Below are positions 1-64,000 of a stretch of DNA of 64,000 nt, in pieces. The first letter of the stretch is position 1. Every line of letters begins with the position of its first letter. Below the pieces are notes generated by a model that saw only the letters and a list, made by a program, of their open reading frames with translations, made no database searches and was not told where the DNA came from. The translations under genes and the position numbers were made by a program. The stretch is from assembly GCA_023484045.1 (NCBI GenBank), contig JAMDAA010000018.1:4-64003 (forward strand), given 5' to 3'. The DNA is from Patescibacteria group bacterium (lineage in GTDB: Bacteria; Patescibacteriota; Microgenomatia; Levybacterales; UBA12049).

Positions 1-269
1 GGGACATGAGGAGACACGGGGAATTTTAGCATTTGCAAAAAATGTATATCTGTCCTTGATTTGTTATGCTCTCAAGCTCTTTGACATTGCTATATCAATC
101 TAATGGGAGTATTGCACCAGACTCGTAATTGTCAATATATATGTAAATATATATGTCAACCTTGCAATATCCCAAAATACAGAATAAACTTAATGATAAG
201 GGGAAATGTGTTCCCCGAAGTTTAAAAAAAGAGGGGGGGGCCTGCCCCCCGAAGCTTTAGCGAAGGGGG

Positions 270-470
270 GTGAGAAAAATGTATAAACAAATTTATAATT
301 ACTTTAAAAAACACCCGATGTATAATTCTCTCGTACATGTTACGATCGGCGTTGGGATCGGAATTTTAATAACCTATCCTTTTATCGGAGCGCATCCGTT
401 AAGATGGGGAGGAATAATACTTTTAATCGGAATTATTGGACATATCTATCCGGTTTTCCTGAAAAAATAG
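270..470 (+). CDS. hypothetical small membrane protein (66 aa, 2 predicted TM helices)
   Basis: ORF track; hydrophobic stretches; no recognisable domain. Confidence 0.3.
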   Translation: MRKMYKQIYNYFKKHPMYNSLVHVTIGVGIGILITYPFIGAHPLRWGGIILLIGIIGHIYPVFLKK

Positions 471-480
471 AAATTAAAAG

Positions 481-936
481 TTAAGAAAACATTTGAGAAA
501 TTCTTAATCCTTCTAATTCTGGATTTTTTAATATAGAAACTATATCGGAGGGTTTTAATGTCGTTTTAATAGTATACCTAAACGGATGTTCCGGTGAACA
601 TTTTCCCGATACCCATCCTACATATGTACCACCTTTTATATCAACATAAGTAACATTACCTTTTCCAATATTTACACGGATAAACTCTCCGTCTGATACA
701 ACCAGACATGGTTCCGTATCTGCTGATCCCGTTATTTTATCAAGTCTTTCTGTAGACAAATAAGCAGCAACAGTAATTTTTCTACCTTTTTCACCGATTC
801 CACTTAAAAATTCACCGATCGAAACGTGACCGATAGCCCTGATTGCCCGATCGCTAAATCTATAAGTCTCAATCTCCGGAATTCCCGTTAATGTTTCCAT
901 TCGGGATAATTTAACACAAAAGATCAAATAAGTCAA
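481..936 (-). CDS. hypothetical protein, possibly MOSC-like beta-barrel domain
   Basis: 151 aa ORF; weak resemblance to MOSC/YiiM-type beta-barrel; not secure. Confidence 0.3.
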   Translation of the reverse strand: MTYLIFCVKLSRMETLTGIPEIETYRFSDRAIRAIGHVSIGEFLSGIGEKGRKITVAAYLSTERLDKITGSADTEPCLVVSDGEFIRVNIGKGNVTYVDIKGGTYVGWVSGKCSPEHPFRYTIKTTLKPSDIVSILKNPELEGLRISQMFS

Positions 937-1000
937 TGCTATAGGTTATTTTAATATGATGTTGACTTGTCCGATATAAACCAATAATATAATATTAGGC

Positions 1001-1882
1001 ATGCAAAATAAAAAAGGCCAGCATTATAAGAGTTTAAAAGACAAGTGGGTCGGAAAACACAGAGAGATTCAGAAAAAATTGTGGTCCAAGCATTCTGAAT
1101 CTTTGAATTGGCTCGCGAATAATTCAAAACAACTTGCAGTCGGATCAGCGGCCGCGCTCGCGCTTATGAAACCGATTTCATCGCCCGCCATCCCGCCGAC
1201 AAACCTTTTAGCGTCGGCCGATCAATACAAAAAAGAAATCGATAAAAATGTTTTCTTTATATCCGATCTCCAAAAAGTTTTACCGCAGAATGTAACTCCG
1301 TTAACGCCCGACCAGGAAAAAAATATTTCCGATATTTTTTCGAGATATTTCGGAATAAAAGCGGTCGGAGAGTTACAGGGCATAAGATTGAATCGAAGTT
1401 ATGGCCTTATCGGCGCTGAACAGCATCTTGCGAGATACCCTGGAGACAATATGAGTGTGCATTTTGACACTGAAGATGAAGCCCGAAGGTACGGGCCGGA
1501 GGGAATGGCACCGGGTTTAGGCGGTTGGGGTTATTTTGCAAATTCTAAATCCGAATTTACCGATGTCGAAAAGGAACGGGAAAAATGGTATATCGCGGTG
1601 CAGACATTCTTCGCACCCGGTTACGAAAGTGATGTAAAAAAATATGTCGATTTTTTCGGGATGCGGAAAATGTTAGTTGTTAATCCTGAAAACGGAAAAG
1701 CGGTCGTCGTTGTGATCGGGGATGCGGGACCGGCTGAATGGACAGGAAAACACTTGGGTGGTTCGCCCGAAGTAATGCAGTATCTTGAGCGCGTTGACGG
1801 CCCGGCCAGAGGACCTGTTTTATACTTTTTTGTCGACGATCCGAACAACAAAATTCCGTTAGGACCTGTTAAAATAAAATAA
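1001..1882 (+). CDS. hypothetical protein with C-terminal double-psi beta-barrel (3D/RlpA-like) motif
   Basis: C-terminal 'AVVVVIGDAGPAEWTGKHLGGSPEVMQYL' resembles 3D/DPBB domains of cell-wall lytic proteins. Confidence 0.4.
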   Translation: MQNKKGQHYKSLKDKWVGKHREIQKKLWSKHSESLNWLANNSKQLAVGSAAALALMKPISSPAIPPTNLLASADQYKKEIDKNVFFISDLQKVLPQNVTPLTPDQEKNISDIFSRYFGIKAVGELQGIRLNRSYGLIGAEQHLARYPGDNMSVHFDTEDEARRYGPEGMAPGLGGWGYFANSKSEFTDVEKEREKWYIAVQTFFAPGYESDVKKYVDFFGMRKMLVVNPENGKAVVVVIGDAGPAEWTGKHLGGSPEVMQYLERVDGPARGPVLYFFVDDPNNKIPLGPVKIK

Positions 1883-1885
1883 AAT

Positions 1886-2221
1886 ATGAAAAAGAAAAAA
1901 CATTTTTACAGCGACCTTGTCGAAATCGAATCATTAATTATTGAATTGAACGATTTGGACCTGGAAGAAGGGGAGAAAAAACATCTGGTCGAACTCGCGG
2001 AAAGCAATTTGCACCACGCTATAATCGGTTGTGTTTTATCGGAATTAAACGAAGACGAAAAAAAAGTTTTTTTAGCCCACCTGGGCTCTGACGATCATGA
2101 TCGAATCTGGAAATTACTGAGCGAAAGGGTCGAAAACATCCAAGAGAAAATTAAAAAAACGGCCGAAGCCTTAAAAGACGAGCTCAAGAAAGACATCAAA
2201 GAAATTAAAAAATTAAAATAA
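1886..2221 (+). CDS. hypothetical acidic/Lys-rich small protein
   Basis: 111 aa ORF tightly following previous gene; no recognisable domain. Confidence 0.3.
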   Translation: MKKKKHFYSDLVEIESLIIELNDLDLEEGEKKHLVELAESNLHHAIIGCVLSELNEDEKKVFLAHLGSDDHDRIWKLLSERVENIQEKIKKTAEALKDELKKDIKEIKKLK

Positions 2222-2761
2222 GTGTTCGATCAAAATTTTAATTCCGATTCCGATTAAAATTATCCCGCCGATAATTTCTGTCTTATCTTCGGACACGGAT
2301 GAAAGTTTTTCACCCAGCCAAAAGCCGATAAAACAAAGCAAAAAAGTTACAAAACCGATCACGGAAACCGATATTAAAAGCGGAACTTTTAAAAATTCAA
2401 GGGTTATTCCGGTAATAAGCGCATCGATACTCGTTGCTAACGACATTAAAAATAACATTTTATAATCCAACAAATTTATTTTTTTCTTATTTTTATTTTT
2501 GACAGAATTATAGATCATCTTTAAACCGACAGAAGAAAGAAGAAAAAAAGCGACCCAATGATCATAAGGTCCGATAAATTTATTTAAGCTCTCACCGATA
2601 AACCAACCGATAAGAGGCATAATAGCCTGAAAAAAACCGAAGAAAAAAGCGATTCTGATAACGTGGTGTATTTTGGGTGACTTTACGGCTGCGCCGCCCG
2701 CGATGCTTAAACTAAACGAATCCATCGAAAGACCGATGGCGATAAAAAATAATGACAACAT
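2213..2761 (-). CDS. mntP: manganese efflux pump MntP family membrane protein
   Basis: N-terminal 'GLSMDSFSLSIAGG' and C-terminal 'IIGGIILIGIGIKIL' match the MntP/YebN duplicated motifs; 6 TM helices. Confidence 0.8.
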   Translation of the reverse strand: MLSLFFIAIGLSMDSFSLSIAGGAAVKSPKIHHVIRIAFFFGFFQAIMPLIGWFIGESLNKFIGPYDHWVAFFLLSSVGLKMIYNSVKNKNKKKINLLDYKMLFLMSLATSIDALITGITLEFLKVPLLISVSVIGFVTFLLCFIGFWLGEKLSSVSEDKTEIIGGIILIGIGIKILIEHLF

Positions 2762-2763
2762 TT

Positions 2764-4071
2764 TTAATCTTTTTTATTTCCCCACACGGACTCGATTTTC
2801 TTAAGCGCTAAAATGTAGGACGCCTCACGGAGTGTAACCTTGAACTTTTTACTGGTTTCAAAAACGTTATCGACCGCTTTTTCCATTTTTTGCTTTAACT
2901 TTTTGAATACCTCATCTTTACTCCATTTTTCGTTATGAAGATTTTGATACCATTCAAAGTAGCTTACCGCGACTCCGCCCGAATTAGCCAGAATATCGGG
3001 AATTACTGTAATTCCTTTTTTAGACAAAATTTCATCGGCTTCTAAAGTTGTCGGACCGTTTGCCATCTCAAAAACTATTTTTGCCTGAATTTTGTCCGCG
3101 TTTTCTTTTGTTATAACGTTCTCAAGTGCCGCGGGAATAAGAATGTCTACCGGAAGCTCGAGTAATTCTTTCGGAGAAATATCTTTTCCCCCTCGTTTCT
3201 CGCGGTTATTTATATCGCATACCGAACCTACACAATAACAGCCTGCCAAGAATCCTTTCGATTCTTTATATTTCTCCAGATTTTCTATGTCTGATATTCC
3301 GTCCGGAATATAAATTCCGCCCTTTGAATCGGAAACCGCGACTATTTTAAAACCGTTGCTTTGGAGAAAAGAGGCGATATAACGCCCGACGTTGCCAAAG
3401 CCAGAAACAGCAACCGTCGGATTTTTTTTGTCAAATTCCAGTTTTTTAAGTGCTGCGGCAAGCGCGTACATTCCGCCCATTCCGGTCGCTTCTTTGCGGC
3501 CCTCTGATCCGCCTTTTTCAACCGGTTTCCCCGTAACGACTGCTAAGGCATCTTTACCGTTTAATTTCGAGTATTCGTCCGCGATCCACGCCATAATTTT
3601 GGAATTTGTGTTAACGTCGGGCGCCGGAACGTCTTTATGGGGCCCGATCACGTCTTTTATTCTCTTTGTAAAAAGCCTTGTTAATTTTTCGAGTTCTCCT
3701 TCTGACAAAGTTTTTGGATCGACCTTGATTCCGCCTTTCCCGCCGCCGAACGGAACATCGATCAGGGCGTTTTTCATCGTCATCCAAAAAGCCAAAGCTT
3801 TTATTTCATCCAAGTTTACATTTTTATGATACCTGATTCCGCCTTTATACGGACCCAAAATATTATTGTGCTGAACTCTAAAACCTTTAAAAATTTTTAT
3901 TTCGCCGTTGTCCATTTTTAAGGGAAGCGAAACCTCGACGATTCTGTCCGGCGCTTTTAGCACCGAAAAAAGCATCACGTTAAGCGATATTTTTTCGCCG
4001 ATCGTTTTTAATTCATTTAGCGATCTTTTCCAGGGATTATTATTATTTTCCATAGCAAAATATTTTACCAC
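2764..4071 (-). CDS. gdhA: glutamate dehydrogenase (Glu/Leu/Phe/Val dehydrogenase family)
   Basis: 'KGGIRYH', 'PFGGGKGG' and 'GFGNVG' Rossmann motifs, 435 aa. Confidence 0.9.
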   Translation of the reverse strand: MVKYFAMENNNNPWKRSLNELKTIGEKISLNVMLFSVLKAPDRIVEVSLPLKMDNGEIKIFKGFRVQHNNILGPYKGGIRYHKNVNLDEIKALAFWMTMKNALIDVPFGGGKGGIKVDPKTLSEGELEKLTRLFTKRIKDVIGPHKDVPAPDVNTNSKIMAWIADEYSKLNGKDALAVVTGKPVEKGGSEGRKEATGMGGMYALAAALKKLEFDKKNPTVAVSGFGNVGRYIASFLQSNGFKIVAVSDSKGGIYIPDGISDIENLEKYKESKGFLAGCYCVGSVCDINNREKRGGKDISPKELLELPVDILIPAALENVITKENADKIQAKIVFEMANGPTTLEADEILSKKGITVIPDILANSGGVAVSYFEWYQNLHNEKWSKDEVFKKLKQKMEKAVDNVFETSKKFKVTLREASYILALKKIESVWGNKKD

Positions 4072-4091
4072 AAAAAAACCTTAAATCCTAT

Positions 4092-5756
4092 TTAATTCGA
4101 AGGAGTACAGCGAAGCGTCGGGTCTTGACCCGTAGCTATACATTGACTCGTTTCAACACAACAGTCGCTTCCGAGCACGCATATGCCGGCATCCGGGATG
4201 CAAACCGGTGTAGGCGTAGGAGTTTGCGTCGGCGTTGAGGTGGGTGTCGGGATCGGAGTATTTGTAGGAGTCGGTGTATTGGTCAGAACAGGTGTGTTCG
4301 TAGGGATCGGGGTAAGCGTTGGTGTATTCGTTGGAGGAGGGGTGTTGCAATAAAACTGCAGACTCGGAGAGAACGGGGAAAATGTGTTGCACGATGTACA
4401 GGTCGAATACGCCCATTGTGCGTAATAACTTTGTCCTTCGCTGAATATAAACCCACTCGTATAGGATTGGGTTCCGGGATTATTCGGATTGGAAGGAGTT
4501 ACTGTGTTATTAACCATCTGGTTTCCGCCGCCCGACGTTCCAACCGTAAACGCAAATTGTTGAGCACTTTTAATAACGGAATTATTATTATATAAAAACT
4601 GCACTTGCCATAAGCCGTTGCTTTTACCGACGCACGTGTTTGTCATGCTGTTTGCGGGCGGGACCGGCGGAACGTTCTGCGCGTTAATCGTTAAAATTTC
4701 GTTAACCGCAGGCGCCGCGACGGTTATTATTTGAGACGAGGTCGTGGTGTTTCCGTTTGTTATTAAATAAGCTTGTATATCGTATGTAACTCCGTTTGTC
4801 GCCTGATTCCAATTCCAGGAAACGTCATCTGCGACCGGAATCCCGCTTAATACCGTATTGAACTGAGATGTTCCACTCTGGCGCGTCGCGATCGAATAAG
4901 TGCTATTTTGCGGGATAATTCCGTTATGGTCTATCGTCCCTGAAATCGAAACTAATGTCGGTCCTCCGGGCGGAACGGCGGTTGAATTTATTCTTAATGT
5001 TTCATTGTATGCCGGCGCCGCTGTTGTTAAAATTTTGGATTGGGAGATCGTCGCATTGTTTAAAATAAGATAAGCCTGAACATCATAGGTTGCACCACTA
5101 TCTGCTTCGTTCCAGCTCCAGGTAATACCGTCTTTTGCGGAAAGACTGCTTACAATCGGGTTAAACTGGGACACGCCGCTTTTTCTCGCCGATATATTAA
5201 TCGTTGCTCCAACCGGCACATATCCGTTTAAATCGATCGATCCGGAAAGTGTCGACTTTTGCGGCTTCTGGGGAGTCGCCTTAGAATTAATTCTTATAAC
5301 CTCACTGTCTGCCGGAGCGACGATTATTTGAGAGTCTGACTGTCCGATTTTATTCCCATTTTGCATTAAAAAACCTTGAATTTCGTACGCGACGCCCGAC
5401 TGAGATCCATCCCAACTCCAAACCGCGCCGTCGATCGGGGAAATATTTGTGATAACCGTGTTGAAATTTGACTCGCCGACTTTTCGCGCGAGAACCGAAA
5501 TCGTGGAATCACTCGGCGCGACCCCGTTAAAATCGATCGTACCCGAAATCGAAGATAAACCGATCGATTCCGATCCGCCCGAAGAACTATTTTTGTTATT
5601 TCTGTTTTGAAAATAAAAAATTCCGAAGACAAGCTGTATCAGTATAAGCACGAAAACCGCGATACCGATCACAGTTATATATTTTTGGTTCACACCAGCA
5701 CTACCAGAATTTTCGTCCATTAATAAAAGTATTAATCCAAAAACATGTTTTGTCAA
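4092..5756 (-). CDS. cell-surface protein with four ~90-aa tandem Ig-like repeats, Pro/Thr linker and Cys-rich C-terminal knot
   Basis: N-terminal TM/signal; repeat unit 'SISGTIDxNG..P..ST.S..ARK.G.SQFN.V.S......WSW...' x4; '[24 protein letters not shown]' linker; C-terminal '[21 protein letters not shown]'. Confidence 0.6.
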
Positions 5757-5774
5757 TAAAGACTATTTCATGCT

Positions 5775-6546
5775 ACACCCTCCAGGTGTTATGACTTTAC
5801 ACCTATTCTTACCCAATTCCTACTCTAGAGTTAAATGTTTAACGTGCTCTAATTCTTTTGCGTAGCTAATTTGATCCATAACAAACCTCTTATAATCTAT
5901 GTTTGACTTAAACATTCTCAATACCAATTCTTTTTCTGCTATATTTTCGTTTAATAAAGAAATATATTCCGGATATGAGGACCAGAGATAACTATCAAGT
6001 TGCTCTATTTTTATAATACTAGAAACTACTGGATTTAAATGAATATAACGAGATAAATGAATCAGTTGCTCATCGCTTTCCACATAGACTGCTTTAAAAG
6101 TTCCTTCAAATAATGGTCCAGCCCTTTGAATCTTAGTATTGAAATACCTCGTGTACGCATTTGTAAAATTTGCCACGAAAGTGGTTATTCCTTTATCTAC
6201 GTTTTGTTTTAATATAAAATGAAAATGGTTAGGCATTAAACAATAGCTTAATATATCAACCAATTTTTCGCTTTTATATAGTTTTTCCAACATATTCTTT
6301 TTTGCCTCTTCTGGTTGTTGGATTAATTGAGAAAATCTTATTGGAATATCTTTATGCCTATAAAATTTAATAAGTTTTTGAGCTCTGTCAAATTCTCTTT
6401 TATTACTAAAGATAGATTTTCTTTCTATGCCTCGATTAAATATGTGGTAAATTTCTGCATTTCTAAATACTAACTTTCTGTTTGTTGCCATAAAATAATA
6501 ATAAAGGGGAAAAGAAGACGTGTCAAGCTAAAACACCCTAAGGGTG
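5775..6546 (-). mobile_element. REP-like palindrome / RAYT-like transposase / REP-like palindrome unit
   Basis: ACACC-CTCCA-GGTGT at 5775..5789 and ACACCC-TAA-GGGTG at 6533..6546 bracket the transposase gene. Confidence 0.55.
5820..6491 (-). CDS. IS200-like Y1 (HUH) transposase, RAYT-like
   Basis: HUH motif 'MPNHFHFIL' and catalytic-Tyr region 'SRYIHLNPV'; paralog at 32579..33244. Confidence 0.75.
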   Translation of the reverse strand: MATNRKLVFRNAEIYHIFNRGIERKSIFSNKREFDRAQKLIKFYRHKDIPIRFSQLIQQPEEAKKNMLEKLYKSEKLVDILSYCLMPNHFHFILKQNVDKGITTFVANFTNAYTRYFNTKIQRAGPLFEGTFKAVYVESDEQLIHLSRYIHLNPVVSSIIKIEQLDSYLWSSYPEYISLLNENIAEKELVLRMFKSNIDYKRFVMDQISYAKELEHVKHLTLE

Positions 6547-6632
6547 ATAAAAGTATTTTTGCTTATAAATCATTGTCTTATTTTTGGTATAATTGGGTAT
6601 AATTGTGTTACCGCTTGAGGCGGTTTTTTATT

Positions 6633-8477
6633 ATGACAGATATACGAAACGTTGCGATTATAGCGCACGTCGACCACGGAAAAACAACGCTCGTCGACGC
6701 GCTTTTAAAGCAATCTAAAACAAAATTACATAAGGACACGACCGAAACGCTCATTATGGATAGTAATGAGCTCGAACAGGAGCGGGGAATTACAATTTTT
6801 TCCAAAAACGCCTCTGTTGTCTGGAATCCTTCGTCCGGCTCAGCCGGATCAGGACAAGTTATAAAGATAAATATTATCGACACTCCGGGTCACGCCGATT
6901 TCGGCGGGGAAGTCGAAAGGGTCTTAAAAATGGCCGACGGATGTCTTTTGTTAATCGACGCTAAAGAAGGACCGATGCCAAGAACCCGGTTTGTTTTGAA
7001 AAAGGCGCTCGAGATGAAACTTAAAATCATCGTCGTTATAAATAAAATTGACCGGCCCGATGCGAGAATTCCTTATGTGTTGGATAAAACCCTCGATTTA
7101 TTTTTTGAACTCGGTGCAGACGACACGACTGCTGATTTTCCGATCGTTTACGCAAGCGCAAAAATGGGAGTCGCCGGTCTTGATGAGAATATAAATGAAA
7201 TGGAAGATATTTCTCCTGTTTTTAACGCTATTATAGAACACATTCCCAGACCCTCCGGAGATATTAATAAACCTTTACAAATGATGGTCGCGTCGATCGG
7301 AAGCGATCTACATAAAGGAAGGATCGCGATCGGACGAATCTACAACGGTAGTATCAAAAACGGGCAGGAAATCATGTATATAAATAGAACCGGACACAGA
7401 GAAAAATACAAATTAACATCTCTAATGACGTATCAGGGACTCGATCGGGTCGAAACACAGGATGCGCCCGTCGGAGATATCGTGGCAGTAACCGGAATTC
7501 CCGATGCGACTATCGGAGAAACAATCGCAGACAGCATAAATCCTATTGCTTTACCCGTTATCGATATCGAGGAACCGACGATGCAGATAAAATTTATCGT
7601 TAATGATTCCCCGTTTGCCGGAAGGGAAGGGGAATTTAAAACCGGAAGAGAAATCAGGGCAAGATTGTATAAAGAACTTGAAACCGATGTCGCGCTAAGA
7701 GTCGAAGACGATACCGAAGGCGGCGGCTGGATCGTCTCGGGCAGGGGAGAATTACACTTGGCAATACTTATCGAAAGACTAAGACGGGAAGGCTATGAGT
7801 TCCAGGTCGGACGGCCAAAAGTTATCGATAAAGCCGTAGGCGGTGAAAAATTGACGCCTTATGAACGCGTGTTTATCGAGGTTCCCGAAGAATTTAGCGG
7901 AATCGTCATGCAGAAAATGGGCGCAAGGCACGCCGAGCTTCAGGATATGAAAGCCGACGGCAGTATTACATATATGGAATTTATCTCCGCGACAAAAACA
8001 TTGTTTGGATACAGAAGCGAATTTACAACCGACACACGGGGCTTGGGAATTATGAATATAAGTTTTTATAAATACGACGTTGATAAAGGTTTTACGAGTC
8101 AAAAAGAACAGGGATCGCTCGTTGCCCACGAATCAGGCGTTACAAATCTCTACGGATTAATAAATACCCAAGGTCGGGGAACTCTTTTTATCGGCCCGGC
8201 TGTTGAAGTTTATAAAGGTGAAGTAATCGGGCAAAACGCGAGAGAAGAAGACATAAAGGTAAACGTGTGTAAAACAAAACAGCTCACCAACAACCGCTCA
8301 AAAGGAGAAGGAGTTTCAGAACATTTTAACACCCCAAAGATCATGGATTTAGAAGACGCACTCGAATACATCGGAGACGATGAGCTGGTCGAAGTTACCC
8401 CAAAAAATATCCGTATCAGAAAAAAAATATTAGACGAGATCGAAGAAAGGAGAAAAAGATCCCAGGGAATCCGATAA
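6633..8477 (+). CDS. typA: translational GTPase TypA/BipA
   Basis: '[17 protein letters not shown]', '[17 protein letters not shown]' and EF-G-like C-terminal domains; start placed at MTDIRN (6633) rather than the ORF-track start. Confidence 0.9.
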
Positions 8478-8484
8478 ATAAATC

Positions 8485-9663
8485 TTATTCAACAAAAGTC
8501 AACGCGACGCCTTTTTTGTTTACCCGGCCTGTTCTTCCGATTCTATGAATGTAGTCCTCGTAAGTTGCGGGCATGTCGTAATTAATAACGTGGCTAACAT
8601 TTTCGATATCCAAACCGCGCGACGCTACGTCCGTCGCCAAAAGTATCTTAATTTCGTCTTTTTTAAATTTATCAAGCGTCTTTTGTCTCTGGTTCTGATT
8701 TTTATTTCCGTGAATCGCCCCCGCCTTAAAACCCCTCTTGACAAGCTCGTTTGTGAGCCGTTGAATTCCCCATTTTGTCCTGCCAAAAATAAGAACTTTA
8801 TTAAAACCTTCTTTTATTAATAAATCGTGCAGTTGATCCACTTTTTTATGCTTGTCCAAAACTTTAACCACGCCTTGATCGATATTTTCGGTTATATCCT
8901 GCTCCTTAACAGAAACCGTAACCGGATCGTTAACAAATCCTCGGATAATTTCTTTAACTTTTTGCGAAATAGTCGCAGAGAAAAAAAGCGATTGACGGTC
9001 ACTTGGAAGAAGAGAAATAAAATATTTAATATCATTAATAAAACCGATGTCGACCATGCGGTCTGCCTCGTCGAGAACAACGCTTTTAAATTGCGACAGA
9101 TACAAATTTCTTTTTTGAACAAGGTCTTTTATCCTTCCTGGAGTACCGATAACAAAATTAAAATTCTGTTTTAGTTCGTTTTGCTGTCTTGTCATACTCA
9201 TTCCGCCGATACAAAGAACCGTGCGGATTCCCAAACCCTTTGCGAAACCGCGTAATTCTTCGTATATCTGCAACGCCAATTCACGAGTTGGAGTAACGAT
9301 TAAGACTTTTTCGGTATTGTTGCTAAAAACCTTATTAACAAGAGGAATAAGAAAAGCCGCGGTTTTTCCCGTTCCGGTGTTTGCGATTCCGATTACGTCT
9401 CTTCCGGCAATAATACTTGGGATCGCCTTATCCTGAATCGGCATCGGGGATGTATACCCTTTATATAAAATATTATCCTGTAATTGCTTAACGAGCGGAA
9501 AATCGATAAATCCGTTACTCGGAATATATTGCTCTTCCGCATATACTTCTTTTCCTTTTTTTATGACCTCCACCGAACGGATCTGCCGGGCAAGCGCAAT
9601 ATTTGACTGCGCAGGGCGAAACGGCTTTCTTTTAAATTTTCTGTGAGTATTATATCTGTACAT
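8485..9663 (-). CDS. DEAD-box ATP-dependent RNA helicase
   Basis: Q-motif, 'GTGKTAAF', 'DEAD', 'SAT' and 'HRIGRTGR' motifs. Confidence 0.85.
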   Translation of the reverse strand: MYRYNTHRKFKRKPFRPAQSNIALARQIRSVEVIKKGKEVYAEEQYIPSNGFIDFPLVKQLQDNILYKGYTSPMPIQDKAIPSIIAGRDVIGIANTGTGKTAAFLIPLVNKVFSNNTEKVLIVTPTRELALQIYEELRGFAKGLGIRTVLCIGGMSMTRQQNELKQNFNFVIGTPGRIKDLVQKRNLYLSQFKSVVLDEADRMVDIGFINDIKYFISLLPSDRQSLFFSATISQKVKEIIRGFVNDPVTVSVKEQDITENIDQGVVKVLDKHKKVDQLHDLLIKEGFNKVLIFGRTKWGIQRLTNELVKRGFKAGAIHGNKNQNQRQKTLDKFKKDEIKILLATDVASRGLDIENVSHVINYDMPATYEDYIHRIGRTGRVNKKGVALTFVE

Positions 9664-9964
9664 GATATTTTGAAATGATTAAAGAAACAAAACTGCTTAA
9701 ATAAATGTGGATGTTGTAAGAGGGAAAAGATACCTTTTTAAAAATGAATTTCTGAAGTTATTTATCTTTTGTCTAAACAAAACTGTCCAAAATTAAGCAG
9801 ATTTATTACTTCAATCTGCAAACTAATGATGAGTATAACACAAACGGTAAGTGAAAGCAAATAACTATAGGTTAAATAAGTAAGTAATATTAATAGTCTC
9901 GTAAGGACTTGACAAATGGATAAAAAAAGGTTATAATACCGAACACTTTGATTGACTAACTATT

Positions 9965-10405
9965 ATGGAATCAAATATACACAATAAATTAATCGAAGTC
10001 GTGTTTAAAATATCACGCCTCGCAAGAGGATCCATGAATTTTAATTCGACGAGTTCACACTTAACATTCCTCCAATTACAAACTTTGAGTTTTTTGAAAA
10101 AAAAGGGCAGATCCCAAATGGGAGAAATCGCCGACGAATTTTCAATAACTATGCCTACAGCTACAACACTCTTAGACAAATTAGCCGATATGAAACTCGT
10201 TTCGCGGGAAGAAGATTTAAGAGACAGAAGAATGGTAATCATTTCATTAACTCCGTTTGGAATCAAACTTTTTCGGGAAGCGATGAAAACGCGCGACGAA
10301 AAAATCGAAAAAATGTTGACTTATATAAATTCGTCTGACAAAAAACAATTGCTCCGGATTATGAAACATTTAGTTAAAGTACTTGAAAAAAATTATGAAA
10401 AATAA
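9965..10405 (+). CDS. MarR family transcriptional regulator
   Basis: winged-HTH pattern 'LTFLQLQTLSFL...GEIADEF.ITMPTATTLLDKL...LV.R..D..DRR'. Confidence 0.8.
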   Translation: MESNIHNKLIEVVFKISRLARGSMNFNSTSSHLTFLQLQTLSFLKKKGRSQMGEIADEFSITMPTATTLLDKLADMKLVSREEDLRDRRMVIISLTPFGIKLFREAMKTRDEKIEKMLTYINSSDKKQLLRIMKHLVKVLEKNYEK

Positions 10406-11489
10406 AAAATTTTTGATTATACCGATGTTATTTGTTGCTTTAGTGATCGGAACTTTTGTGTTCACGAGAAAAACAGGGACAAATATTTCCGACGTTCAAA
10501 CAGTCGAAGTAAAAAAAGCAAACAGTCAAACTCTTATTGAAGGAGATGTCGAGTCACAAAACCAGGCGACTTTGCATTTTCAAACCGGCGGAAAACTTAC
10601 CTATCTTCCTTTTAAAGAAGGAGACGCCGTGTACCAGGGCCAAACGATTGCCCAGCTTGACACATATACTTTACAAAGACAGTTAACAAGCGCTTTGAAT
10701 AATTATAGGTCGACACGCGATACATTTGATCAAACAAAACAAAACAGCGACACCGGTGTTTTACAGGGCCAACAGCGTTATGGTCTTGAAATCACAAACA
10801 AAGTTGCAAAATCAGGTCAAGACGAAGTCGATGTTGTTAATGATATTGTAAAAAGAATTCTCGACCAAAATCAGGCAAACTTAGATAATTCTGTCATAAA
10901 TGTTGAACTCGCAAATTACGCGTTGCAATTCGCAACTTTAACTTCTCCGATAAACGGAGTCATAACACACGAAGACGTTACTGTACCAAACCAAAACATT
11001 ACAACCCAGACTTCGTTTGTTGTCTCTGATCCAAACTTGATCGTGTTTACAGGCTATATACCGGAAAGCGAAATTTCTCTTATAAGAATCGGCGCTAAAG
11101 CGGCTATAAGACTTTCGGGTCTTTCTGATAACCCGATATCGGGTGTCGTAGATAAAATCTACCCGCAAAAAATCCAAACTTCAAACGGAAAGACCGCATA
11201 CAAAGTTGATATTAAATCGGGCGATCTTACAGCTCTTGGAAAATTCGGGCAAACAGGATCCGTTCTTATCGAGAATAATGTCGATAGCGACTCGGTCTTG
11301 ATCCCAAACTGGACAGTTTTACAAAATAAATATGTCTGGGTACTAAATAATGACAAACCGGAACTCAGAACAATCGAAGCCGGTAAAACGATCGGGGAAT
11401 ACACCGAAGTTAAAAGCGGACTGACAAATGACGAAAAGATTATTTTAGACCCGAAATCTATTGTTTCAAAATATTACATATATGAATAA
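10383..11489 (+). CDS. efflux transporter periplasmic adaptor (membrane fusion protein, HlyD/RND-MFP family)
   Basis: N-terminal TM anchor, biotinyl-lipoyl-like and beta-barrel segments ('LTSPINGVITHEDVTVPNQ'); operon context with the MFS pump. Confidence 0.6.
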   Translation: MKKIMKNKKFLIIPMLFVALVIGTFVFTRKTGTNISDVQTVEVKKANSQTLIEGDVESQNQATLHFQTGGKLTYLPFKEGDAVYQGQTIAQLDTYTLQRQLTSALNNYRSTRDTFDQTKQNSDTGVLQGQQRYGLEITNKVAKSGQDEVDVVNDIVKRILDQNQANLDNSVINVELANYALQFATLTSPINGVITHEDVTVPNQNITTQTSFVVSDPNLIVFTGYIPESEISLIRIGAKAAIRLSGLSDNPISGVVDKIYPQKIQTSNGKTAYKVDIKSGDLTALGKFGQTGSVLIENNVDSDSVLIPNWTVLQNKYVWVLNNDKPELRTIEAGKTIGEYTEVKSGLTNDEKIILDPKSIVSKYYIYE

Positions 11490-12132
11490 AGTTAAAAAAC
11501 TATTTACCAAAATATTAAAGTCAAAAAGACTTTTAGCGATTATAATCTGTGTGATCGCAATCGCAGGTGGAACTTTTTATTATATAACGACCGTGAATCG
11601 TGTTTACACGGATTCTGCCCAAGTTTCTGCGCCGATAATAAATGTTTCGCCATCTGTTTCGGGAAAACTGTTGAGTGTTAACGTCTACGAAGAAGAAAAA
11701 GTAAAAAAGGGCGACGAACTCGCGGTTTTTGATTCCGATACGGTCAAAGCCTACACCGACGGAATAATAATCACTGTTAATAAAACAATCGGTACGATCA
11801 TGAATGCACAAACACCGGCAGTACAGATGATTGATCCGAATGAAATAAGAATCGTTGCGACTATCGACGAAAATAAAGGCTTAAACAACGTAAGAGTAGG
11901 ACAACCCGCATCGTTTACGATCGACGCTCTCCCCGGAAAAACATTTTGGGGATATGTCGACGAGGTCGCCCCGTCAGCAAAACAGACACAGATGTCGTTT
12001 TCGATATCGAGTGAAAGACCTGTTCAGCAATTTAACGTGTACATAAAATTTAATGTAAACGCAAATCCCGAAATCAAAAACGGGATGTCTGCAAAAGTTA
12101 CAATCTACACAAAAAATATTCCATCTAAATAA
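11461..12132 (+). CDS. HlyD/EmrA-family membrane fusion protein
   Basis: N-terminal anchor; 'VSAPIINVSPSVSGKLLSVNVYEEEKVKKGDELAVFDS' lipoyl-like motif; overlaps neighbours (operon). Confidence 0.6.
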   Translation: MFQNITYMNKVKKLFTKILKSKRLLAIIICVIAIAGGTFYYITTVNRVYTDSAQVSAPIINVSPSVSGKLLSVNVYEEEKVKKGDELAVFDSDTVKAYTDGIIITVNKTIGTIMNAQTPAVQMIDPNEIRIVATIDENKGLNNVRVGQPASFTIDALPGKTFWGYVDEVAPSAKQTQMSFSISSERPVQQFNVYIKFNVNANPEIKNGMSAKVTIYTKNIPSK

Positions 12133-13632
12133 ATGAAAAAAGGCAAATTCGAAACCCACCAATGGATCGTTTTGGCAACTGTCATGATCGCGAGTTTCTT
12201 AGGACGGCTCGACGGAACGATCGTAAATTTAGCACTCCCCGATATTATCAAAGATTTCGGAATAACGATTTCGCAGGCGAGCTGGATCTCGACCGCGTAT
12301 ATTATCGCAAACGCAATTTTTGTCCCGATTTTTGGAAAACTCGGGGATTTGATCGGACGAAAACCGTTGTATCTTTTTGGTATCGTCGGATTTACTTTAA
12401 CTTCGGCTTTGGCCGGACTTTCATTTAACCTTTCGTCGATGATTGTTTTTAGAATTCTCCAGGCGGTCACTGTTTCGATCGATTATCCTCTCGCTTTATC
12501 GATTCTTGCGTACACATTTAAAGATCAAAAACAGAGAACTCAGGCGATGGGTCTTTGGTCTGCGGTTTTTGCCGTCGCGGCGGTTTTCGGACCGTTAATC
12601 GGTGGGCCTTTGGTCGATAATTTTTCCTGGAGAGCAGTATTTTATATAAACATTCCGTTTGGAATTTTAGGGACTTTAATGGCGTGGAGATTTATAAAAG
12701 AACCCGTCGAAAAAATTAAAGGAATTAAAAACTTTGATGTGATCGGATCGCTCCTTTTGGGTGTGACGCTTGGAACACTCGTTTTGGTTTTGGATCAGGG
12801 ACAAGCTTGGGGCTGGACGAGTTTGACAAGCATTATTTATTACGCAATCTCGATTATTTCCTTAATTGTTTTTATCTTTGTCGAAAAAACCCAAAAAGAA
12901 CCGGTCGTCGATCTAAAATTTTTCAAATTGAGAACTTTCACTGCATCCATAATTTCTTCCTTTATCTCGTTTACCGGAATGATGGGTGGAATGTTTATTT
13001 TACCGATTTTTGTTCAAACGTATCTTGGATATTCAGTTACAAAAACAGGTTATCTATTTATTCCGATGGCAACGGGCATGATGATTTCGGCGCAAATCGG
13101 AGCGCGGCTTTCGACAAAAATACAGCCGCGATATGTAATTGCCCTTGGGATGTTTTGGGGTGCTTTTTCGATGTTTATGTTTTCGGGGATCGATATAAAA
13201 TGGACTTTTTGGGACATGGGTTATAGACTTTTCTTTTTTGCTTTCGGTTTAGGTCTTGGAATCGCACCTTTGACAAACGCCGCGACATCTTCTGTTCCGT
13301 TAAATGAGATCGGAATCGCGTCATCTGTTTTGGCCCTGGCAAGAAATATCGCAGGCGCTTTTGGTATCGCGATTTTTGCGACGATACTGTCTGACAGCAT
13401 AACGTCAAATATGCTTTCGATTAAAATTAATTCTATCGTGAACACCAGTAATCCGAATTTAATCCAGACGATATTTGGGCTCATGGCGATAAAAGCGAAT
13501 ATCGTCGCGTTTCAAACAGTGTTTAAAAGCGCCGTCTGGGTAATGATTATTGGTGGAATATCAGCATTTTTTATAAAAGACGGGAAACACGATACTGCGG
13601 CAAAAAAAGAATTCGCCGTTCCTGAACTATAG
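12133..13632 (+). CDS. MFS transporter, DHA2 (EmrB/QacA) family, 14 TM
   Basis: 'GRLDGTIVNLALPDI', 'GKLGDLIGRK' motifs; ~14 hydrophobic helices. Confidence 0.8.
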   Translation: MKKGKFETHQWIVLATVMIASFLGRLDGTIVNLALPDIIKDFGITISQASWISTAYIIANAIFVPIFGKLGDLIGRKPLYLFGIVGFTLTSALAGLSFNLSSMIVFRILQAVTVSIDYPLALSILAYTFKDQKQRTQAMGLWSAVFAVAAVFGPLIGGPLVDNFSWRAVFYINIPFGILGTLMAWRFIKEPVEKIKGIKNFDVIGSLLLGVTLGTLVLVLDQGQAWGWTSLTSIIYYAISIISLIVFIFVEKTQKEPVVDLKFFKLRTFTASIISSFISFTGMMGGMFILPIFVQTYLGYSVTKTGYLFIPMATGMMISAQIGARLSTKIQPRYVIALGMFWGAFSMFMFSGIDIKWTFWDMGYRLFFFAFGLGLGIAPLTNAATSSVPLNEIGIASSVLALARNIAGAFGIAIFATILSDSITSNMLSIKINSIVNTSNPNLIQTIFGLMAIKANIVAFQTVFKSAVWVMIIGGISAFFIKDGKHDTAAKKEFAVPEL

Positions 13633-13650
13633 TATAATTAATATTAAACT

Positions 13651-14586
13651 GTGAACGCTTATAAAATAAAAGTGAACGGGAAAATATTAGATTATCGTTT
13701 AGGAAATAATTTGAATCTCGACGATGTTAAATCGTATTTCGAGAAAGAATATAAAGTCGAAAAACTTTGGCAGGAGACACGACACGTTGTCGGTTATCTT
13801 AAGAAAGTTGATCGCGAACTGTTTTTAAAACTTTCAACAACCGAAGGGATTAGCGCGGTTACCAAAATTGAAGAGAGTTGGAACGAAGAATTTAATAAAC
13901 GAGTTTCGCGAACACAAAAATTTTGGGTTCCGAAAAACTTTGGCAGCGGATACTATAAGGATAATCTTTTTTATTTAATAACCGATCTATTTAACGGGAA
14001 CAAGCTTTGCGAAAGAGTCGATGATAAAACAATCACTGATGAACTAAAAACAAGCATCGAAGATATTATCGAATTTTCCGAAATTATACAAAATTTGAAT
14101 CTTAATATTTTAAATTATGACAAAAACTTAAATTACAAAGACCGATTTATAAATAAAACTAATTCCTGGTTTAACGCGATCCCAAAAGACGTAAAAGAAA
14201 AATATTTACTTTCCAAACTTTTAGATGCAGTAAAAAACGGTGCAAATAATCTTTCAGCGAAAGCCCGACACGGAGACTTTACCCCCTGGCATATGATAAG
14301 ACTAAAGACCGGACAACTCGGGCTAATCGACGGAGAACACGCCTTATCAAAAAGTGTTGAGTATTACGATATAGCGTATTTTATACAGAGAGTGTTTTCT
14401 GTTTTAAAAAATCCTGAATTTGCCCAAAAATCAATAAACTTACTCATTAAAAAAAATTACGATTTAAACAAACTGAAAGTTCTTCTCGCAGCGCGCGCCG
14501 TAGGTGGATTCTTGGACGAATCCCTAACATCTTCCCCGGATTATACTTTTAGTGAAAGGTTTAAGAATTGGGTTATTCATCTTTAA
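13651..14586 (+). CDS. aminoglycoside/choline-kinase-like phosphotransferase family protein
   Basis: catalytic loop 'HGDFTPWHM' and 'LIDGEHA' resemble the APH/ChoK HGDxxxxN and IDxE motifs. Confidence 0.45.
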   Translation: MNAYKIKVNGKILDYRLGNNLNLDDVKSYFEKEYKVEKLWQETRHVVGYLKKVDRELFLKLSTTEGISAVTKIEESWNEEFNKRVSRTQKFWVPKNFGSGYYKDNLFYLITDLFNGNKLCERVDDKTITDELKTSIEDIIEFSEIIQNLNLNILNYDKNLNYKDRFINKTNSWFNAIPKDVKEKYLLSKLLDAVKNGANNLSAKARHGDFTPWHMIRLKTGQLGLIDGEHALSKSVEYYDIAYFIQRVFSVLKNPEFAQKSINLLIKKNYDLNKLKVLLAARAVGGFLDESLTSSPDYTFSERFKNWVIHL

Positions 14587-14917
14587 TTTGATGATTAAAC
14601 TAAAAGTAAAAATACTCAGAAGTTTTAAAGAAAAAACGATCGGGCTTTTAAACGCCAAGAAAGCAATTCCTGTTTTTATCAAAACGCGGTTTGGGATTCA
14701 CACTTTTGGTCTTAAATTTTCGATCGACGTTTTGGTTTTAGACAAAAACGATAAAGTGGTCAAAATTTCGAAGAATTTAAGACCGGACAGAATTTTTCTT
14801 TGGAATCCGGTTTTTAACAAAATCGTTGAACTCCCATCCGGCGAAATTAATAAGAACAAGATAAAAATCGGGGATAAAATTAGAATTATTAGTTATAATA
14901 CAGTCCATGAAAAATAA
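14552..14917 (+). CDS. DUF192-family protein
   Basis: 'GLLNAKKAIPVFIKTRFGIHTFGLKFSIDVLVLDKNDKVV...VELPSGEI' matches the DUF192 (COG1430) pattern; true start probably the internal Met at ~14591. Confidence 0.55.
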   Translation: MKGLRIGLFIFNLMIKLKVKILRSFKEKTIGLLNAKKAIPVFIKTRFGIHTFGLKFSIDVLVLDKNDKVVKISKNLRPDRIFLWNPVFNKIVELPSGEINKNKIKIGDKIRIISYNTVHEK

Positions 14918-15374
14918 ACTAACAATAATAAAGCCCGATCCTTTGGGCATATTGAAATCGACAAAAAAAATATTAGATGGTGCGAGCTTTGTTTTTTTAA
15001 AAACCGATGAGATACCCAAAATCTCAGGCAAAATCAAAAAATTGATGACAAGAAAGTTCGACAAAACAGAACAATTTCACCTTACCGGAAATTACAAAAA
15101 CGACGTACAACTAATTTTTCTCGAGGATGTTGTCAATTTCTGTTATTGGCCGGACCCGGGAAATCCCAAATGGGGCGTTGAGTGGCCAAAAGGAAAAATT
15201 GTAAAAGGCGGGTGGTTCTCCCTTACTGCGTGTCTTGCACGAGCCTTAAAAGAAAATCCAGATATCCTCGACGCAGTTTATTTAAAAAATCTTTCCTTAA
15301 ATGACGCGAGAAAAATATTCGGCAACAGAAATCGACGAAGCATTATGGGTTTTAAGCCAAAACTCCCAAGATAG
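14907..15374 (+). CDS. hypothetical protein
   Basis: 155 aa ORF; no secure domain. Confidence 0.35.
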   Translation: MKNKLTIIKPDPLGILKSTKKILDGASFVFLKTDEIPKISGKIKKLMTRKFDKTEQFHLTGNYKNDVQLIFLEDVVNFCYWPDPGNPKWGVEWPKGKIVKGGWFSLTACLARALKENPDILDAVYLKNLSLNDARKIFGNRNRRSIMGFKPKLPR

Positions 15375-15428
15375 AACTAAACCTTACCATCGTACGCGCA
15401 CGATTTTTTATTAAAAATACTAGTAGTA

Positions 15429-15566
15429 TTATTTTCCAAGGTGTTTAAAAAATTCGACTTGTCTTAGTCTTTTTTTTGCCTCTTCTTCTGTTTTATACGG
15501 CCCGCCCAAATTTCGACGCGTTTTTTCGGATAAAACAAAATACCCGGCTTTTCGTTTTACGATCAT
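15429..15566 (-). CDS. possible unannotated small protein (45 aa, MIVKRKAGYFVLSEKTRRNLGGPYKTEEEAKKRLRQVEFFKHLGK)
   Basis: hand translation of the minus strand in an otherwise empty 320-nt gap; TATAAT-like box about 25 nt upstream; weak SD. Confidence 0.2.
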   Translation of the reverse strand: MIVKRKAGYFVLSEKTRRNLGGPYKTEEEAKKRLRQVEFFKHLGK

Positions 15567-15696
15567 ACGAAACCCTGTGAGTAAACTCGCGGTATTATTA
15601 TACCACTTCTTTTTTAAAAGAAAATCCAGAAAATTGAATTATGGACTTTTCTTGCGTTAATACTTAAAATGAGATGTTAACAGAGTTTCATTTAAA

Positions 15697-17424
15697 ATGA
15701 AGAAAATTTATTTGCACATTATTATTCTGGTAATACTTTCGAGCTTACTGAGGTTTATTTTTTTAGACAGAACCCCAATCGGCATAAGCGGGGACGAACT
15801 TGATTATGTTTTAAACGCAAAAGCGGTTGCGCTAACCGGAAAAGACATCAGCGGCCTATGGTCTCCTTTTTCTTTATCAACTCCTCCCCACGAAGTTCCC
15901 AAAGCAGAACTTCCGTATCTTTTTGTCACACCATTTATGAAATTTTTACCTCTTAATTTGCTTTCAGCGCGTCTGCCTTACGCTTTTTTTAGCGTACTTT
16001 TTGTTGTTTTAATTTATCTTATCGGGAGGCGTTTATTTTCTTCTTCTCAAGCTTTCATAATCGGTCTTATCGCCGCAATAAATCCGTGGTTTATATATTT
16101 TGGCCGAACGGCATTTGACGCGCCACTCGCTGTTTACTTATATTTTCTTGCTTTTTATATTCTTTTAAAACTTAAAAAAAATAAAATATTTATCGCATTT
16201 CCATTTTTTTTCTTTGCGTTTTTTTCTTATATCGGAACAAAAATTATCTATCTTCCGTTTTTATTTATATCCGTATTTTATGTTTGGAATCGAAATAAAA
16301 AAAGAGACACAAAAAAATACGTATTGTTTACTCTTTTATGTTTAATTCCGTTTTTATTTTTTGTCATCACGTTAAGTCAAAGGCCCGCGGTTTTTCGCAT
16401 ATCGGATCTTAGCTCCTTTAATAGACCGGAAATCGCGCGCGCAGTCGACGAGGAAAGAAAGCTATCAATACAAACCCCCCTCACCCTAATTTTCTCGAAT
16501 AAATTATTTGTATTTTTTAAACAACTTGTTAATAATTATTTAGGTTCTTTTTCGGAAAATTATCTTTTTTTATACGGAGAAAACAGTCCTTTTATTTCTC
16601 TTTGGTATCATGGAATATTTTATTATATAGACTCTATATTTCTGCTTATTGGACTGTGCGCGCTTTTTAAAAAAAATCCAAAAATATTTCTTTTGTTTCT
16701 AGCTATTATACTTATAGCTCCCATTCCGTCTATGGCAAGCGTTGTCGGGATTTCTTACTCAATCCGCGCTTCTCTTATGTTTCCCGTAATGGTTTTTATC
16801 ATCGGATACGGTATTTCTTATGTTCTTTCTTTTTATAAATCGTTCACATATAAAATTACAATCTCCTGTTTTATTTCCGGATTGTATTTACTGCTTTTGC
16901 TGAATTTTTTAAACATTCTTCTTTTTAGAAATCCTATATACGCTTCGGAAACATTTGGATTTAGCGGAAGAGAGGTGGTTAAATATATTCTTCTTGCGGA
17001 AAAAGAAAATAAAAACGTTATTTTTTTGAATAAACCGAGTGAATTTATTCCTTATTTTTTTAAACAATATCTATTTTATTCAGACGGATACAAAATAACT
17101 AATGCACGACAAATTTCTAAAATAATAAAGTCCGGTAATTATTCTATCAACAATTTTAGAATCAGCGACTGCCGGGAAAACATCGACAAAAACAGCATAA
17201 TTATCGCCGAACCCGATTCAAAATGCGCGACGCTTAGTAAATTTAATCATCCCCTAAGCATTTCGCGGCTTGCAGACGGAGGAACTATTTATAAGATTTA
17301 TAACGACGACATTTGCAGCAAATATAAACTGGAGAGATATCCGTCGTCGATTAGTCTTAACGATTTGCAGATCGAGAAGCTTTCCGAAAAACAATTTTGC
17401 GAAACATTTATTTCAGATTTGTAG
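15697..17424 (+). CDS. GT-C fold glycosyltransferase (PMT/ArnT-like, family 39/83-like), polytopic membrane protein
   Basis: N-terminal 'LRFIFLDRTPIGISGDELDY' DE-motif loop typical of PMT/ArnT mannosyl/arabinosyl transferases; >10 TM helices. Confidence 0.5.
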   Translation: MKKIYLHIIILVILSSLLRFIFLDRTPIGISGDELDYVLNAKAVALTGKDISGLWSPFSLSTPPHEVPKAELPYLFVTPFMKFLPLNLLSARLPYAFFSVLFVVLIYLIGRRLFSSSQAFIIGLIAAINPWFIYFGRTAFDAPLAVYLYFLAFYILLKLKKNKIFIAFPFFFFAFFSYIGTKIIYLPFLFISVFYVWNRNKKRDTKKYVLFTLLCLIPFLFFVITLSQRPAVFRISDLSSFNRPEIARAVDEERKLSIQTPLTLIFSNKLFVFFKQLVNNYLGSFSENYLFLYGENSPFISLWYHGIFYYIDSIFLLIGLCALFKKNPKIFLLFLAIILIAPIPSMASVVGISYSIRASLMFPVMVFIIGYGISYVLSFYKSFTYKITISCFISGLYLLLLLNFLNILLFRNPIYASETFGFSGREVVKYILLAEKENKNVIFLNKPSEFIPYFFKQYLFYSDGYKITNARQISKIIKSGNYSINNFRISDCRENIDKNSIIIAEPDSKCATLSKFNHPLSISRLADGGTIYKIYNDDICSKYKLERYPSSISLNDLQIEKLSEKQFCETFISDL

Positions 17425-17485
17425 ACGATTAAATTATTATAAATTCTTCATCCAATCGTGGGCAAACATTTCGGCTTTTTCGTTA

Positions 17486-17656
17486 TCAATTACCTTCAAT
17501 ATTTTCTTTGCGACGTATTCGGCTGTATCGGGCGAACGGAGCGGTTAAACTTATTCCGACCAACGCCCGTTTTAAAGAAGAATAGGCACTCATATTGGGT
17601 AGATGCATTAAGGCTGTTCCGGAATTAATATTAACGATTACGCCTTTTCCCTCGAG
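17486..17656 (-). pseudogene. remnant of a short-chain dehydrogenase/reductase (SDR) gene
   Basis: minus-strand translation 'LEGKGVIVNINSGTALMHLPNMSAYSSLKRALVGISLT' contains the SDR NNAG-region and YxxxK motif, but the fragment is ~57 aa with an in-frame stop upstream. Confidence 0.4.
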
Positions 17657-17735
17657 TGAATTTGGATGATTATATCACTAGACCACAAAAAAACGCCCTT
17701 CCTCTCGAGCGCTTTAAATTTTTGGCAGATATTAA

Positions 17736-18110
17736 TTAATGCATCGGAGCAGTCTGCATCTGTTTTATCCCGAGTAAGTGTTCTTTATTATTGTAATCTA
17801 CTGCCGCTACGTCATATGTATAAAGTGTGTTCGGCTTCAAATATTGAATCGTGTAGCTGTACGAGTTCGCAGATAAATCCTTACACCTAACCGCGTGCTG
17901 CCAAGTTTTCGAACTGCTCTCCTTGTAGTAAATTCTGTAACACCTTGTGCCCGCAGAATTTTGCCAATTTATAGTAGCTTTATTATAGTTATCGTTCGTC
18001 TGGGCAAACGCGCTTCCTGCAAACAAGAAACCGAGGATCGTTGCTGTTGCGGCCGAAACTAAAAACTTGTCCATGGAAATATTATTGCGATAATTATCAC
18101 AGGTTGTCAA
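17736..18110 (-). CDS. small secreted protein with fibronectin-III-like domain
   Basis: signal peptide 'MDKFLVSAATATILGFLFAGSAFA' (true start likely 18065), 'YRIYYKESSS..W....C.DLS...YSYTIQYLKPNTLYTYDVAAVD'. Confidence 0.45.
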   Translation of the reverse strand: MTTCDNYRNNISMDKFLVSAATATILGFLFAGSAFAQTNDNYNKATINWQNSAGTRCYRIYYKESSSKTWQHAVRCKDLSANSYSYTIQYLKPNTLYTYDVAAVDYNNKEHLLGIKQMQTAPMH

Positions 18111-18130
18111 GAGGGGAAATTATTATAGGG

Positions 18131-18666
18131 CTAATTTTTGCCTTTTAAGTATTTATTTACAGATGAAATCTGATTATAAGCTTGATAAACACGACTAATT
18201 AATAATGACGTTTCTTTTGTTCCGTAAAGCATATGAATTTGTTTTGCTTTTATTCGTTTTGCCAAGATAATACAATGCAAACTTGAAAAATCCTGCATCA
18301 TTACCGGCGAAATCCAACGATCTTTTAATTTTGACAAATCTTCTTTAAAATACGGAGACAAAGAGCAAAGTATTAGTCCGTTAACTTTTACTTTTGTCGA
18401 TGCGATAAACGCGATCATCGCGCCGAACGAAAAACCGAGTATATATTTCTCCTTTGTATTTATTTTTTTGTACTCTTTTAAAAAATACTCTGTATTTTCA
18501 GAATTTTAGCAATTTTCTTATACGCCTTATTCGTTGGCAAATGTTTATAGCCTGGAATGACGAAAATAGTTTTTTTCTGAAGCATGGGGGAGATTAGTAA
18601 AGGAGAGCCTAAAACTCCAAATCCGACGTTTCTGTATCCTTTTTTTTCTTTTTGACCAAATACCAA
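18131..18666 (-). pseudogene. alpha/beta-hydrolase (esterase) gene split by a frameshift
   Basis: N-terminal part (18478..18666, '...TIFVIPGY...') and C-terminal part (18131..18418) are in different frames; the nucleophile-elbow 'GFSFGA' lies in the gap frame contiguous with the downstream ORF. Confidence 0.45.
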
Positions 18667-19646
18667 ATTATTCCAAAAGTTCCGGATATGACGACTAGAA
18701 TCGCCGGGATTAAAACGACATAATTTATGTCGGAAGCTGATTCCTGATTTGCCGGCTGGTATTGTTCGGAAGTTATTTGCGGCTCGGGAGTTTGTGTCGG
18801 CGAAGGCGTATTCATATCCTGTTCTGTGTTATTTCTTATTGAATTATCAAACGGGTTCACAATTTCTGTCGGTGTCGGAGTTAGAGTCGCGCTCACAGTC
18901 GCAACTGTGGTCGCAGTCGGAACTACGATCGGATTTACTAAAGAGACGTTTGCCGATAATTCGTTTGAAAAATCTCCCGGCGTGCAACCATTAACCGCCC
19001 GAACAACAAAATAGTATTTTACGTTTTTTTGTAATCCGCCGACTGTATAAGATATCGTGTCTTTTCCGCCGACATTTGGATTACCGTATATATATTGGCT
19101 GGACACAACGCCATAAGCCACTAAATAGTGTGACACCGGATCTAAAGCCTTTGTCCATGTTAATGTAATTTGATTTGATCCGCTTACAACAGTCGATATT
19201 AATTTCGGCGCACCGACCGGTTTCGGATCGGGACAGGACGGCGCCGAGTGCGGAGAAGCTGTAAAAGTTATCTGTCCGAATTTTACAAGCGTAGTCGATG
19301 TCGAGTTATCAACAACATTAACATAATCTGTATTAGGACTCGGAGACGTTACACTAAACGTTGCTTTTCCCGAAGCGTCAAGAATTGCCGAACTCGGGCT
19401 AATTGCGACGTTATTTGGGATCGACAAACTCACAGTATCACCGTTCAATGCTGTTCCCGCGCTATCTTTTAAAGTCACCGTAATCGTAACAACAGTTGTT
19501 CCATCGGCCGGGACAGAAGAAGGACTCACGGAGATACTCGAATGGCTCGCATCCGGTTGACTCCCTGCGAGGGAAGGGTTGAAAAAAGAACTTACAAAAA
19601 AAGAAATAAAAAAGGCGACAAAAGTCAAAAACAACCTATGTCTCAC
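18609..19646 (-). CDS. cell-surface protein: signal peptide, Big/Ig-like and FN3-like domains, Thr/Pro linker, C-terminal TM anchor
   Basis: 'MRHRLFLTFVAFFISFFVSS' signal; 'PSCPDPKPVGAPKLISTVVSGSNQITLTWTKALDPVSHYLVAYG' FN3-like; C-terminal 'VVLIPAILVVISGTFGIIWYLVKKKKK'. Confidence 0.6.
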   Translation of the reverse strand: MRHRLFLTFVAFFISFFVSSFFNPSLAGSQPDASHSSISVSPSSVPADGTTVVTITVTLKDSAGTALNGDTVSLSIPNNVAISPSSAILDASGKATFSVTSPSPNTDYVNVVDNSTSTTLVKFGQITFTASPHSAPSCPDPKPVGAPKLISTVVSGSNQITLTWTKALDPVSHYLVAYGVVSSQYIYGNPNVGGKDTISYTVGGLQKNVKYYFVVRAVNGCTPGDFSNELSANVSLVNPIVVPTATTVATVSATLTPTPTEIVNPFDNSIRNNTEQDMNTPSPTQTPEPQITSEQYQPANQESASDINYVVLIPAILVVISGTFGIIWYLVKKKKKDTETSDLEF

Positions 19647-20011
19647 AATATAAGAATATCACTAATCCAAATATAAAATAAAAAATTGCTGTCATCAAAT
19701 GGCCGCAGAACGTGAGTAATGGTGAAAGTAATCGGAGCTTTTTATTTATTCAAAATATTTACTGATCTTTTAATCGCCACAAATCCGTAACCCCACAAGA
19801 AAGGCAACCATAAAGGCATTAAGCCGAATAAACTATTTCTGCTAAAAGTTTCTGCACCTGTAGATACAAATAAATATTCAAAAATTACCATTACGCAAAA
19901 ACCAAAAATAAAAAATAAAATATCTTTTGATTCAAATTTTATAATCAACGATATTATAAGACTATTCTTTTTTCCATTTTTTCCCTTCGATTCGCTTCGC
20001 TCACTCAGGGT

Positions 20012-20281
20012 TTACAACTTTTTTAATAGTGCTTTATCTCCTTTAATTAAAGCTTCTTTTTTAGATCGCGACCAACTCTTTAATTGATATTCTCTTTGCA
20101 TTGCTTCTTTTCTTGAATTATAAGTTTCTGAGTAAGCCAATTCAAAAGAGTAAAAATTCCTAATATATTTTGCGGATTTCGAATTTTTAGCTTTATGCTC
20201 TTTCAGTCTTTTCTTTAAATTATTAGTTTGTCCAATATATAAAGTGTTTGAAGAGGTTCGAAGAATATAGACGTAGAACAT
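20012..20281 (-). CDS. GIY-YIG nuclease family protein (small, homing-endonuclease-like), copy 1
   Basis: 'MFYVYILRTSSNTLYIGQTNNLKKRLKEH' GIY-(10)-YIG motif; 89 aa. Confidence 0.8.
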   Translation of the reverse strand: MFYVYILRTSSNTLYIGQTNNLKKRLKEHKAKNSKSAKYIRNFYSFELAYSETYNSRKEAMQREYQLKSWSRSKKEALIKGDKALLKKL

Positions 20282-20450
20282 GGTTCGACTACGCGCTCAC
20301 CACACTCGACTCAAGTGCTATAGCCATGAGCGAACGAAGTGAGTCGAATGGCTGCTGGGCTTGGATTCCCCGCCTGCGGTCGCCTGAGGCGACAGCCGAT
20401 GGCGGGCAGGGAACCAAAATAAACGGATCCCCGCCTTGCCAAAGCCTGAG

Positions 20451-20521
20451 CTGCGGGACATGGATTCGAACCATGATACTGGGATCCAAAGTCCCATGTC
20501 CTACCATTAGACGATCCCGCA
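20451..20521 (-). tRNA. tRNA-Gln (anticodon TTG)
   Basis: manual cloverleaf: acceptor TGCGGGA/TCCCGCA, 3-bp D stem, anticodon stem TGGGA/TCCCA with loop CTTTGGA, T arm CATGG-TTCGAAT-CCATG. Confidence 0.8.
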
Positions 20522-20676
20522 GCACAAACTTCAGCGATGGCGGGCAGGCAAAGTCCCGCCTGCGGCCTACCATTAGACGACCCAGCAATACTCCTTAATG
20601 ATACCAAATTAGGCTTCGCGCTTCAATCCGATCAACATATATTGACTTAGTTTGATAGCTGTGTTTTAATCTGAAC

Positions 20677-21450
20677 ATGGACCAGGAACAAAACAAAATA
20701 GAGGAAAAGGAAGGGAAACAGGAAAACAAAAATTATGTCAAAATTCCGACACAGCTTTTTATATTTATAGGACTGGCTGTATTATTAATTATAATTTTAA
20801 TCGTCGGATTTTATCTTGGTTCAAATTACGGAAAAAATAATCAAAAAAGCGCACAACCAACTCCTGTTACGAAAGTCTCTCCGACGATTCAAGTAACACT
20901 GACGTCGACTCAAATTACACCAACTGTGTCTTTGCCCGAAAGTTCAAATCCAAACGTAAAAAGATTTATATCAGACATTTTGGGGATTTCGTTTACATAC
21001 CTTGAGAATCAGGACAACGGGAAAATATTAGCAAAAGAAGTCGGAAACAAAGTTTATGTTTATCCTTCAAATCTCCCTGAAACAACCGGACAATACGTAG
21101 AGGTAATGAGTAAAGACAAAAATAATACGCTCGAGCAGGCGCTCAGAAAATCGATTTTAAAAGGTTATTCCCAAGCTAATTGTCTTTTAAAACCGGTTAA
21201 TTTAAATAATGGCAATCCAGATTATGTTACGATCGAAATCGTCGTCCCGATAACCGATAATGATGATTTGTCAACGATCGATGAAAAGGCAAAAAAATGT
21301 CCGCCAAAATACACAGCGACTAATGGACAAGCCTATTTTCTGGAAGATAAAAATCATCCCGATAGAATGCTTTTCTTTTCGATCGGTCAATACGCGATAA
21401 TGTCCGAAGGCGGCAAAACGTGGCAGGAAACTATAAAAATATTTAAATAA
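20677..21450 (+). CDS. hypothetical membrane-anchored protein (N-terminal TM, extracytoplasmic)
   Basis: 257 aa ORF, TM helix residues ~25-47, Cys pair near C-terminus. Confidence 0.45.
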   Translation: MDQEQNKIEEKEGKQENKNYVKIPTQLFIFIGLAVLLIIILIVGFYLGSNYGKNNQKSAQPTPVTKVSPTIQVTLTSTQITPTVSLPESSNPNVKRFISDILGISFTYLENQDNGKILAKEVGNKVYVYPSNLPETTGQYVEVMSKDKNNTLEQALRKSILKGYSQANCLLKPVNLNNGNPDYVTIEIVVPITDNDDLSTIDEKAKKCPPKYTATNGQAYFLEDKNHPDRMLFFSIGQYAIMSEGGKTWQETIKIFK

Positions 21451-21453
21451 AAA

Positions 21454-21702
21454 TTATTTTAAGTAAACTAGTGTTCCTTCTTTGGCTTTTTGATTAATTT
21501 TTATTCCGACTTCGTCGCCAGACTTTCCGGCTTCGATCTGTGCATGTTCGACTTGCATCGATTCGACAACCTGCTCGAAAGTGTTATCGCCTTTAACAAA
21601 TTTGATTTTATCTCCAACCTTTAAAGGTTTTGTGAGTTTTATGATCGCGACTCCGACTTTATCGTAATAATGCGTTACTTTACCCAATGCGTCTTTATCC
21701 AA
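21454..21702 (-). CDS. small beta-barrel protein (EF-Tu domain-2 / KOW-like)
   Basis: 82 aa; strong SD 'gaggaggtgaaac' 8 nt upstream; 'GDKIKFVKGDNTFEQVVESMQVEH..IEAGKSGDEVGIKI' resembles translation-factor beta-barrel domain. Confidence 0.4.
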   Translation of the reverse strand: MDKDALGKVTHYYDKVGVAIIKLTKPLKVGDKIKFVKGDNTFEQVVESMQVEHAQIEAGKSGDEVGIKINQKAKEGTLVYLK

Positions 21703-21847
21703 AAAGTTTCACCTCCTCTCGCTAGAAACTCTTAACGAGTTTCATCGAGTATTAGAGTTTCTTGCGTCCGCCTTAAAACGCTCCGTGAGCCGTGTACGAA
21801 TAGTACAAGAAGACGAACGGCAAGTTTAGGCGGGCATATCAATAATA

Positions 21848-22417
21848 TTATTTTCGCCAGTACAAACCTATTATCTGTGCCTGATCGATTATGTGTCCCG
21901 TCATCGCCTTTTCGATTTCCGACCTTCGGGGCGCGCTTTTTAGATTCAACATCGTGTCCAAAGCGAATAATTTGAATACATAGTGATGAGCACCACTTGG
22001 TGGACACGGGGCAACATAACCTGCGTTCCCGATCGACGTTTTTCCTTCATACGCGCCTTTTGACGTAGAATTTTCCTGAATTTCTCTGACCGAGGGATTG
22101 ATATCGTAAACAACCCAATGAGTAAATGTTCCGCTCGGTGCGTCCGGGTCTTCGACAAATAAAACAAAACTTTTAGTATTTTGCGGCACATCTGAAATTA
22201 CTAGCGGGGGATTAATACCGCGTCCGTCACAAGAATATTGAACGGGTAAATTTGAGTTATCCTGAAAAGCAGGACTAGTAATTTTCATATTTGTTTTCTG
22301 TAGATTTTGAGTTTCTGAACTTTCTTTATTAATTATAGAACCAAAATAAAATTTTACAATAAGAAGGATTACAAAAATTAAGAGAAGAAAAACACCAATT
22401 AAAATTACGCGTTTCAT
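21848..22417 (-). CDS. YbhB/YbcL family phosphatidylethanolamine-binding (PEBP) protein, membrane-anchored
   Basis: 'DPDAPSGTFTHWVVYDI', 'GYVAPCPPSGAHHYVFKLFALD' PEBP signature. Confidence 0.8.
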   Translation of the reverse strand: MKRVILIGVFLLLIFVILLIVKFYFGSIINKESSETQNLQKTNMKITSPAFQDNSNLPVQYSCDGRGINPPLVISDVPQNTKSFVLFVEDPDAPSGTFTHWVVYDINPSVREIQENSTSKGAYEGKTSIGNAGYVAPCPPSGAHHYVFKLFALDTMLNLKSAPRRSEIEKAMTGHIIDQAQIIGLYWRK

Positions 22418-22420
22418 TAC

Positions 22421-22487
22421 GAGGTGAGCGGGTGACCGTACTTCGCTCGAACCTATATAAGTATATCACGTCAGAATTAATATCACA
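22421..22487. repeat. dispersed repeat module B, copy 1 (ggtgaccgtacYtYgctcgaacc ... gtatatcacgYcagaattaat)
   Basis: near-identical to 25927..26019, partial copy at 25375..25415. Confidence 0.6.
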
Positions 22488-22543
22488 GCTAAATGCCTTA
22501 AAAAAGCATTTTGCAAGTAAAAAGCTTTAAGAAAATCAAATTG

Positions 22544-23560
22544 TCAAAGTTTCCTTACGGTAACATCTTTTAGGTACTGATTTTGGAAATTTGTTTTATC
22601 TCCAATTTTAGCTTTACCATCAGAAACAAATCTCACTGATAAAGACTTCTGATATTTATTTGATAATCCTTGTACAAGCCGTAAAATTTGAGCAACTCTT
22701 TGAGGATCCTCATTAATACCAATAGGATAAGTGTCAATTCCTAAACCGGAATGTAAAGATAAAAATACATTTCTTTCTACAAAAAAATTCCCTTGTTCAT
22801 ATTCTTCAGCTAATTCGAAATCCTCAAGACAGGGCAACATTAAACCGCACAAGCCAACTGGTTTAGGATTATGTTTTTTGAGAAATTCTGTTATTTGTAT
22901 GTATGTATCTGTAGTTACTGATTGATCGAAGGAGAAGCCAAGTCTTTTTATGAAATTTACTAAACTTCCTTTTCCATCAAATATAGGCGCAATCGAAGAA
23001 TCAATGCCTAGAAAATCAGGATGACTACCAAACATTTTATACAATTTATCCCAACTCGCTTTAACTTTTTGCAACCACTCATCCAGAGTTGTGCAGCCTT
23101 CTGAAAGATCGGTTGCCTGCAGGCCTATCGCAAATCCGTTTCTTTCATATGCCGACGAAGGAAAATAGGGACTTGATGGTTTATTGTTAAACACATACGC
23201 AAAATTAAATGTTAAACCGGGCTTATTTTTTAATAGTTCAAATAAAACTTGACTGTGAGAAGCGCCTATTGATTCGGTTGTAAGATCAATGTTAAAAGAT
23301 ACCGTCTCGGTTTCATAAAAATCTGGTAAATTATTTAAAGTTTGCTGAAGTAATAATGGACCTACACCCAAAAGAATAGTCATATCACCAATACGATCTT
23401 CTAATTCTCTTGGATTTTTAAACGGAGAACAAATTCTTCTTGTTTGCACTTCATATCCCTGTTCGGTTATTTTCGCAGCTAACTCATTAACCTTGCTAAC
23501 CGCTTGCTGATCGGGTGTACTTGTAAAATAACAGACCGATCTGACCACTTCATTGCTCAT
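22544..23560 (-). CDS. hypothetical protein (338 aa)
   Basis: long ORF, AT-rich codon usage consistent with host; no domain recognised. Confidence 0.45.
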   Translation of the reverse strand: MSNEVVRSVCYFTSTPDQQAVSKVNELAAKITEQGYEVQTRRICSPFKNPRELEDRIGDMTILLGVGPLLLQQTLNNLPDFYETETVSFNIDLTTESIGASHSQVLFELLKNKPGLTFNFAYVFNNKPSSPYFPSSAYERNGFAIGLQATDLSEGCTTLDEWLQKVKASWDKLYKMFGSHPDFLGIDSSIAPIFDGKGSLVNFIKRLGFSFDQSVTTDTYIQITEFLKKHNPKPVGLCGLMLPCLEDFELAEEYEQGNFFVERNVFLSLHSGLGIDTYPIGINEDPQRVAQILRLVQGLSNKYQKSLSVRFVSDGKAKIGDKTNFQNQYLKDVTVRKL

Positions 23561-23686
23561 GGTTTATTGTCCCAGATTTTAAATAATCTTTATTTTCCCA
23601 ATGTTTTTCGCCATAATAATTCGCCCAGGTTCCTTAGCCGATAATTTGAGCAGGTTTTTGGACAACCTAATAGATTTAAATGATTT

Positions 23687-24520
23687 CTATTTACTTTCAA
23701 TAAGTTTTAGCTCTTTTGCATTTTTCTTTGTTATTACCTTTTTACCACTTTTTGATTCAATTTGCCTTCTGGCATTTCCAGCAATAGTTCCGCCTTCTTT
23801 AGCAACTTTTCTATTCTCTGGAAAGGTTTTTGGTTTACGTTTTTGAGAAATTTCTGTAGTAGCGGTTTCTGCCAACATATTAAGAACCAGTTCTAAATTT
23901 GTCATGTTATCCCGCAGGTTTTCTTTCTTCATTCCTTTGAGATTTTTATACTGTTTCGTGGTCATGCCTGTCCAAGCAATAGTAATATCGTCTGTTAAAA
24001 TGGCAAATTCGCTGGTTTCTTTTACTCCTCGCATTTCCCATTCATCCGTTAGAGCTTTCCTTATCTCAATACTTTTTAGGCGTTGATTGATCCAATCTTT
24101 ACTATAACCTTTTCTTAGATATGTTTGTAAGGCACGGTTAATTGCTAATTCGGGATCATGGGCTTCTTCGATACGCTCATATCCAACTCGAGCTAGCCAT
24201 AATTTAAAAGGCTCTGCATTAGGGGATGGAATAGATTGGATTATACGAAGCATGACTTCGGTATCGGCCACGTCTGTTAGATAAAACTTTCCATCAGCTG
24301 CCTGCATTTTTAGTTGTCCGATTTTTTCGGACAACTCACTTCCTTCCATCTTAAGCTTCCTCTTCAAATCATCCCAATACTTCCTAGGCCTTGAGGTTTG
24401 TGCTAAAACCTCCACTACGTCTACAACTGAAAAATACCACTTCTCCTCTTTGTCATTCCAGTGGCGACGGATCCTTCTCCCCTCAAAAATGGCAATTTTG
24501 GAAACCTTAGTCACAGCCAT
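23687..24520 (-). CDS. Bro-N domain protein (phage antirepressor-like N-terminal domain)
   Basis: N-terminal 'IAIFEGRRIRRHWNDKEEKWYFSVVDVVEVL' fits the Bro-N consensus; Lys-rich C-terminus. Confidence 0.65.
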   Translation of the reverse strand: MAVTKVSKIAIFEGRRIRRHWNDKEEKWYFSVVDVVEVLAQTSRPRKYWDDLKRKLKMEGSELSEKIGQLKMQAADGKFYLTDVADTEVMLRIIQSIPSPNAEPFKLWLARVGYERIEEAHDPELAINRALQTYLRKGYSKDWINQRLKSIEIRKALTDEWEMRGVKETSEFAILTDDITIAWTGMTTKQYKNLKGMKKENLRDNMTNLELVLNMLAETATTEISQKRKPKTFPENRKVAKEGGTIAGNARRQIESKSGKKVITKKNAKELKLIESK

Positions 24521-24701
24521 ATTTTAGCAGATTCTTTGGTGGATAATTACACGGATTTTTGCTATAGTCAGGATACCGAATGATCCCTGTAGTGAAAGTA
24601 CCTTATTATTAGGGAGCGCATGTCGGCACTGGCAACAGATGACCGTCTTGGCTACAGGGATCTCCTTTTATTTTGTTCCATCCTTATAGTATCATTTATT
24701 T

Positions 24702-25220
24702 ATGAGCAAATATGTTTTCAAACCCTATGATCCTATTTTCCCTATTCTTTTTGAGAATGAAAAGAAACGATTATTATCTTATCTGACGGGTAATTATAGG
24801 ATTGAACATATTGGAAGTACTGCTATACCAAACTTAGGTGGCAAAGGAATTATTGATATTGCAATTGCTATACGTAAAGAACAAATGCAGAATTTTTGTC
24901 AGAATTTGCAAAAAGCAGGATATACTTATGAACCTGAAGACGGGACAAATGAGAGAATGTTCTTCTGGCAAGACTTATTAGATACGTTAGAAAGTAACAG
25001 AAGATACCATATACATTTAACTTTTCCAGAAAGTGACGAATGGAAGCGAGTATTATTGTTTAGAGACTACTTAAAAAAGCATCCGAGTGAAGCAAAAAAG
25101 TACGCTGATATTAAGAAGAAAGCTGTAAACGAAATTAATGTTAATAAAGAAAAATATATGGCTGCAAAATCACCTCTAATGGAAGAACTATTAAAAAAAG
25201 CATCTACCGAAAAATTCTAA
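24702..25220 (+). CDS. GrpB family protein (UPF0157, nucleotidyltransferase-like)
   Basis: 'RIEHIGSTAIPNLGGKGIIDIAIAI' GrpB signature. Confidence 0.75.
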   Translation: MSKYVFKPYDPIFPILFENEKKRLLSYLTGNYRIEHIGSTAIPNLGGKGIIDIAIAIRKEQMQNFCQNLQKAGYTYEPEDGTNERMFFWQDLLDTLESNRRYHIHLTFPESDEWKRVLLFRDYLKKHPSEAKKYADIKKKAVNEINVNKEKYMAAKSPLMEELLKKASTEKF

Positions 25221-25486
25221 AAGGTCCGATTCTTGCCTCACGGTATGTTTTTCTTGAGGCTAGCAAAATTCCTCTAAAAATTTAGGCTCGAACCCTTCGG
25301 CAAACTCAGGGCTGTAGCTAGAAAATGTTGCTTTGAAGGGTAAAATTGGAAGGTTTCAAAAACCATTTCGGTCTGGAGCCGGTGACCGTACTTTGCTCGA
25401 ACCTGCGAGGTTTAATTACTCCAGATCTAATTTTACAACTTAATGTTCTTAAAGCCCATATAAAAATTAAAAGCTTTACTGATTTT

Positions 25487-25894
25487 TTAAATGATTTCTA
25501 AAATTGCGTCTTTATAAAACTGTGGCATCCGCAGCTCTTTTAGCTCTTGTTTGCTAAAAGCTTTAAATTCTGAAATGCCTGCTTCACCATTGAGCTCAAA
25601 AGAGTCTGATTTATTTTCTAAAAGACAATTATAAATAAGCACCAAAACACCATTCACTTCGTCATGAGTTCTTTCTCCACCCAAAAGATATGCTTTTATC
25701 AAGCTTTGAGGCTTAACATCAAACCCTAATTCTTCAAGAAGTTCTCGGGTCACTGTTAGTTCTGGTTGTTCACCAGCATCTAACTTTCCTCCAGGTAATT
25801 CCCATTCATTTCTTTCATTTTTTCTCAGCCAAACTTTGTTATTTTCAATAACAATGCCTTTAACCGAGATGGGAATAAGGTAAGATTTATACAT
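25487..25894 (-). CDS. NUDIX hydrolase
   Basis: Nudix box 'GGKLDAGEQPELTVTRELLEELGFDV'. Confidence 0.75.
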   Translation of the reverse strand: MYKSYLIPISVKGIVIENNKVWLRKNERNEWELPGGKLDAGEQPELTVTRELLEELGFDVKPQSLIKAYLLGGERTHDEVNGVLVLIYNCLLENKSDSFELNGEAGISEFKAFSKQELKELRMPQFYKDAILEII

Positions 25895-25926
25895 TAATGT
25901 AATTTTCTATACATTTCTGTCACTTT

Positions 25927-26019
25927 TGGAGCTGGTAACCGTACCTCGCTCGAACTCGCCTCGCTTCGCGGTCGAAGCGGGCCTATCAAAGTATATCACG
26001 CCAGAATTAATCCTACAGT
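25927..26019. repeat. dispersed repeat module B, copy 3 (full)
   Basis: see 22421..22487. Confidence 0.6.
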
Positions 26020-26054
26020 TAGTTACCCTTAAAGAACATTTAAAGATTAAAGTT

Positions 26055-26399
26055 TTATTGGGTACCAAAAGCTGGTTGATTAACTATTATGGCTTTGAAT
26101 GTACCCTTCATTTCGTATTTAGTTCCTTTTTCTACATAACAAACATCACCGACATTTAGTGTAACTTCCTCATTATTGAATACCAAAATTAAATTTCCCT
26201 CAAGAACATAATAAATCCGATTGTAATAAGCTGTCTCTTTTTCGTAATAATCTGTGGCTTCTGTTGTGGCCAAGGAAACATCTTTGGAAATATCTTTAGT
26301 AATAAAGCTTATTGCGATTTTATTGTCGGCAATTTTTCTTATTGTTACCTCGGACTTTCTAACAACTTTAAACATGTTTATAATTTTCTCCTTCCCCAA
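26055..26399 (-). CDS. cupin domain protein
   Basis: 'YYVLEGNLILVFNNEEVTLNVGDVCYVEKGTKYEMKG' cupin motifs. Confidence 0.65.
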   Translation of the reverse strand: MGKEKIINMFKVVRKSEVTIRKIADNKIAISFITKDISKDVSLATTEATDYYEKETAYYNRIYYVLEGNLILVFNNEEVTLNVGDVCYVEKGTKYEMKGTFKAIIVNQPAFGTQ

Positions 26400-26667
26400 G
26401 GGTTCTTTTTAAAGCTTTCTTGAGATTGTCTCTTCCAAACCCGCTTTTTAGAAAAACTTCGCGAGCTTTTGCGTCTTTTTCGTTGATAAAATATTCATAA
26501 TGAACAAGCTTAAGCGGTCTTCTGTTGGCTGTGGAACTTACTTCGCCTCGAGCATGTCTCAAAAGTCGATCTTTTAAATCAGCAGTATAACCAGTGTAAA
26601 ACTTTTTGTCTTTAAGACTAATAAGATTGTACACGTAGTATTTATTATTAGAACGTCTAACGTTCAT
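26368..26667 (-). CDS. GIY-YIG nuclease family protein, copy 3
   Basis: 'YYVYNLISLKDKKFYTGYTADLKDRLLRH' GIY-YIG motif; 99 aa. Confidence 0.75.
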   Translation of the reverse strand: MNVRRSNNKYYVYNLISLKDKKFYTGYTADLKDRLLRHARGEVSSTANRRPLKLVHYEYFINEKDAKAREVFLKSGFGRDNLKKALKRTLGEGENYKHV

Positions 26668-26741
26668 TAACTTTATATAATGATTTGCCCAGTCTGACTG
26701 GGCTCCTCGTCATCCTCGGTGAAACCGAGTTTGACTCGGTG

Positions 26742-26813
26742 AGCGGTGGACCGGATTCGAACCGGCGACATCTTCCTTGGCAAGGAAGCATTCTACCACT
26801 GAATTACCACCGC
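26742..26813 (-). tRNA. tRNA-Gly (anticodon GCC)
   Basis: manual fold: acceptor GCGGTGG/CCACCGC, anticodon stem CTTCC/GGAAG with loop TTGCCAA, T arm GCCGG-TTCGAAT-CCGGT. Confidence 0.8.
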
Positions 26814-26902
26814 GATTCGATCAAATAATACCAATTTCGCATCTCATTGTCAAAAAGTATCTAGCTCAGCAAAATCTCAGTTTGCTATAATTAAATTAAT
26901 TT

Positions 26903-27703
26903 ATGGACAATAATATCATTCAGGTTAAAAACCTCACGAAAAAATTTAAAGAATTCATCGCTGTTAATAACGTTTCGTTCGAAGTAAAAAAGAATGAGAT
27001 TTTCGCATTTTTGGGCCCAAACGGTGCCGGAAAAACTACAACAATAAAAATGCTTACAACTCTTCTTGATCCGACGAGCGGCGAAATTTTTTTGAATGGA
27101 TTCGACGCGCTAAAAGAGAAGAACGAAGCGCGCAAGTCTTTTGGAATCGTTTTTCAGGATCCGAGTCTCGACGACGAATTAACAGCTTTTGAAAACATGC
27201 AGTTTCACGCGGTTTTATACAATGTTAAAACAAATTCGCTCAGACAAAAGATAATCGAACTTTTGGATTTCGTCGAACTTCAAGACCGAAAAGATGCGCT
27301 TGTTAAAACTTTTTCGGGCGGAATGAAAAGAAGGCTCGAAATCGCAAGGGGATTATTGCATCACCCTAAAATTTTGTTTTTGGATGAACCGACGCTGGGT
27401 CTTGATCCACAAACGAGGAACAAAATCTGGGACTACATTAAAAATCTGAATAAAACAGAAGGAATAACCGTTTTTTTTACGACCCATTACATGGAAGAGG
27501 CAGAAAACATCGCGCAAAGGGTTGCGATAATCGACCACGGAAAAATTGTCGCAAAGGAAACTCCAGAGCAGCTTAAAAAATTGACAAAAAGTACTTCGCT
27601 TGAGAAAGCGTTTTTGGCGCTAACCGGAAAAAAAATTCGAGACGAAGAAGTAACCGGACAGGATATAATGAGAAACCACCGGAGAATGTGGAGGCATCGT
27701 TAA
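26903..27703 (+). CDS. ABC transporter ATP-binding protein (ABC-2 type)
   Basis: Walker A 'GPNGAGKTT', signature 'FSGGMKRRLEIA', Walker B 'ILFLDEPT'. Confidence 0.85.
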   Translation: MDNNIIQVKNLTKKFKEFIAVNNVSFEVKKNEIFAFLGPNGAGKTTTIKMLTTLLDPTSGEIFLNGFDALKEKNEARKSFGIVFQDPSLDDELTAFENMQFHAVLYNVKTNSLRQKIIELLDFVELQDRKDALVKTFSGGMKRRLEIARGLLHHPKILFLDEPTLGLDPQTRNKIWDYIKNLNKTEGITVFFTTHYMEEAENIAQRVAIIDHGKIVAKETPEQLKKLTKSTSLEKAFLALTGKKIRDEEVTGQDIMRNHRRMWRHR

Positions 27704-27704
27704 T

Positions 27705-28451
27705 ATGAACGCGATTTATATTTTGTGGCTTCGTCAACTCAAAAGATATTTCAGGGCAAAAGCGCGAATTATCGGGTCGCTCGGTCAACCGCTACTTTTT
27801 TTGATCGCTTTGGGTTTTGGTTTCGGCCCGATTTACCAAAAAGCAGGGCAGGGGAATTATCTCGATTTTATCACGCCCGGAATTATCGCGATGAGTATCC
27901 TTTTTACATCGGTATTTTTCGGTATCGAAATTATTTGGGATAAACAATTCGGGTTTTTAAAAGAGACTTTAGTCGCGCCTGTATCGAGATTTAATATTAT
28001 GCTCGGAAGAACATTGGGTGGGGCGACTGTTTCAACGCTTCAAGGAGTGATCGTTTTAGTGCTTTCGACAATTTTTGGTTTTAGATTTCATAATCTTGCG
28101 ATGTTACCAGTCGCGCTTCTTTTTATGTTTTTAATCGCGCTCGTTTTTACGGGTCTTGGGACCGCGATCGGGTCAAAACTCGATGACATGCAGGGATTTC
28201 AGTTAATTATGAATTTTTTGATAATGCCACTTTTTTTCTTGTCGGGCGCGCTTTTCCCGCTGAGTGGATTGCCAAAAGCGTTAGTAATTGTCGCGTCGAT
28301 CGATCCATTGAGCTACGGGATCGACGGAATCCGCGGGGCCTTGGTCGGCGCTTCCCATTTTAATATGTTTGTCGATTTCGGGGTTTTAGGAATTTTGACT
28401 GTAATACTTTTGGCGCTTGGCGCTTATTTTTTCTCCAAGGTTCAGATATAG
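27705..28451 (+). CDS. ABC-2 family transporter permease
   Basis: 6 TM helices, adjacent to and overlapping the ATPase gene. Confidence 0.75.
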   Translation: MNAIYILWLRQLKRYFRAKARIIGSLGQPLLFLIALGFGFGPIYQKAGQGNYLDFITPGIIAMSILFTSVFFGIEIIWDKQFGFLKETLVAPVSRFNIMLGRTLGGATVSTLQGVIVLVLSTIFGFRFHNLAMLPVALLFMFLIALVFTGLGTAIGSKLDDMQGFQLIMNFLIMPLFFLSGALFPLSGLPKALVIVASIDPLSYGIDGIRGALVGASHFNMFVDFGVLGILTVILLALGAYFFSKVQI

Positions 28452-28885
28452 TCGTTTACTCTGAACGAACATTGTTCCGTTTCACGGGATGCCTTGAACA
28501 CTTAAACCCTCTGCATTGTGTCGAAGCGGTGAATCGAACACCGATAACGTGTTCTTCAGACACGCGCCTTGACCACGTTGGCAACTTCGACAGATTCGAC
28601 TCCGCTCACTGTCTAGCGGAATCAATCAGGCTCCATGCTAATTCGTATGGTCAACCCTGAGCCCGTCGAAGGGTGACCACGTTGGCAACTTCGACAATCA
28701 ACTAATTATACCAAATGAACTCAAAAATTCCTATACGAAGAGGGAAGAGAAATACATGTCTCATAAGGAGTATCCTTATATGCGTAAACATCTGATCGCA
28801 CAGGGATACTCCTTGTTGAATTTGTTGAATTATTTTATCCCTTCGTCCCAAAAATTTCCCAAATTTTTGGTATACTAACCCAAAT

Positions 28886-29920
28886 ATGAAAAAATCAAAC
28901 ATGTATGAAAAATTATTGTCCAGGGATTTTTCTCTTCCTTCAGTTGAAGCATGGGTTAATGGCGAAGTAGCAAGTGCCAAGAAGTGGATGAAAAACGAAC
29001 AGTCATTACTTCCATACATTATTGCTGAAAGATCTGATAATACTGTCCATTTTTATTATGATTTAGGAGGACCCATTTCGCTCCCAGGCTATTTGATTAA
29101 ACGAGCTCGAGAAGATAAGGCTTTCATTCCCCAAATTGCAAAAACTGTTGTAAGCAATATACCTTTTATTAGGTCTGTCTACGAAAAAGAACAAGCGGTT
29201 GACTTGGATCAATTAAAAAGATTTATGAGACAACTTAAAGAAGCATACTTCTATTGTAATGCAATGTGGCTATTTGCTGACATGGACGAAGATAAGGTTA
29301 AAGGATTAAATTTGGAAAGGTTAAATACAGTAAGAAAGATGACAGAAAGATTATGCGACAGTTCCGATATGGTTATTCGGAAATCCCTTCTCAAGATATA
29401 TCCGCAACTTGGAGAGCTATCTTCAGTTTTACTGACTGATGAAATCGACTCAAGAACTGTTCCAACAGTAAAAATACTTGAGGGCCGATATAACGGTTAT
29501 TTCTATACGAATAATCAATTATTTGCAAGTGTTGATAAGTCATTTGTTTCAAAAAAGTTTCGTCTTCATTTCAAGAATATAAAAGTTAAAAAAACAAAAG
29601 AACTTAAAGGGAACGTTGCTCAACGGGGAATAGCGAAAGGATTTGTCCGAATACTTATGGGACACCGACAAATTACTGAAGTTCAAAAAGGCGAGATAAT
29701 TATTTCACCAATGACAATACCCGACTTTTTACCGGCCATGAAAAAAGCCTCGGCATTTGTAACAGATGAGGGTGGAATCCTTTGTCACGCCGCAATTGTT
29801 GCCAGAGAACTTCGAAAACCATGCATAGTAGGAACACGAATTGCCACTGAAGTTTTCAAAAATGGCGATTATGTAGAAGTAGACGCTTATAGAGGAATTA
29901 TAAAACTAATCGAACATTAG
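28886..29920 (+). CDS. PEP-utilising enzyme mobile-domain protein (PEP synthase / PPDK-like C-terminal phospho-histidine domain)
   Basis: C-terminal 'GIAKGFVRIL.....TEVQKGEIIISPMTIPDFLPAMKKASAFVTDEGGILCHAAIVARELRKPCIVG' matches PF00391-type domain; N-terminal 240 aa unknown. Confidence 0.6.
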   Translation: MKKSNMYEKLLSRDFSLPSVEAWVNGEVASAKKWMKNEQSLLPYIIAERSDNTVHFYYDLGGPISLPGYLIKRAREDKAFIPQIAKTVVSNIPFIRSVYEKEQAVDLDQLKRFMRQLKEAYFYCNAMWLFADMDEDKVKGLNLERLNTVRKMTERLCDSSDMVIRKSLLKIYPQLGELSSVLLTDEIDSRTVPTVKILEGRYNGYFYTNNQLFASVDKSFVSKKFRLHFKNIKVKKTKELKGNVAQRGIAKGFVRILMGHRQITEVQKGEIIISPMTIPDFLPAMKKASAFVTDEGGILCHAAIVARELRKPCIVGTRIATEVFKNGDYVEVDAYRGIIKLIEH

Positions 29921-29926
29921 ACTGGT

Positions 29927-32130
<2,204 letters not shown>

Positions 32131-32166
32131 AAAAAAGTGTCGACATGTGCATTATTATATCAAATG

Positions 32167-32238
32167 TGGGTACTGAGGGATTTGAACCCCCGACATCTTC
32201 GATGTAAACGAAGCGCTCTACCACTGAGCTAAGTACCC
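32167..32238 (-). tRNA. tRNA-Val (anticodon TAC)
   Basis: manual fold: GGGTACT-TA-GCTC-AGTGGTA-GAGC-G-CTTCG-TTTACAT-CGAAG-ATGTC-GGGGG-TTCAAAT-CCCTC-AGTACCC-A. Confidence 0.8.
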
Positions 32239-32354
32239 CAAACAGAATGGGTGCGGACGAGAGGACTTTCTTCGACTTCGCTCAGAATAAACTTCTCGTC
32301 CTCTCTTATCCTTCCGTTCAACAAACTCAAGCAACCCTGAGCTCGCCGAATGGG

Positions 32355-32438
32355 TGCGGACGAGAGGACTCGAACCTCCACGCTTTTTAGGGCACAGCCA
32401 CCTCAAGGCTGCGTGTATACCAGTTTCACCACGTCCGC
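32355..32438 (-). tRNA. tRNA-Leu (anticodon GAG), long variable arm
   Basis: manual fold: acceptor GCGGACG/CGTCCGC, anticodon stem CAGCC/GGCTG loop TTGAGGT, 16-nt variable arm. Confidence 0.8.
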
Positions 32439-32523
32439 ATGTAAACATTATATCAAAAAAGAGACAAGAAAATAATTATTTAGCATTTAGCGTCAGTCAC
32501 ATTGCTTCACTTATTTCATATTT

Positions 32524-33301
32524 CACCCCTGGGGTGATCTAGCTTGGCACCCCAGCAAGGATTTTATATTTTAGATATTTATTCAATAATCATTTTTTTT
32601 ATTAAACCAAGATTTCTTTGATAATCGACTTGATCAGCAACAAACTCAAAATATTTTTCTTTAGATTTGAACATACCGAGTAAAAAATCGGAGAAAACAA
32701 ACCTGTTAATGTTTACGTCTACATACCAAGAAAGTGAACTCCAAGGATAAGAAGCTAAGTATTTAAATTCGATAAGAAAAGAGGTAACAGGGTTTAAATG
32801 GATATATCGGGAAAGATGCAAAAATTCTTCATCGGTTTCTACCCATCTTGCTTTAAAAGAGTTTTCGAACAAAGTACCATGACGACCGTTTATTAGATTA
32901 TGGTTTTTGGCAAAACTGTTTTGAAAATTTGAAACAAACCTTAAAATACCACTATCTTGAAGTTGTTTAAGAAGAAAGTGGTAATGGTTAGGCATCAAAA
33001 CAAAAGCATAAATTTCAACTAAAGGGGTTTTACCCTTAATATTTATTGCATATTCTTCCCTAAGATTTCTTGGGAGTGTTTTAAATTTTGAATATCTTAA
33101 TTCTTGAGAAAAACGATAGTAGTCAATAATATCAAGAGCTTTATTTAAGGCTTTTTTATTAGCAAAAATTTCTTCCTTGCCAACTGAACGATTAAACACA
33201 TGGTATATTTCATTTGATGCGAAAATGAGATTTCTTCGAGGCATAAAATAAATTTATTATGAATTTCCTGGAGTGTCAATAGTCAAACACCCCAGGGGTG
33301 T
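32524..33301 (-). mobile_element. REP-like palindrome / RAYT-like transposase / REP-like palindrome unit
   Basis: CACCCC-T-GGGGTG at 32524..32536 and ACACCCC-A-GGGGTGT at 33287..33301 bracket the gene. Confidence 0.55.
32579..33244 (-). CDS. IS200-like Y1 (HUH) transposase, RAYT-like, paralog 2
   Basis: 'MPNHYHFLL' HUH motif, 'SRYIHLNPV'; ~35-40% identical to 5820..6491 product. Confidence 0.75.
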   Translation of the reverse strand: MPRRNLIFASNEIYHVFNRSVGKEEIFANKKALNKALDIIDYYRFSQELRYSKFKTLPRNLREEYAINIKGKTPLVEIYAFVLMPNHYHFLLKQLQDSGILRFVSNFQNSFAKNHNLINGRHGTLFENSFKARWVETDEEFLHLSRYIHLNPVTSFLIEFKYLASYPWSSLSWYVDVNINRFVFSDFLLGMFKSKEKYFEFVADQVDYQRNLGLIKKMIIE

Positions 33302-33322
33302 CTTTGTCTTTATCTTATCTAG

Positions 33323-33406
33323 TGCCGAGAGAGGGATTCGAACCCTCAATCCGTTACCGGAACACGGCCCTGAACCGTGCGCGTCTACCAGTTTCGCCAT
33401 CTCGGC
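33323..33406 (-). tRNA. tRNA-Leu (anticodon CAG), long variable arm
   Basis: manual fold: acceptor GCCGAGA/TCTCGGC, anticodon stem CACGG/CCGTG loop TTCAGGG, T arm GAGGG-TTCGAAT-CCCTC. Confidence 0.8.
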
Positions 33407-33517
33407 AAGGCAAGGCGGGTCTGCCAATTCCAGCACCAAAGCATGTTATTCTTACTTGATTGTATCAAATGCGCACAAAACTTGACAACATTTTTAAAAT
33501 ATGCAACATTTAAAGCA

Positions 33518-34120
33518 ATGCGAAAGTTAATCCTAACTACGGTTTTTTTTGTGGGATGCTTTTTGTTTTTGGCATTTAATATCGTTTTATTGTCTTACCT
33601 CAAATATCATAAGCAAACGATTTCGATCCCGCTTTTCTCATCGACATCTGCACAAACGGTTGCTTACGCCGCGCTTCCGACGGCCCAAAACAATTTCAGT
33701 GATGAAATAACTCAAGAAGACGCGAGGGTCGAAAAAATCAGAGAATTTTTAGTAAAATATAAATCGCCGCTTGCTCCATACGCCGAAAAAATCGTTAATG
33801 AAGCCGACAAAAATAATATCGATCACAGACTGCTGCCCGCGATCGCGATGCAGGAATCTAATCTCTGTGTAAAAGCCCCGAAAGATTCATACAATTGCTG
33901 GGGGTTCGGAATATACGAAAAAAAAGTAACGAGGTTTTCCGGCTTTGAAGAGGCGATCGAAACAGTAACTAAAACGCTTGCCCGCGACTACATAAACCAA
34001 GGATTGCAAACACCCGAGGACATACAAAAAAAATACACTCCTTCGAACAATGGAGATTGGGCAAAATCGGTAAATCACTTCATGGCTAGCCTCGATTTAA
34101 CCCTACCTTCGACCTTATAG
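33518..34120 (+). CDS. membrane-anchored peptidoglycan-hydrolase-like protein (glucosaminidase/lysozyme-like fold), paralog A
   Basis: 'LLPAIAMQESNLC...YNCWGFG' resembles the FlgJ/glucosaminidase ESxxG...NNxFG motif; start moved to Met at 33518 because the upstream part of the ORF overlaps tRNA-Leu. Confidence 0.4.
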   Translation: MRKLILTTVFFVGCFLFLAFNIVLLSYLKYHKQTISIPLFSSTSAQTVAYAALPTAQNNFSDEITQEDARVEKIREFLVKYKSPLAPYAEKIVNEADKNNIDHRLLPAIAMQESNLCVKAPKDSYNCWGFGIYEKKVTRFSGFEEAIETVTKTLARDYINQGLQTPEDIQKKYTPSNNGDWAKSVNHFMASLDLTLPSTL

Positions 34121-34211
34121 CCTTTGACTTGACAAACCTATAGTTGCTTGATATAATACCCCACAGATCCTAAGGTATGTCGCTAAAACCGCCATACGTT
34201 AGGATTTTTTT

Positions 34212-34790
34212 ATGGCCCAGCAATTTGCTGGACAAAAATTTATGAAAAGAATATTACTTATAGTAATGTCCTTAATAATCCTTTCACTTCCCCAAAAAAT
34301 ATACGCTGATCAAATCCCCGCTAAATCCACATCTGCTAACCTTATAACAACTCAAGTAAAAATTGAGAAAGACAATCGTGTGGCGATTTTAAAAGAATTC
34401 TTGGAAACATACAATTCTCCGCTTGCCGAAAACTCTGAGGATTTTGTTAAGTCGGCGGATAAATACGATATCGACTGGAAATTGGTCGCGGCGATATCGG
34501 GTGTTGAATCGACGTTTGGTAAGCAAATTCCCAATAATTCCTATAACGGTTGGGGGTGGGGAGTTTATGGAGATAACGTAATTTACTTTAAGTCGTGGAG
34601 TGACGCGATCGAAACGATCTCAAAAGGACTTAGAGAAAACTATATAGACCGCGGCGCGACAAATATTTATGCGATCGGACGAATCTACGCCGCGTCACAA
34701 ACGTGGGCGCAAAGGGTCGAATATTTTATGAACCGGATCAAAGACTATGAGCTAAGAAATCCGGAAGATACTCTTTCGCTCTCGATCTGA
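34212..34790 (+). CDS. membrane-anchored peptidoglycan-hydrolase-like protein, paralog B
   Basis: 'LVAAISGVESTFG...YNGWGWG' same motif as 33518..34120; N-terminal TM. Confidence 0.4.
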   Translation: MAQQFAGQKFMKRILLIVMSLIILSLPQKIYADQIPAKSTSANLITTQVKIEKDNRVAILKEFLETYNSPLAENSEDFVKSADKYDIDWKLVAAISGVESTFGKQIPNNSYNGWGWGVYGDNVIYFKSWSDAIETISKGLRENYIDRGATNIYAIGRIYAASQTWAQRVEYFMNRIKDYELRNPEDTLSLSI

Positions 34791-34852
34791 ATAAGATATA
34801 ATAAGCTTTGGAGAGGCGGGTGTCTCGATGTAATATCGGGATGGGCGGTCTC

Positions 34853-34936
34853 GCCCAGGTGGCGAAATTGGTAGACGCGATAGGTTTAGGACCTATTGTC
34901 CATAAGGACTTGGGAGTTCGAGTCTCCCCTTGGGCA
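34853..34936 (+). tRNA. tRNA-Leu (anticodon TAG), long variable arm
   Basis: manual fold: acceptor GCCCAGG/CTTGGGC, anticodon stem ATAGG/CCTAT loop TTTAGGA, T arm GGGAG-TTCGAGT-CTCCC. Confidence 0.8.
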
Positions 34937-35023
34937 CAGTCCTCCCTGTCCTCCGAAGCCTCTCGCCACGCGAAGCCTTGGCGAAGTGCGGTGGCGAAGG
35001 AGGATCCCGGCTACTCGAAATTT

Positions 35024-35896
35024 ATGATATCAGCAATCGAAAAATTACAAGACGGAACAATAAAACTGACTCTTACGATCCCTTTTTCTGACGTTACCAA
35101 GACAAAAGAAGAAGTGATCGGTTTATTTGTTGCAGAATCCGAACTACCGGGGTTTAGAAAAGGAAAAGCTCCAAAAAAGCTCGTCGAGGAAAAAATCGAC
35201 CAAGAAAAAGTTCGGGAAGAAATTCTAAAACGATTATTACCAAAGGCTTATTCAGAAGCAGTCAAAGATCACAATTTGAGACCGATTATCAATCCGCAAA
35301 TACATATTCATCAGATTGAAGAGAGTAAAGACTGGATCTTTGTTGCGCTAACCTGCGAAGCTCCGGAAATAAATTTAGGCAATTATAAAGACGAAATTAA
35401 AAAATTAACTGCTAAAAGTAAAATTATTGTTCCGGACAGAGAACCCTTCGACAAGCTCAGGGCAAGACCCTTCGACAAAGCTCAGGGCAAGCAGGAAGTA
35501 AATTTCGACGAAATCGTAAAAGAACTTTTGACAAACGCAACCGTTAAAATCCCAAAAATTATTGTCGATCAGGAGACCGACAGACTACTTGCACAAACTC
35601 TGGATGAAGTAAAAAAACTCGGTTTAACTCTTGAACAATATCTCTCTTCAACCCAAAGAACTCCGCAGGACTTAAGAGCAGAATACGTGAAAAAAGCCGA
35701 AGACGATATAAAACTCGAGTTTGTTCTTCAAAAAGTAGCACAGGATGAAAAAATATCGGTTTCGGAAAAAGAAATCGATGAGGCGATCCAAAAGGCAAAA
35801 GACGAAAACGAGCGAAAAAATCTTGAAGCAAACAGATATTTACTCGCAAGTATTTTAAGACAGCAAAAAACACTTGATTTCCTAAGGAATTTGTGA
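35024..35896 (+). CDS. tig: trigger factor, short form lacking the PPIase domain
   Basis: ribosome-binding signature 'GFRKGKAP' in N-terminal domain plus C-terminal chaperone-arm-like region; only ~290 aa; start set at MISAIEKL (35024) because the upstream ORF extension runs through tRNA-Leu(TAG). Confidence 0.7.
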   Translation: MISAIEKLQDGTIKLTLTIPFSDVTKTKEEVIGLFVAESELPGFRKGKAPKKLVEEKIDQEKVREEILKRLLPKAYSEAVKDHNLRPIINPQIHIHQIEESKDWIFVALTCEAPEINLGNYKDEIKKLTAKSKIIVPDREPFDKLRARPFDKAQGKQEVNFDEIVKELLTNATVKIPKIIVDQETDRLLAQTLDEVKKLGLTLEQYLSSTQRTPQDLRAEYVKKAEDDIKLEFVLQKVAQDEKISVSEKEIDEAIQKAKDENERKNLEANRYLLASILRQQKTLDFLRNL

Positions 35897-35912
35897 TAGG
35901 TTTGAGGCTAAC

Positions 35913-36560
35913 ATGAAAGCCAGAAAAGATAAGGCACACTCAAAGCAACTTTTAAACCAGAACCTCATCGAAGCAGGAAGAGACCTCGGCGACGATGTCG
36001 CAAAAACGATGTTTAGTGATCTTGCCCTCGGATCGGCATCTGACGCCTGGGAACAGTTTTTCGGAAGCGGAAAATCCGAAAAGGACAACAAACAATTAAG
36101 CGGAGACCTCTCGGAAGGAGAAGAATTAAATCTTAAAAAGACAAAAGAGCCCAAAAAAACCGTTCGGCCCGATATTTTACCAAACATCGATTACCGGCGC
36201 GAAATTATCCACGCGGAAACACTCGGACAAAACGAAGTAAGCCGCGAGATTACTGTTAAAATTCAGGAAATCAGGGTAGAAATCCAAAAACTCACTCAGA
36301 CTTCTAAAGAACTTCAAGTGCAATTTAAAGATGTTGTAGTTGCCCAGCTTCCAAAAAAAGCCGGAAAATACCATTTATTCTTTTTCGAGTGGGTATTGTC
36401 TGCGATAAAAATCGCGCGACAAAAGGTTGAAGAATCACAATCTTGGCTCAATACTTTCCAAAATAAAAAATCCAAGAGAAATTACTGGGCGATGGAGAAA
36501 AAACACGGCACAAGCTTCAGTCTTTCAAACGAGCGTGTTGTCTCAACGCAGACAGGATAA
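35913..36560 (+). CDS. hypothetical protein
   Basis: 215 aa ORF 16 nt after tig; no recognisable domain. Confidence 0.4.
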   Translation: MKARKDKAHSKQLLNQNLIEAGRDLGDDVAKTMFSDLALGSASDAWEQFFGSGKSEKDNKQLSGDLSEGEELNLKKTKEPKKTVRPDILPNIDYRREIIHAETLGQNEVSREITVKIQEIRVEIQKLTQTSKELQVQFKDVVVAQLPKKAGKYHLFFFEWVLSAIKIARQKVEESQSWLNTFQNKKSKRNYWAMEKKHGTSFSLSNERVVSTQTG

Positions 36561-36562
36561 CT

Positions 36563-36850
36563 ATGTCTATTGCCGAACAACCAAATCTGAAAGGTTCATT
36601 CGAAGCCGCCCGACCCACAGCGATTCAGAAAGAACGAAGTCTCGAAGTGCTAAGTTTCTGCAGAGAATTGGAACAGAAAGGACTCTGTATTATCGTGGAA
36701 GGAGATCACGAGTACTGCCGACAAATGACTGGAAAGATAGGAACTAATGGAAAACAAGAAACTATTCTGACAGGAGGAATATTTTTACCAGGCGAGCTGA
36801 CAGACGAGACAACAAGAACCGTAATTTTTAGAAAGATCTTTGACTTTTAA
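36563..36850 (+). CDS. hypothetical protein
   Basis: 95 aa ORF 2 nt after the previous stop (operonic). Confidence 0.35.
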   Translation: MSIAEQPNLKGSFEAARPTAIQKERSLEVLSFCRELEQKGLCIIVEGDHEYCRQMTGKIGTNGKQETILTGGIFLPGELTDETTRTVIFRKIFDF

Positions 36851-36978
36851 CAAAATAGTTTTATAATTAAAAAAATGAACAAATCTTTACTTATCCTTAA
36901 CCTTATTGTCCTTATCCGGGACGGTATTGGTTTGGGAGAGCAAAGATGACCTGAACAAACTTAAATAGAAAAAAAATA

Positions 36979-37005
36979 ATCTCCCAAACCGAGGGAGATT
37001 TTTTT
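36979..37005 (+). terminator. rho-independent terminator
   Basis: ATCTCCC-AAACC-GAGGGAGAT stem-loop followed by TTTTTTT. Confidence 0.6.
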
Positions 37006-37048
37006 ATGGTTCGGCAGGCTCACCATAAATCGGAAAGGGGGTGAAAAT

Positions 37049-37255
37049 ATGAGCTGTGAGATGAGAAATTTGCAAAGAGGATTACAGCAAAATAAAGAAA
37101 CATTGACACGATTACAATCAAAAATAGTATTCTTAAAGATGACTAGACAAAAGGGTGATCAAGAATATGGAGAAACGTTGCGTGCTTTAAGAAAAGCGGC
37201 AAAAAGTCAAAAACATACCCGAAGAGAGTACCATTCTCGAGCCGGTAGGTATTAA
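37049..37255 (+). CDS. hypothetical basic coiled-coil protein
   Basis: 68 aa ORF with 'gggggtgaaaat' SD; lies in a GC-elevated island. Confidence 0.3.
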   Translation: MSCEMRNLQRGLQQNKETLTRLQSKIVFLKMTRQKGDQEYGETLRALRKAAKSQKHTRREYHSRAGRY

Positions 37256-37293
37256 ACACAAAAAGTTAATTTATGATAAAATACTGAATTTAT

Positions 37294-37854
37294 ATGGTTG
37301 AAGCAGATCTGATTGAGCTATCATGTCAACCCGAACGTAGGGTTTTAATAGGAAGAGACGACTATGCAGTAGTTCCTGTATTAAGTGACCAAGCAAATGC
37401 TTTTTTGCTTGAGTCACAAGAAAGAATTGCTTTGGTAAAAAAACATGCTCGCGCATTAGAATTTAAATTTAATAATAATTCTGCCGAAGACTTGCACAAC
37501 CAGTTTCGGGGAGGACGCCCGAAATCAGCCTATTTTACATTGCTTGACGGAAGACTTATTGTCGAGTGGGGAGAAATTAGCGCAGACGGCAATGCAAAAC
37601 TCCACGATTATTTAAATCGCAACCTTGATTACAATAGAAGGGTAAAATCGGGCGGAGTATTGCGATCAGGTCACATAGGAGCTATTCACTTCAGGAAATG
37701 TCCGGCAGAAATTAGACTTGCGCTTATCGATTCTCTTTGGAGCGGACAACAAATCGTAGAATCTTCTCCGGAATATAAAATTACCACAACGCTCTTACAT
37801 AATGGAATTTTACCTATAACTACGGATGCTATCCCCGCAATCCCGTCTGAATAA
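37294..37854 (+). CDS. hypothetical protein (compositionally atypical)
   Basis: 186 aa ORF; local GC ~43% vs ~25-35% in flanking genes; GC-rich codon choices. Confidence 0.4.
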   Translation: MVEADLIELSCQPERRVLIGRDDYAVVPVLSDQANAFLLESQERIALVKKHARALEFKFNNNSAEDLHNQFRGGRPKSAYFTLLDGRLIVEWGEISADGNAKLHDYLNRNLDYNRRVKSGGVLRSGHIGAIHFRKCPAEIRLALIDSLWSGQQIVESSPEYKITTTLLHNGILPITTDAIPAIPSE

Positions 37855-37932
37855 TTGTTTTATCAGCCTCGATCTGCTAAAATTTAACTCAGAGTGAGGA
37901 GGATCGAAGATCCTGAGTAACGAAGTTGTGAT

Positions 37933-37991
37933 GGACTCTTAGCTCAGTTGGTTAGAGCGGTCGCCTTAGGCGACAGGTCGCAGGTTCGAAT
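37933..37991 (+). pseudogene. tRNA-Val-like 5' fragment (acceptor-5', D arm, aberrant anticodon arm, T stem-5' and T loop; 3' part replaced)
   Basis: identical to tRNA-Val(GAC) at 38237 over positions 1-25 and 44-60 but with anticodon arm GTCGCC-TTA-GGCGAC and no 3' acceptor strand. Confidence 0.5.
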
Positions 37992-38000
37992 AGTACATAA

Positions 38001-38246
38001 ATGTGGTACGTATATGTTTTGAAAAGTATAGTAAATTCGAGATTTTATACAGGATCAACAAATAACTTGGAAAGAAGATTAAAAGAACATAATTCAGGGC
38101 ATAGTAAATATACAAGGTTAACTAAACCTTTTGAAATTATATACCAAGAAACTTACAAAAAGAGACTTGAGGCACGGAGGAGAGAATTATTTTTAAAAAC
38201 TGGTAAGGGAAGAGAGTTATTGAAAAGTTTAATCATGGACTCTTAG
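38001..38246 (+). CDS. GIY-YIG nuclease family protein, copy 2 (embedded between tRNA-Val fragment and intact tRNA-Val)
   Basis: 'MWYVYVLKSIVNSRFYTGSTNNLERRLKEH'; stop codon TAG lies at positions 8-10 of the downstream tRNA. Confidence 0.75.
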   Translation: MWYVYVLKSIVNSRFYTGSTNNLERRLKEHNSGHSKYTRLTKPFEIIYQETYKKRLEARRRELFLKTGKGRELLKSLIMDS

Positions 38247-38310
38247 CTCAGTTGGTTAGAGCGCGTCGTTGACATCGACGAGGTCGCAGGTTCGAATCCT
38301 ACAGAGTCCA
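38237..38310 (+). tRNA. tRNA-Val (anticodon GAC)
   Basis: manual fold: GGACTCT-TA-GCTC-AGTTGGTTA-GAGC-G-CGTCG-TTGACAT-CGACG-AGGTC-GCAGG-TTCGAAT-CCTAC-AGAGTCC-A (one C-A mismatch in T stem). Confidence 0.75.
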
Positions 38311-38377
38311 CTTAGCTAAGTTTGTTAGAGCGGTCGCCTTAGGCGACAGGTCACAAGTTCGACTCTTGTCGAGCCCA
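38311..38377 (+). pseudogene. tRNA-like 3' fragment with degenerate D arm, same aberrant anticodon hairpin, distinct T arm and CGAGCCC-A 3' end
   Basis: 'GTTAGAGCGGTCGCCTTAGGCGACAGGTC' shared with 37951..37979; no matching 5' acceptor strand. Confidence 0.4.
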
Positions 38378-38534
38378 CTTGTTTTATTGCTCTATCTTAA
38401 AGCACGATCGCAAGGACACCTCGGAGTGTAGTGTAAAGAGTGAATGCAAAAATCCACGACGAAGAATGGTAGCGTCCTAAAAATAATACTATAGTCCGAT
38501 TATTTTTAATCCATTATTATCCATTTTGTCATTC

Positions 38535-38565
38535 TTGACAGTTATTGAAGATCTTAATTTATAAT
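38535..38565 (+). promoter_or_regulatory. sigma70-like promoter (TTGACA ... TATAAT) for the tasA-like/sipW operon
   Basis: TTGACA at 38535..38540, TATAAT at 38560..38565 (19-nt spacer, slightly long). Confidence 0.35.
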
Positions 38566-38671
38566 CTTTGTGCATCTTCTGAAACTGCCCACTCAGAGGA
38601 ATCGTTTCCGAATTAAATTTTAATTATGAGTATACCTGCCCTTAAAATACGCTTGTATTGTAATAAAATCG

Positions 38672-38704
38672 AACCAGCCTCTAGAAAAATGGGCTGGTTT
38701 TTTT
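38672..38704 (+). promoter_or_regulatory. terminator-like hairpin + U-run inside the 5' leader, 25 nt before the tasA-like start (possible attenuator)
   Basis: AACCAGCC-(12 nt)-GGCTGGTT followed by TTTTTTT, then SD 'aggaggtg'. Confidence 0.4.
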
Positions 38705-38729
38705 GATAAAAATATTTAAAAGATAGGAG

Positions 38730-39293
38730 GTGAAAAATAAAATGAATAGAAAAATCGCGATGAGTATGATGTCTATTTTTTCAGTATTAACGCTTATGAG
38801 CGGAGCAGCATACGCAGCTTTTAGCTCGACTGCTTCTAATAATGGTAATACATTTGGAGCCGGAAGTATTTCGCTCACAATCAATGGCTCATCTGGTTCA
38901 GGTTCATCGCCGGTATTTAATGTTCCAGGTGCTGCACCGGGCCAAATATTTACTCAACCAATTATTTTGGCAAATGCTGGTTCTGATGCATCTAATAAGA
39001 CAAAGCTGGTAAATATTAATCATGGAACGGGAACAAGTCCTGATCTAGGAAACAAGCTAACATTACAGATATACGACGACGTGGATGGTAATGGAATACT
39101 TGATGGATCGGATCCGTTAAGAGGAAGTGCACATGTAACAGATGGTGCATGGAGCAATATCGATCTTGGATTTGGATTATCAGCTGGCGGAGCTCACAGA
39201 ATATTCGCAGTAATTACATTTGATAGTGATGCAGACAATACGTATCAAGGAGCGAATTCAAACTTTAATCTAAATTTCGAGACAAGCCAATAA
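38730..39293 (+). CDS. TasA/CalY/camelysin-family secreted protein (peptidase M73-like fibre subunit) with SipW-cognate signal peptide
   Basis: '...LMSGAAYAAFSSTASNNGNTFGAGSISLTINGS...FNVPGAAPGQIFTQPIILANAGS' aligns with B. subtilis TasA 'TWAAFNDIKSKDATFASGTLDLSA...LKPGDKLTKDFQFENNGS'. Confidence 0.7.
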   Translation: MKNKMNRKIAMSMMSIFSVLTLMSGAAYAAFSSTASNNGNTFGAGSISLTINGSSGSGSSPVFNVPGAAPGQIFTQPIILANAGSDASNKTKLVNINHGTGTSPDLGNKLTLQIYDDVDGNGILDGSDPLRGSAHVTDGAWSNIDLGFGLSAGGAHRIFAVITFDSDADNTYQGANSNFNLNFETSQ

Positions 39294-39363
39294 GCATTGA
39301 CAGGAATACCGGTAGCGGGAAATTGCATCCTCTCGTTACCGGTAGAAAAGGAGAATTTAAAAT

Positions 39364-39903
39364 ATGAAAATAATAAAAATAGTTCAAAATATATTAATAG
39401 TATTAGTTCTTGTAATCCTTCCTCTAATATTTTTTATTTTAATAACTTCTAAATGGCCAATTATTTTGGGGATTCGCTCTTACACTGTCTTAACCGGCAG
39501 TATGCAACCTTCTATTCCAATTGGAGCGATTGTGTTCACAAAACCTACTGACTACAAAATAGGCGATATAATCTCGTTTCAAAGAAATAGCATCGTTGTC
39601 ACTCATAGAGTAGTTAATGTTCTAGAAAAACAAAATAATAAAATATCTTATCGAACAAAAGGTGATGCGAATGACTCAAAAGATAGTGAATTAGTTTCAA
39701 ATTCTCTAGTCGTCGGAAAAGTCATGTTTACACTACCTTTTCTAGGCAGATTTATTTCTTATCTAAAAACTGTGCCTGGATTTATAATATTTATTGTTTT
39801 ACCAACTATCATATTTGTTGGATTCGAGTTGTATGAAATTAAAAAAGAATTCGAAAAACAGATCGAGAAAAAACTTCTTAAAAAATTGCAAGGGAATATA
39901 TGA
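39364..39903 (+). CDS. sipW: signal peptidase I, SipW/archaeal type (S26B)
   Basis: 'VLTGSMQPSIPIGAIV' (Ser box), 'HRV', 'TKGDANDSKD' boxes, N- and C-terminal TM helices. Confidence 0.8.
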   Translation: MKIIKIVQNILIVLVLVILPLIFFILITSKWPIILGIRSYTVLTGSMQPSIPIGAIVFTKPTDYKIGDIISFQRNSIVVTHRVVNVLEKQNNKISYRTKGDANDSKDSELVSNSLVVGKVMFTLPFLGRFISYLKTVPGFIIFIVLPTIIFVGFELYEIKKEFEKQIEKKLLKKLQGNI

Positions 39904-40205
39904 AAAAAAGACTTATCGTTTTATTAGGATTAATTATTGTGATCGAAGGACTACTTTCTTACAAAATCACTTATGCATTATTTAAATCATCGGCAAGCAA
40001 TAAAAATAACTCCATCTCTGCCGCAATTAGTTTTCAAACACCAACTCCAACACCAACAGGGACGACGGTTATAATTTCAGGTGATGGCCAAGGGTCGCAA
40101 AATTCGGTCGATGTAATAAATATAAATAATCAAACAACGACTCAGGAAAATAATACGACGACAATAACCGAAATTCAGTCAGTCACAAATACTGATAATA
40201 ATTAA
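39900..40205 (+). CDS. small secreted protein with SipW-cognate signal peptide (TapA-like accessory candidate)
   Basis: 'LLSYKITYALFKSSASN' matches the xTYAxFxD/S cognate signal; Thr/Asn-rich tail. Confidence 0.5.
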   Translation: MKKRLIVLLGLIIVIEGLLSYKITYALFKSSASNKNNSISAAISFQTPTPTPTGTTVIISGDGQGSQNSVDVININNQTTTQENNTTTITEIQSVTNTDNN

Positions 40206-40239
40206 AATGAATTTTACCATGAAAGGAGGTGAATAAAAA

Positions 40240-40839
40240 ATGAATTTAAAGAAAAGAATTGCGGCAGGAATCGTAACAGTTTCCATATTGGCAACCGTAT
40301 TGCCTGCGGCTGTATTCGCTGACACGACCATTAAAATCGATAAAAACGGTAAAAACTCAAAAAATACCGTGACTGTAACAAATAACACCACGTCCAAAAA
40401 AATACAAAAGAATTACTCTCTTGTATTTACCGGTGTGTTGTCTGCAGCCGGAACCGGTGGAAACACAATTGCGGATACAACTGGCGGAACAGGCGACCCT
40501 TCGATCAAAACTGGCAGTGCCACCTCTAAAGTAGATGTAACTGTCGGTGGAAGCTCAAACAAGGGATCTGAAGGCCAATGTCCGTGTGATTTAGGAAAAA
40601 CCGATGTAACCATTTCTGGAAACGGAGACAACTCGACAAATAAAGTTGACGTTAAAAATTCTAGTGGGTCTGTAGTCGTCCAGAAAAACATTTTTACGGT
40701 TGGGACATTAGTCGGTTCGTTCGCGGGAACCGGTGAAAACACGATAAGTGGAACAACAGGAGGCGATTCATCGATTACTTCTGGAAGCGCAAACTCTGAA
40801 GTAACAATAAAAGTTGATGGATCATCTAATAGCTTGTAG
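40240..40839 (+). CDS. secreted Gly/Thr/Asn repeat protein (shares repeat family with the minus-strand giant proteins)
   Basis: signal peptide ending 'AAVFADTTIKI'; repeats 'TGGNTIADTTGGTGDPSIKTGSATSKVDVTV' / 'TGENTISGTTGGDSSITSGSANSEVTIKV'. Confidence 0.6.
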   Translation: MNLKKRIAAGIVTVSILATVLPAAVFADTTIKIDKNGKNSKNTVTVTNNTTSKKIQKNYSLVFTGVLSAAGTGGNTIADTTGGTGDPSIKTGSATSKVDVTVGGSSNKGSEGQCPCDLGKTDVTISGNGDNSTNKVDVKNSSGSVVVQKNIFTVGTLVGSFAGTGENTISGTTGGDSSITSGSANSEVTIKVDGSSNSL

Positions 40840-40862
40840 AACAATCTACTTGCTAAATTTGA

Positions 40863-40907
40863 AAAGCCCTGTTTTCTGGTATACAAAACCCAGAAAGCGG
40901 GGCTTTA
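40863..40907. terminator. bidirectional terminator hairpin between the convergent surface operons
   Basis: long imperfect stem AAGCCCTGTTTTCTGG / CCAGAAAGCGGGGCTT. Confidence 0.45.
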
Positions 40908-40961
40908 GTTATAGAATTCAGAACCTAGAATATAATGTAAAGTAATGTAAAGGTGTAACCT

Positions 40962-41516
40962 TTACATTGGGCGGGCGAAAATGAGGAGACGTTGGAGGGC
41001 TGTGCCGATTGGTGTACAAGTTTGGAGGATTAATTCATTATTTTTGTTTTGGGTAAGATATTTTATATCACCCGGCCAAACGATTTTTTTGTCAAAAACC
41101 GTATACTTATATTCTTTTCCGTCTTTCCTAATAATTACTGAATCGCCGTTATTTAATTCTCCGATCCTTAAAAAAATTGTGTTGTAACGCGTTAGATTCC
41201 ATGGATAATCAGATGAGTGGCCGAAAATATAAATTAATCCTTTTTGTCCCGGATCGACCGTTCCTTTTGCCCTCGCGACACCTTTCTTTAAAACTTCGCG
41301 ATATTCTTTTTCGTTAAACGGATCGACATTTTTGATAATCGGGGAGATGAGTTTAATCTTTGGAATTTCTATGACATAAGATTTACTATCGATTTTAATC
41401 TGGGGCGGGGGCAAAAGATAGGCTGAAATAACCGGATAATAAATAAAAAGAATAATAGTTATCGAAAGGGTTATAAAAATTTCTCCGAGCCGTTTTTTAA
41501 TTTGGATTGATTTCAT
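40962..41516 (-). CDS. sortase family transpeptidase
   Basis: N-terminal TM, catalytic His 'IFGHSS', Cys in 'LILQTCTP' (TLxTC), Arg near C-terminus. Confidence 0.75.
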   Translation of the reverse strand: MKSIQIKKRLGEIFITLSITIILFIYYPVISAYLLPPPQIKIDSKSYVIEIPKIKLISPIIKNVDPFNEKEYREVLKKGVARAKGTVDPGQKGLIYIFGHSSDYPWNLTRYNTIFLRIGELNNGDSVIIRKDGKEYKYTVFDKKIVWPGDIKYLTQNKNNELILQTCTPIGTALQRLLIFARPM

Positions 41517-41587
41517 AATCCGATTTTAACAGAACAGTTAATTTTATTCAAAAAAAATCCTGGCAATGCCAGGACAACAACTTCTAT

Positions 41588-42733
41588 TTACGCTAAAACT
41601 GGAGGAGACACACCAGAGTTAAATCGCAGATACACCCCGGCAAAGAAGAACATTATCGCAAGTATTATTCCAAAAAGCGTCAGGAAATTTCCGGTTGTCG
41701 GAAGACTCGTAACAGATCCCGAAACCGATCCGTTTCCACTGCCGCCTCCACCGATACTTGGTCTTGGATTACCGTCACCGTCTCCCGGTTTTGGTCCCGG
41801 TGGAGGCGGAGGAGGTGGCAGAACAGGAGGTGGATTTTCACCGCCACCTGTGGGTGGAGGCGGAGTTACTTTTTCACAGCAAGTTTTGATTTCCGCTTTT
41901 GATCCATTAATATTCTCGTTTTTAATTGTTACTACGCCAAAAATATTTCCGGTCGCGATTAAAACACTTCCTAAATTTCCGTTTGCCGAGTTACCGCCCG
42001 TGTTTAAATTTTGATAAGCGTTATTTAATATATTCGCGAAATTCGTTTCATTAACTTTAATATTATTTTGGGATAGAAAATTTACATTATTTTGTGAATT
42101 ACTTCCGTTCCCGCCGACAAAAATCGAGAGCGATCCACCCGATCTCTGAGGATCCACATTAATATTAACATTTTTGTTTTCAATACTTGTGACTGCCGTT
42201 ACATTCCCGGTTGTTGTCGAAACGTTTCCGTTATTATCGTTTACAGAATTATTTCCGGTATTAGCGTTTGTAATCACATTGTTAATAATGTTTGCGTAAT
42301 TTGTTTGGTTAATATTTACATTACCTATCACATTTGTAATAACACTATTCGTTGTATCCGAACCGTTATTATTTATTTGAACATTTGTGTTTGTTAGACA
42401 ACACGGATTTTCGGCCGAATTTCGATTTATATTTTGATTATTTATATTCGTCGAAGAGTTTACATTGCCTGCTTGAATATTAGTTTCTGATCCGGTATTT
42501 CCCGACGCCTGATTATTTCCGGTATCGGCATTATTTTGAACATTGTTTTGAATATCTGCCTGATTTGATTGCTGAATGCTTGTATTTTGAGAAACATTAA
42601 CATTAAGCCGAGATTGAGAAGCATCTCCATTCCCCGTAATCGAAAGGTTAATTCCCTCAGCACTTGTCGCGCCAGTAAAACCAAGCACAAAAGGTAAAAT
42701 GATCGATATCGATGCCAATATTTTTCTTAACAT
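41588..42733 (-). CDS. LPXTG-anchored Asn-rich repeat surface protein
   Basis: signal peptide; Asn-rich repeats; Pro-rich stalk 'PPPPTGGGENPPPVLPPPPPPPGPKPG'; C-terminal 'LPTTG' + hydrophobic helix + 'LRFNS' tail. Confidence 0.65.
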   Translation of the reverse strand: MLRKILASISIILPFVLGFTGATSAEGINLSITGNGDASQSRLNVNVSQNTSIQQSNQADIQNNVQNNADTGNNQASGNTGSETNIQAGNVNSSTNINNQNINRNSAENPCCLTNTNVQINNNGSDTTNSVITNVIGNVNINQTNYANIINNVITNANTGNNSVNDNNGNVSTTTGNVTAVTSIENKNVNINVDPQRSGGSLSIFVGGNGSNSQNNVNFLSQNNIKVNETNFANILNNAYQNLNTGGNSANGNLGSVLIATGNIFGVVTIKNENINGSKAEIKTCCEKVTPPPPTGGGENPPPVLPPPPPPPGPKPGDGDGNPRPSIGGGGSGNGSVSGSVTSLPTTGNFLTLFGIILAIMFFFAGVYLRFNSGVSPPVLA

Positions 42734-42788
42734 ACTTTTTATTTATAAACTGCGGCAGAATTTTTCGAAGTGTCCCGCTAAGCGGGAC

Positions 42789-45023
42789 TCAACGGGGCAG
42801 GTTAACATCGCTTTTTAAACGATGTGAAATTTTGAGAAAAGACAATCTTTTTCTAAAAATTACGAATACGATTATCAATGGCAATAATATTAATAACCAT
42901 GCAAGATTTACAGACACTTTTCCGCTTTGTCCACCTACTGTTGTCGACATTCCGAATACACTACTCAAATTTGCGTGATTAGAAACTCCGGCAATTTTCA
43001 CGTCGGCAGTCGTGTATGAATCGCCCAAAGACGAATCGTTGCTGTTTGAACCCGCAACAACCGCTGCTGCTGTCGGAGTAGGCGAAGACGCAGTACCGGA
43101 ATTACCATTATTGTTATTATTATTGTTGTTTGTAGGACTTTGTCCGCCGACCGGATGATTTTCTGGCGCAGATGTTGGATTTTGGGCTAACTTTATGTCA
43201 TCTGCTTTCGGTTGTTTTTCTTGTCCCGGTGTCACAAAATCTCCGAGCCAACTTCCGAAAACATTAACAACCGTCACCATTAATTTTCCGCCTTTTATAT
43301 TGTTGTTAACAAAATTTACGAGGTTTGCGATTACTTTCGCGTCGCCGGTTTTGATCGTCGAATCTCCGCCTGTATTTTTAGACGCATCGTTTCCGCCGGT
43401 ATTTGCCGTTAGGTTAATATTATTGACGACTTTACCCGTGTTTGTCTGAACAGTCGTATTGTTTGTGTTTTGTGAAACATCGGTCGTATTCGTTGAATTA
43501 CTGCCGTTTCCAGAATTTACCGCGGTAATCGTGCCGTCTGCTCCTACTTTAAATTCTGTTCCGTCCGATCCGGCAAAATTACTGCCTGTTGGCGCACCCA
43601 ATAACTTTCCAACCCAGTTTCCTGCTTCATTAACAACCACTAACCACCAATTGACGCCGTCAACATTGCTGTTTGCGATGTTTAAAACATTCGCATCAAC
43701 CGATGTGTTTCCGGTTGTAACAGATGAATTACCATTCGTATTTCCACTGACACTGTTATCTCCCGATATCGCATTAAGAGTTAGGTTATTTTCTATGTTA
43801 GCGTCGTTCTTTTGGAAAGAGTTATTATTTGTTGTCTTGTCATAATTTACAGTATTATCCGAACCCGTTCCGTTTCCTGCATTAGCCAAAGTTGTACTTG
43901 CCCCCGAATTTGCAAATGCCTTGTCAACCTCGCTTTGCGGCAAAATTATGTCGCCGACCAAATTCCCAAAAACATTAACAACTCCGTAAACTACATTTCC
44001 GGCCATATTATTATTAACAAAGTTCAGTACGTTTGCTGCAACATTTGCGTCACCGGTTGTAATCGATGAATTCCCGTCGGTATTTTTAGACGCTGTGTTA
44101 TTTCCGGAGTCGGAAAGAAGCGTCATGTTGTTTCCGACAGTCCCGTCGTTATTTTGAAAAGTCGTGTTATTCGTGTTTTGTGAAAGATTGGCATTATTTG
44201 TGGTATCAGCACCGTTATTTGCGTTTGCGACCATCGCGTTTCCGGATGTTCCACACCCCGAAACACAACTTGCGCCAAAATCCAAAACTATATCGCCGAC
44301 ATGATCGTCTGCGACATTAAATTCAGAAACCGCAACACCCGCAACATTCGTATTTAATCCGGTTATAATCGTACCCGTTGTGTTGGCATTTCCGCTATTA
44401 ATAGTCGAGTCTCCACCTGTATTTTTGGAAGCAGAATTTTGTCCGGATATCGAATCCTGATTAAGATTATTAGAAACTACACCGCTGTTATTTTGAACTA
44501 CAGTACTACCGTCTGTAATATTTGCTGTTCCGTTATTTTCTGACCCAGTTCCATTACTGCTGTTTGCTACCAAAACTCCGCCCGAAACATTGGCCGGATC
44601 AATCGCAGATAAATTACTGTTTCCGAGACTGTTAATAACTCCACTATTTGTTATATCCCCGCTATTAATAGTATTGTCACCGACTTTACCATCTGATGTC
44701 GTCCCGGAAGTCGTAGGAACATTTGTTGCAGTAACTGTTGGGGTCGGAGTCGGATCATCTGAATGATGGCGACGTGGTTTTTCCGTCGGAGTAGGGGTTG
44801 GTGTCGAACTAAGTATTTCATTCAAAGTCGGTGTTGTGGGCGCGGCTGGAACGTCTGGCGCTGTTGGAGCCTGGGGCACATCTGGCGCTGTAGGGGCAGC
44901 AGACGGTACAATCGGCGCATCGGGAGGCGTAGGAATATCAAACGCTCTTACAGGCGGCGCCTGCATTAATAAAAGTACCGCTATCGAAAGTATCGCTAAA
45001 TATTTTTTAATTTTTTTAATCAT
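42789..45023 (-). CDS. giant (744 aa) Asn/Thr/Gly repeat surface protein with Pro/Ala/Thr N-terminal linker and C-terminal TM anchor
   Basis: signal peptide; 'APTAPDVPQAPTAPDVPAAPTTPT' linker; >8 repeats 'SG.N.ASKNTGG.S.I.TG.A.V.AN.LN..N.N..G'; C-terminal 'LLILLPLIIVFVIFRKR'. Confidence 0.65.
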   Translation of the reverse strand: MIKKIKKYLAILSIAVLLLMQAPPVRAFDIPTPPDAPIVPSAAPTAPDVPQAPTAPDVPAAPTTPTLNEILSSTPTPTPTEKPRRHHSDDPTPTPTVTATNVPTTSGTTSDGKVGDNTINSGDITNSGVINSLGNSNLSAIDPANVSGGVLVANSSNGTGSENNGTANITDGSTVVQNNSGVVSNNLNQDSISGQNSASKNTGGDSTINSGNANTTGTIITGLNTNVAGVAVSEFNVADDHVGDIVLDFGASCVSGCGTSGNAMVANANNGADTTNNANLSQNTNNTTFQNNDGTVGNNMTLLSDSGNNTASKNTDGNSSITTGDANVAANVLNFVNNNMAGNVVYGVVNVFGNLVGDIILPQSEVDKAFANSGASTTLANAGNGTGSDNTVNYDKTTNNNSFQKNDANIENNLTLNAISGDNSVSGNTNGNSSVTTGNTSVDANVLNIANSNVDGVNWWLVVVNEAGNWVGKLLGAPTGSNFAGSDGTEFKVGADGTITAVNSGNGSNSTNTTDVSQNTNNTTVQTNTGKVVNNINLTANTGGNDASKNTGGDSTIKTGDAKVIANLVNFVNNNIKGGKLMVTVVNVFGSWLGDFVTPGQEKQPKADDIKLAQNPTSAPENHPVGGQSPTNNNNNNNNGNSGTASSPTPTAAAVVAGSNSNDSSLGDSYTTADVKIAGVSNHANLSSVFGMSTTVGGQSGKVSVNLAWLLILLPLIIVFVIFRKRLSFLKISHRLKSDVNLPR

Positions 45024-45133
45024 GTCTATTTTCCTTTAATTCTTAATTCTGAACTCTAAATTCTAAATTTTTTTCCTGGTGTTTGTAGGGGTTTCGAGGA
45101 AGTGCTCTCGAAACGCCCTACAAACTTACCAAA

Positions 45134-46393
45134 CTAGACTGAAAGACCAAGGCTCAATAATAAATCGTGCAAATTAATAGTTAAATTAACTCCGCCCCAA
45201 TTTAATTCTGGCCAAGTTATTTCGTCTCCAACCTGGTTAACGTTTACAGAATTTTGGATGTCTGTCTTAACGTCTGCATTGCCGGATTCGACTTTTGGAT
45301 CTCCTTTTGGATTTCCAGTATTGTCATCTGCTTCGTTGTTTCCGGTTTTTGCGTCTAAATCGTAAAGATTGTTGTTAAGATAGGCACCATTTGCTTGGAA
45401 AACACCGTCGTCTTGAAGATCTCCAATTTTTCCATCGGATGATAGTGTCGCATCGATTGTGTTATCCGAATCTGTACCGTTTCCTTCGATTGTGGCATTA
45501 ACCTTACCTAGAAGGCATCCGCCGCAATCTATGTCAGCTGCGTTAAAGTTAACTTTATTGTCAACTTTTGCCGTAACATCTGCGTTGCCGCTTTTAATTT
45601 CGACAGCTCCGCCGGTGTTATCATCGGCTTCGTTGTTTCCGGTTTTTGCGTCAACGTTAACATTATTGTCTACGTATGCGCTATTATCCTGAGAAACAAC
45701 TACAGCGCTCGAGTGAGTAAGATCAATCGTATTGTCTGATTCCTCACCGTTACTTATAATGCCGAGGCTCAAATCTCCACCTTTTCCAAGACCATTGCCT
45801 ACTTTTGCAAAATTTGCATTAGCCATTGTCGAAAGCGAGGTATTTACCTTTGCATTTCCGGAGGTGATTTTAACATCTCCGCCTGTATTGTCTTCTGCGC
45901 TGTTATTACCGGTTTTTGCGTCAACATTGACGTCGTTATTAACGTCAGCATTGTTTGTCTGGAAAACAGTCGTTACGTTATTTTTATCAAGATTAACGGT
46001 ATTGTCTGATTCTGTCCCATTTTTCTTGATTTCAACTGTTGTATTTCCAGATGCGCAACAATCAATACTTGCTTGATTGCTGTTAACTTCATTCGTTACG
46101 TTTGCCGTAACATTCGAATTTCCGGATTTTATGGTAACGTTTCCGCCCGTGTTATCATCGGCTGTATTATTACCAGTTTTTGCGTCAACATTAACATTAT
46201 TTGTTATATTGGCGGTGTTGTTTTGTACAACAACTCTTGTCTGGTTCATGGTAACATTCGCGGTATTATTTGTGTCGCTACCGTTTCCGGAAATTTTTAT
46301 TGTCGTATCTGCAAACGCTAATGGCATAAAACCATTAAGCAATAAAGCTCCGGTCGCTATACCTGTTACTAATTTCTTTGTAAATTTTGTCAT
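45134..46393 (-). CDS. secreted Asn-rich repeat protein (419 aa), first gene of minus-strand surface operon
   Basis: signal peptide 'LLLNGFMPLAFADTTIKI'; repeats 'NVNVDAKTGNN.A.DNTGG.V.I.SGNA.V'; paired Cys 'IDCC'/'IDCGGC'. Confidence 0.65.
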   Translation of the reverse strand: MTKFTKKLVTGIATGALLLNGFMPLAFADTTIKISGNGSDTNNTANVTMNQTRVVVQNNTANITNNVNVDAKTGNNTADDNTGGNVTIKSGNSNVTANVTNEVNSNQASIDCCASGNTTVEIKKNGTESDNTVNLDKNNVTTVFQTNNADVNNDVNVDAKTGNNSAEDNTGGDVKITSGNAKVNTSLSTMANANFAKVGNGLGKGGDLSLGIISNGEESDNTIDLTHSSAVVVSQDNSAYVDNNVNVDAKTGNNEADDNTGGAVEIKSGNADVTAKVDNKVNFNAADIDCGGCLLGKVNATIEGNGTDSDNTIDATLSSDGKIGDLQDDGVFQANGAYLNNNLYDLDAKTGNNEADDNTGNPKGDPKVESGNADVKTDIQNSVNVNQVGDEITWPELNWGGVNLTINLHDLLLSLGLSV

Positions 46394-46518
46394 TTATATT
46401 TTCACCTCCCTTCCGATCTGAATTTCCTTCAAAAAATTTTGAAAGATGGCACTTCTTTGCCCCGCTTTAGCGGGACATCTGCCGCATTTTGTTTTTTCTG
46501 CCTAAGCTTGAAAAACAA

Positions 46519-46579
46519 AAAACGGAGGCTCCTTCATTCCATTCTGCAATGCAGAATCGAGTGAAAAAGCCTCCGTTTG
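46519..46579 (-). promoter_or_regulatory. leader terminator-like hairpin (AAACGGAGGCT ... AGCCTCCGTTT + U-run) within ~200-nt 5' UTR of the minus-strand surface operon
   Basis: perfect 11-bp outer stem, inner hairpin TTCTGCATTGCAGAA, followed by TTTTTTGTTTTT on the transcript strand. Confidence 0.4.
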
Positions 46580-46606
46580 CGGTCAGCCTTTTAACTTTGT
46601 AAATAA

Positions 46607-46635
46607 TTTATATAATGTTAAATTTTGTTTGTCAA
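46607..46635 (-). promoter_or_regulatory. sigma70-like promoter (TTGACA-17-TATAAA) for the minus-strand surface operon
   Basis: TTGACA = revcomp of 46630..46635; -10 TATAAA 17 nt downstream. Confidence 0.35.
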
Positions 46636-46691
46636 GGACCAATTTTTAAAAATTGGTCCGCAGACCCGACTTAAATCGCTCTTCGGGTAAG

Positions 46692-46946
46692 TCAAGATTT
46701 CGTTTTAATATTTATTCTATTTCTTATAGTACTTTGAACAATTTGTTGAGCACTCGTCGTCTGAGTTCCTTGTGTTAGGGATTGATCCGTTATCGTGATA
46801 TTTGTTTTTTGAATACTTCTTTTGGAGATCTGAACGACTTTTCCATCCTGGACGTAAATTTCGACACTCCCAAAAATTACACCGTCTAATGCCTTTTCGA
46901 TTTCACCCAAGAGTTTTGAGGAATCCTTCTTCAAAGGGTAACTCAT
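46692..46946 (-). CDS. YezD/DUF2292-family small protein
   Basis: 'GEIEKALDGVIFGSVEIYVQDGKVVQISKRSIQKT' matches the DUF2292 'GSVxIxIQDGKVVQI' core. Confidence 0.5.
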   Translation of the reverse strand: MSYPLKKDSSKLLGEIEKALDGVIFGSVEIYVQDGKVVQISKRSIQKTNITITDQSLTQGTQTTSAQQIVQSTIRNRINIKTKS

Positions 46947-46962
46947 AAATTATAGAATCTTT

Positions 46963-47676
46963 TTATATCTTTTTAAGACTGAGTTTTATCGTTTCTTTTT
47001 TACCGTTAATTTCTCCGACCTGCAATGTTAAAGTCTTGTAATTATCGTCGATCGGAAAACCGAGCCTCGTGAGTTTTGTCGAAATCGCCTGGATTTGAAC
47101 CGGGTCGTTATGAATATCAGCCGCGAGCATTTCAGAATTTCCATTAACCGAAAGCCTTACATAATCTTTACTGTTTATTTCGATCGCTTGTTTATAATCG
47201 TTTGTGATTTTTAGATTAACTATAAGAAAAGTTCTGCCTTTAACAGCGTTTGCTTTTTGACCTTTTATTATAATCGCGTCCTGAAGATCTACGCCTTCGA
47301 CAAGGTATTTAATTTTTGTAACCTCATCGCCTTTACTGTTTTTGATCGGGAATAATAATTCTTTATTAATTGTCTGCGATGCCTTAGTCTGAGGAGCTTG
47401 AACTCTTGTGTCGACGTATTTTGTTTTTCCGGCAAATTTTGTTCCCAAAAAGAACACGCCCACCAAAAGCACAATAACAACGATTGCTCCAATGATAATC
47501 GCAATTATTAAATTATCTTTTTTACTCGTTCGTGGATTAAATTCTGGTCTTTTAATATCTGCGACATGTTCGTTTATTGCAGTACTTATTTTATGAGATG
47601 TGTCGCTGACTGCGTCAAAAAATGTCGTAAGAAAAGTAGGTAACAGTGCTGGCATCGATAATATTCTGTCTCTCAT
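46963..47676 (-). CDS. membrane-anchored DUF4352-like (Ig-fold) protein
   Basis: single N-terminal TM; 'RTFLIVNLKITNDYKQAIEINSKDYVRLSVNGNSEMLAAD' pattern typical of DUF4352 lipoprotein domains. Confidence 0.4.
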   Translation of the reverse strand: MRDRILSMPALLPTFLTTFFDAVSDTSHKISTAINEHVADIKRPEFNPRTSKKDNLIIAIIIGAIVVIVLLVGVFFLGTKFAGKTKYVDTRVQAPQTKASQTINKELLFPIKNSKGDEVTKIKYLVEGVDLQDAIIIKGQKANAVKGRTFLIVNLKITNDYKQAIEINSKDYVRLSVNGNSEMLAADIHNDPVQIQAISTKLTRLGFPIDDNYKTLTLQVGEINGKKETIKLSLKKI

Positions 47677-47802
47677 AGTTAAAATTTTGAAGGCAGAAAA
47701 ATACTCGAGTGCGGACTATGTTAACATAGCGTTTTTTTCTAGTCAAGCCCCAAAAAGATAATTGATTAAATATGATATACTCTAGGATGTTTTCAGACAA
47801 AA

Positions 47803-49257
47803 ATGAACGTTTTCAAAAAAAATTTCATCAATTTATTGCCTTTTGTTATTGTATTTATAAGTTCTTTATACGTTCCGACCGACGCGGATTTAGGATGGCA
47901 TTTAAAATATGGGGAACACTTTTTTAAAACCGGAAAAATTCTGCGTGATAATATTTTTTCAACACAGATGGCCAATTATAAGTGGGTAAATCACTCTTGG
48001 GGAACAGATCTAATTTCGTATTCTATCTTTAATAATTTTGGCTTTCTTGGCTTAACGATTTTAGGAGCGTTAATTGTAACTTTAACTTTTTATTTCTTTT
48101 CGAAAGCGTATAAATTATCGCTTTGGAATAAAACTCTAATTTTCCCTTTGATGCTGTATTTCGTGAACCCGGTAAACTTAATATCGTTTAGATCACAACT
48201 TATCTCAATTCTTTTTACCGGTATTCTGTTTTTCGTTTTATCTAAGCAGGATGAAAACAAAAAATATCTATATTTCCTGCCGCTGATTTTTCTGACTTGG
48301 GCCAATTTGCATGGCGGATTCATTATCGGATTTGCGATATACGCTCTTTGGGTTTTTATCAAAGTAGCAATAGGAATAATTTTAAAAAATAAAGATTTTA
48401 AACGGGAAATATTTTTTTTATTGAGCATTCTTATATTAAGCATAATTGCGTGTTTAATAAATCCGTTCGGAATCGGCGTATTTAAAGAGTCATTTAATCA
48501 TTTTGGAAATCCGGCGTTAAAATATATTATGGAATGGACAAGTTTTGAAGATTTTTCCGATCTTTGGTGGAATCAAATAATAATTATAAATTTGATATTA
48601 ATCGGAACAATTTTTATGTTTTTCAGCGGGAAAATTAGGCAAAATTTACCGTTTATAATTATCGCAATCATCCTTTTTTTAATGTCTTTTACAGAAAGAA
48701 GATACGCGTGGACTGCCTATTATTCGATAATCGTTTTTATTAAGCCGGTCGCAGATTTTTTTAAACCCGACAGTAAAAAATACACAAATTTAGCATCTAC
48801 AATAATTTTAGGAATAACTTTAATCATTGTTATTTTCATAAAAAGTCCGTTTGATCAATATTCGACAATGTCATGGGACAGATATTGTAAGGATTATATT
48901 GGATGTTCTTCAAAATCAGCTGAATTTTTACAAAATTATAAATACGATAAAGAAAAATTATTAACGCTCTACAATTGGGGAGGATGGCTTATCTGGAATT
49001 ACCCAGAAATTAAACCAACGGTCGACGGAAGAATGACGTTGTGGAAAGGAGAAAACGGATATAGTGGATTTTTAGATTATTATTCTTACGAACAAAACTG
49101 GAAAGACATCAATAAGTCGAAATACAACATCGTTTATGTTTCACCTTATAAATCGATTTATAATCGGCTAATTCAATTAACTAAAGAAAAAAAATGGAAA
49201 TTAGTTTACAAAGATAAATATTCCGGAATTTTTGTGAGGAATTCTGTTACGGATTGA
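47803..49257 (+). CDS. polytopic membrane protein, possible GT-C glycosyltransferase/oligosaccharyl-transferase-like
   Basis: ~12 TM helices; N-terminal loop 'DADLGWHLKYGEHFFKTGKILRDNIFS'; no secure family. Confidence 0.4.
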   Translation: MNVFKKNFINLLPFVIVFISSLYVPTDADLGWHLKYGEHFFKTGKILRDNIFSTQMANYKWVNHSWGTDLISYSIFNNFGFLGLTILGALIVTLTFYFFSKAYKLSLWNKTLIFPLMLYFVNPVNLISFRSQLISILFTGILFFVLSKQDENKKYLYFLPLIFLTWANLHGGFIIGFAIYALWVFIKVAIGIILKNKDFKREIFFLLSILILSIIACLINPFGIGVFKESFNHFGNPALKYIMEWTSFEDFSDLWWNQIIIINLILIGTIFMFFSGKIRQNLPFIIIAIILFLMSFTERRYAWTAYYSIIVFIKPVADFFKPDSKKYTNLASTIILGITLIIVIFIKSPFDQYSTMSWDRYCKDYIGCSSKSAEFLQNYKYDKEKLLTLYNWGGWLIWNYPEIKPTVDGRMTLWKGENGYSGFLDYYSYEQNWKDINKSKYNIVYVSPYKSIYNRLIQLTKEKKWKLVYKDKYSGIFVRNSVTD

Positions 49258-49723
49258 TTACAATAACAAAAATTTTAACTGTCGACTGGTTGTTTTCTTT
49301 ACTGATTTCGACTCTGACTTCTTTTTTTCCGTTTGACCCGACAAGCTTATTTAAAACTTTATCGTTCGCTTTAGTCTGGACAAAAGATTTTGCATTCATT
49401 CCCATCCCTTTTATTTTTTCTTTATACCAATCTGTTATTTTTTGTGCATCGTCTAAACTTTCAAGCTCTAAATTGCCATTGTCATTTTTTATTTTTACCG
49501 AACCGGGGTAAATTAAATCTTCATTTTGTTTACTGTTTTGATTTTTATTGATTATCGGGGCCGGAGTATTTGATGGCTGGTTTTGCTCTTCTTTAAAAAC
49601 CGTCGGAGTAGGAGAGATCAGTGTTTTTTGTCTTTTTTCGATCGGATTCAAAAAATATTTTTGTCCCAAAATTACTATTATAAGAAGCGTAACTAGAATT
49701 CCTAAAACCCTAATGCTATTCAT
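49247..49723 (-). CDS. hypothetical secreted/membrane-anchored protein
   Basis: N-terminal TM 'VLGILVTLLIIVILG'; 158 aa. Confidence 0.4.
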   Translation of the reverse strand: MNSIRVLGILVTLLIIVILGQKYFLNPIEKRQKTLISPTPTVFKEEQNQPSNTPAPIINKNQNSKQNEDLIYPGSVKIKNDNGNLELESLDDAQKITDWYKEKIKGMGMNAKSFVQTKANDKVLNKLVGSNGKKEVRVEISKENNQSTVKIFVIVINP

Positions 49724-49783
49724 GCACCAATATTATACTCCCGTTGTCAACCCTTCGATTTTAAAAACTACTCTATATATGGT

Positions 49784-51130
49784 CTATTGACATGAAGAGT
49801 TATTGGGGATGTATTTACACCACCATGGTTTTGGTGTAGAAGTCGGTTCTGGTGTCAAATTTGCAGATTGCGTAGAAACTGGTGTCGGAGTTATCGTTGG
49901 GGCAGGAGTCGATGTGGGTGTAGGACTTGGTGTTGGCGTCGGAGTTAAAGTCGGCGTTGGACTAATTAAACTACAATCAACCGCTCTACATGCATTAATC
50001 CTTCCGTATGTCCAATACTTTCCGGTCCCTAAAACCTTATCTGTTGTAGACTCGATTTTATTTCTGACTTGGGAATTAGTCCAGTTAGTATGCAAACCAA
50101 AAACAAGACCTGCAAGACCCGAAACAAAAGGTGCTGCCATCGAGGTTCCCGAAAGATACGTGTAATCACCCTTATAAGTTGAAACTATCGAAACTCCGGG
50201 CGCTGCAACATCAACCCATAAACCATAATTCGAAAAACTCGCTTTGCTATCGTTTTGATCAGTCGCGGCTGTAGCAATTATGTTTGAATAATACGCCGGA
50301 TAAAATCTTTGTTTGCTGTTATTGTTGCCCGCTGCCGCAACAACCACAACTCCCTTATTCCATGCATAATTTACTGCATCTTGTAAAGTCCTTGAAGATG
50401 ATGTTCCCCCCAAACTCAGATTTATTACTTTTGCATTATTATCTGCCGCCCAAATAATCCCATTGGCAACCCATGAATAATATCCGCTACCCGTGTTGTC
50501 GAGTACTTTTACCGAAAGAAGTCGAGTATCGTATCCTACTCCCGCAACTCCCAAACTATTGTTCGTAATACTGGCCGTAATTCCGGCAACGTGAGTTCCG
50601 TGTCCGTCTCCATCGATATCAGGATCAGATGTAAAATTGGCGCGGCCGGCGATTTTTGTGGACAGATCAGGATGAACCGAATCTATTCCCGTATCAACAA
50701 TGGCGACGTTGATTGTTGAAAGCCCGTGCGTCGAATTCCAAGCATACTCTGCCTGGATTTTTTTTAAACCCCATTGATTTGGATAATAAGGATCGTTTGG
50801 GGTCTCGAGTTTTGTTGCGACAAAATCGGGTTCTGCATATTCGACAATATTGCTTTGGATGAATTTATTAGCAAATTCATAAGATCGTCCTTCTGGTATC
50901 TTTACTACAAGCGCATCAGTAAGTTTTAACCGTTCTTCTTTAAACGCGCCAAAACTTTTTATGAGAGTATTTTGTAGATTCTCAGGTGTAGCGGGACGAA
51001 ACTTTACAATGATCCTGTCTGGTTTTAATACTGCTTTAAAAGAGGATGAGGCAGAGAAAACCGGAGACTTTATAATAAACAACAAAATCGGTAATAAAAG
51101 TATTGCGAGAAGAAAGAAAAACCTTTTCAC
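49784..51130 (-). CDS. subtilisin-like serine protease (peptidase S8) with Pro/Thr linker and C-terminal Cys pair
   Basis: 'VAIVDTGID' (Asp), 'HGTHVAG' (His), 'GTSMAAPFVSG' (Ser); C-terminal 'TPTPTPSPTPTSTPAPTITPTP...CKYIPNNSSC'. Confidence 0.85.
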   Translation of the reverse strand: MKRFFFLLAILLLPILLFIIKSPVFSASSSFKAVLKPDRIIVKFRPATPENLQNTLIKSFGAFKEERLKLTDALVVKIPEGRSYEFANKFIQSNIVEYAEPDFVATKLETPNDPYYPNQWGLKKIQAEYAWNSTHGLSTINVAIVDTGIDSVHPDLSTKIAGRANFTSDPDIDGDGHGTHVAGITASITNNSLGVAGVGYDTRLLSVKVLDNTGSGYYSWVANGIIWAADNNAKVINLSLGGTSSSRTLQDAVNYAWNKGVVVVAAAGNNNSKQRFYPAYYSNIIATAATDQNDSKASFSNYGLWVDVAAPGVSIVSTYKGDYTYLSGTSMAAPFVSGLAGLVFGLHTNWTNSQVRNKIESTTDKVLGTGKYWTYGRINACRAVDCSLISPTPTLTPTPTPSPTPTSTPAPTITPTPVSTQSANLTPEPTSTPKPWWCKYIPNNSSCQ

Positions 51131-51214
51131 CTATTTTCTTTATAACACCGGCTTTTACTTTTTGTCAATAACTTATGTTTTTTATAAATCTTTGATACAA
51201 TAAAATAGACATTC

Positions 51215-51856
51215 ATGAATCGGGAAGAAGCGTATCAAATTTTATTTGAGCTTGTAAAAAATCCCAGTCTTATAAAACATCATTTAGCTTGTGAAGCCGT
51301 GATGAAGGCTTTGTATCGCAGATTAAATAATCAGATAAATCAACAGGACGAAGAAAAATGGGGACTAGTAGGATTATTGCATGATGCCGATTATGAATTA
51401 TCGCACGATCACCCGGAAAAACATTCTTTGATTTTAGAAGAAAAGTACGGAAACGTAATTCCGCAAGATGTTATGTACGCGATAAAATGCCACGATTTCG
51501 AAAACACAAAAGTCGAGCCAAAAAGTCTTATGGATTGGAGTATTTATTGTTGTGACGAATTAACCGGAATAATAATCGCTTCAACTCTTATTCACCCTGC
51601 CTCGCCAGACGGCTCGCCTCGACTCGCCTCGCGAAGCGGGTTCGGCGAAGCGGGCGGGCAAGGCGGGCTCGACAAAAAATTAGTATCTGTTACTCCCGAT
51701 TTTGTCTTAAACCGTTTTAACGAAAAATCTTTTGCCAGAAGCGCAAATCGCAATTCCGTAAAAAGGTGCGAAGACAAACTCGGCATTCCGCTTTTGGAAT
51801 TTATTGCTATTTGCTTAAACGCGATGAAGATGATAAGTAACGAGCTTGGATTGTAA
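51215..51856 (+). CDS. HD-domain phosphohydrolase with GC-rich in-frame insertion
   Basis: 'HLACEAVMKAL', 'LLHDADYE' HD motif; residues ~128-150 ('PASPDGSPRLASRSGFGEAGGQGG') encoded by an ~80-nt GC-rich segment. Confidence 0.6.
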   Translation: MNREEAYQILFELVKNPSLIKHHLACEAVMKALYRRLNNQINQQDEEKWGLVGLLHDADYELSHDHPEKHSLILEEKYGNVIPQDVMYAIKCHDFENTKVEPKSLMDWSIYCCDELTGIIIASTLIHPASPDGSPRLASRSGFGEAGGQGGLDKKLVSVTPDFVLNRFNEKSFARSANRNSVKRCEDKLGIPLLEFIAICLNAMKMISNELGL

Positions 51857-51945
51857 TCACAATCCGAATAGGGGTTAAACCCCTAAAACAGATTATTAGG
51901 ACAATAAATTTTACAAAATGGAAGTCATTTGATAGAATAGCTTTA

Positions 51946-53169
51946 ATGGATAAACCAAAAAGTCACCAACAAATCGGGCAGGAACAAGATTTATTTGTCT
52001 TATCAGACCTGGTCGGATCGGGCCTTCCGATGTTCACCCCGAAAGGCGCCACTGTTAGAAGAATCATCGAAGAATACATGTTCGATCTTTTATCTAAATA
52101 CGGATACGACCATGTATGGATTCCCCATCTAGCGAGAAAAGAACTTTACGAAATTTCGGGACATCTCGAAAAATTCGGCGAAGACATATTTCCGGAAATG
52201 AAAACAAAAGGAAGAAGCTATATTCTAAAGGCAATGAATTGTCCTCACCACATTCAGATATTTGGGCGGAAACCCATAAGCTACAAAGAAATGCCTCAGC
52301 GATACGCTGAAACAACAACCGTTTACAGATCAGAGCAATCTGGTGAACTTGGTGGTTTAACTCGAGTTCTGTCGATTACACAAGACGATGCACACGTCTT
52401 TTGTACAAAAGAGCAGCTTAAGGACGAATTTAAAAAAGCCATTGAAATCAACAAGCAAGTGTTAAAAGATTTTGGATTTCACGAGAACTGGATTAGACTT
52501 TCTTTATGGGACAAGGGCCAAAAGGAAAAGTATCTGGGAGATGAAAAAGTCTGGGAAGAAATGCAAAATTTAATGAGAGAAATTCTCACGGAAACAAAAA
52601 CTCGCTTTAAGGAAGCGGCTGGAGAGGCAGCTTTTTATGGGCCAAAGATGGATCTTATGGTGATTGACTCACATTGTAGAGAATGGCAGGTTTCCACAAT
52701 TCAGCTCGATTTTAATCTTCCGGAAAGATTTAATATTTCCTATATTGATGAAAAGGGAGAGAAGGAGAGACCATATATGATTCATAGGGCAACGCTCGGA
52801 TCTGTCGAAAGGTTTTTAGGAGTTTATATCGAACACGTTCAAGGGGCGTTTCCGCTTTGGCTTTCTCCGGTTCAGGCGGCAGTAATTCCGGTTTCTGATA
52901 AATTTATTGAGGCTGCAAAAAAAGTTTTTGAGGTACTTAAAAACGAAGGAATAAGAGTTGAGCTAAACGACAAAAACGACACGCTGTCGGCCAAAATCCG
53001 CGACTGCACTTTGCAAAAAATACCCTACATGTGTATAATAGGAGGTAAAGAAGCGGAAAACGAAAGGCTCGTTGTTTCCGTAAGAACCCGGGAAGGAAAA
53101 GATTTGGGACAACTCGATGTTCCAAATTTTTTAAAGGATTTAAAAGAACAAATTGATAAAAAGATTTAG
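51946..53169 (+). CDS. thrS: threonine--tRNA ligase, catalytic-core form lacking N-terminal TGS/editing domains
   Basis: 'HQQIGQEQDLF' (ThrRS 'HRKIGKELDLF'), class II motifs 'MNCPHHIQIF', 'FYGPKMDL', 'HRATLGSVERF', anticodon-binding C-terminus; 407 aa. Confidence 0.85.
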   Translation: MDKPKSHQQIGQEQDLFVLSDLVGSGLPMFTPKGATVRRIIEEYMFDLLSKYGYDHVWIPHLARKELYEISGHLEKFGEDIFPEMKTKGRSYILKAMNCPHHIQIFGRKPISYKEMPQRYAETTTVYRSEQSGELGGLTRVLSITQDDAHVFCTKEQLKDEFKKAIEINKQVLKDFGFHENWIRLSLWDKGQKEKYLGDEKVWEEMQNLMREILTETKTRFKEAAGEAAFYGPKMDLMVIDSHCREWQVSTIQLDFNLPERFNISYIDEKGEKERPYMIHRATLGSVERFLGVYIEHVQGAFPLWLSPVQAAVIPVSDKFIEAAKKVFEVLKNEGIRVELNDKNDTLSAKIRDCTLQKIPYMCIIGGKEAENERLVVSVRTREGKDLGQLDVPNFLKDLKEQIDKKI

Positions 53170-53746
53170 AGGAAATCAACAAAGAGTTTTTTACAGGATT
53201 AATGAGCGTATTTATGCGCCCAATCTTCGCGTTTTAGACTCTGAGGGAAAGCAAATCGGTTTATTGAGTCGCTTTGAAGCACTAAGTCGCGCAAAAGACG
53301 AAGGATTGGATTTAGTCGAAATCGCGCCGAAGGCAAACCCACCGGTAGCAAAAATAATCGACTATAATAAATTCCTTTACCAGATGGAGAAGAAAAAACG
53401 CGAGGAAAAGAAAAAAACTAAAAGTTCTGAGACAAAAGAAATAAGACTCGGACCTTTTATGGACGATCACGATTTGCAAGTCGCGATAAGACGGGGACGG
53501 GATTTTTTAGGAGACAATAACAAGGTCAGACTCGTCGTAAAATTTATCGGAAGACAAATCGTCCATCCCGAATTCGGAAAAGAAATATTAAATAAAGTTG
53601 TAACGGCGCTTTCGGACATATCAAAAACCGAAAGAGATCCGCATTTTGAGGGAAAGCAACTGATAACAATGCTTTCTCCGGAAAGGAAAAAGGTAAAACA
53701 AGATGAAGAAGAAAAAAATCAAGAAATCGGTGTCGAAAAGATTTAA
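53153..53746 (+). CDS. infC: translation initiation factor IF-3
   Basis: 'RINERIYAPNLRVLDSEGKQIG...LDLVEIAP.ANPPVAKIIDYNKF' matches IF-3 N/C domains; start uncertain (IF-3 genes often use AUU). Confidence 0.8.
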   Translation: MIKRFRGNQQRVFYRINERIYAPNLRVLDSEGKQIGLLSRFEALSRAKDEGLDLVEIAPKANPPVAKIIDYNKFLYQMEKKKREEKKKTKSSETKEIRLGPFMDDHDLQVAIRRGRDFLGDNNKVRLVVKFIGRQIVHPEFGKEILNKVVTALSDISKTERDPHFEGKQLITMLSPERKKVKQDEEEKNQEIGVEKI

Positions 53747-53900
53747 GATCACAAAAAAGGGGAAAGTACTTTTTGATCACCAATACACTGGTCATTTAAA
53801 AAGACATAAGTCTAAAAGAAGACAAAGAAGACAAAACGAACCCGGAATTTTAAAGGGAAGTTTTGCTAAAAAAATTAAAAAACTCATGGGAAATTTATGA
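53703..53900 (+). CDS. rpmI: 50S ribosomal protein L35
   Basis: 'KKIKKSVSKRFKITKKGKV...HLKRHKSKR' aligns with L35 '[20 protein letters not shown]'; overlaps infC 3' end. Confidence 0.75.
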   Translation: MKKKKIKKSVSKRFKITKKGKVLFDHQYTGHLKRHKSKRRQRRQNEPGILKGSFAKKIKKLMGNL

Positions 53901-54079
53901 AGCTTCTGAAAGAAGCGGAATCCTTCCGAAGCTTCAGCGAAGGTGGATAAATGGGAAAACAAAGAGCGCGAAAAAATTTTAATTTTAGGGAAACAAGGTC
54001 TGAAAGATCGGCGAACCGTTCTTACAGAGATTTCGGAAGATATTTTAAAAAATTATTCCAAATCAGACCTAAATAAAAT

Positions 54080-54424
54080 ATGACAAGAGTTAAAAGAGGG
54101 GTCGTGTCCCGGAGAAAACACAATAAATTAAAAGAGCTGACAAAAGGGTATAGGGGAACTAAGAGTAAGCTCATAAGAGACGCTAAACAAGCCGAACTTC
54201 ATGCCGGCGCTTACGCTTATCATGGAAGAAAAAGAAAAAAGAGAGAATTCCGAAGACTTTGGATTACAAGAATCGGCGAAGCGGTAAAAGTGGAAGGGAT
54301 TTCCTACAGTGTTTTTATCGATAAATTGAAAAAGGGGAATATAGAGCTTGACCGAAAAATTTTAAGCGAATTAGTTGTCGAAGATCCTGCTACTTTTAAA
54401 CAGATCGTAAATAGTGTAAAATGA
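54080..54424 (+). CDS. rplT: 50S ribosomal protein L20
   Basis: 'MTRVKRGVVSRRKHNKLKELTKGYRG...LWITRI' canonical L20. Confidence 0.9.
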   Translation: MTRVKRGVVSRRKHNKLKELTKGYRGTKSKLIRDAKQAELHAGAYAYHGRKRKKREFRRLWITRIGEAVKVEGISYSVFIDKLKKGNIELDRKILSELVVEDPATFKQIVNSVK

Positions 54425-54569
54425 TTATACCCTGAGCGAAGTCGAGGGGTAATACTGAGTGTAATCGAAGTATATGAAAAGAAGTTTGAATTTTTGGTTT
54501 TATTACTTTACTTCCCGGTAGGGGGGACGAAGTTAATGGATTAATATAATCCAAAACCAAAACTTACAG

Positions 54570-54592
54570 CCTCCCAAAAGGGAGGTTTTTTT
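54570..54592 (+). terminator. rho-independent terminator
   Basis: CCTCCC-AAAA-GGGAGG + TTTTTTT. Confidence 0.55.
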
Positions 54593-54606
54593 GTGATAAA
54601 AAGGAG

Positions 54607-54816
54607 GTGATTTTTATGGAAAATGAACAAAGAATAATACGTATTCCAAATCTTGGATCAGAAATATTAGAAAAATTAGGTGTTGGACCAAACAGGGGAG
54701 TTGTTTTAACCAACGAAAGTCCCCGTGAAATTATTAATATGCTGCCACCGATGGATAGACAAAAAATCGGAAAAAAACCAGTCCAGATCGACGGTCGCGG
54801 TCATATATGTTCATAA
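54607..54816 (+). CDS. hypothetical small protein
   Basis: 69 aa ORF with strong SD 'aaggaggtg'; no domain. Confidence 0.3.
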   Translation: MIFMENEQRIIRIPNLGSEILEKLGVGPNRGVVLTNESPREIINMLPPMDRQKIGKKPVQIDGRGHICS

Positions 54817-54843
54817 TGATTTCTTTATGGTATCCTTAAAAAT

Positions 54844-55881
54844 ATGGAAGAAGAATTAGTCGGGATTAAAAATGCGGCGATTTCATTTACTCTGGAATGT
54901 AATTCTTTGGAAGAGCTTGAAGAAGTGAAACTTCAATTTTTGGGTCGAAGCGGAAAATTGACACAGACGATTAAAAATATCGCGACCGTTCCTTTAGAAA
55001 AACGGCCGGAAATCGGGATGCTTGCAAACGAAATAAAAAATATAATCGAAGAAACGATCGAGCAAAAACACGAAACTTTAAAGTCTGAACATTATAAAAA
55101 AAGAAAAGAGGCAATCGATATTACAAAACCCGGAATTAAACCCAAAATCGGACATATTCATCCGATTACCCAAACGATTTTAGAAATGATCGATATTTTT
55201 AAAGGCATCGGATTCCAGGTAGCAGACGGCCCCGAAATCGAAACCGATTATTATAACTTTGAGGCGCTGAATATCCCGAAAGATCATCCATCGCGAGACA
55301 CACAACAAACATTATACCTTGACACAAGAAACAGCAAGGTCGAACCCGGAGAAGTAATTCTTAGAACCCAAACATCAAATATGCAGGGAAGAATAATGCA
55401 AAAAATAAAACCCCCGTTTCGGGTAATCGTTCCCGGAAAAGTTTACCGCTACGAACAGGTCGACGCGTCACACGGATTCGAATTCTGGCAACTCGAAGGA
55501 TTTACTATAGATAAAAATATTACCATGTCAGATCTTTTCGGAACACTCGATTACTTTATAAAGAAATTTTATGGCAATGATACAAAAGTAAAATTTGTTT
55601 GCCATAATTTTCCGTTTGTTGAACCGGGTGCCGAAGCATATATTACTTGCACGGTCTGCAAAGGAAAAGGCTGCACTTTTTGTAAAAGAAGCGGTTGGGT
55701 CGAAATGTTGGGTGCCGGAATGATTCATCCGAATGTTTTAAAAGCCGCAAAGATTGATCCCAATGAGTGGCAAGGTTTTGCTTTCGGAACAGGATTTTCC
55801 AGAATGGCAACATTAAAATATCAGATGGATGATTTAAGACTCTTAACAAACCCTGATCTTAGAATTTTAAATCAATTCTGA
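54844..55881 (+). CDS. pheS: phenylalanine--tRNA ligase alpha subunit
   Basis: class II motifs incl. 'FRVIVPGKVYRYEQVDASHGFEFWQLEG', 'GAGMIHPNVL', C-terminal 'GFAFGTGFSRMATLKY'. Confidence 0.9.
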   Translation: MEEELVGIKNAAISFTLECNSLEELEEVKLQFLGRSGKLTQTIKNIATVPLEKRPEIGMLANEIKNIIEETIEQKHETLKSEHYKKRKEAIDITKPGIKPKIGHIHPITQTILEMIDIFKGIGFQVADGPEIETDYYNFEALNIPKDHPSRDTQQTLYLDTRNSKVEPGEVILRTQTSNMQGRIMQKIKPPFRVIVPGKVYRYEQVDASHGFEFWQLEGFTIDKNITMSDLFGTLDYFIKKFYGNDTKVKFVCHNFPFVEPGAEAYITCTVCKGKGCTFCKRSGWVEMLGAGMIHPNVLKAAKIDPNEWQGFAFGTGFSRMATLKYQMDDLRLLTNPDLRILNQF

Positions 55882-55928
55882 ATTATGAATTCTAAATTTA
55901 AAATGGAAGAATAGGTGTAGCTATAAAA

Positions 55929-55943
55929 ACACCCTAAGGGTGT
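55929..55943. repeat. solo REP-like palindrome ACACCC-TAA-GGGTGT
   Basis: identical core to the palindrome at 6533..6546 flanking RAYT-like gene 1. Confidence 0.5.
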
Positions 55944-55967
55944 AAAGCTGCTCCTGAAAGGATACAG

Positions 55968-56414
55968 ATGTTAATAAAAAATAAGAAGAAACACCGACAT
56001 TTAGCAGTAGTTGCGATTATTTTTAATGACGAGGGAAAGATATTGTTAACTCAACGAGATGAACCAAAGACACATGCTCATAAAAAATGGCATTTCCCGG
56101 GTGGGGGAATCGAATTTGGCGAACACCCAAAACAAACTGCCCTTCGAGAAGTATTAGAAGAAGTGGGAATAAATATCGAATTATTATCGGATGATCCTTT
56201 CGTTCATTCATTCGTTTTTGAAGAAGTGAACGTTCATGCAGTAGTTCTTGCTTATCCCGCAAAATATGTATCGGGTAAAATTGATATAACCAAAGACCTT
56301 CACACGGGAGATGCAAAGTGGTTTAACAGTGAAGAAATTGATTTTTCTATCTGTCTACCAGAAGTAGAAAAACTGATCAATAAAGCCAAAAAATACTCAA
56401 TACTAGATACTTAA
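55968..56414 (+). CDS. NUDIX hydrolase
   Basis: Nudix box 'GGGIEFGEHPKQTALREVLEEVGINI'. Confidence 0.75.
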   Translation: MLIKNKKKHRHLAVVAIIFNDEGKILLTQRDEPKTHAHKKWHFPGGGIEFGEHPKQTALREVLEEVGINIELLSDDPFVHSFVFEEVNVHAVVLAYPAKYVSGKIDITKDLHTGDAKWFNSEEIDFSICLPEVEKLINKAKKYSILDT

Positions 56415-56421
56415 TACTATT

Positions 56422-58308
56422 ATGCTTGCGCCCTTATCTTGGTTAAAAGAATACGTAGATATAACATTAACTCCAAGCGTCCTCGGAGAACGCCTTACCG
56501 AGGTCGGGCTTGGTGTTGAAAAAATCGAAAAAGTCGACGGCGACGTTATTTTCGATTTAGAAATCACCCCTAACAGACCGGATTGCCTTTCAATTTTAGG
56601 AATCGCACGGGAGATCGCGGCGATCGAAGGTAAAAAAATAAAATACCCTAAATTAAAAAATGACTTGGAAAAAATTAAAGCTAAAAAAATATTACCACTT
56701 ACGATTGAAACAGACCACAAAATAAATCCGCGATTCACTGGAATTATAATCGACGGCGTAAAAGTTGAGGAATCTCCGGAATGGTTAAAAGAAAAATTAT
56801 TAAAAATAAATCAACGGCCGATAAACAATATCGTCGACATAACAAACTATGTAATGTTGGAACTCGGTAATCCGATCCATGCTTTTGACTACGACAAAAT
56901 TAAAGATCATATTATGCAGGTAAAACTTACCCGCGGCGGAGAACCGTTTAAATCTGTCGACGGATTAAATTACCGTCTGCCAAAGGATGCTGTTATTATC
57001 ACCGACTCTGAAAAAATTATCGACCTTTGCGGGATAAAAGGCGGTTACAATTCGGGAACTTTCGACAGCACAAAAACAATTTTTATAAGAGTTCCTGTTG
57101 AGGTTTCATTGTTAACAAGAAGATCATCCCAGGCGTTAGGTTTAAGGTCTGAGGCGAGCAGTATTTTCGAAAGGGGAGTAAACGCCGGTGGAACAATCGA
57201 CGCGCTAAAACGATGCGTCGATTTAATTTTGGAACTCGCGGGCGGAGAAGTCGCGAGTAAAATCTACGATTTAAAAAATCAGGAATTTAATCCTTGGAAA
57301 ATAAAATTAAGAATCGAAAAATTAAACAAAATCTTAGGAATCGAAATAAAAGAAACCGAAATCCTAAATATTTTAGAAAGATTAAATTTAAAACCAAAAA
57401 AATCCACTGAAATAATTACAGTAACTGTTCCTACTTACAGAAATGACTTAAAAATTGAAGAAGATATTATCGAAGAAGTCGCACGGCTTTACGGATACAA
57501 CAAATTTCCAAAAACTTTACCTTTTGGCGAAGTTCCAATAACAGAAATTCCGTATTTCAAAAATTACAAAATCGACGAAAAAGTAAAAAATATTTTAAAA
57601 TCTTGCGGATTTTCCGAAATTTATACGTACAGTTTAATTAGCGAAAAGGCTTTAGAAGAAACAGAAATAAGTCCCGAAAAAACACTCCGCATCGATAACC
57701 CCGTGAGCCTCGAGTATGAATACTTGAGGCCGACATTAAAATCAAACTTAATTAAAGCATTAATCCAAAATAAACCGAATTTCGACGAAATAAATCTTTT
57801 CGAACTCGGAAAAGTTTATTTGGGAAAAAATATCGACGACGCAAAAGAGGAGTATTATTTGTCCGGAATTTCAAACAAAAAAAATTATTACGAAATAAAG
57901 GGAATAATCGAAATAATTCTTTTTGAACTCGGAATTGACGAGGACGTGAATAAAAATATTGAGGTCGTAGATGAAGGAATTCTGTTCGAATTGAATTATT
58001 CAAAGCTTTTAGAAAAAATGACAAATAAAAAACTGTTTAAACAATTACCAAAGTATCCACCGGTTATCGAAGATATTGCGTTAATAGTTCCGAACGAAAT
58101 TAAAACGGGCGACATTATCGATGAGGTTAAAAAGCAAAGTGAAGTCATAAAACAAGTCGCACTTCTCGACGAGTTTGGAGAGACGCGAACTTTTCATATT
58201 GTCTATCAGGATATGCAGAAAAATCTGACAAGAGACGATGCTTTTAAAATCCGCGATAAATTCCTAAAAGTCCTCAAAGAAAAATTTGACGCCGAGATCA
58301 AAAAATAG
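56422..58308 (+). CDS. pheT: phenylalanine--tRNA ligase beta subunit (short, 628 aa)
   Basis: N-terminal 'MLAPLSWLKEYVDI', B3/4 and B5 domain patterns, C-terminal FDX-ACB-like region. Confidence 0.85.
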   Translation: MLAPLSWLKEYVDITLTPSVLGERLTEVGLGVEKIEKVDGDVIFDLEITPNRPDCLSILGIAREIAAIEGKKIKYPKLKNDLEKIKAKKILPLTIETDHKINPRFTGIIIDGVKVEESPEWLKEKLLKINQRPINNIVDITNYVMLELGNPIHAFDYDKIKDHIMQVKLTRGGEPFKSVDGLNYRLPKDAVIITDSEKIIDLCGIKGGYNSGTFDSTKTIFIRVPVEVSLLTRRSSQALGLRSEASSIFERGVNAGGTIDALKRCVDLILELAGGEVASKIYDLKNQEFNPWKIKLRIEKLNKILGIEIKETEILNILERLNLKPKKSTEIITVTVPTYRNDLKIEEDIIEEVARLYGYNKFPKTLPFGEVPITEIPYFKNYKIDEKVKNILKSCGFSEIYTYSLISEKALEETEISPEKTLRIDNPVSLEYEYLRPTLKSNLIKALIQNKPNFDEINLFELGKVYLGKNIDDAKEEYYLSGISNKKNYYEIKGIIEIILFELGIDEDVNKNIEVVDEGILFELNYSKLLEKMTNKKLFKQLPKYPPVIEDIALIVPNEIKTGDIIDEVKKQSEVIKQVALLDEFGETRTFHIVYQDMQKNLTRDDAFKIRDKFLKVLKEKFDAEIKK

Positions 58309-58777
58309 TATAAATTCTTGGATGAAAAATAAAAAAATAATCACAATCTGCTCGAGCGCTACTTTTTATAAACAAATACTCGAAATCGAAGAGAAATTAA
58401 AAAAACTCGGCTTTAAAGTAAAAATACCAAAAACTGCGAAAATTATGCAAAGAAATAATAATTTTGACGTTGGCTTTTATAAAACTTGGTTTAATAACAA
58501 AAATGATTATTCAAAAAAAACAAAATTAATGAAAGACCATTTTAAAAAGATTATCGACGCCGATATGATACTTGTTGCAAATTACGAAAAAAACGGCGTT
58601 GCCGGATACATCGGCGGAAGTGTTTTAACGGAAATGGCAATCGCTTTCCACTATAAAAAACCGATTTTTATTTACGATGAAATATCAGAAGATTTAAATA
58701 TTAAAGAAGAAATTTACGGCCTAAACCCTATTTTTATTAAGAAAAACCTCAGAATAATTGCTAGTAAATTTATATGA
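58286..58777 (+). CDS. nucleoside 2-deoxyribosyltransferase-like protein
   Basis: 'IITICSSATFY...ADMILVANYEKNGVAGYIGGSVLTEMAIAFHYKKPIFIY' resembles PF05014-type fold; weak. Confidence 0.4.
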   Translation: MTPRSKNSINSWMKNKKIITICSSATFYKQILEIEEKLKKLGFKVKIPKTAKIMQRNNNFDVGFYKTWFNNKNDYSKKTKLMKDHFKKIIDADMILVANYEKNGVAGYIGGSVLTEMAIAFHYKKPIFIYDEISEDLNIKEEIYGLNPIFIKKNLRIIASKFI

Positions 58778-58816
58778 TTATTGATGAAAAAGTAGATAAG
58801 TATTAGAATAAAGTCT

Positions 58817-59209
58817 ATGGAAAGTTTTAGGGATTTTATGCGACGGATTAAGTCCGAGCGAAAAGAAATCCCGGGCGAACAAATAAGAGCACGTAGGGAA
58901 AACCTGTATACCCCACATTTTCGAAAACTTCTCGAAATAACTTCGCGCGCGATGAAAGAAGAAAAGGTCGGTATTATTAATGTCACTAAAAGCTCAAATC
59001 AAGACTCAGTATCCAAAGATTTGATAAGACTTGTTCTTACCACTTCTGAAGATTTTACTTTATTCGATCAATTGGTTAACCAAAAAGCAGTGGTATTTTT
59101 TGAAAACCATAAAAGGATAGGAGAAAAAGACAAAGATATATATTCCGAACTATATCATCACATGAGGGCCGAGTGCGTTTATATTGCTACTGATGTTCAA
59201 AAAACTTAA
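58817..59209 (+). CDS. hypothetical protein
   Basis: 130 aa ORF; no domain. Confidence 0.35.
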   Translation: MESFRDFMRRIKSERKEIPGEQIRARRENLYTPHFRKLLEITSRAMKEEKVGIINVTKSSNQDSVSKDLIRLVLTTSEDFTLFDQLVNQKAVVFFENHKRIGEKDKDIYSELYHHMRAECVYIATDVQKT

Positions 59210-61542
59210 GGGGTCGGCGTCGGAGTCAGAGTTATAGTTGGGGTTGGAGTGTCGGTAACTTCCCGCGTCGATGTTTCGGTCGGTTTGTGATATAAAGGAT
59301 CGTCTTTATAATTTTCATTTACCCAATCATTGATCCCTTGCTGCCATCTGTTTTCTCCGTCGGTCGAAACAGGATCTTTTTCCAAAAAAACGATGAATTT
59401 ACGTATATCATATTCTCCTTTATCGATTTCTGACTGGCTCGCGAGTTTATTTGTGTCGGCTTTAGAAACTTTAACGTCTTGATAAATCGGACTCGGACCT
59501 TGTGGTTCTGTTCCTTTTATAAAGTATTCCGATCGTGTCGGTTTACCATCAACAGGCGCACCACCGCCGTAAGCATCGATTGTTAGCGAGACAACATTAT
59601 CTGGTTTTTCAAAATCAGTACTCGGAAAATTTTTTAAAGCTTCCATAATAATTCTTCTCCAAATCGGCGCCGCGCCTGTTACACCCGACGCGATATTTCC
59701 CATCGGAGAATTGTCGTTATTCCCAACCCAAGTTAGCACTAAAATATTCGGTGTCCACCCGACTGTCCAGTTATCCCTTTTATCGTCGGTCGTTCCTGTT
59801 TTTACAGCGATCGGTTTTCCGTTAATGTTTAAATAGCTGTTTTCGCCAAAAGTTAAAAGTCTTGCATTGTTATCTAGAAGCATTTGAGAAATTATAAACG
59901 CGACTTCCGAGCTCAAAACTCTCTTTTTCTGAACTTCTTTATTTTCGTATAATACTTTTCCCTTGTAATCCGTAACTTTAAGGATCGATGCTGGTTCTGC
60001 TTCATACCCGCCATTCGCAAAAGCCGTATACGCAGCTGCTAAATCCAACGGTTTTACTTCTCCTCCTCCGAGTGTTAATGATAATCCAAAACGTTTTATG
60101 TTTTCGTCGGTCGGCGCGAGCGTCGTTAATCCCATATTACTTGCTGTTGTCAACATATCTTTTAAACCAACCAGTGCCAAAAGTTTAACCGCAGGAATGT
60201 TTATCGAAGAGGCCAAAGCAGACCTAAGCTGTAACGGCCCGTGAAACTTTCCGTCGTAATTTTGAGGTATATAATCTTTTCCTCCCTGATTCGGAAAAAC
60301 AGTCTTAACATCCATCAAAAGAGTCGCTGCCGTGTATCCCTTAGAAAGCGCTGTCGCGTAAGTAACGGGTTTTATCGCAGATCCAGGCTGTCTTATACCT
60401 TGAGTTATTACATTAAATTGACCTTCAAAAGGGGCTGTTTCTGTTTTTGAAATTTCTGTCTCTTTTGCAAAAAAATCTTTGCTCCCGACCATCACTAAAA
60501 TTTGTCCTGTTTTTGGATCTAAAACAACACTCGCACCATTTTCAACATTTAGATATCTCGCATTCGCGACTTCTTCTTTTACGATCTTTTCTGCTTGTTC
60601 CTGCAATTTGTAATTCAGCGTTGTTGTAACTTGCAAACCTCCGTTTTCAACATAATCTTCGCCGAATTGCTTAACGAGTTGATCTTTAACATAAAAAGAA
60701 AAATGCGGCGCTTTTATCGAAGCCGTTTGTTCTAAAAATTTAACGTAAGGAAGTGCCTTAACCGCATCTTCTTCCTGTCTTTTTGTGATATACCCGTCTT
60801 CTTTCATGCGTCGAAGAACCTGTTTTGTGCGATCCATATAGGCCTTCGGATGAGAACCATATGGGGAATAATACGACGGTAACTGTGGCATTCCGGCCAA
60901 AACTGCCGATTCGACCAAATCTAAATCCTTTGCTTTTTTTCCAAAATAATTTTCCGATGCGACTTCCACACCAACCATCGATCCTCCGTACGGCGCGGCG
61001 TTTAAATAAAGCTCTAAAATTTGATCCTTGTTGTATTTTTGGTCGACCTGAATCGCGAGCATAAACTCTTTAATTTTTCTCGGAATTGTCCTTTCCGATG
61101 TCAAAAGAGTATTTTTAACAAGCTGTTGGGTAAGAGTTGATGCTCCGGTAACTCTTCTAAAAAGAAGAAAATCGCGCGCGGCCCTAAGATATCCACTGAT
61201 CGAAAACCCTTGATTTTTATAGAAATCTTTGTCTTCGACCGCAATCGTGGCCTGTTGCAAGGTTTTCGGAATATCATTGAGAGCAACATACGCCCTGTTC
61301 TGATTTTCGTATATATCATAAAGGACAATACCGTTCCGGTCAAAAATTCGGGTCGACTTGGAAAAATTACTCGCAGAAAGTTTTCCCGGCGTAGGAAGAT
61401 CTTTGCCATACCAGAAAAAAAGGACAACAGTTAAAATGATCAAACCGATAAGCCCGAAAAAAGCAAACTTTGAAATTCTACTGAGGAGAAATATGTTGGC
61501 CGATCCACCAAGTCTTCTACGCCGGCTGCGGTAATATTCCAT
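59206..61542 (-). CDS. class A penicillin-binding protein (PBP1A-type transglycosylase/transpeptidase) with C-terminal Pro/Thr tail
   Basis: GT51 'EDKDFYKNQGFS', 'RKIKE', transpeptidase 'SAIKP', 'SIN', 'KTGTT'; C-terminal 'TPTPTITLTPTPTP'. Confidence 0.85.
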   Translation of the reverse strand: MEYYRSRRRRLGGSANIFLLSRISKFAFFGLIGLIILTVVLFFWYGKDLPTPGKLSASNFSKSTRIFDRNGIVLYDIYENQNRAYVALNDIPKTLQQATIAVEDKDFYKNQGFSISGYLRAARDFLLFRRVTGASTLTQQLVKNTLLTSERTIPRKIKEFMLAIQVDQKYNKDQILELYLNAAPYGGSMVGVEVASENYFGKKAKDLDLVESAVLAGMPQLPSYYSPYGSHPKAYMDRTKQVLRRMKEDGYITKRQEEDAVKALPYVKFLEQTASIKAPHFSFYVKDQLVKQFGEDYVENGGLQVTTTLNYKLQEQAEKIVKEEVANARYLNVENGASVVLDPKTGQILVMVGSKDFFAKETEISKTETAPFEGQFNVITQGIRQPGSAIKPVTYATALSKGYTAATLLMDVKTVFPNQGGKDYIPQNYDGKFHGPLQLRSALASSINIPAVKLLALVGLKDMLTTASNMGLTTLAPTDENIKRFGLSLTLGGGEVKPLDLAAAYTAFANGGYEAEPASILKVTDYKGKVLYENKEVQKKRVLSSEVAFIISQMLLDNNARLLTFGENSYLNINGKPIAVKTGTTDDKRDNWTVGWTPNILVLTWVGNNDNSPMGNIASGVTGAAPIWRRIIMEALKNFPSTDFEKPDNVVSLTIDAYGGGAPVDGKPTRSEYFIKGTEPQGPSPIYQDVKVSKADTNKLASQSEIDKGEYDIRKFIVFLEKDPVSTDGENRWQQGINDWVNENYKDDPLYHKPTETSTREVTDTPTPTITLTPTPTP

Positions 61543-61584
61543 AAGATCAATTATACCAAAATTGAGAAAAAATATGCTATACTT

Positions 61585-62763
61585 GTGCTTATGGACAAGG
61601 TCGAAGAACTTTTAGCGCGCGGAGTCGCGAACATAATCCCAAATAAAAAGAGCTTGGAAGAACTTTTAAAATCCGGAAAGAAACTTAAAATTTATAACGG
61701 AGCTGATCCGACAGCAACCAGACTCCATTTGGGACATGCCGTTCCTTTAAGAAAGCTTCAAAAATTCACGGAATTAGGACACGAAGTCTTTTTTCTTATC
61801 GGAGATTTTACTGCATTAATCGGCGACAACTCGGATAAAGATACGGAAAGACCTGCTCTAACTCCCGATCAGGTTAAGGAAAATTTCCGAACATACAAAC
61901 AGCAGGCGAGCAAAATTTTGGATTTCGATAAAGTAAAAGTTGTTTTTAACAGCGAATGGCTCAATAAATTAAGTTTCGGTGATGTTATAAAACTCTCTCA
62001 ATATTTTTCTGTAAATGATTTTTTAGGAAGAGAGCTAATAAGGAAACGCCTTGATGAAAGAAAAAGAGTAGGACTCCATGAATTCCTCTATCCAATAGCA
62101 CAAGGGTATGATCATTATCATTTAAATGCAGACTTACAAATAGGCGGAACAGAACAAATATTTAATATGCAAGCGGGAAGAACACTTCTTAAAATCCTGA
62201 CAGAAAAAGAATCCTTTTTAATGACATTTGATACTCTGGAAGGAACCGATGGGCGGAAGATGAGTAAAAGCTGGGGGAATGCAATATGGCTAGAAGATTC
62301 TTCTGCCGATATGTTTGCGAAAGTGATGGCGATCAAAGACGAATTGATTGTTCCATATTTTATTCTTGCGACTGATGTTTCTTTTGATGAAGTAAAAAAC
62401 ATTAAATCGAAACTCGAAAATGGCGAAAACCCGATGGGTTTTAAAAAACAACTCGCGACTCAAATCGTGACCGAACTTTATGATAAGGATGAAGCCGAAA
62501 GCGCCGCGCAAAGTTTTAGAAAAACAGTTCAAGAAAAAGCGATTCCCGAAGATATCAAAACGCGAACTTTCACCTCGACCGCAACTATTACGGATATTTT
62601 GCTTGAATCTGAAATCTCGTCGAGTAAATCAGACGCAAAAAGATTGATCGAACAGGGTGGAGTAGCGATCGATGATAAAATAATTACCGATCCAAACGCA
62701 CCCGCGCAAGAAGGAATTATTCGGGCCGGAAAAAGAAGATTTGTAAACATAAAAATTGAATAA
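61585..62763 (+). CDS. tyrS: tyrosine--tRNA ligase
   Basis: HIGH 'RLHLGHAVP', 'KMSKS', S4-like C-terminal domain. Confidence 0.9.
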   Translation: MLMDKVEELLARGVANIIPNKKSLEELLKSGKKLKIYNGADPTATRLHLGHAVPLRKLQKFTELGHEVFFLIGDFTALIGDNSDKDTERPALTPDQVKENFRTYKQQASKILDFDKVKVVFNSEWLNKLSFGDVIKLSQYFSVNDFLGRELIRKRLDERKRVGLHEFLYPIAQGYDHYHLNADLQIGGTEQIFNMQAGRTLLKILTEKESFLMTFDTLEGTDGRKMSKSWGNAIWLEDSSADMFAKVMAIKDELIVPYFILATDVSFDEVKNIKSKLENGENPMGFKKQLATQIVTELYDKDEAESAAQSFRKTVQEKAIPEDIKTRTFTSTATITDILLESEISSSKSDAKRLIEQGGVAIDDKIITDPNAPAQEGIIRAGKRRFVNIKIE

Positions 62764-62775
62764 CTGCTCATAAAA

Positions 62776-64000
62776 ATGGGCATAATAAACGAAAAATACG
62801 CTCTGCTCAGCGTTTACGATAAAACAGGAATTATCGATTTTGCAAAAGTTTTATCCTCTTTAAATTATAAAATTATCTCAACCGGAGGGACTGCAAAAGT
62901 TTTGACCGAAAATGGAATCGGTGTTATCCCGATTCAACAAATAACCGGAAACCCCGAAAGCTTTGACGGAAGAATGAAAACGATTAGTTTCCAAATCGAA
63001 TCCGGAATTTTGTTTAACCGGAATAATCCTTCACACGTAAGACAAGCCAGAAAATTAAAAATAAAACCGATCGATATTGTTGTTTGCAATCTTTATCCAT
63101 TCGAAAAAACGGTTTCGAAAAAATCTGTTTTAATAAATGATGCGATTGAATCGATCGATGTCGGCGGTCCCACGATGATCAGGGCCGCGGCAAAAAATTT
63201 TAAAAATGTTTTAGTCATCGTCGATCCGAATGACTACAAATCTATTAGTCTGTTACTACATAGTGGTGGAGTAAGCGAAAAGGTTAAAAAAGAATTGGCA
63301 GCAAAAGCATTTTCGCATCTCTCTTTTTATGATTCTCAAATCGCGTACTTTTTAAAAGAGGAGTTATTTACAGAGGAGGTAACAATTCCCGGTCGAAAAA
63401 TGCTTGATCTAAGATACGGCGAGAACCCGCATCAAAAATCCGCTTTTTACGTTCAGCCAAACAGTAATTCGATCTTAGAAAATCTTAAGCATCTTTGGGG
63501 AAGAGACCTGTCGCTTGTTAATGTGATCGATATTAACGCCGGAATCGAAGCCGTTAGGCTTTTTAAAGAAAACGCCGCGGCCGTTATTAAACACGCAAAT
63601 CCTTGCGGAATCGCACTCGGAAAAAGTATTGCTGAGGCGCTAAAAAGAGCCATCGACGCCGATCCCGAATCTGCCTTTGGCGGAATTGTTGTTTTAAACA
63701 AAGAAATGGATTTAAATGCGGCAAAAATAATCGGAGAATTTAAGGACGAAAGAAAAAGCAACGTCGATATTGTTGCAATTCCGGAAATTACGAAAGATGC
63801 TTTGGAATATCTTAAAAAATTGCGAAAGTCGATGGGAATATACACGTTTGACTCGATTCATAAATTAGATAAAAAATCATTAAATATAAAATTTGTCGAC
63901 GGAGGATTTATTTTGCAGTCAATCGATAAGGATATTGATCGAAGTTTTTCGAAATGGAGGGTTGTGACAAAGGTAAAACCAGCAAAAAAACAACTCGAGC
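62776..64000 (+). CDS. purH: bifunctional AICAR transformylase/IMP cyclohydrolase (3'-truncated by window end)
   Basis: hand translation: MGS-like 'LSVYDKTGI...KIISTGGTAK', 'RYGENPHQ', 'DPESAFGGIVVLN'; not in ORF track because no stop within window. Confidence 0.8.
   Translation, partial: MGIINEKYALLSVYDKTGIIDFAKVLSSLNYKIISTGGTAKVLTENGIGVIPIQQITGNPESFDGRMKTISFQIESGILFNRNNPSHVRQARKLKIKPIDIVVCNLYPFEKTVSKKSVLINDAIESIDVGGPTMIRAAAKNFKNVLVIVDPNDYKSISLLLHSGGVSEKVKKELAAKAFSHLSFYDSQIAYFLKEELFTEEVTIPGRKMLDLRYGENPHQKSAFYVQPNSNSILENLKHLWGRDLSLVNVIDINAGIEAVRLFKENAAAVIKHANPCGIALGKSIAEALKRAIDADPESAFGGIVVLNKEMDLNAAKIIGEFKDERKSNVDIVAIPEITKDALEYLKKLRKSMGIYTFDSIHKLDKKSLNIKFVDGGFILQSIDKDIDRSFSKWRVVTKVKPAKKQLE

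Follow-up and report, generated by a model that had tools for sequence, protein, structure and literature searches.

The window, that is, the whole stretch of 64,000 nucleotides that was analyzed, encodes four proteins, here called H, G, F, and D, that have in common an undescribed Asn/Thr/Gly-rich repeat with a unit of ~87 amino acids (aa). H (45134-46393, minus strand) is a secreted protein of 419 aa made of a signal peptide, four 87-aa rungs (46040-46306, 45779-46042, 45512-45772, and 45206-45502), and an acidic/hydrophobic tail (45137-45232); it has no anchor and more than 641 homologues. Its fourth rung (R4) is divergent, and its C-terminal tail is conserved, with a short helix predicted there. 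G (42789-45023, minus strand; 744 aa) comprises a signal peptide, a Pro/Thr-rich linker, a partial rung, and four rungs (44316-44576, 43977-44237, 43635-43895, and 43269-43529), with an extra element of the VVNVFGxWxGD type after each of rungs 2 to 4 and a degenerate version of it after rung 1. The C terminus of G (42792-42911) carries VNLAWLL, a TM segment, and a basic tail, and this TM anchor is conserved in orthologues. F (41588-42733, minus strand; 381 aa) contains a signal peptide, three rungs (42389-42652, 42128-42388, and 41870-42130), a Pro-rich spacer, and an LPTTG motif (41690-41704; aa 344 to 348) followed by a TM helix and a basic tail with R. D (40240-40839, plus strand; 199 aa) is secreted; besides the signal peptide, it contains nothing but two rungs (40324-40590 and 40600-40836), with neither cap nor anchor. 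Ordinary Sec-type signal peptides could be read at the start of all four proteins, in agreement with an earlier sequence-only reading of this region, which had called them secreted.

A sorting motif is present in F only, H, D, and G lacking LPXTG, and 57 of 64 orthologous ORFs of F have an LPxTG or GLSxTS-type signal, a TM helix, and a basic tail. Judging by its motif, F is a probable sortase substrate and, alone of the four, resembles LPXTG wall proteins, with the motif, a hydrophobic helix, a basic tail, and an adjacent sortase gene (40962-41516, minus strand; PF04203, 1.4e-23; TIGR01076, 54.8 bits for a cut-off of 39.35). The sortase carries a TLxTC-type motif, LQTCTP. A putative terminator, a hairpin followed by T7 (41557-41575, minus strand), lies after the stop codon of F and before the start of the sortase; it was recognized by consensus match only. 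Upstream of H lie a DUF2292/OscA-like small protein without a signal peptide (46692-46946, minus strand; PF10055, 7.8e-11) and J (46963-47676, minus strand), a single-pass membrane protein of 237 aa whose gene opens the conserved cluster. J had no significant family or PDB match and may be an assembly factor. On the other side, the plus strand encodes a TasA/camelysin-like protein (38730-39293; PF12389, 2.2e-10), a SipW-type signal peptidase (39364-39903; TIGR02228, 86.5 bits for a cut-off of 51.85), and protein C (39900-40205; 101 aa), in which a SipW-type signal peptide and a Pro/Thr linker precede just half a rung, the first half (40065-40202); C ends right before the TGxN corner.

When all six-frame ORFs of the window were searched with an HMM derived from the four repeats of H, exactly four of them matched, 40240(+), 41588(-), 42789(-), and 45134(-), the same four in which the sequence-only reading had seen a shared repeat. 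Alignment of the copies gave 13 full ones, four in H (i-Evalues of 1e-32 to 1e-41 per copy), four in G (1e-10 to 1e-14), three in F (1e-5 to 1e-13), and two in D (1e-10). The tandem unit of 28 to 32 aa proposed previously did not hold: the 30-aa consensus is the conserved core of the 87-aa unit and recurs at a spacing of 88 to 99 aa, with TGNN at residues 73, 161, 251, and 350 of H. Profile comparison of thirds and halves revealed no internal sub-repeat in the unit (hhalign probability of ≤2%). Five proteins had also been announced; the region from 40240 to 46393 holds four of them plus the sortase, and the fifth candidate, C, lies outside it and matches weakly over half a copy (hmm positions 1 to 46; 15.4 bits, with a bias just as large; E of 9e-6 in an 8-sequence database). 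The Cys pairs that had been pointed out are real: C112/C113 and C290/C293 in H and C111/C112 and C285/C286 in F, in both proteins after rungs 1 and 3, a single CxC pair in D (C114/C116), and C253/C257 in G. Cys counts are mostly even in orthologues of the repeat proteins.

The sequence-only reading had not recognized a named domain, and indeed, the repeat had no match in Pfam-A and NCBIfam at an E of ≤1, and its profile had 0 matches to PDB sequences at an E of ≤10. DUF11 and collagen-binding B repeats, put forward as families that might explain the repeat, gave no Pfam match at an E of ≤1 in H, G, F, and D. The same was true of the curlin repeat (PF07012; S-x5-Q-x-G-x-G-N-x-A-x3-Q), and comparison of the domain profile with the repeats of Escherichia coli CsgA/CsgB yielded an hhalign probability of 0.6% and <2 bits with hmmsearch. 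The chaplin domain (PF03777) had no Pfam match at an E of ≤1; the likeness to chaplins discussed below is one of system logic only. No Pfam match to RTX/HemolysinCabind (PF00353, GGxGxDxUx nonapeptides) was obtained in H, G, F, and D; a separate PF00353 protein occurs near the cluster in a single locus (L002). The TasA/camelysin domain (PF12389, Peptidase_M73) is absent from the repeat proteins and present just in the neighbor at 38730-39293. Sortase-polymerized pili of the SpaA type were also rejected, as H, the conserved major paralogue, lacks LPXTG, Pfam detected no CnaB, SpaA, or Ig domain in H, G, F, and D, and the sortase scored under all class cut-offs (class C, 60.8 versus 160; class D, 60.4 versus 165). 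No CsgG, CsgE, or CsgF match was found among the neighboring ORFs, which encode the sortase, the TM protein, and DUF2292 instead.

The repeat profile retrieved 3,513 representative proteins (clusters) at an E of ≤1e-3, 2,388 of them at an E of ≤1e-10. Informatively named carriers all belong to Microgenomates lineages, with the exception of one metagenome-assembled genome labeled Nealsonbacteria. We recovered 80 species-level loci, and the gene order J(TM)-DUF2292-H-G-F-sortase/D is kept in ~80 species: J (79/80 loci) and DUF2292 (74/80) are upstream of H, G (76/77) and F (51/62) are downstream, and the sortase follows F in 48 of the 62 loci with enough flank, while D is found on the opposite strand in 32/57. 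F and the sortase are absent from ~20% of the loci with enough flank. Copy number is fixed at 4/4/3/2 in H/G/F/D, with four copies in 78 of 82 H and 76 of 80 G proteins; F has three copies in 48/64 and one in 14/64. SipW (9/57 loci) and TasA (6/57) occur near the cluster, and the order D-C-SipW-TasA was seen in 5 further loci. The TasA/SipW pair is a separate module, adjoining the cluster in a minority of genomes.

AlphaFold2, given a 120-sequence alignment, predicted an all-beta structure for H (pLDDT of 79.3, pTM of 0.75) with strands of ~22 and ~18 residues in each repeat. Mean-field DCA on 1,788 domain copies (Meff of 1,486) showed a dominant antidiagonal at i+j of 104 to 108. Same-face ±2 couplings were 0.85 to 1.2 between adjacent repeats and 0.23 to 0.34 between next-but-one repeats, with odd offsets at ~0. 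Entropy alternates between faces, the outer faces being hypervariable (>3 bits), and coupling between strands c and d is limited to the conserved face. In Foldseek searches of the PDB, the repeat had no significant structural match; the 28 sub-threshold matches are all parallel beta-solenoids, with FapC and CsgA on top, though not significant. Together, AlphaFold2 and coevolution support a model in which the repeat is most likely a wide beta-arch that stacks into a beta-solenoid. Each unit would form a single very wide arch, with strand c at positions 24 to 45, strand d at positions 64 to 81, and a tip of three corners between them (T44-G45-x-N47, N52-T53-G54-G55, and T61-G62-D63). Arches stacked in parallel and in register would give a flat two-sheet solenoid whose core is a conserved Ala/Val zipper flanked by Asn/Gln ladders (Q28, N30, N36, N72, N75, and N77), with the hypervariable residues on the outer faces. 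The beta-solenoid of the sequence-only reading was therefore retained, with one rung of ~87 rather than ~30 residues.

AlphaFold2 could be wrong here, since no solved structure is a parallel solenoid whose strands have 22 residues. In a very unlikely alternative, every repeat would fold as a long H-bonded beta-hairpin, which would make the protein an antiparallel meander (sheet, barrel, or sandwich), e.g., a rigid stalk. The i+j pattern at ~106 and its continuation at ~19 (106 minus 87) are equally expected for a meander, DSSP output is blind to parallel versus antiparallel strands, and closure into a barrel would explain the c(R1)-d(R4) coupling just as well. However, no coupling links the variable face of c to that of d, although these columns are the most informative, same-strand ±2 couplings are higher in adjacent than in next-but-one repeats, invariant Gly/Asn/Thr corners break up the supposed hairpin, and barrels and sandwiches are absent from the Foldseek noise matches. 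We regard the fold class, like the surface location, as fairly secure.

Curli (major subunit CsgA and nucleator CsgB) and Pseudomonas Fap (FapC/FapB) are likewise secreted proteins in which strand-arc-strand repeats, few and constant in number, form a parallel stack. In curli, an inward-facing N/Q and hydrophobic zipper is conserved, the outer face varies, and R5 and R1 dock head-to-tail (PMC10192328), and our computational evidence suggests a similar inward small-hydrophobic zipper, Asn/Gln ladders, and variable outer face. The repeat proteins also appear to be uncapped: in the orthologue consensus AFA-x-TTIxISGNG there is no N-terminal cap, mature H, F, and D begin at rung 1, and the C terminus of D is a bare rung. 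With such bare rung ends in the mature proteins, open sheet edges are expected to dock, as in curli. R4-R1 coevolution exceeds that of other non-neighbor repeat pairs, a modest signal that hints at head-to-tail stacking between molecules; the "fibre" of the sequence-only reading is suggested only indirectly, by these uncapped ends and this coevolution. The differences from curli are a rung of ~87 residues with strands of ~22 and ~18, versus ~22 residues per CsgA rung, a monoderm CPR host without the CsgG/E/F channel, anchoring via sortase/LPxTG and a TM helix, and conserved cysteines.

Chaplins of Streptomyces comprise long ChpA-C with sortase signals and short ChpD-H, all with one amyloid-forming domain (PF03777) and conserved Cys pairs; on this monoderm surface, the free members are thought to co-assemble on the wall-anchored ones. 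The proteins described here similarly form a paralogue set with one shared domain, one member (F) with a sortase signal and others free, and Cys pairs, but their unit is 87 aa and Asn/Thr/Asp-rich, versus ~40 aa and hydrophobic in chaplins, and taxa and gene contexts are different.

We propose, with a probability of about 0.45, that the paralogues H, G, F, and D act outside the cytoplasm as parts of a curli- or chaplin-like surface polymer templated on wall-anchored F. We infer polymerization, a separate role for each paralogue, and disulfide bonds as follows. F, covalently joined to peptidoglycan by the sortase, would be a cell-bound template and membrane-anchored G a second one, by analogy with the cell-bound curli paralogue that could template the free major subunit (PMC10192328). 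Anchorless H, with four rungs, would be the major subunit and stack head-to-tail on the templates, as would D, anchorless with two rungs, on cell-bound F/G. The product would be a cross-beta fiber or ribbon on the Microgenomates cell surface, possibly stapled by the Cys pairs conserved behind rungs 1 and 3, although a direct R1-R3 disulfide would have to span the ~9.6 Å between next-but-one rungs, a long distance for such a bond. The divergence of R4 and the lack of F and the sortase in ~20% of the loci with enough flank also count against this proposal.

Other surface structures could be built from the same wide solenoid. It is rather unlikely, in our estimate, that the proteins do not polymerize and serve singly as a coat or as adhesins, with F attached to the wall, G held in the membrane, H and D released or loosely bound, and the variable outer faces binding host-cell or environmental ligands. 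An outer-face entropy of >3 bits does fit ligand-binding or antigenically drifting surfaces, fixed copy numbers also fit a protein of defined size, and Patescibacteria are episymbionts in need of adhesins; moreover, the conserved tail of H could act as a cap that blocks stacking, which counts against a polymer. On the other hand, individual molecules in which H, F, and D start at rung 1 and D ends bare would expose 7-nm-long unsatisfied sheet edges, the core ladder residues are common to all four paralogues in the repeat alignment, R4-R1 coevolution stands above that of other non-neighbor pairs, and H and D are syntenic with anchored paralogues yet anchorless.

We consider unlikely a two-dimensional assembly, an S-layer or sheath of laterally associated, Cys-cross-linked ribbons over the cell. 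The near-universal, single-copy-like cluster across Microgenomates would be expected of a core envelope component, and cryo-TEM of groundwater CPR cells revealed no outer membrane and a surface layer that is periodic at 3.8 and 10 nm (10.1101/2020.05.14.094862), but the cells in those images were not assigned to Microgenomates. By arithmetic only, a rung of ~22 to 33 residues would be ~7 to 11 nm wide and 8 rungs ~3.8 nm high, a dimensional match that amounts to numerology. Cross-beta amyloid hoops joined by disulfides in archaeal sheaths offer a precedent, yet the study that described them found no bacterial structural homologues of the sheath proteins (PMC11576556). In addition, we saw no sign of lateral contacts, the GNG loop-tip coupling (ladder B) being without repeat specificity, and Pfam-A and NCBIfam gave no match to SLH, to another domain for anchoring S-layers, or to an S-layer family.

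Autotransporter passenger domains such as Ag43, the Ca2+-dependent antifreeze MpAFP RIV, and RTX beta-rolls, which populate the sub-threshold Foldseek list without reaching significance (best E of 0.009 to 0.05, TM of <0.15), are extracellular all-beta solenoids with Gly/Asn/Asp/Thr-rich rungs and Gly/Asn corners, but their rungs have 9 to 25 residues in three short strands, and they are capped monomers rather than paralogue sets. A TasA-like protein and a SipW-type peptidase, known from Bacillus tapA-sipW-tasA, adjoin the cluster in the window, and protein C joins a SipW-type signal to a half rung; unlike in that system, the signals of the repeat proteins are of the ordinary Sec type, and Peptidase_M73 is absent from them. 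In TasA fibers, subunits with a jelly-roll fold are joined through donor-strand exchange rather than stacked as a solenoid.

The plus-strand shadow ORFs that had been ascribed to the repeat are also real. One antisense frame per repeat gene contains just 1 to 14 stops, with open runs of 119 to 141 codons; these frames are open because AAT, AAC, GTT, GGA, ACA, and GAT, which dominate the sense strand, yield no antisense stops.

An HMM was built from the four repeat copies of H (419 amino acids [aa], 45134-46393, minus strand) and searched against all six-frame open reading frames (ORFs) of the 64-kb window. Matches were confined to four ORFs, namely H (4 copies), G (4 copies; 744 aa, 42789-45023, minus strand), F (3 copies; 381 aa, 41588-42733, minus strand) and D (2 copies; 199 aa, 40240-40839, plus strand), the i-Evalues ranging between 1e-5 and 1e-41. 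The shared repeat proposed by the sequence-only reading was thus confirmed, but its tandem period of 28-32 aa was not. The alignment of the 13 copies spans 87 columns, with N8, G9, N30, G45, N47 and G62 invariant, and the 30-residue motif NVxVDAKTGNNxAxDNTGGxVxIKSGNAxV seen in that reading is the best-conserved core of this larger unit (hereafter, a rung), recurring every 88-99 residues. Comparing the profiles of its thirds and halves revealed no sub-repeat inside the unit (probability ≤2%). We rejected both the short tandem period and a solenoid of three 29-aa turns, as the unit showed neither an internal sub-repeat nor coevolution at a constant offset of ∼29. A low-complexity artefact or a wrong choice of strand was ruled out by at least 641 homologues, the invariant columns and synteny; the antisense shadow ORFs, already recognized as spurious, are accounted for by codon usage. 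Five repeat proteins had been counted. We found four full carriers, the fifth being a weak match outside the region then assigned to the family: protein C (101 aa, 39900-40205, plus strand) matches the first half of a rung and no more (HMM positions 1-46, 15.4 bits).

G differs in its spacing. A ∼28-aa extra element (VVNVFGxWxGD…P) follows each of rungs 2 to 4 (43269-44576, minus strand) and a degenerate version stands behind rung 1, giving a period of ∼115 aa; a partial rung lies around residues 110-150.

The repeat had not been recognized as a named domain, and this held in every comparison. Nothing in Pfam-A or NCBIfam matched it at E≤1, neither phmmer nor profile searches of all PDB sequences returned a match, and Foldseek with a confident AF2 model found nothing in the PDB at E≤1e-3. 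Aligned to the domain with hhalign, the E. coli curlin repeats gave a probability of 0.6%. All homologues with a source name were called "hypothetical protein," none had a precomputed Pfam domain, and we found no prior description of the family in the literature searched. A search with the domain profile yielded 3,513 representatives of clusters at the 50% identity level (E≤1e-3), in two main size classes of ∼400-440 aa (H type) and ∼700-800 aa (G type). The repeat marks a genuine, conserved domain family, which defines an envelope gene cluster found throughout Microgenomates. None of the 3,513 protein clusters is annotated at present, and the family merits an entry in Pfam or InterPro. A phage origin was rejected, as the viral contigs searched contained no relatives.

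To trace the cluster, we scanned one genome per GTDB species and recovered 80 loci. The informatively named ones belong to Microgenomates (Levy-, Davies-, Gottesman-, Woese-, Ames- and Chisholmbacteria), with Nealsonbacteria (L053) as the sole exception. Many carrier MAGs (L004, L006, L011, L013 and others) are titled "uncultured Gammaproteobacteria bacterium" (TPA assemblies); these titles are probably placeholders or wrong labels, as synteny and identity are Microgenomates-like. J, a 237-aa single-pass membrane protein (46963-47676, minus strand), is encoded 5' of H in 79/80 loci, a DUF2292 protein (46692-46946, minus strand) is 5' of H in 74/80, and G lies directly 3' of H in 76 of 77. F was present in 51/62 loci, a sortase gene (40962-41516, minus strand; PF04203, 1.4e-23) in 48/62, and D, on the opposite strand, in 32/57. 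Copy number is also fixed, with four rungs in 78 of 82 H orthologues and 76 of 80 G orthologues, and three or one in F, which contrasts with the variable-number repeats of typical adhesins. With an identical gene order in ∼80 species representatives, the cluster is among the most conserved non-housekeeping loci traced across Microgenomates. Every structural gene in it bears the annotation "hypothetical." In the window, the intergenic region 5' of H is unusually long (298 nt, 46394-46691) and has no Rfam match, and a strong terminator-like hairpin with a T7 tract lies between F and the sortase gene (41557-41575, minus strand).

Their termini show D, F, G and H to be predicted exported proteins. 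All four start with ordinary Sec signal peptides; that of H reads MTKFTKKLVTGIATGALLLNGFMPLAFA and is followed by the mature start DTT. In 57 of 64 F orthologues, LPxTG, or GLSxTS/GLAATS in one-rung forms, precedes a transmembrane (TM) helix and a basic tail, marking F as a putative sortase substrate with its own sortase gene adjoining. G orthologues (L001-L082) end in a conserved INLAW(L/I)LL (or INLAWLLL) motif, behind which come a TM helix and an Arg/Lys tail (42792-42911, minus strand, in the window); this arrangement predicts membrane anchoring and looks like a C-terminal sorting signal of an undescribed type. H and D lack an anchor: H orthologues end in an acidic/hydrophobic tail (DFDFDFDLSDLLxLLGL-like) and D in a bare rung. 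The H tail VNLTINLHDLLLSLGL resembles the start of the INLAW-type motif of G. NxS/T sequons are numerous in the repeat proteins, with 18 in H and 27 in G. Cysteine counts are mostly even among orthologues of the paralogues, and the Cys pairs noted earlier from the sequence were indeed found; in H as in F they sit where rungs 1 and 3 end, and a Gly-rich linker follows rung 2. This placement suggests a possible staple across rung 2 or cross-links between subunits.

AF2 modeling improved from a pLDDT of 65 with 42 sequences to a pLDDT of 79.3 and a pTM of 0.75 with 120 sequences and the mature protein. In each repeat, the model has strand c, 22 residues long (domain positions 24-45), then a pair of mini-strands (48-50 and 57-60) flanking the NTGG turn, and strand d, 18 residues long (positions 64-81); positions 1-23 are less regular. 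The topology was tested by mean-field DCA on 1,788 unique domain copies (Meff, 1,486), which gave a dominant antidiagonal (i+j, 104-108) joining positions 24-49 to 57-79 and a second one (i+j, 19-21) near the GNG turn. Our first reading of the ladder at i+j ∼106 was a long hydrogen-bonded hairpin or beta-meander, maybe an 8-stranded barrel. This was dropped as the best model because coupling is limited to one face and adjacent repeats couple in register. In full-length H (287 sequences), strand d of repeat n was coupled to strand c of repeats n and n+1 and not n-1, with shifted-register controls at ∼0, as predicted from the pitch of a solenoid. Between adjacent repeats, same-strand positions offset by ±2 coupled at 0.85-1.2, against 0.23-0.34 for next-but-one repeats, and odd offsets gave ∼0. 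These couplings indicate that the repeats stack in parallel and in register. The full-length DCA has little depth, and strong covariation of the same position in all repeats, possibly from concerted evolution, confounds it.

The residues that stay invariant form Thr-Gly and Asn corners (T44-G45-x-N47, N52-T53-G54-G55, T61-G62 and G7-N8-G9). On the inward face, Q28-N30-A32-V34-N36-V38-x-A42 lies opposite A64-V66-V68-V70-N72-A74-N75-N77, consistent with a small-hydrophobic zipper flanked by Asn/Gln ladders, and the core ladder residues are common to H, G, F and D. All 28 sub-threshold Foldseek matches were parallel beta-solenoids, with FapC and CsgA at the top. The beta-solenoid guessed from the sequence is thus supported by the AF2 model and DCA, as a predicted beta-arch solenoid with a rung of ∼87 residues rather than ∼30, about four times that of CsgA. 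We know of no solved precedent for solenoid rungs of such width, and the evidence throughout is computational. An ice-binding or antifreeze face was rejected, as the exposed faces are the variable ones. Across species, H orthologues show strong covariation of corresponding positions in all four repeats. Rungs 1 and 3, and rungs 2 and 4, covary as strongly as neighbors do, which suggests concerted evolution or gene conversion among the rungs, or a shared external constraint.

A four-rung plank of this kind, ∼7 nm or wider, would leave long sheet edges unsatisfied. Edges of this type usually dock, which makes stacking of the paralogues on one another probable. Rung 1 directly opens the mature forms of H, F and D (orthologue consensus AFA-x-TTIxISGNG), and D also finishes on a bare rung. 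F and G could serve as cell-bound templates and H as the major stacking subunit, with D, and perhaps the half-rung protein C, as minor or terminal subunits. A capping function is possible for the C-terminal tail of H, and the near-universal linkage of J and the DUF2292 protein suggests a role in assembly or regulation. We tentatively propose, with a probability of roughly one in five, that the Microgenomates surface carries a cross-beta (functional-amyloid-like) coat or fibers, in which disulfide-stapled solenoids with 87-residue rungs are nucleated on a sortase-anchored paralogue. This would be a CPR-specific, monoderm counterpart of curli and archaeal amyloid sheaths. It might also be the periodic layer that cryo-TEM has shown on the surface of CPR cells. 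Rung widths of ∼7-11 nm would then represent a new class of beta-solenoid. Periodicities of 3.8 and 10 nm have been reported for that layer (10.1101/2020.05.14.094862), and their agreement with the rung dimensions is arithmetic only.

By sequence or detectable structure, the system belongs to none of the known ones compared with it (curli/Fap, chaplins and archaeal sheaths), and their accessory genes are absent here. The likeness is one of logic. Streptomyces chaplins comprise sortase-anchored long paralogues and free short ones, a set of anchored and free forms comparable to ours. Curli and Fap share stacked beta-arches, an N/Q zipper and a nucleator with a major subunit, the curli architecture being a small-hydrophobic zipper flanked by Asn/Gln ladders (PMC10192328), and archaeal amyloid sheaths share disulfides (PMC11576556). 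Of the sequence-only interpretation, the novelty of the repeat and the solenoid are supported, and the fiber is inferred. CPR envelope proteins are almost entirely uncharacterized, although these episymbionts rely on their surface. Should the model prove right, a core envelope structure of a major uncultured lineage would receive a name and a mechanism open to testing. Functional-amyloid-like systems would gain one anchored by sortase in place of an outer-membrane channel, and beta-solenoid geometry would be extended to rungs four times the curli width.

Several neighbors were considered as further components. A 484-aa polytopic membrane protein (47803-49257, plus strand), whose N-terminal DADLGWH loop we take to be reminiscent of GT-C glycosyltransferases, was rejected as a linked glycosyltransferase, as it adjoins the cluster in only 14/82 loci and has no Pfam or NCBIfam match. 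A TasA/camelysin-like protein (38730-39293, plus strand; PF12389, 2.2e-10) and a SipW-type signal peptidase (39364-39903, plus strand; TIGR02228, 86.5 bits) adjoin the cluster in only 6-9 of 57 loci, so we treated the pair as a neighbor and not as a core part of the system. In protein C, a SipW-type signal peptide (…TYALFKSSAS…) is joined through a Pro/Thr linker to the half rung, which stops exactly before the TGxN corner, and the order D-C-SipW-TasA recurs in loci L002, L008, L021, L059 and L081. C may serve as a cap, connect the TasA-like and repeat systems as an adaptor, or represent a remnant. Beside TasA/SipW, an 81-aa GIY-YIG ORF (PF01541, 5.6e-18; within 38001-38369) has its 3' end inside a tRNA-Val gene (38237-38311), and another tRNA-like match, a partial one, comes directly after it (38313-38369; Rfam, 31 bits). 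The arrangement could reflect duplication of a tRNA or a scar left by a mobile element.
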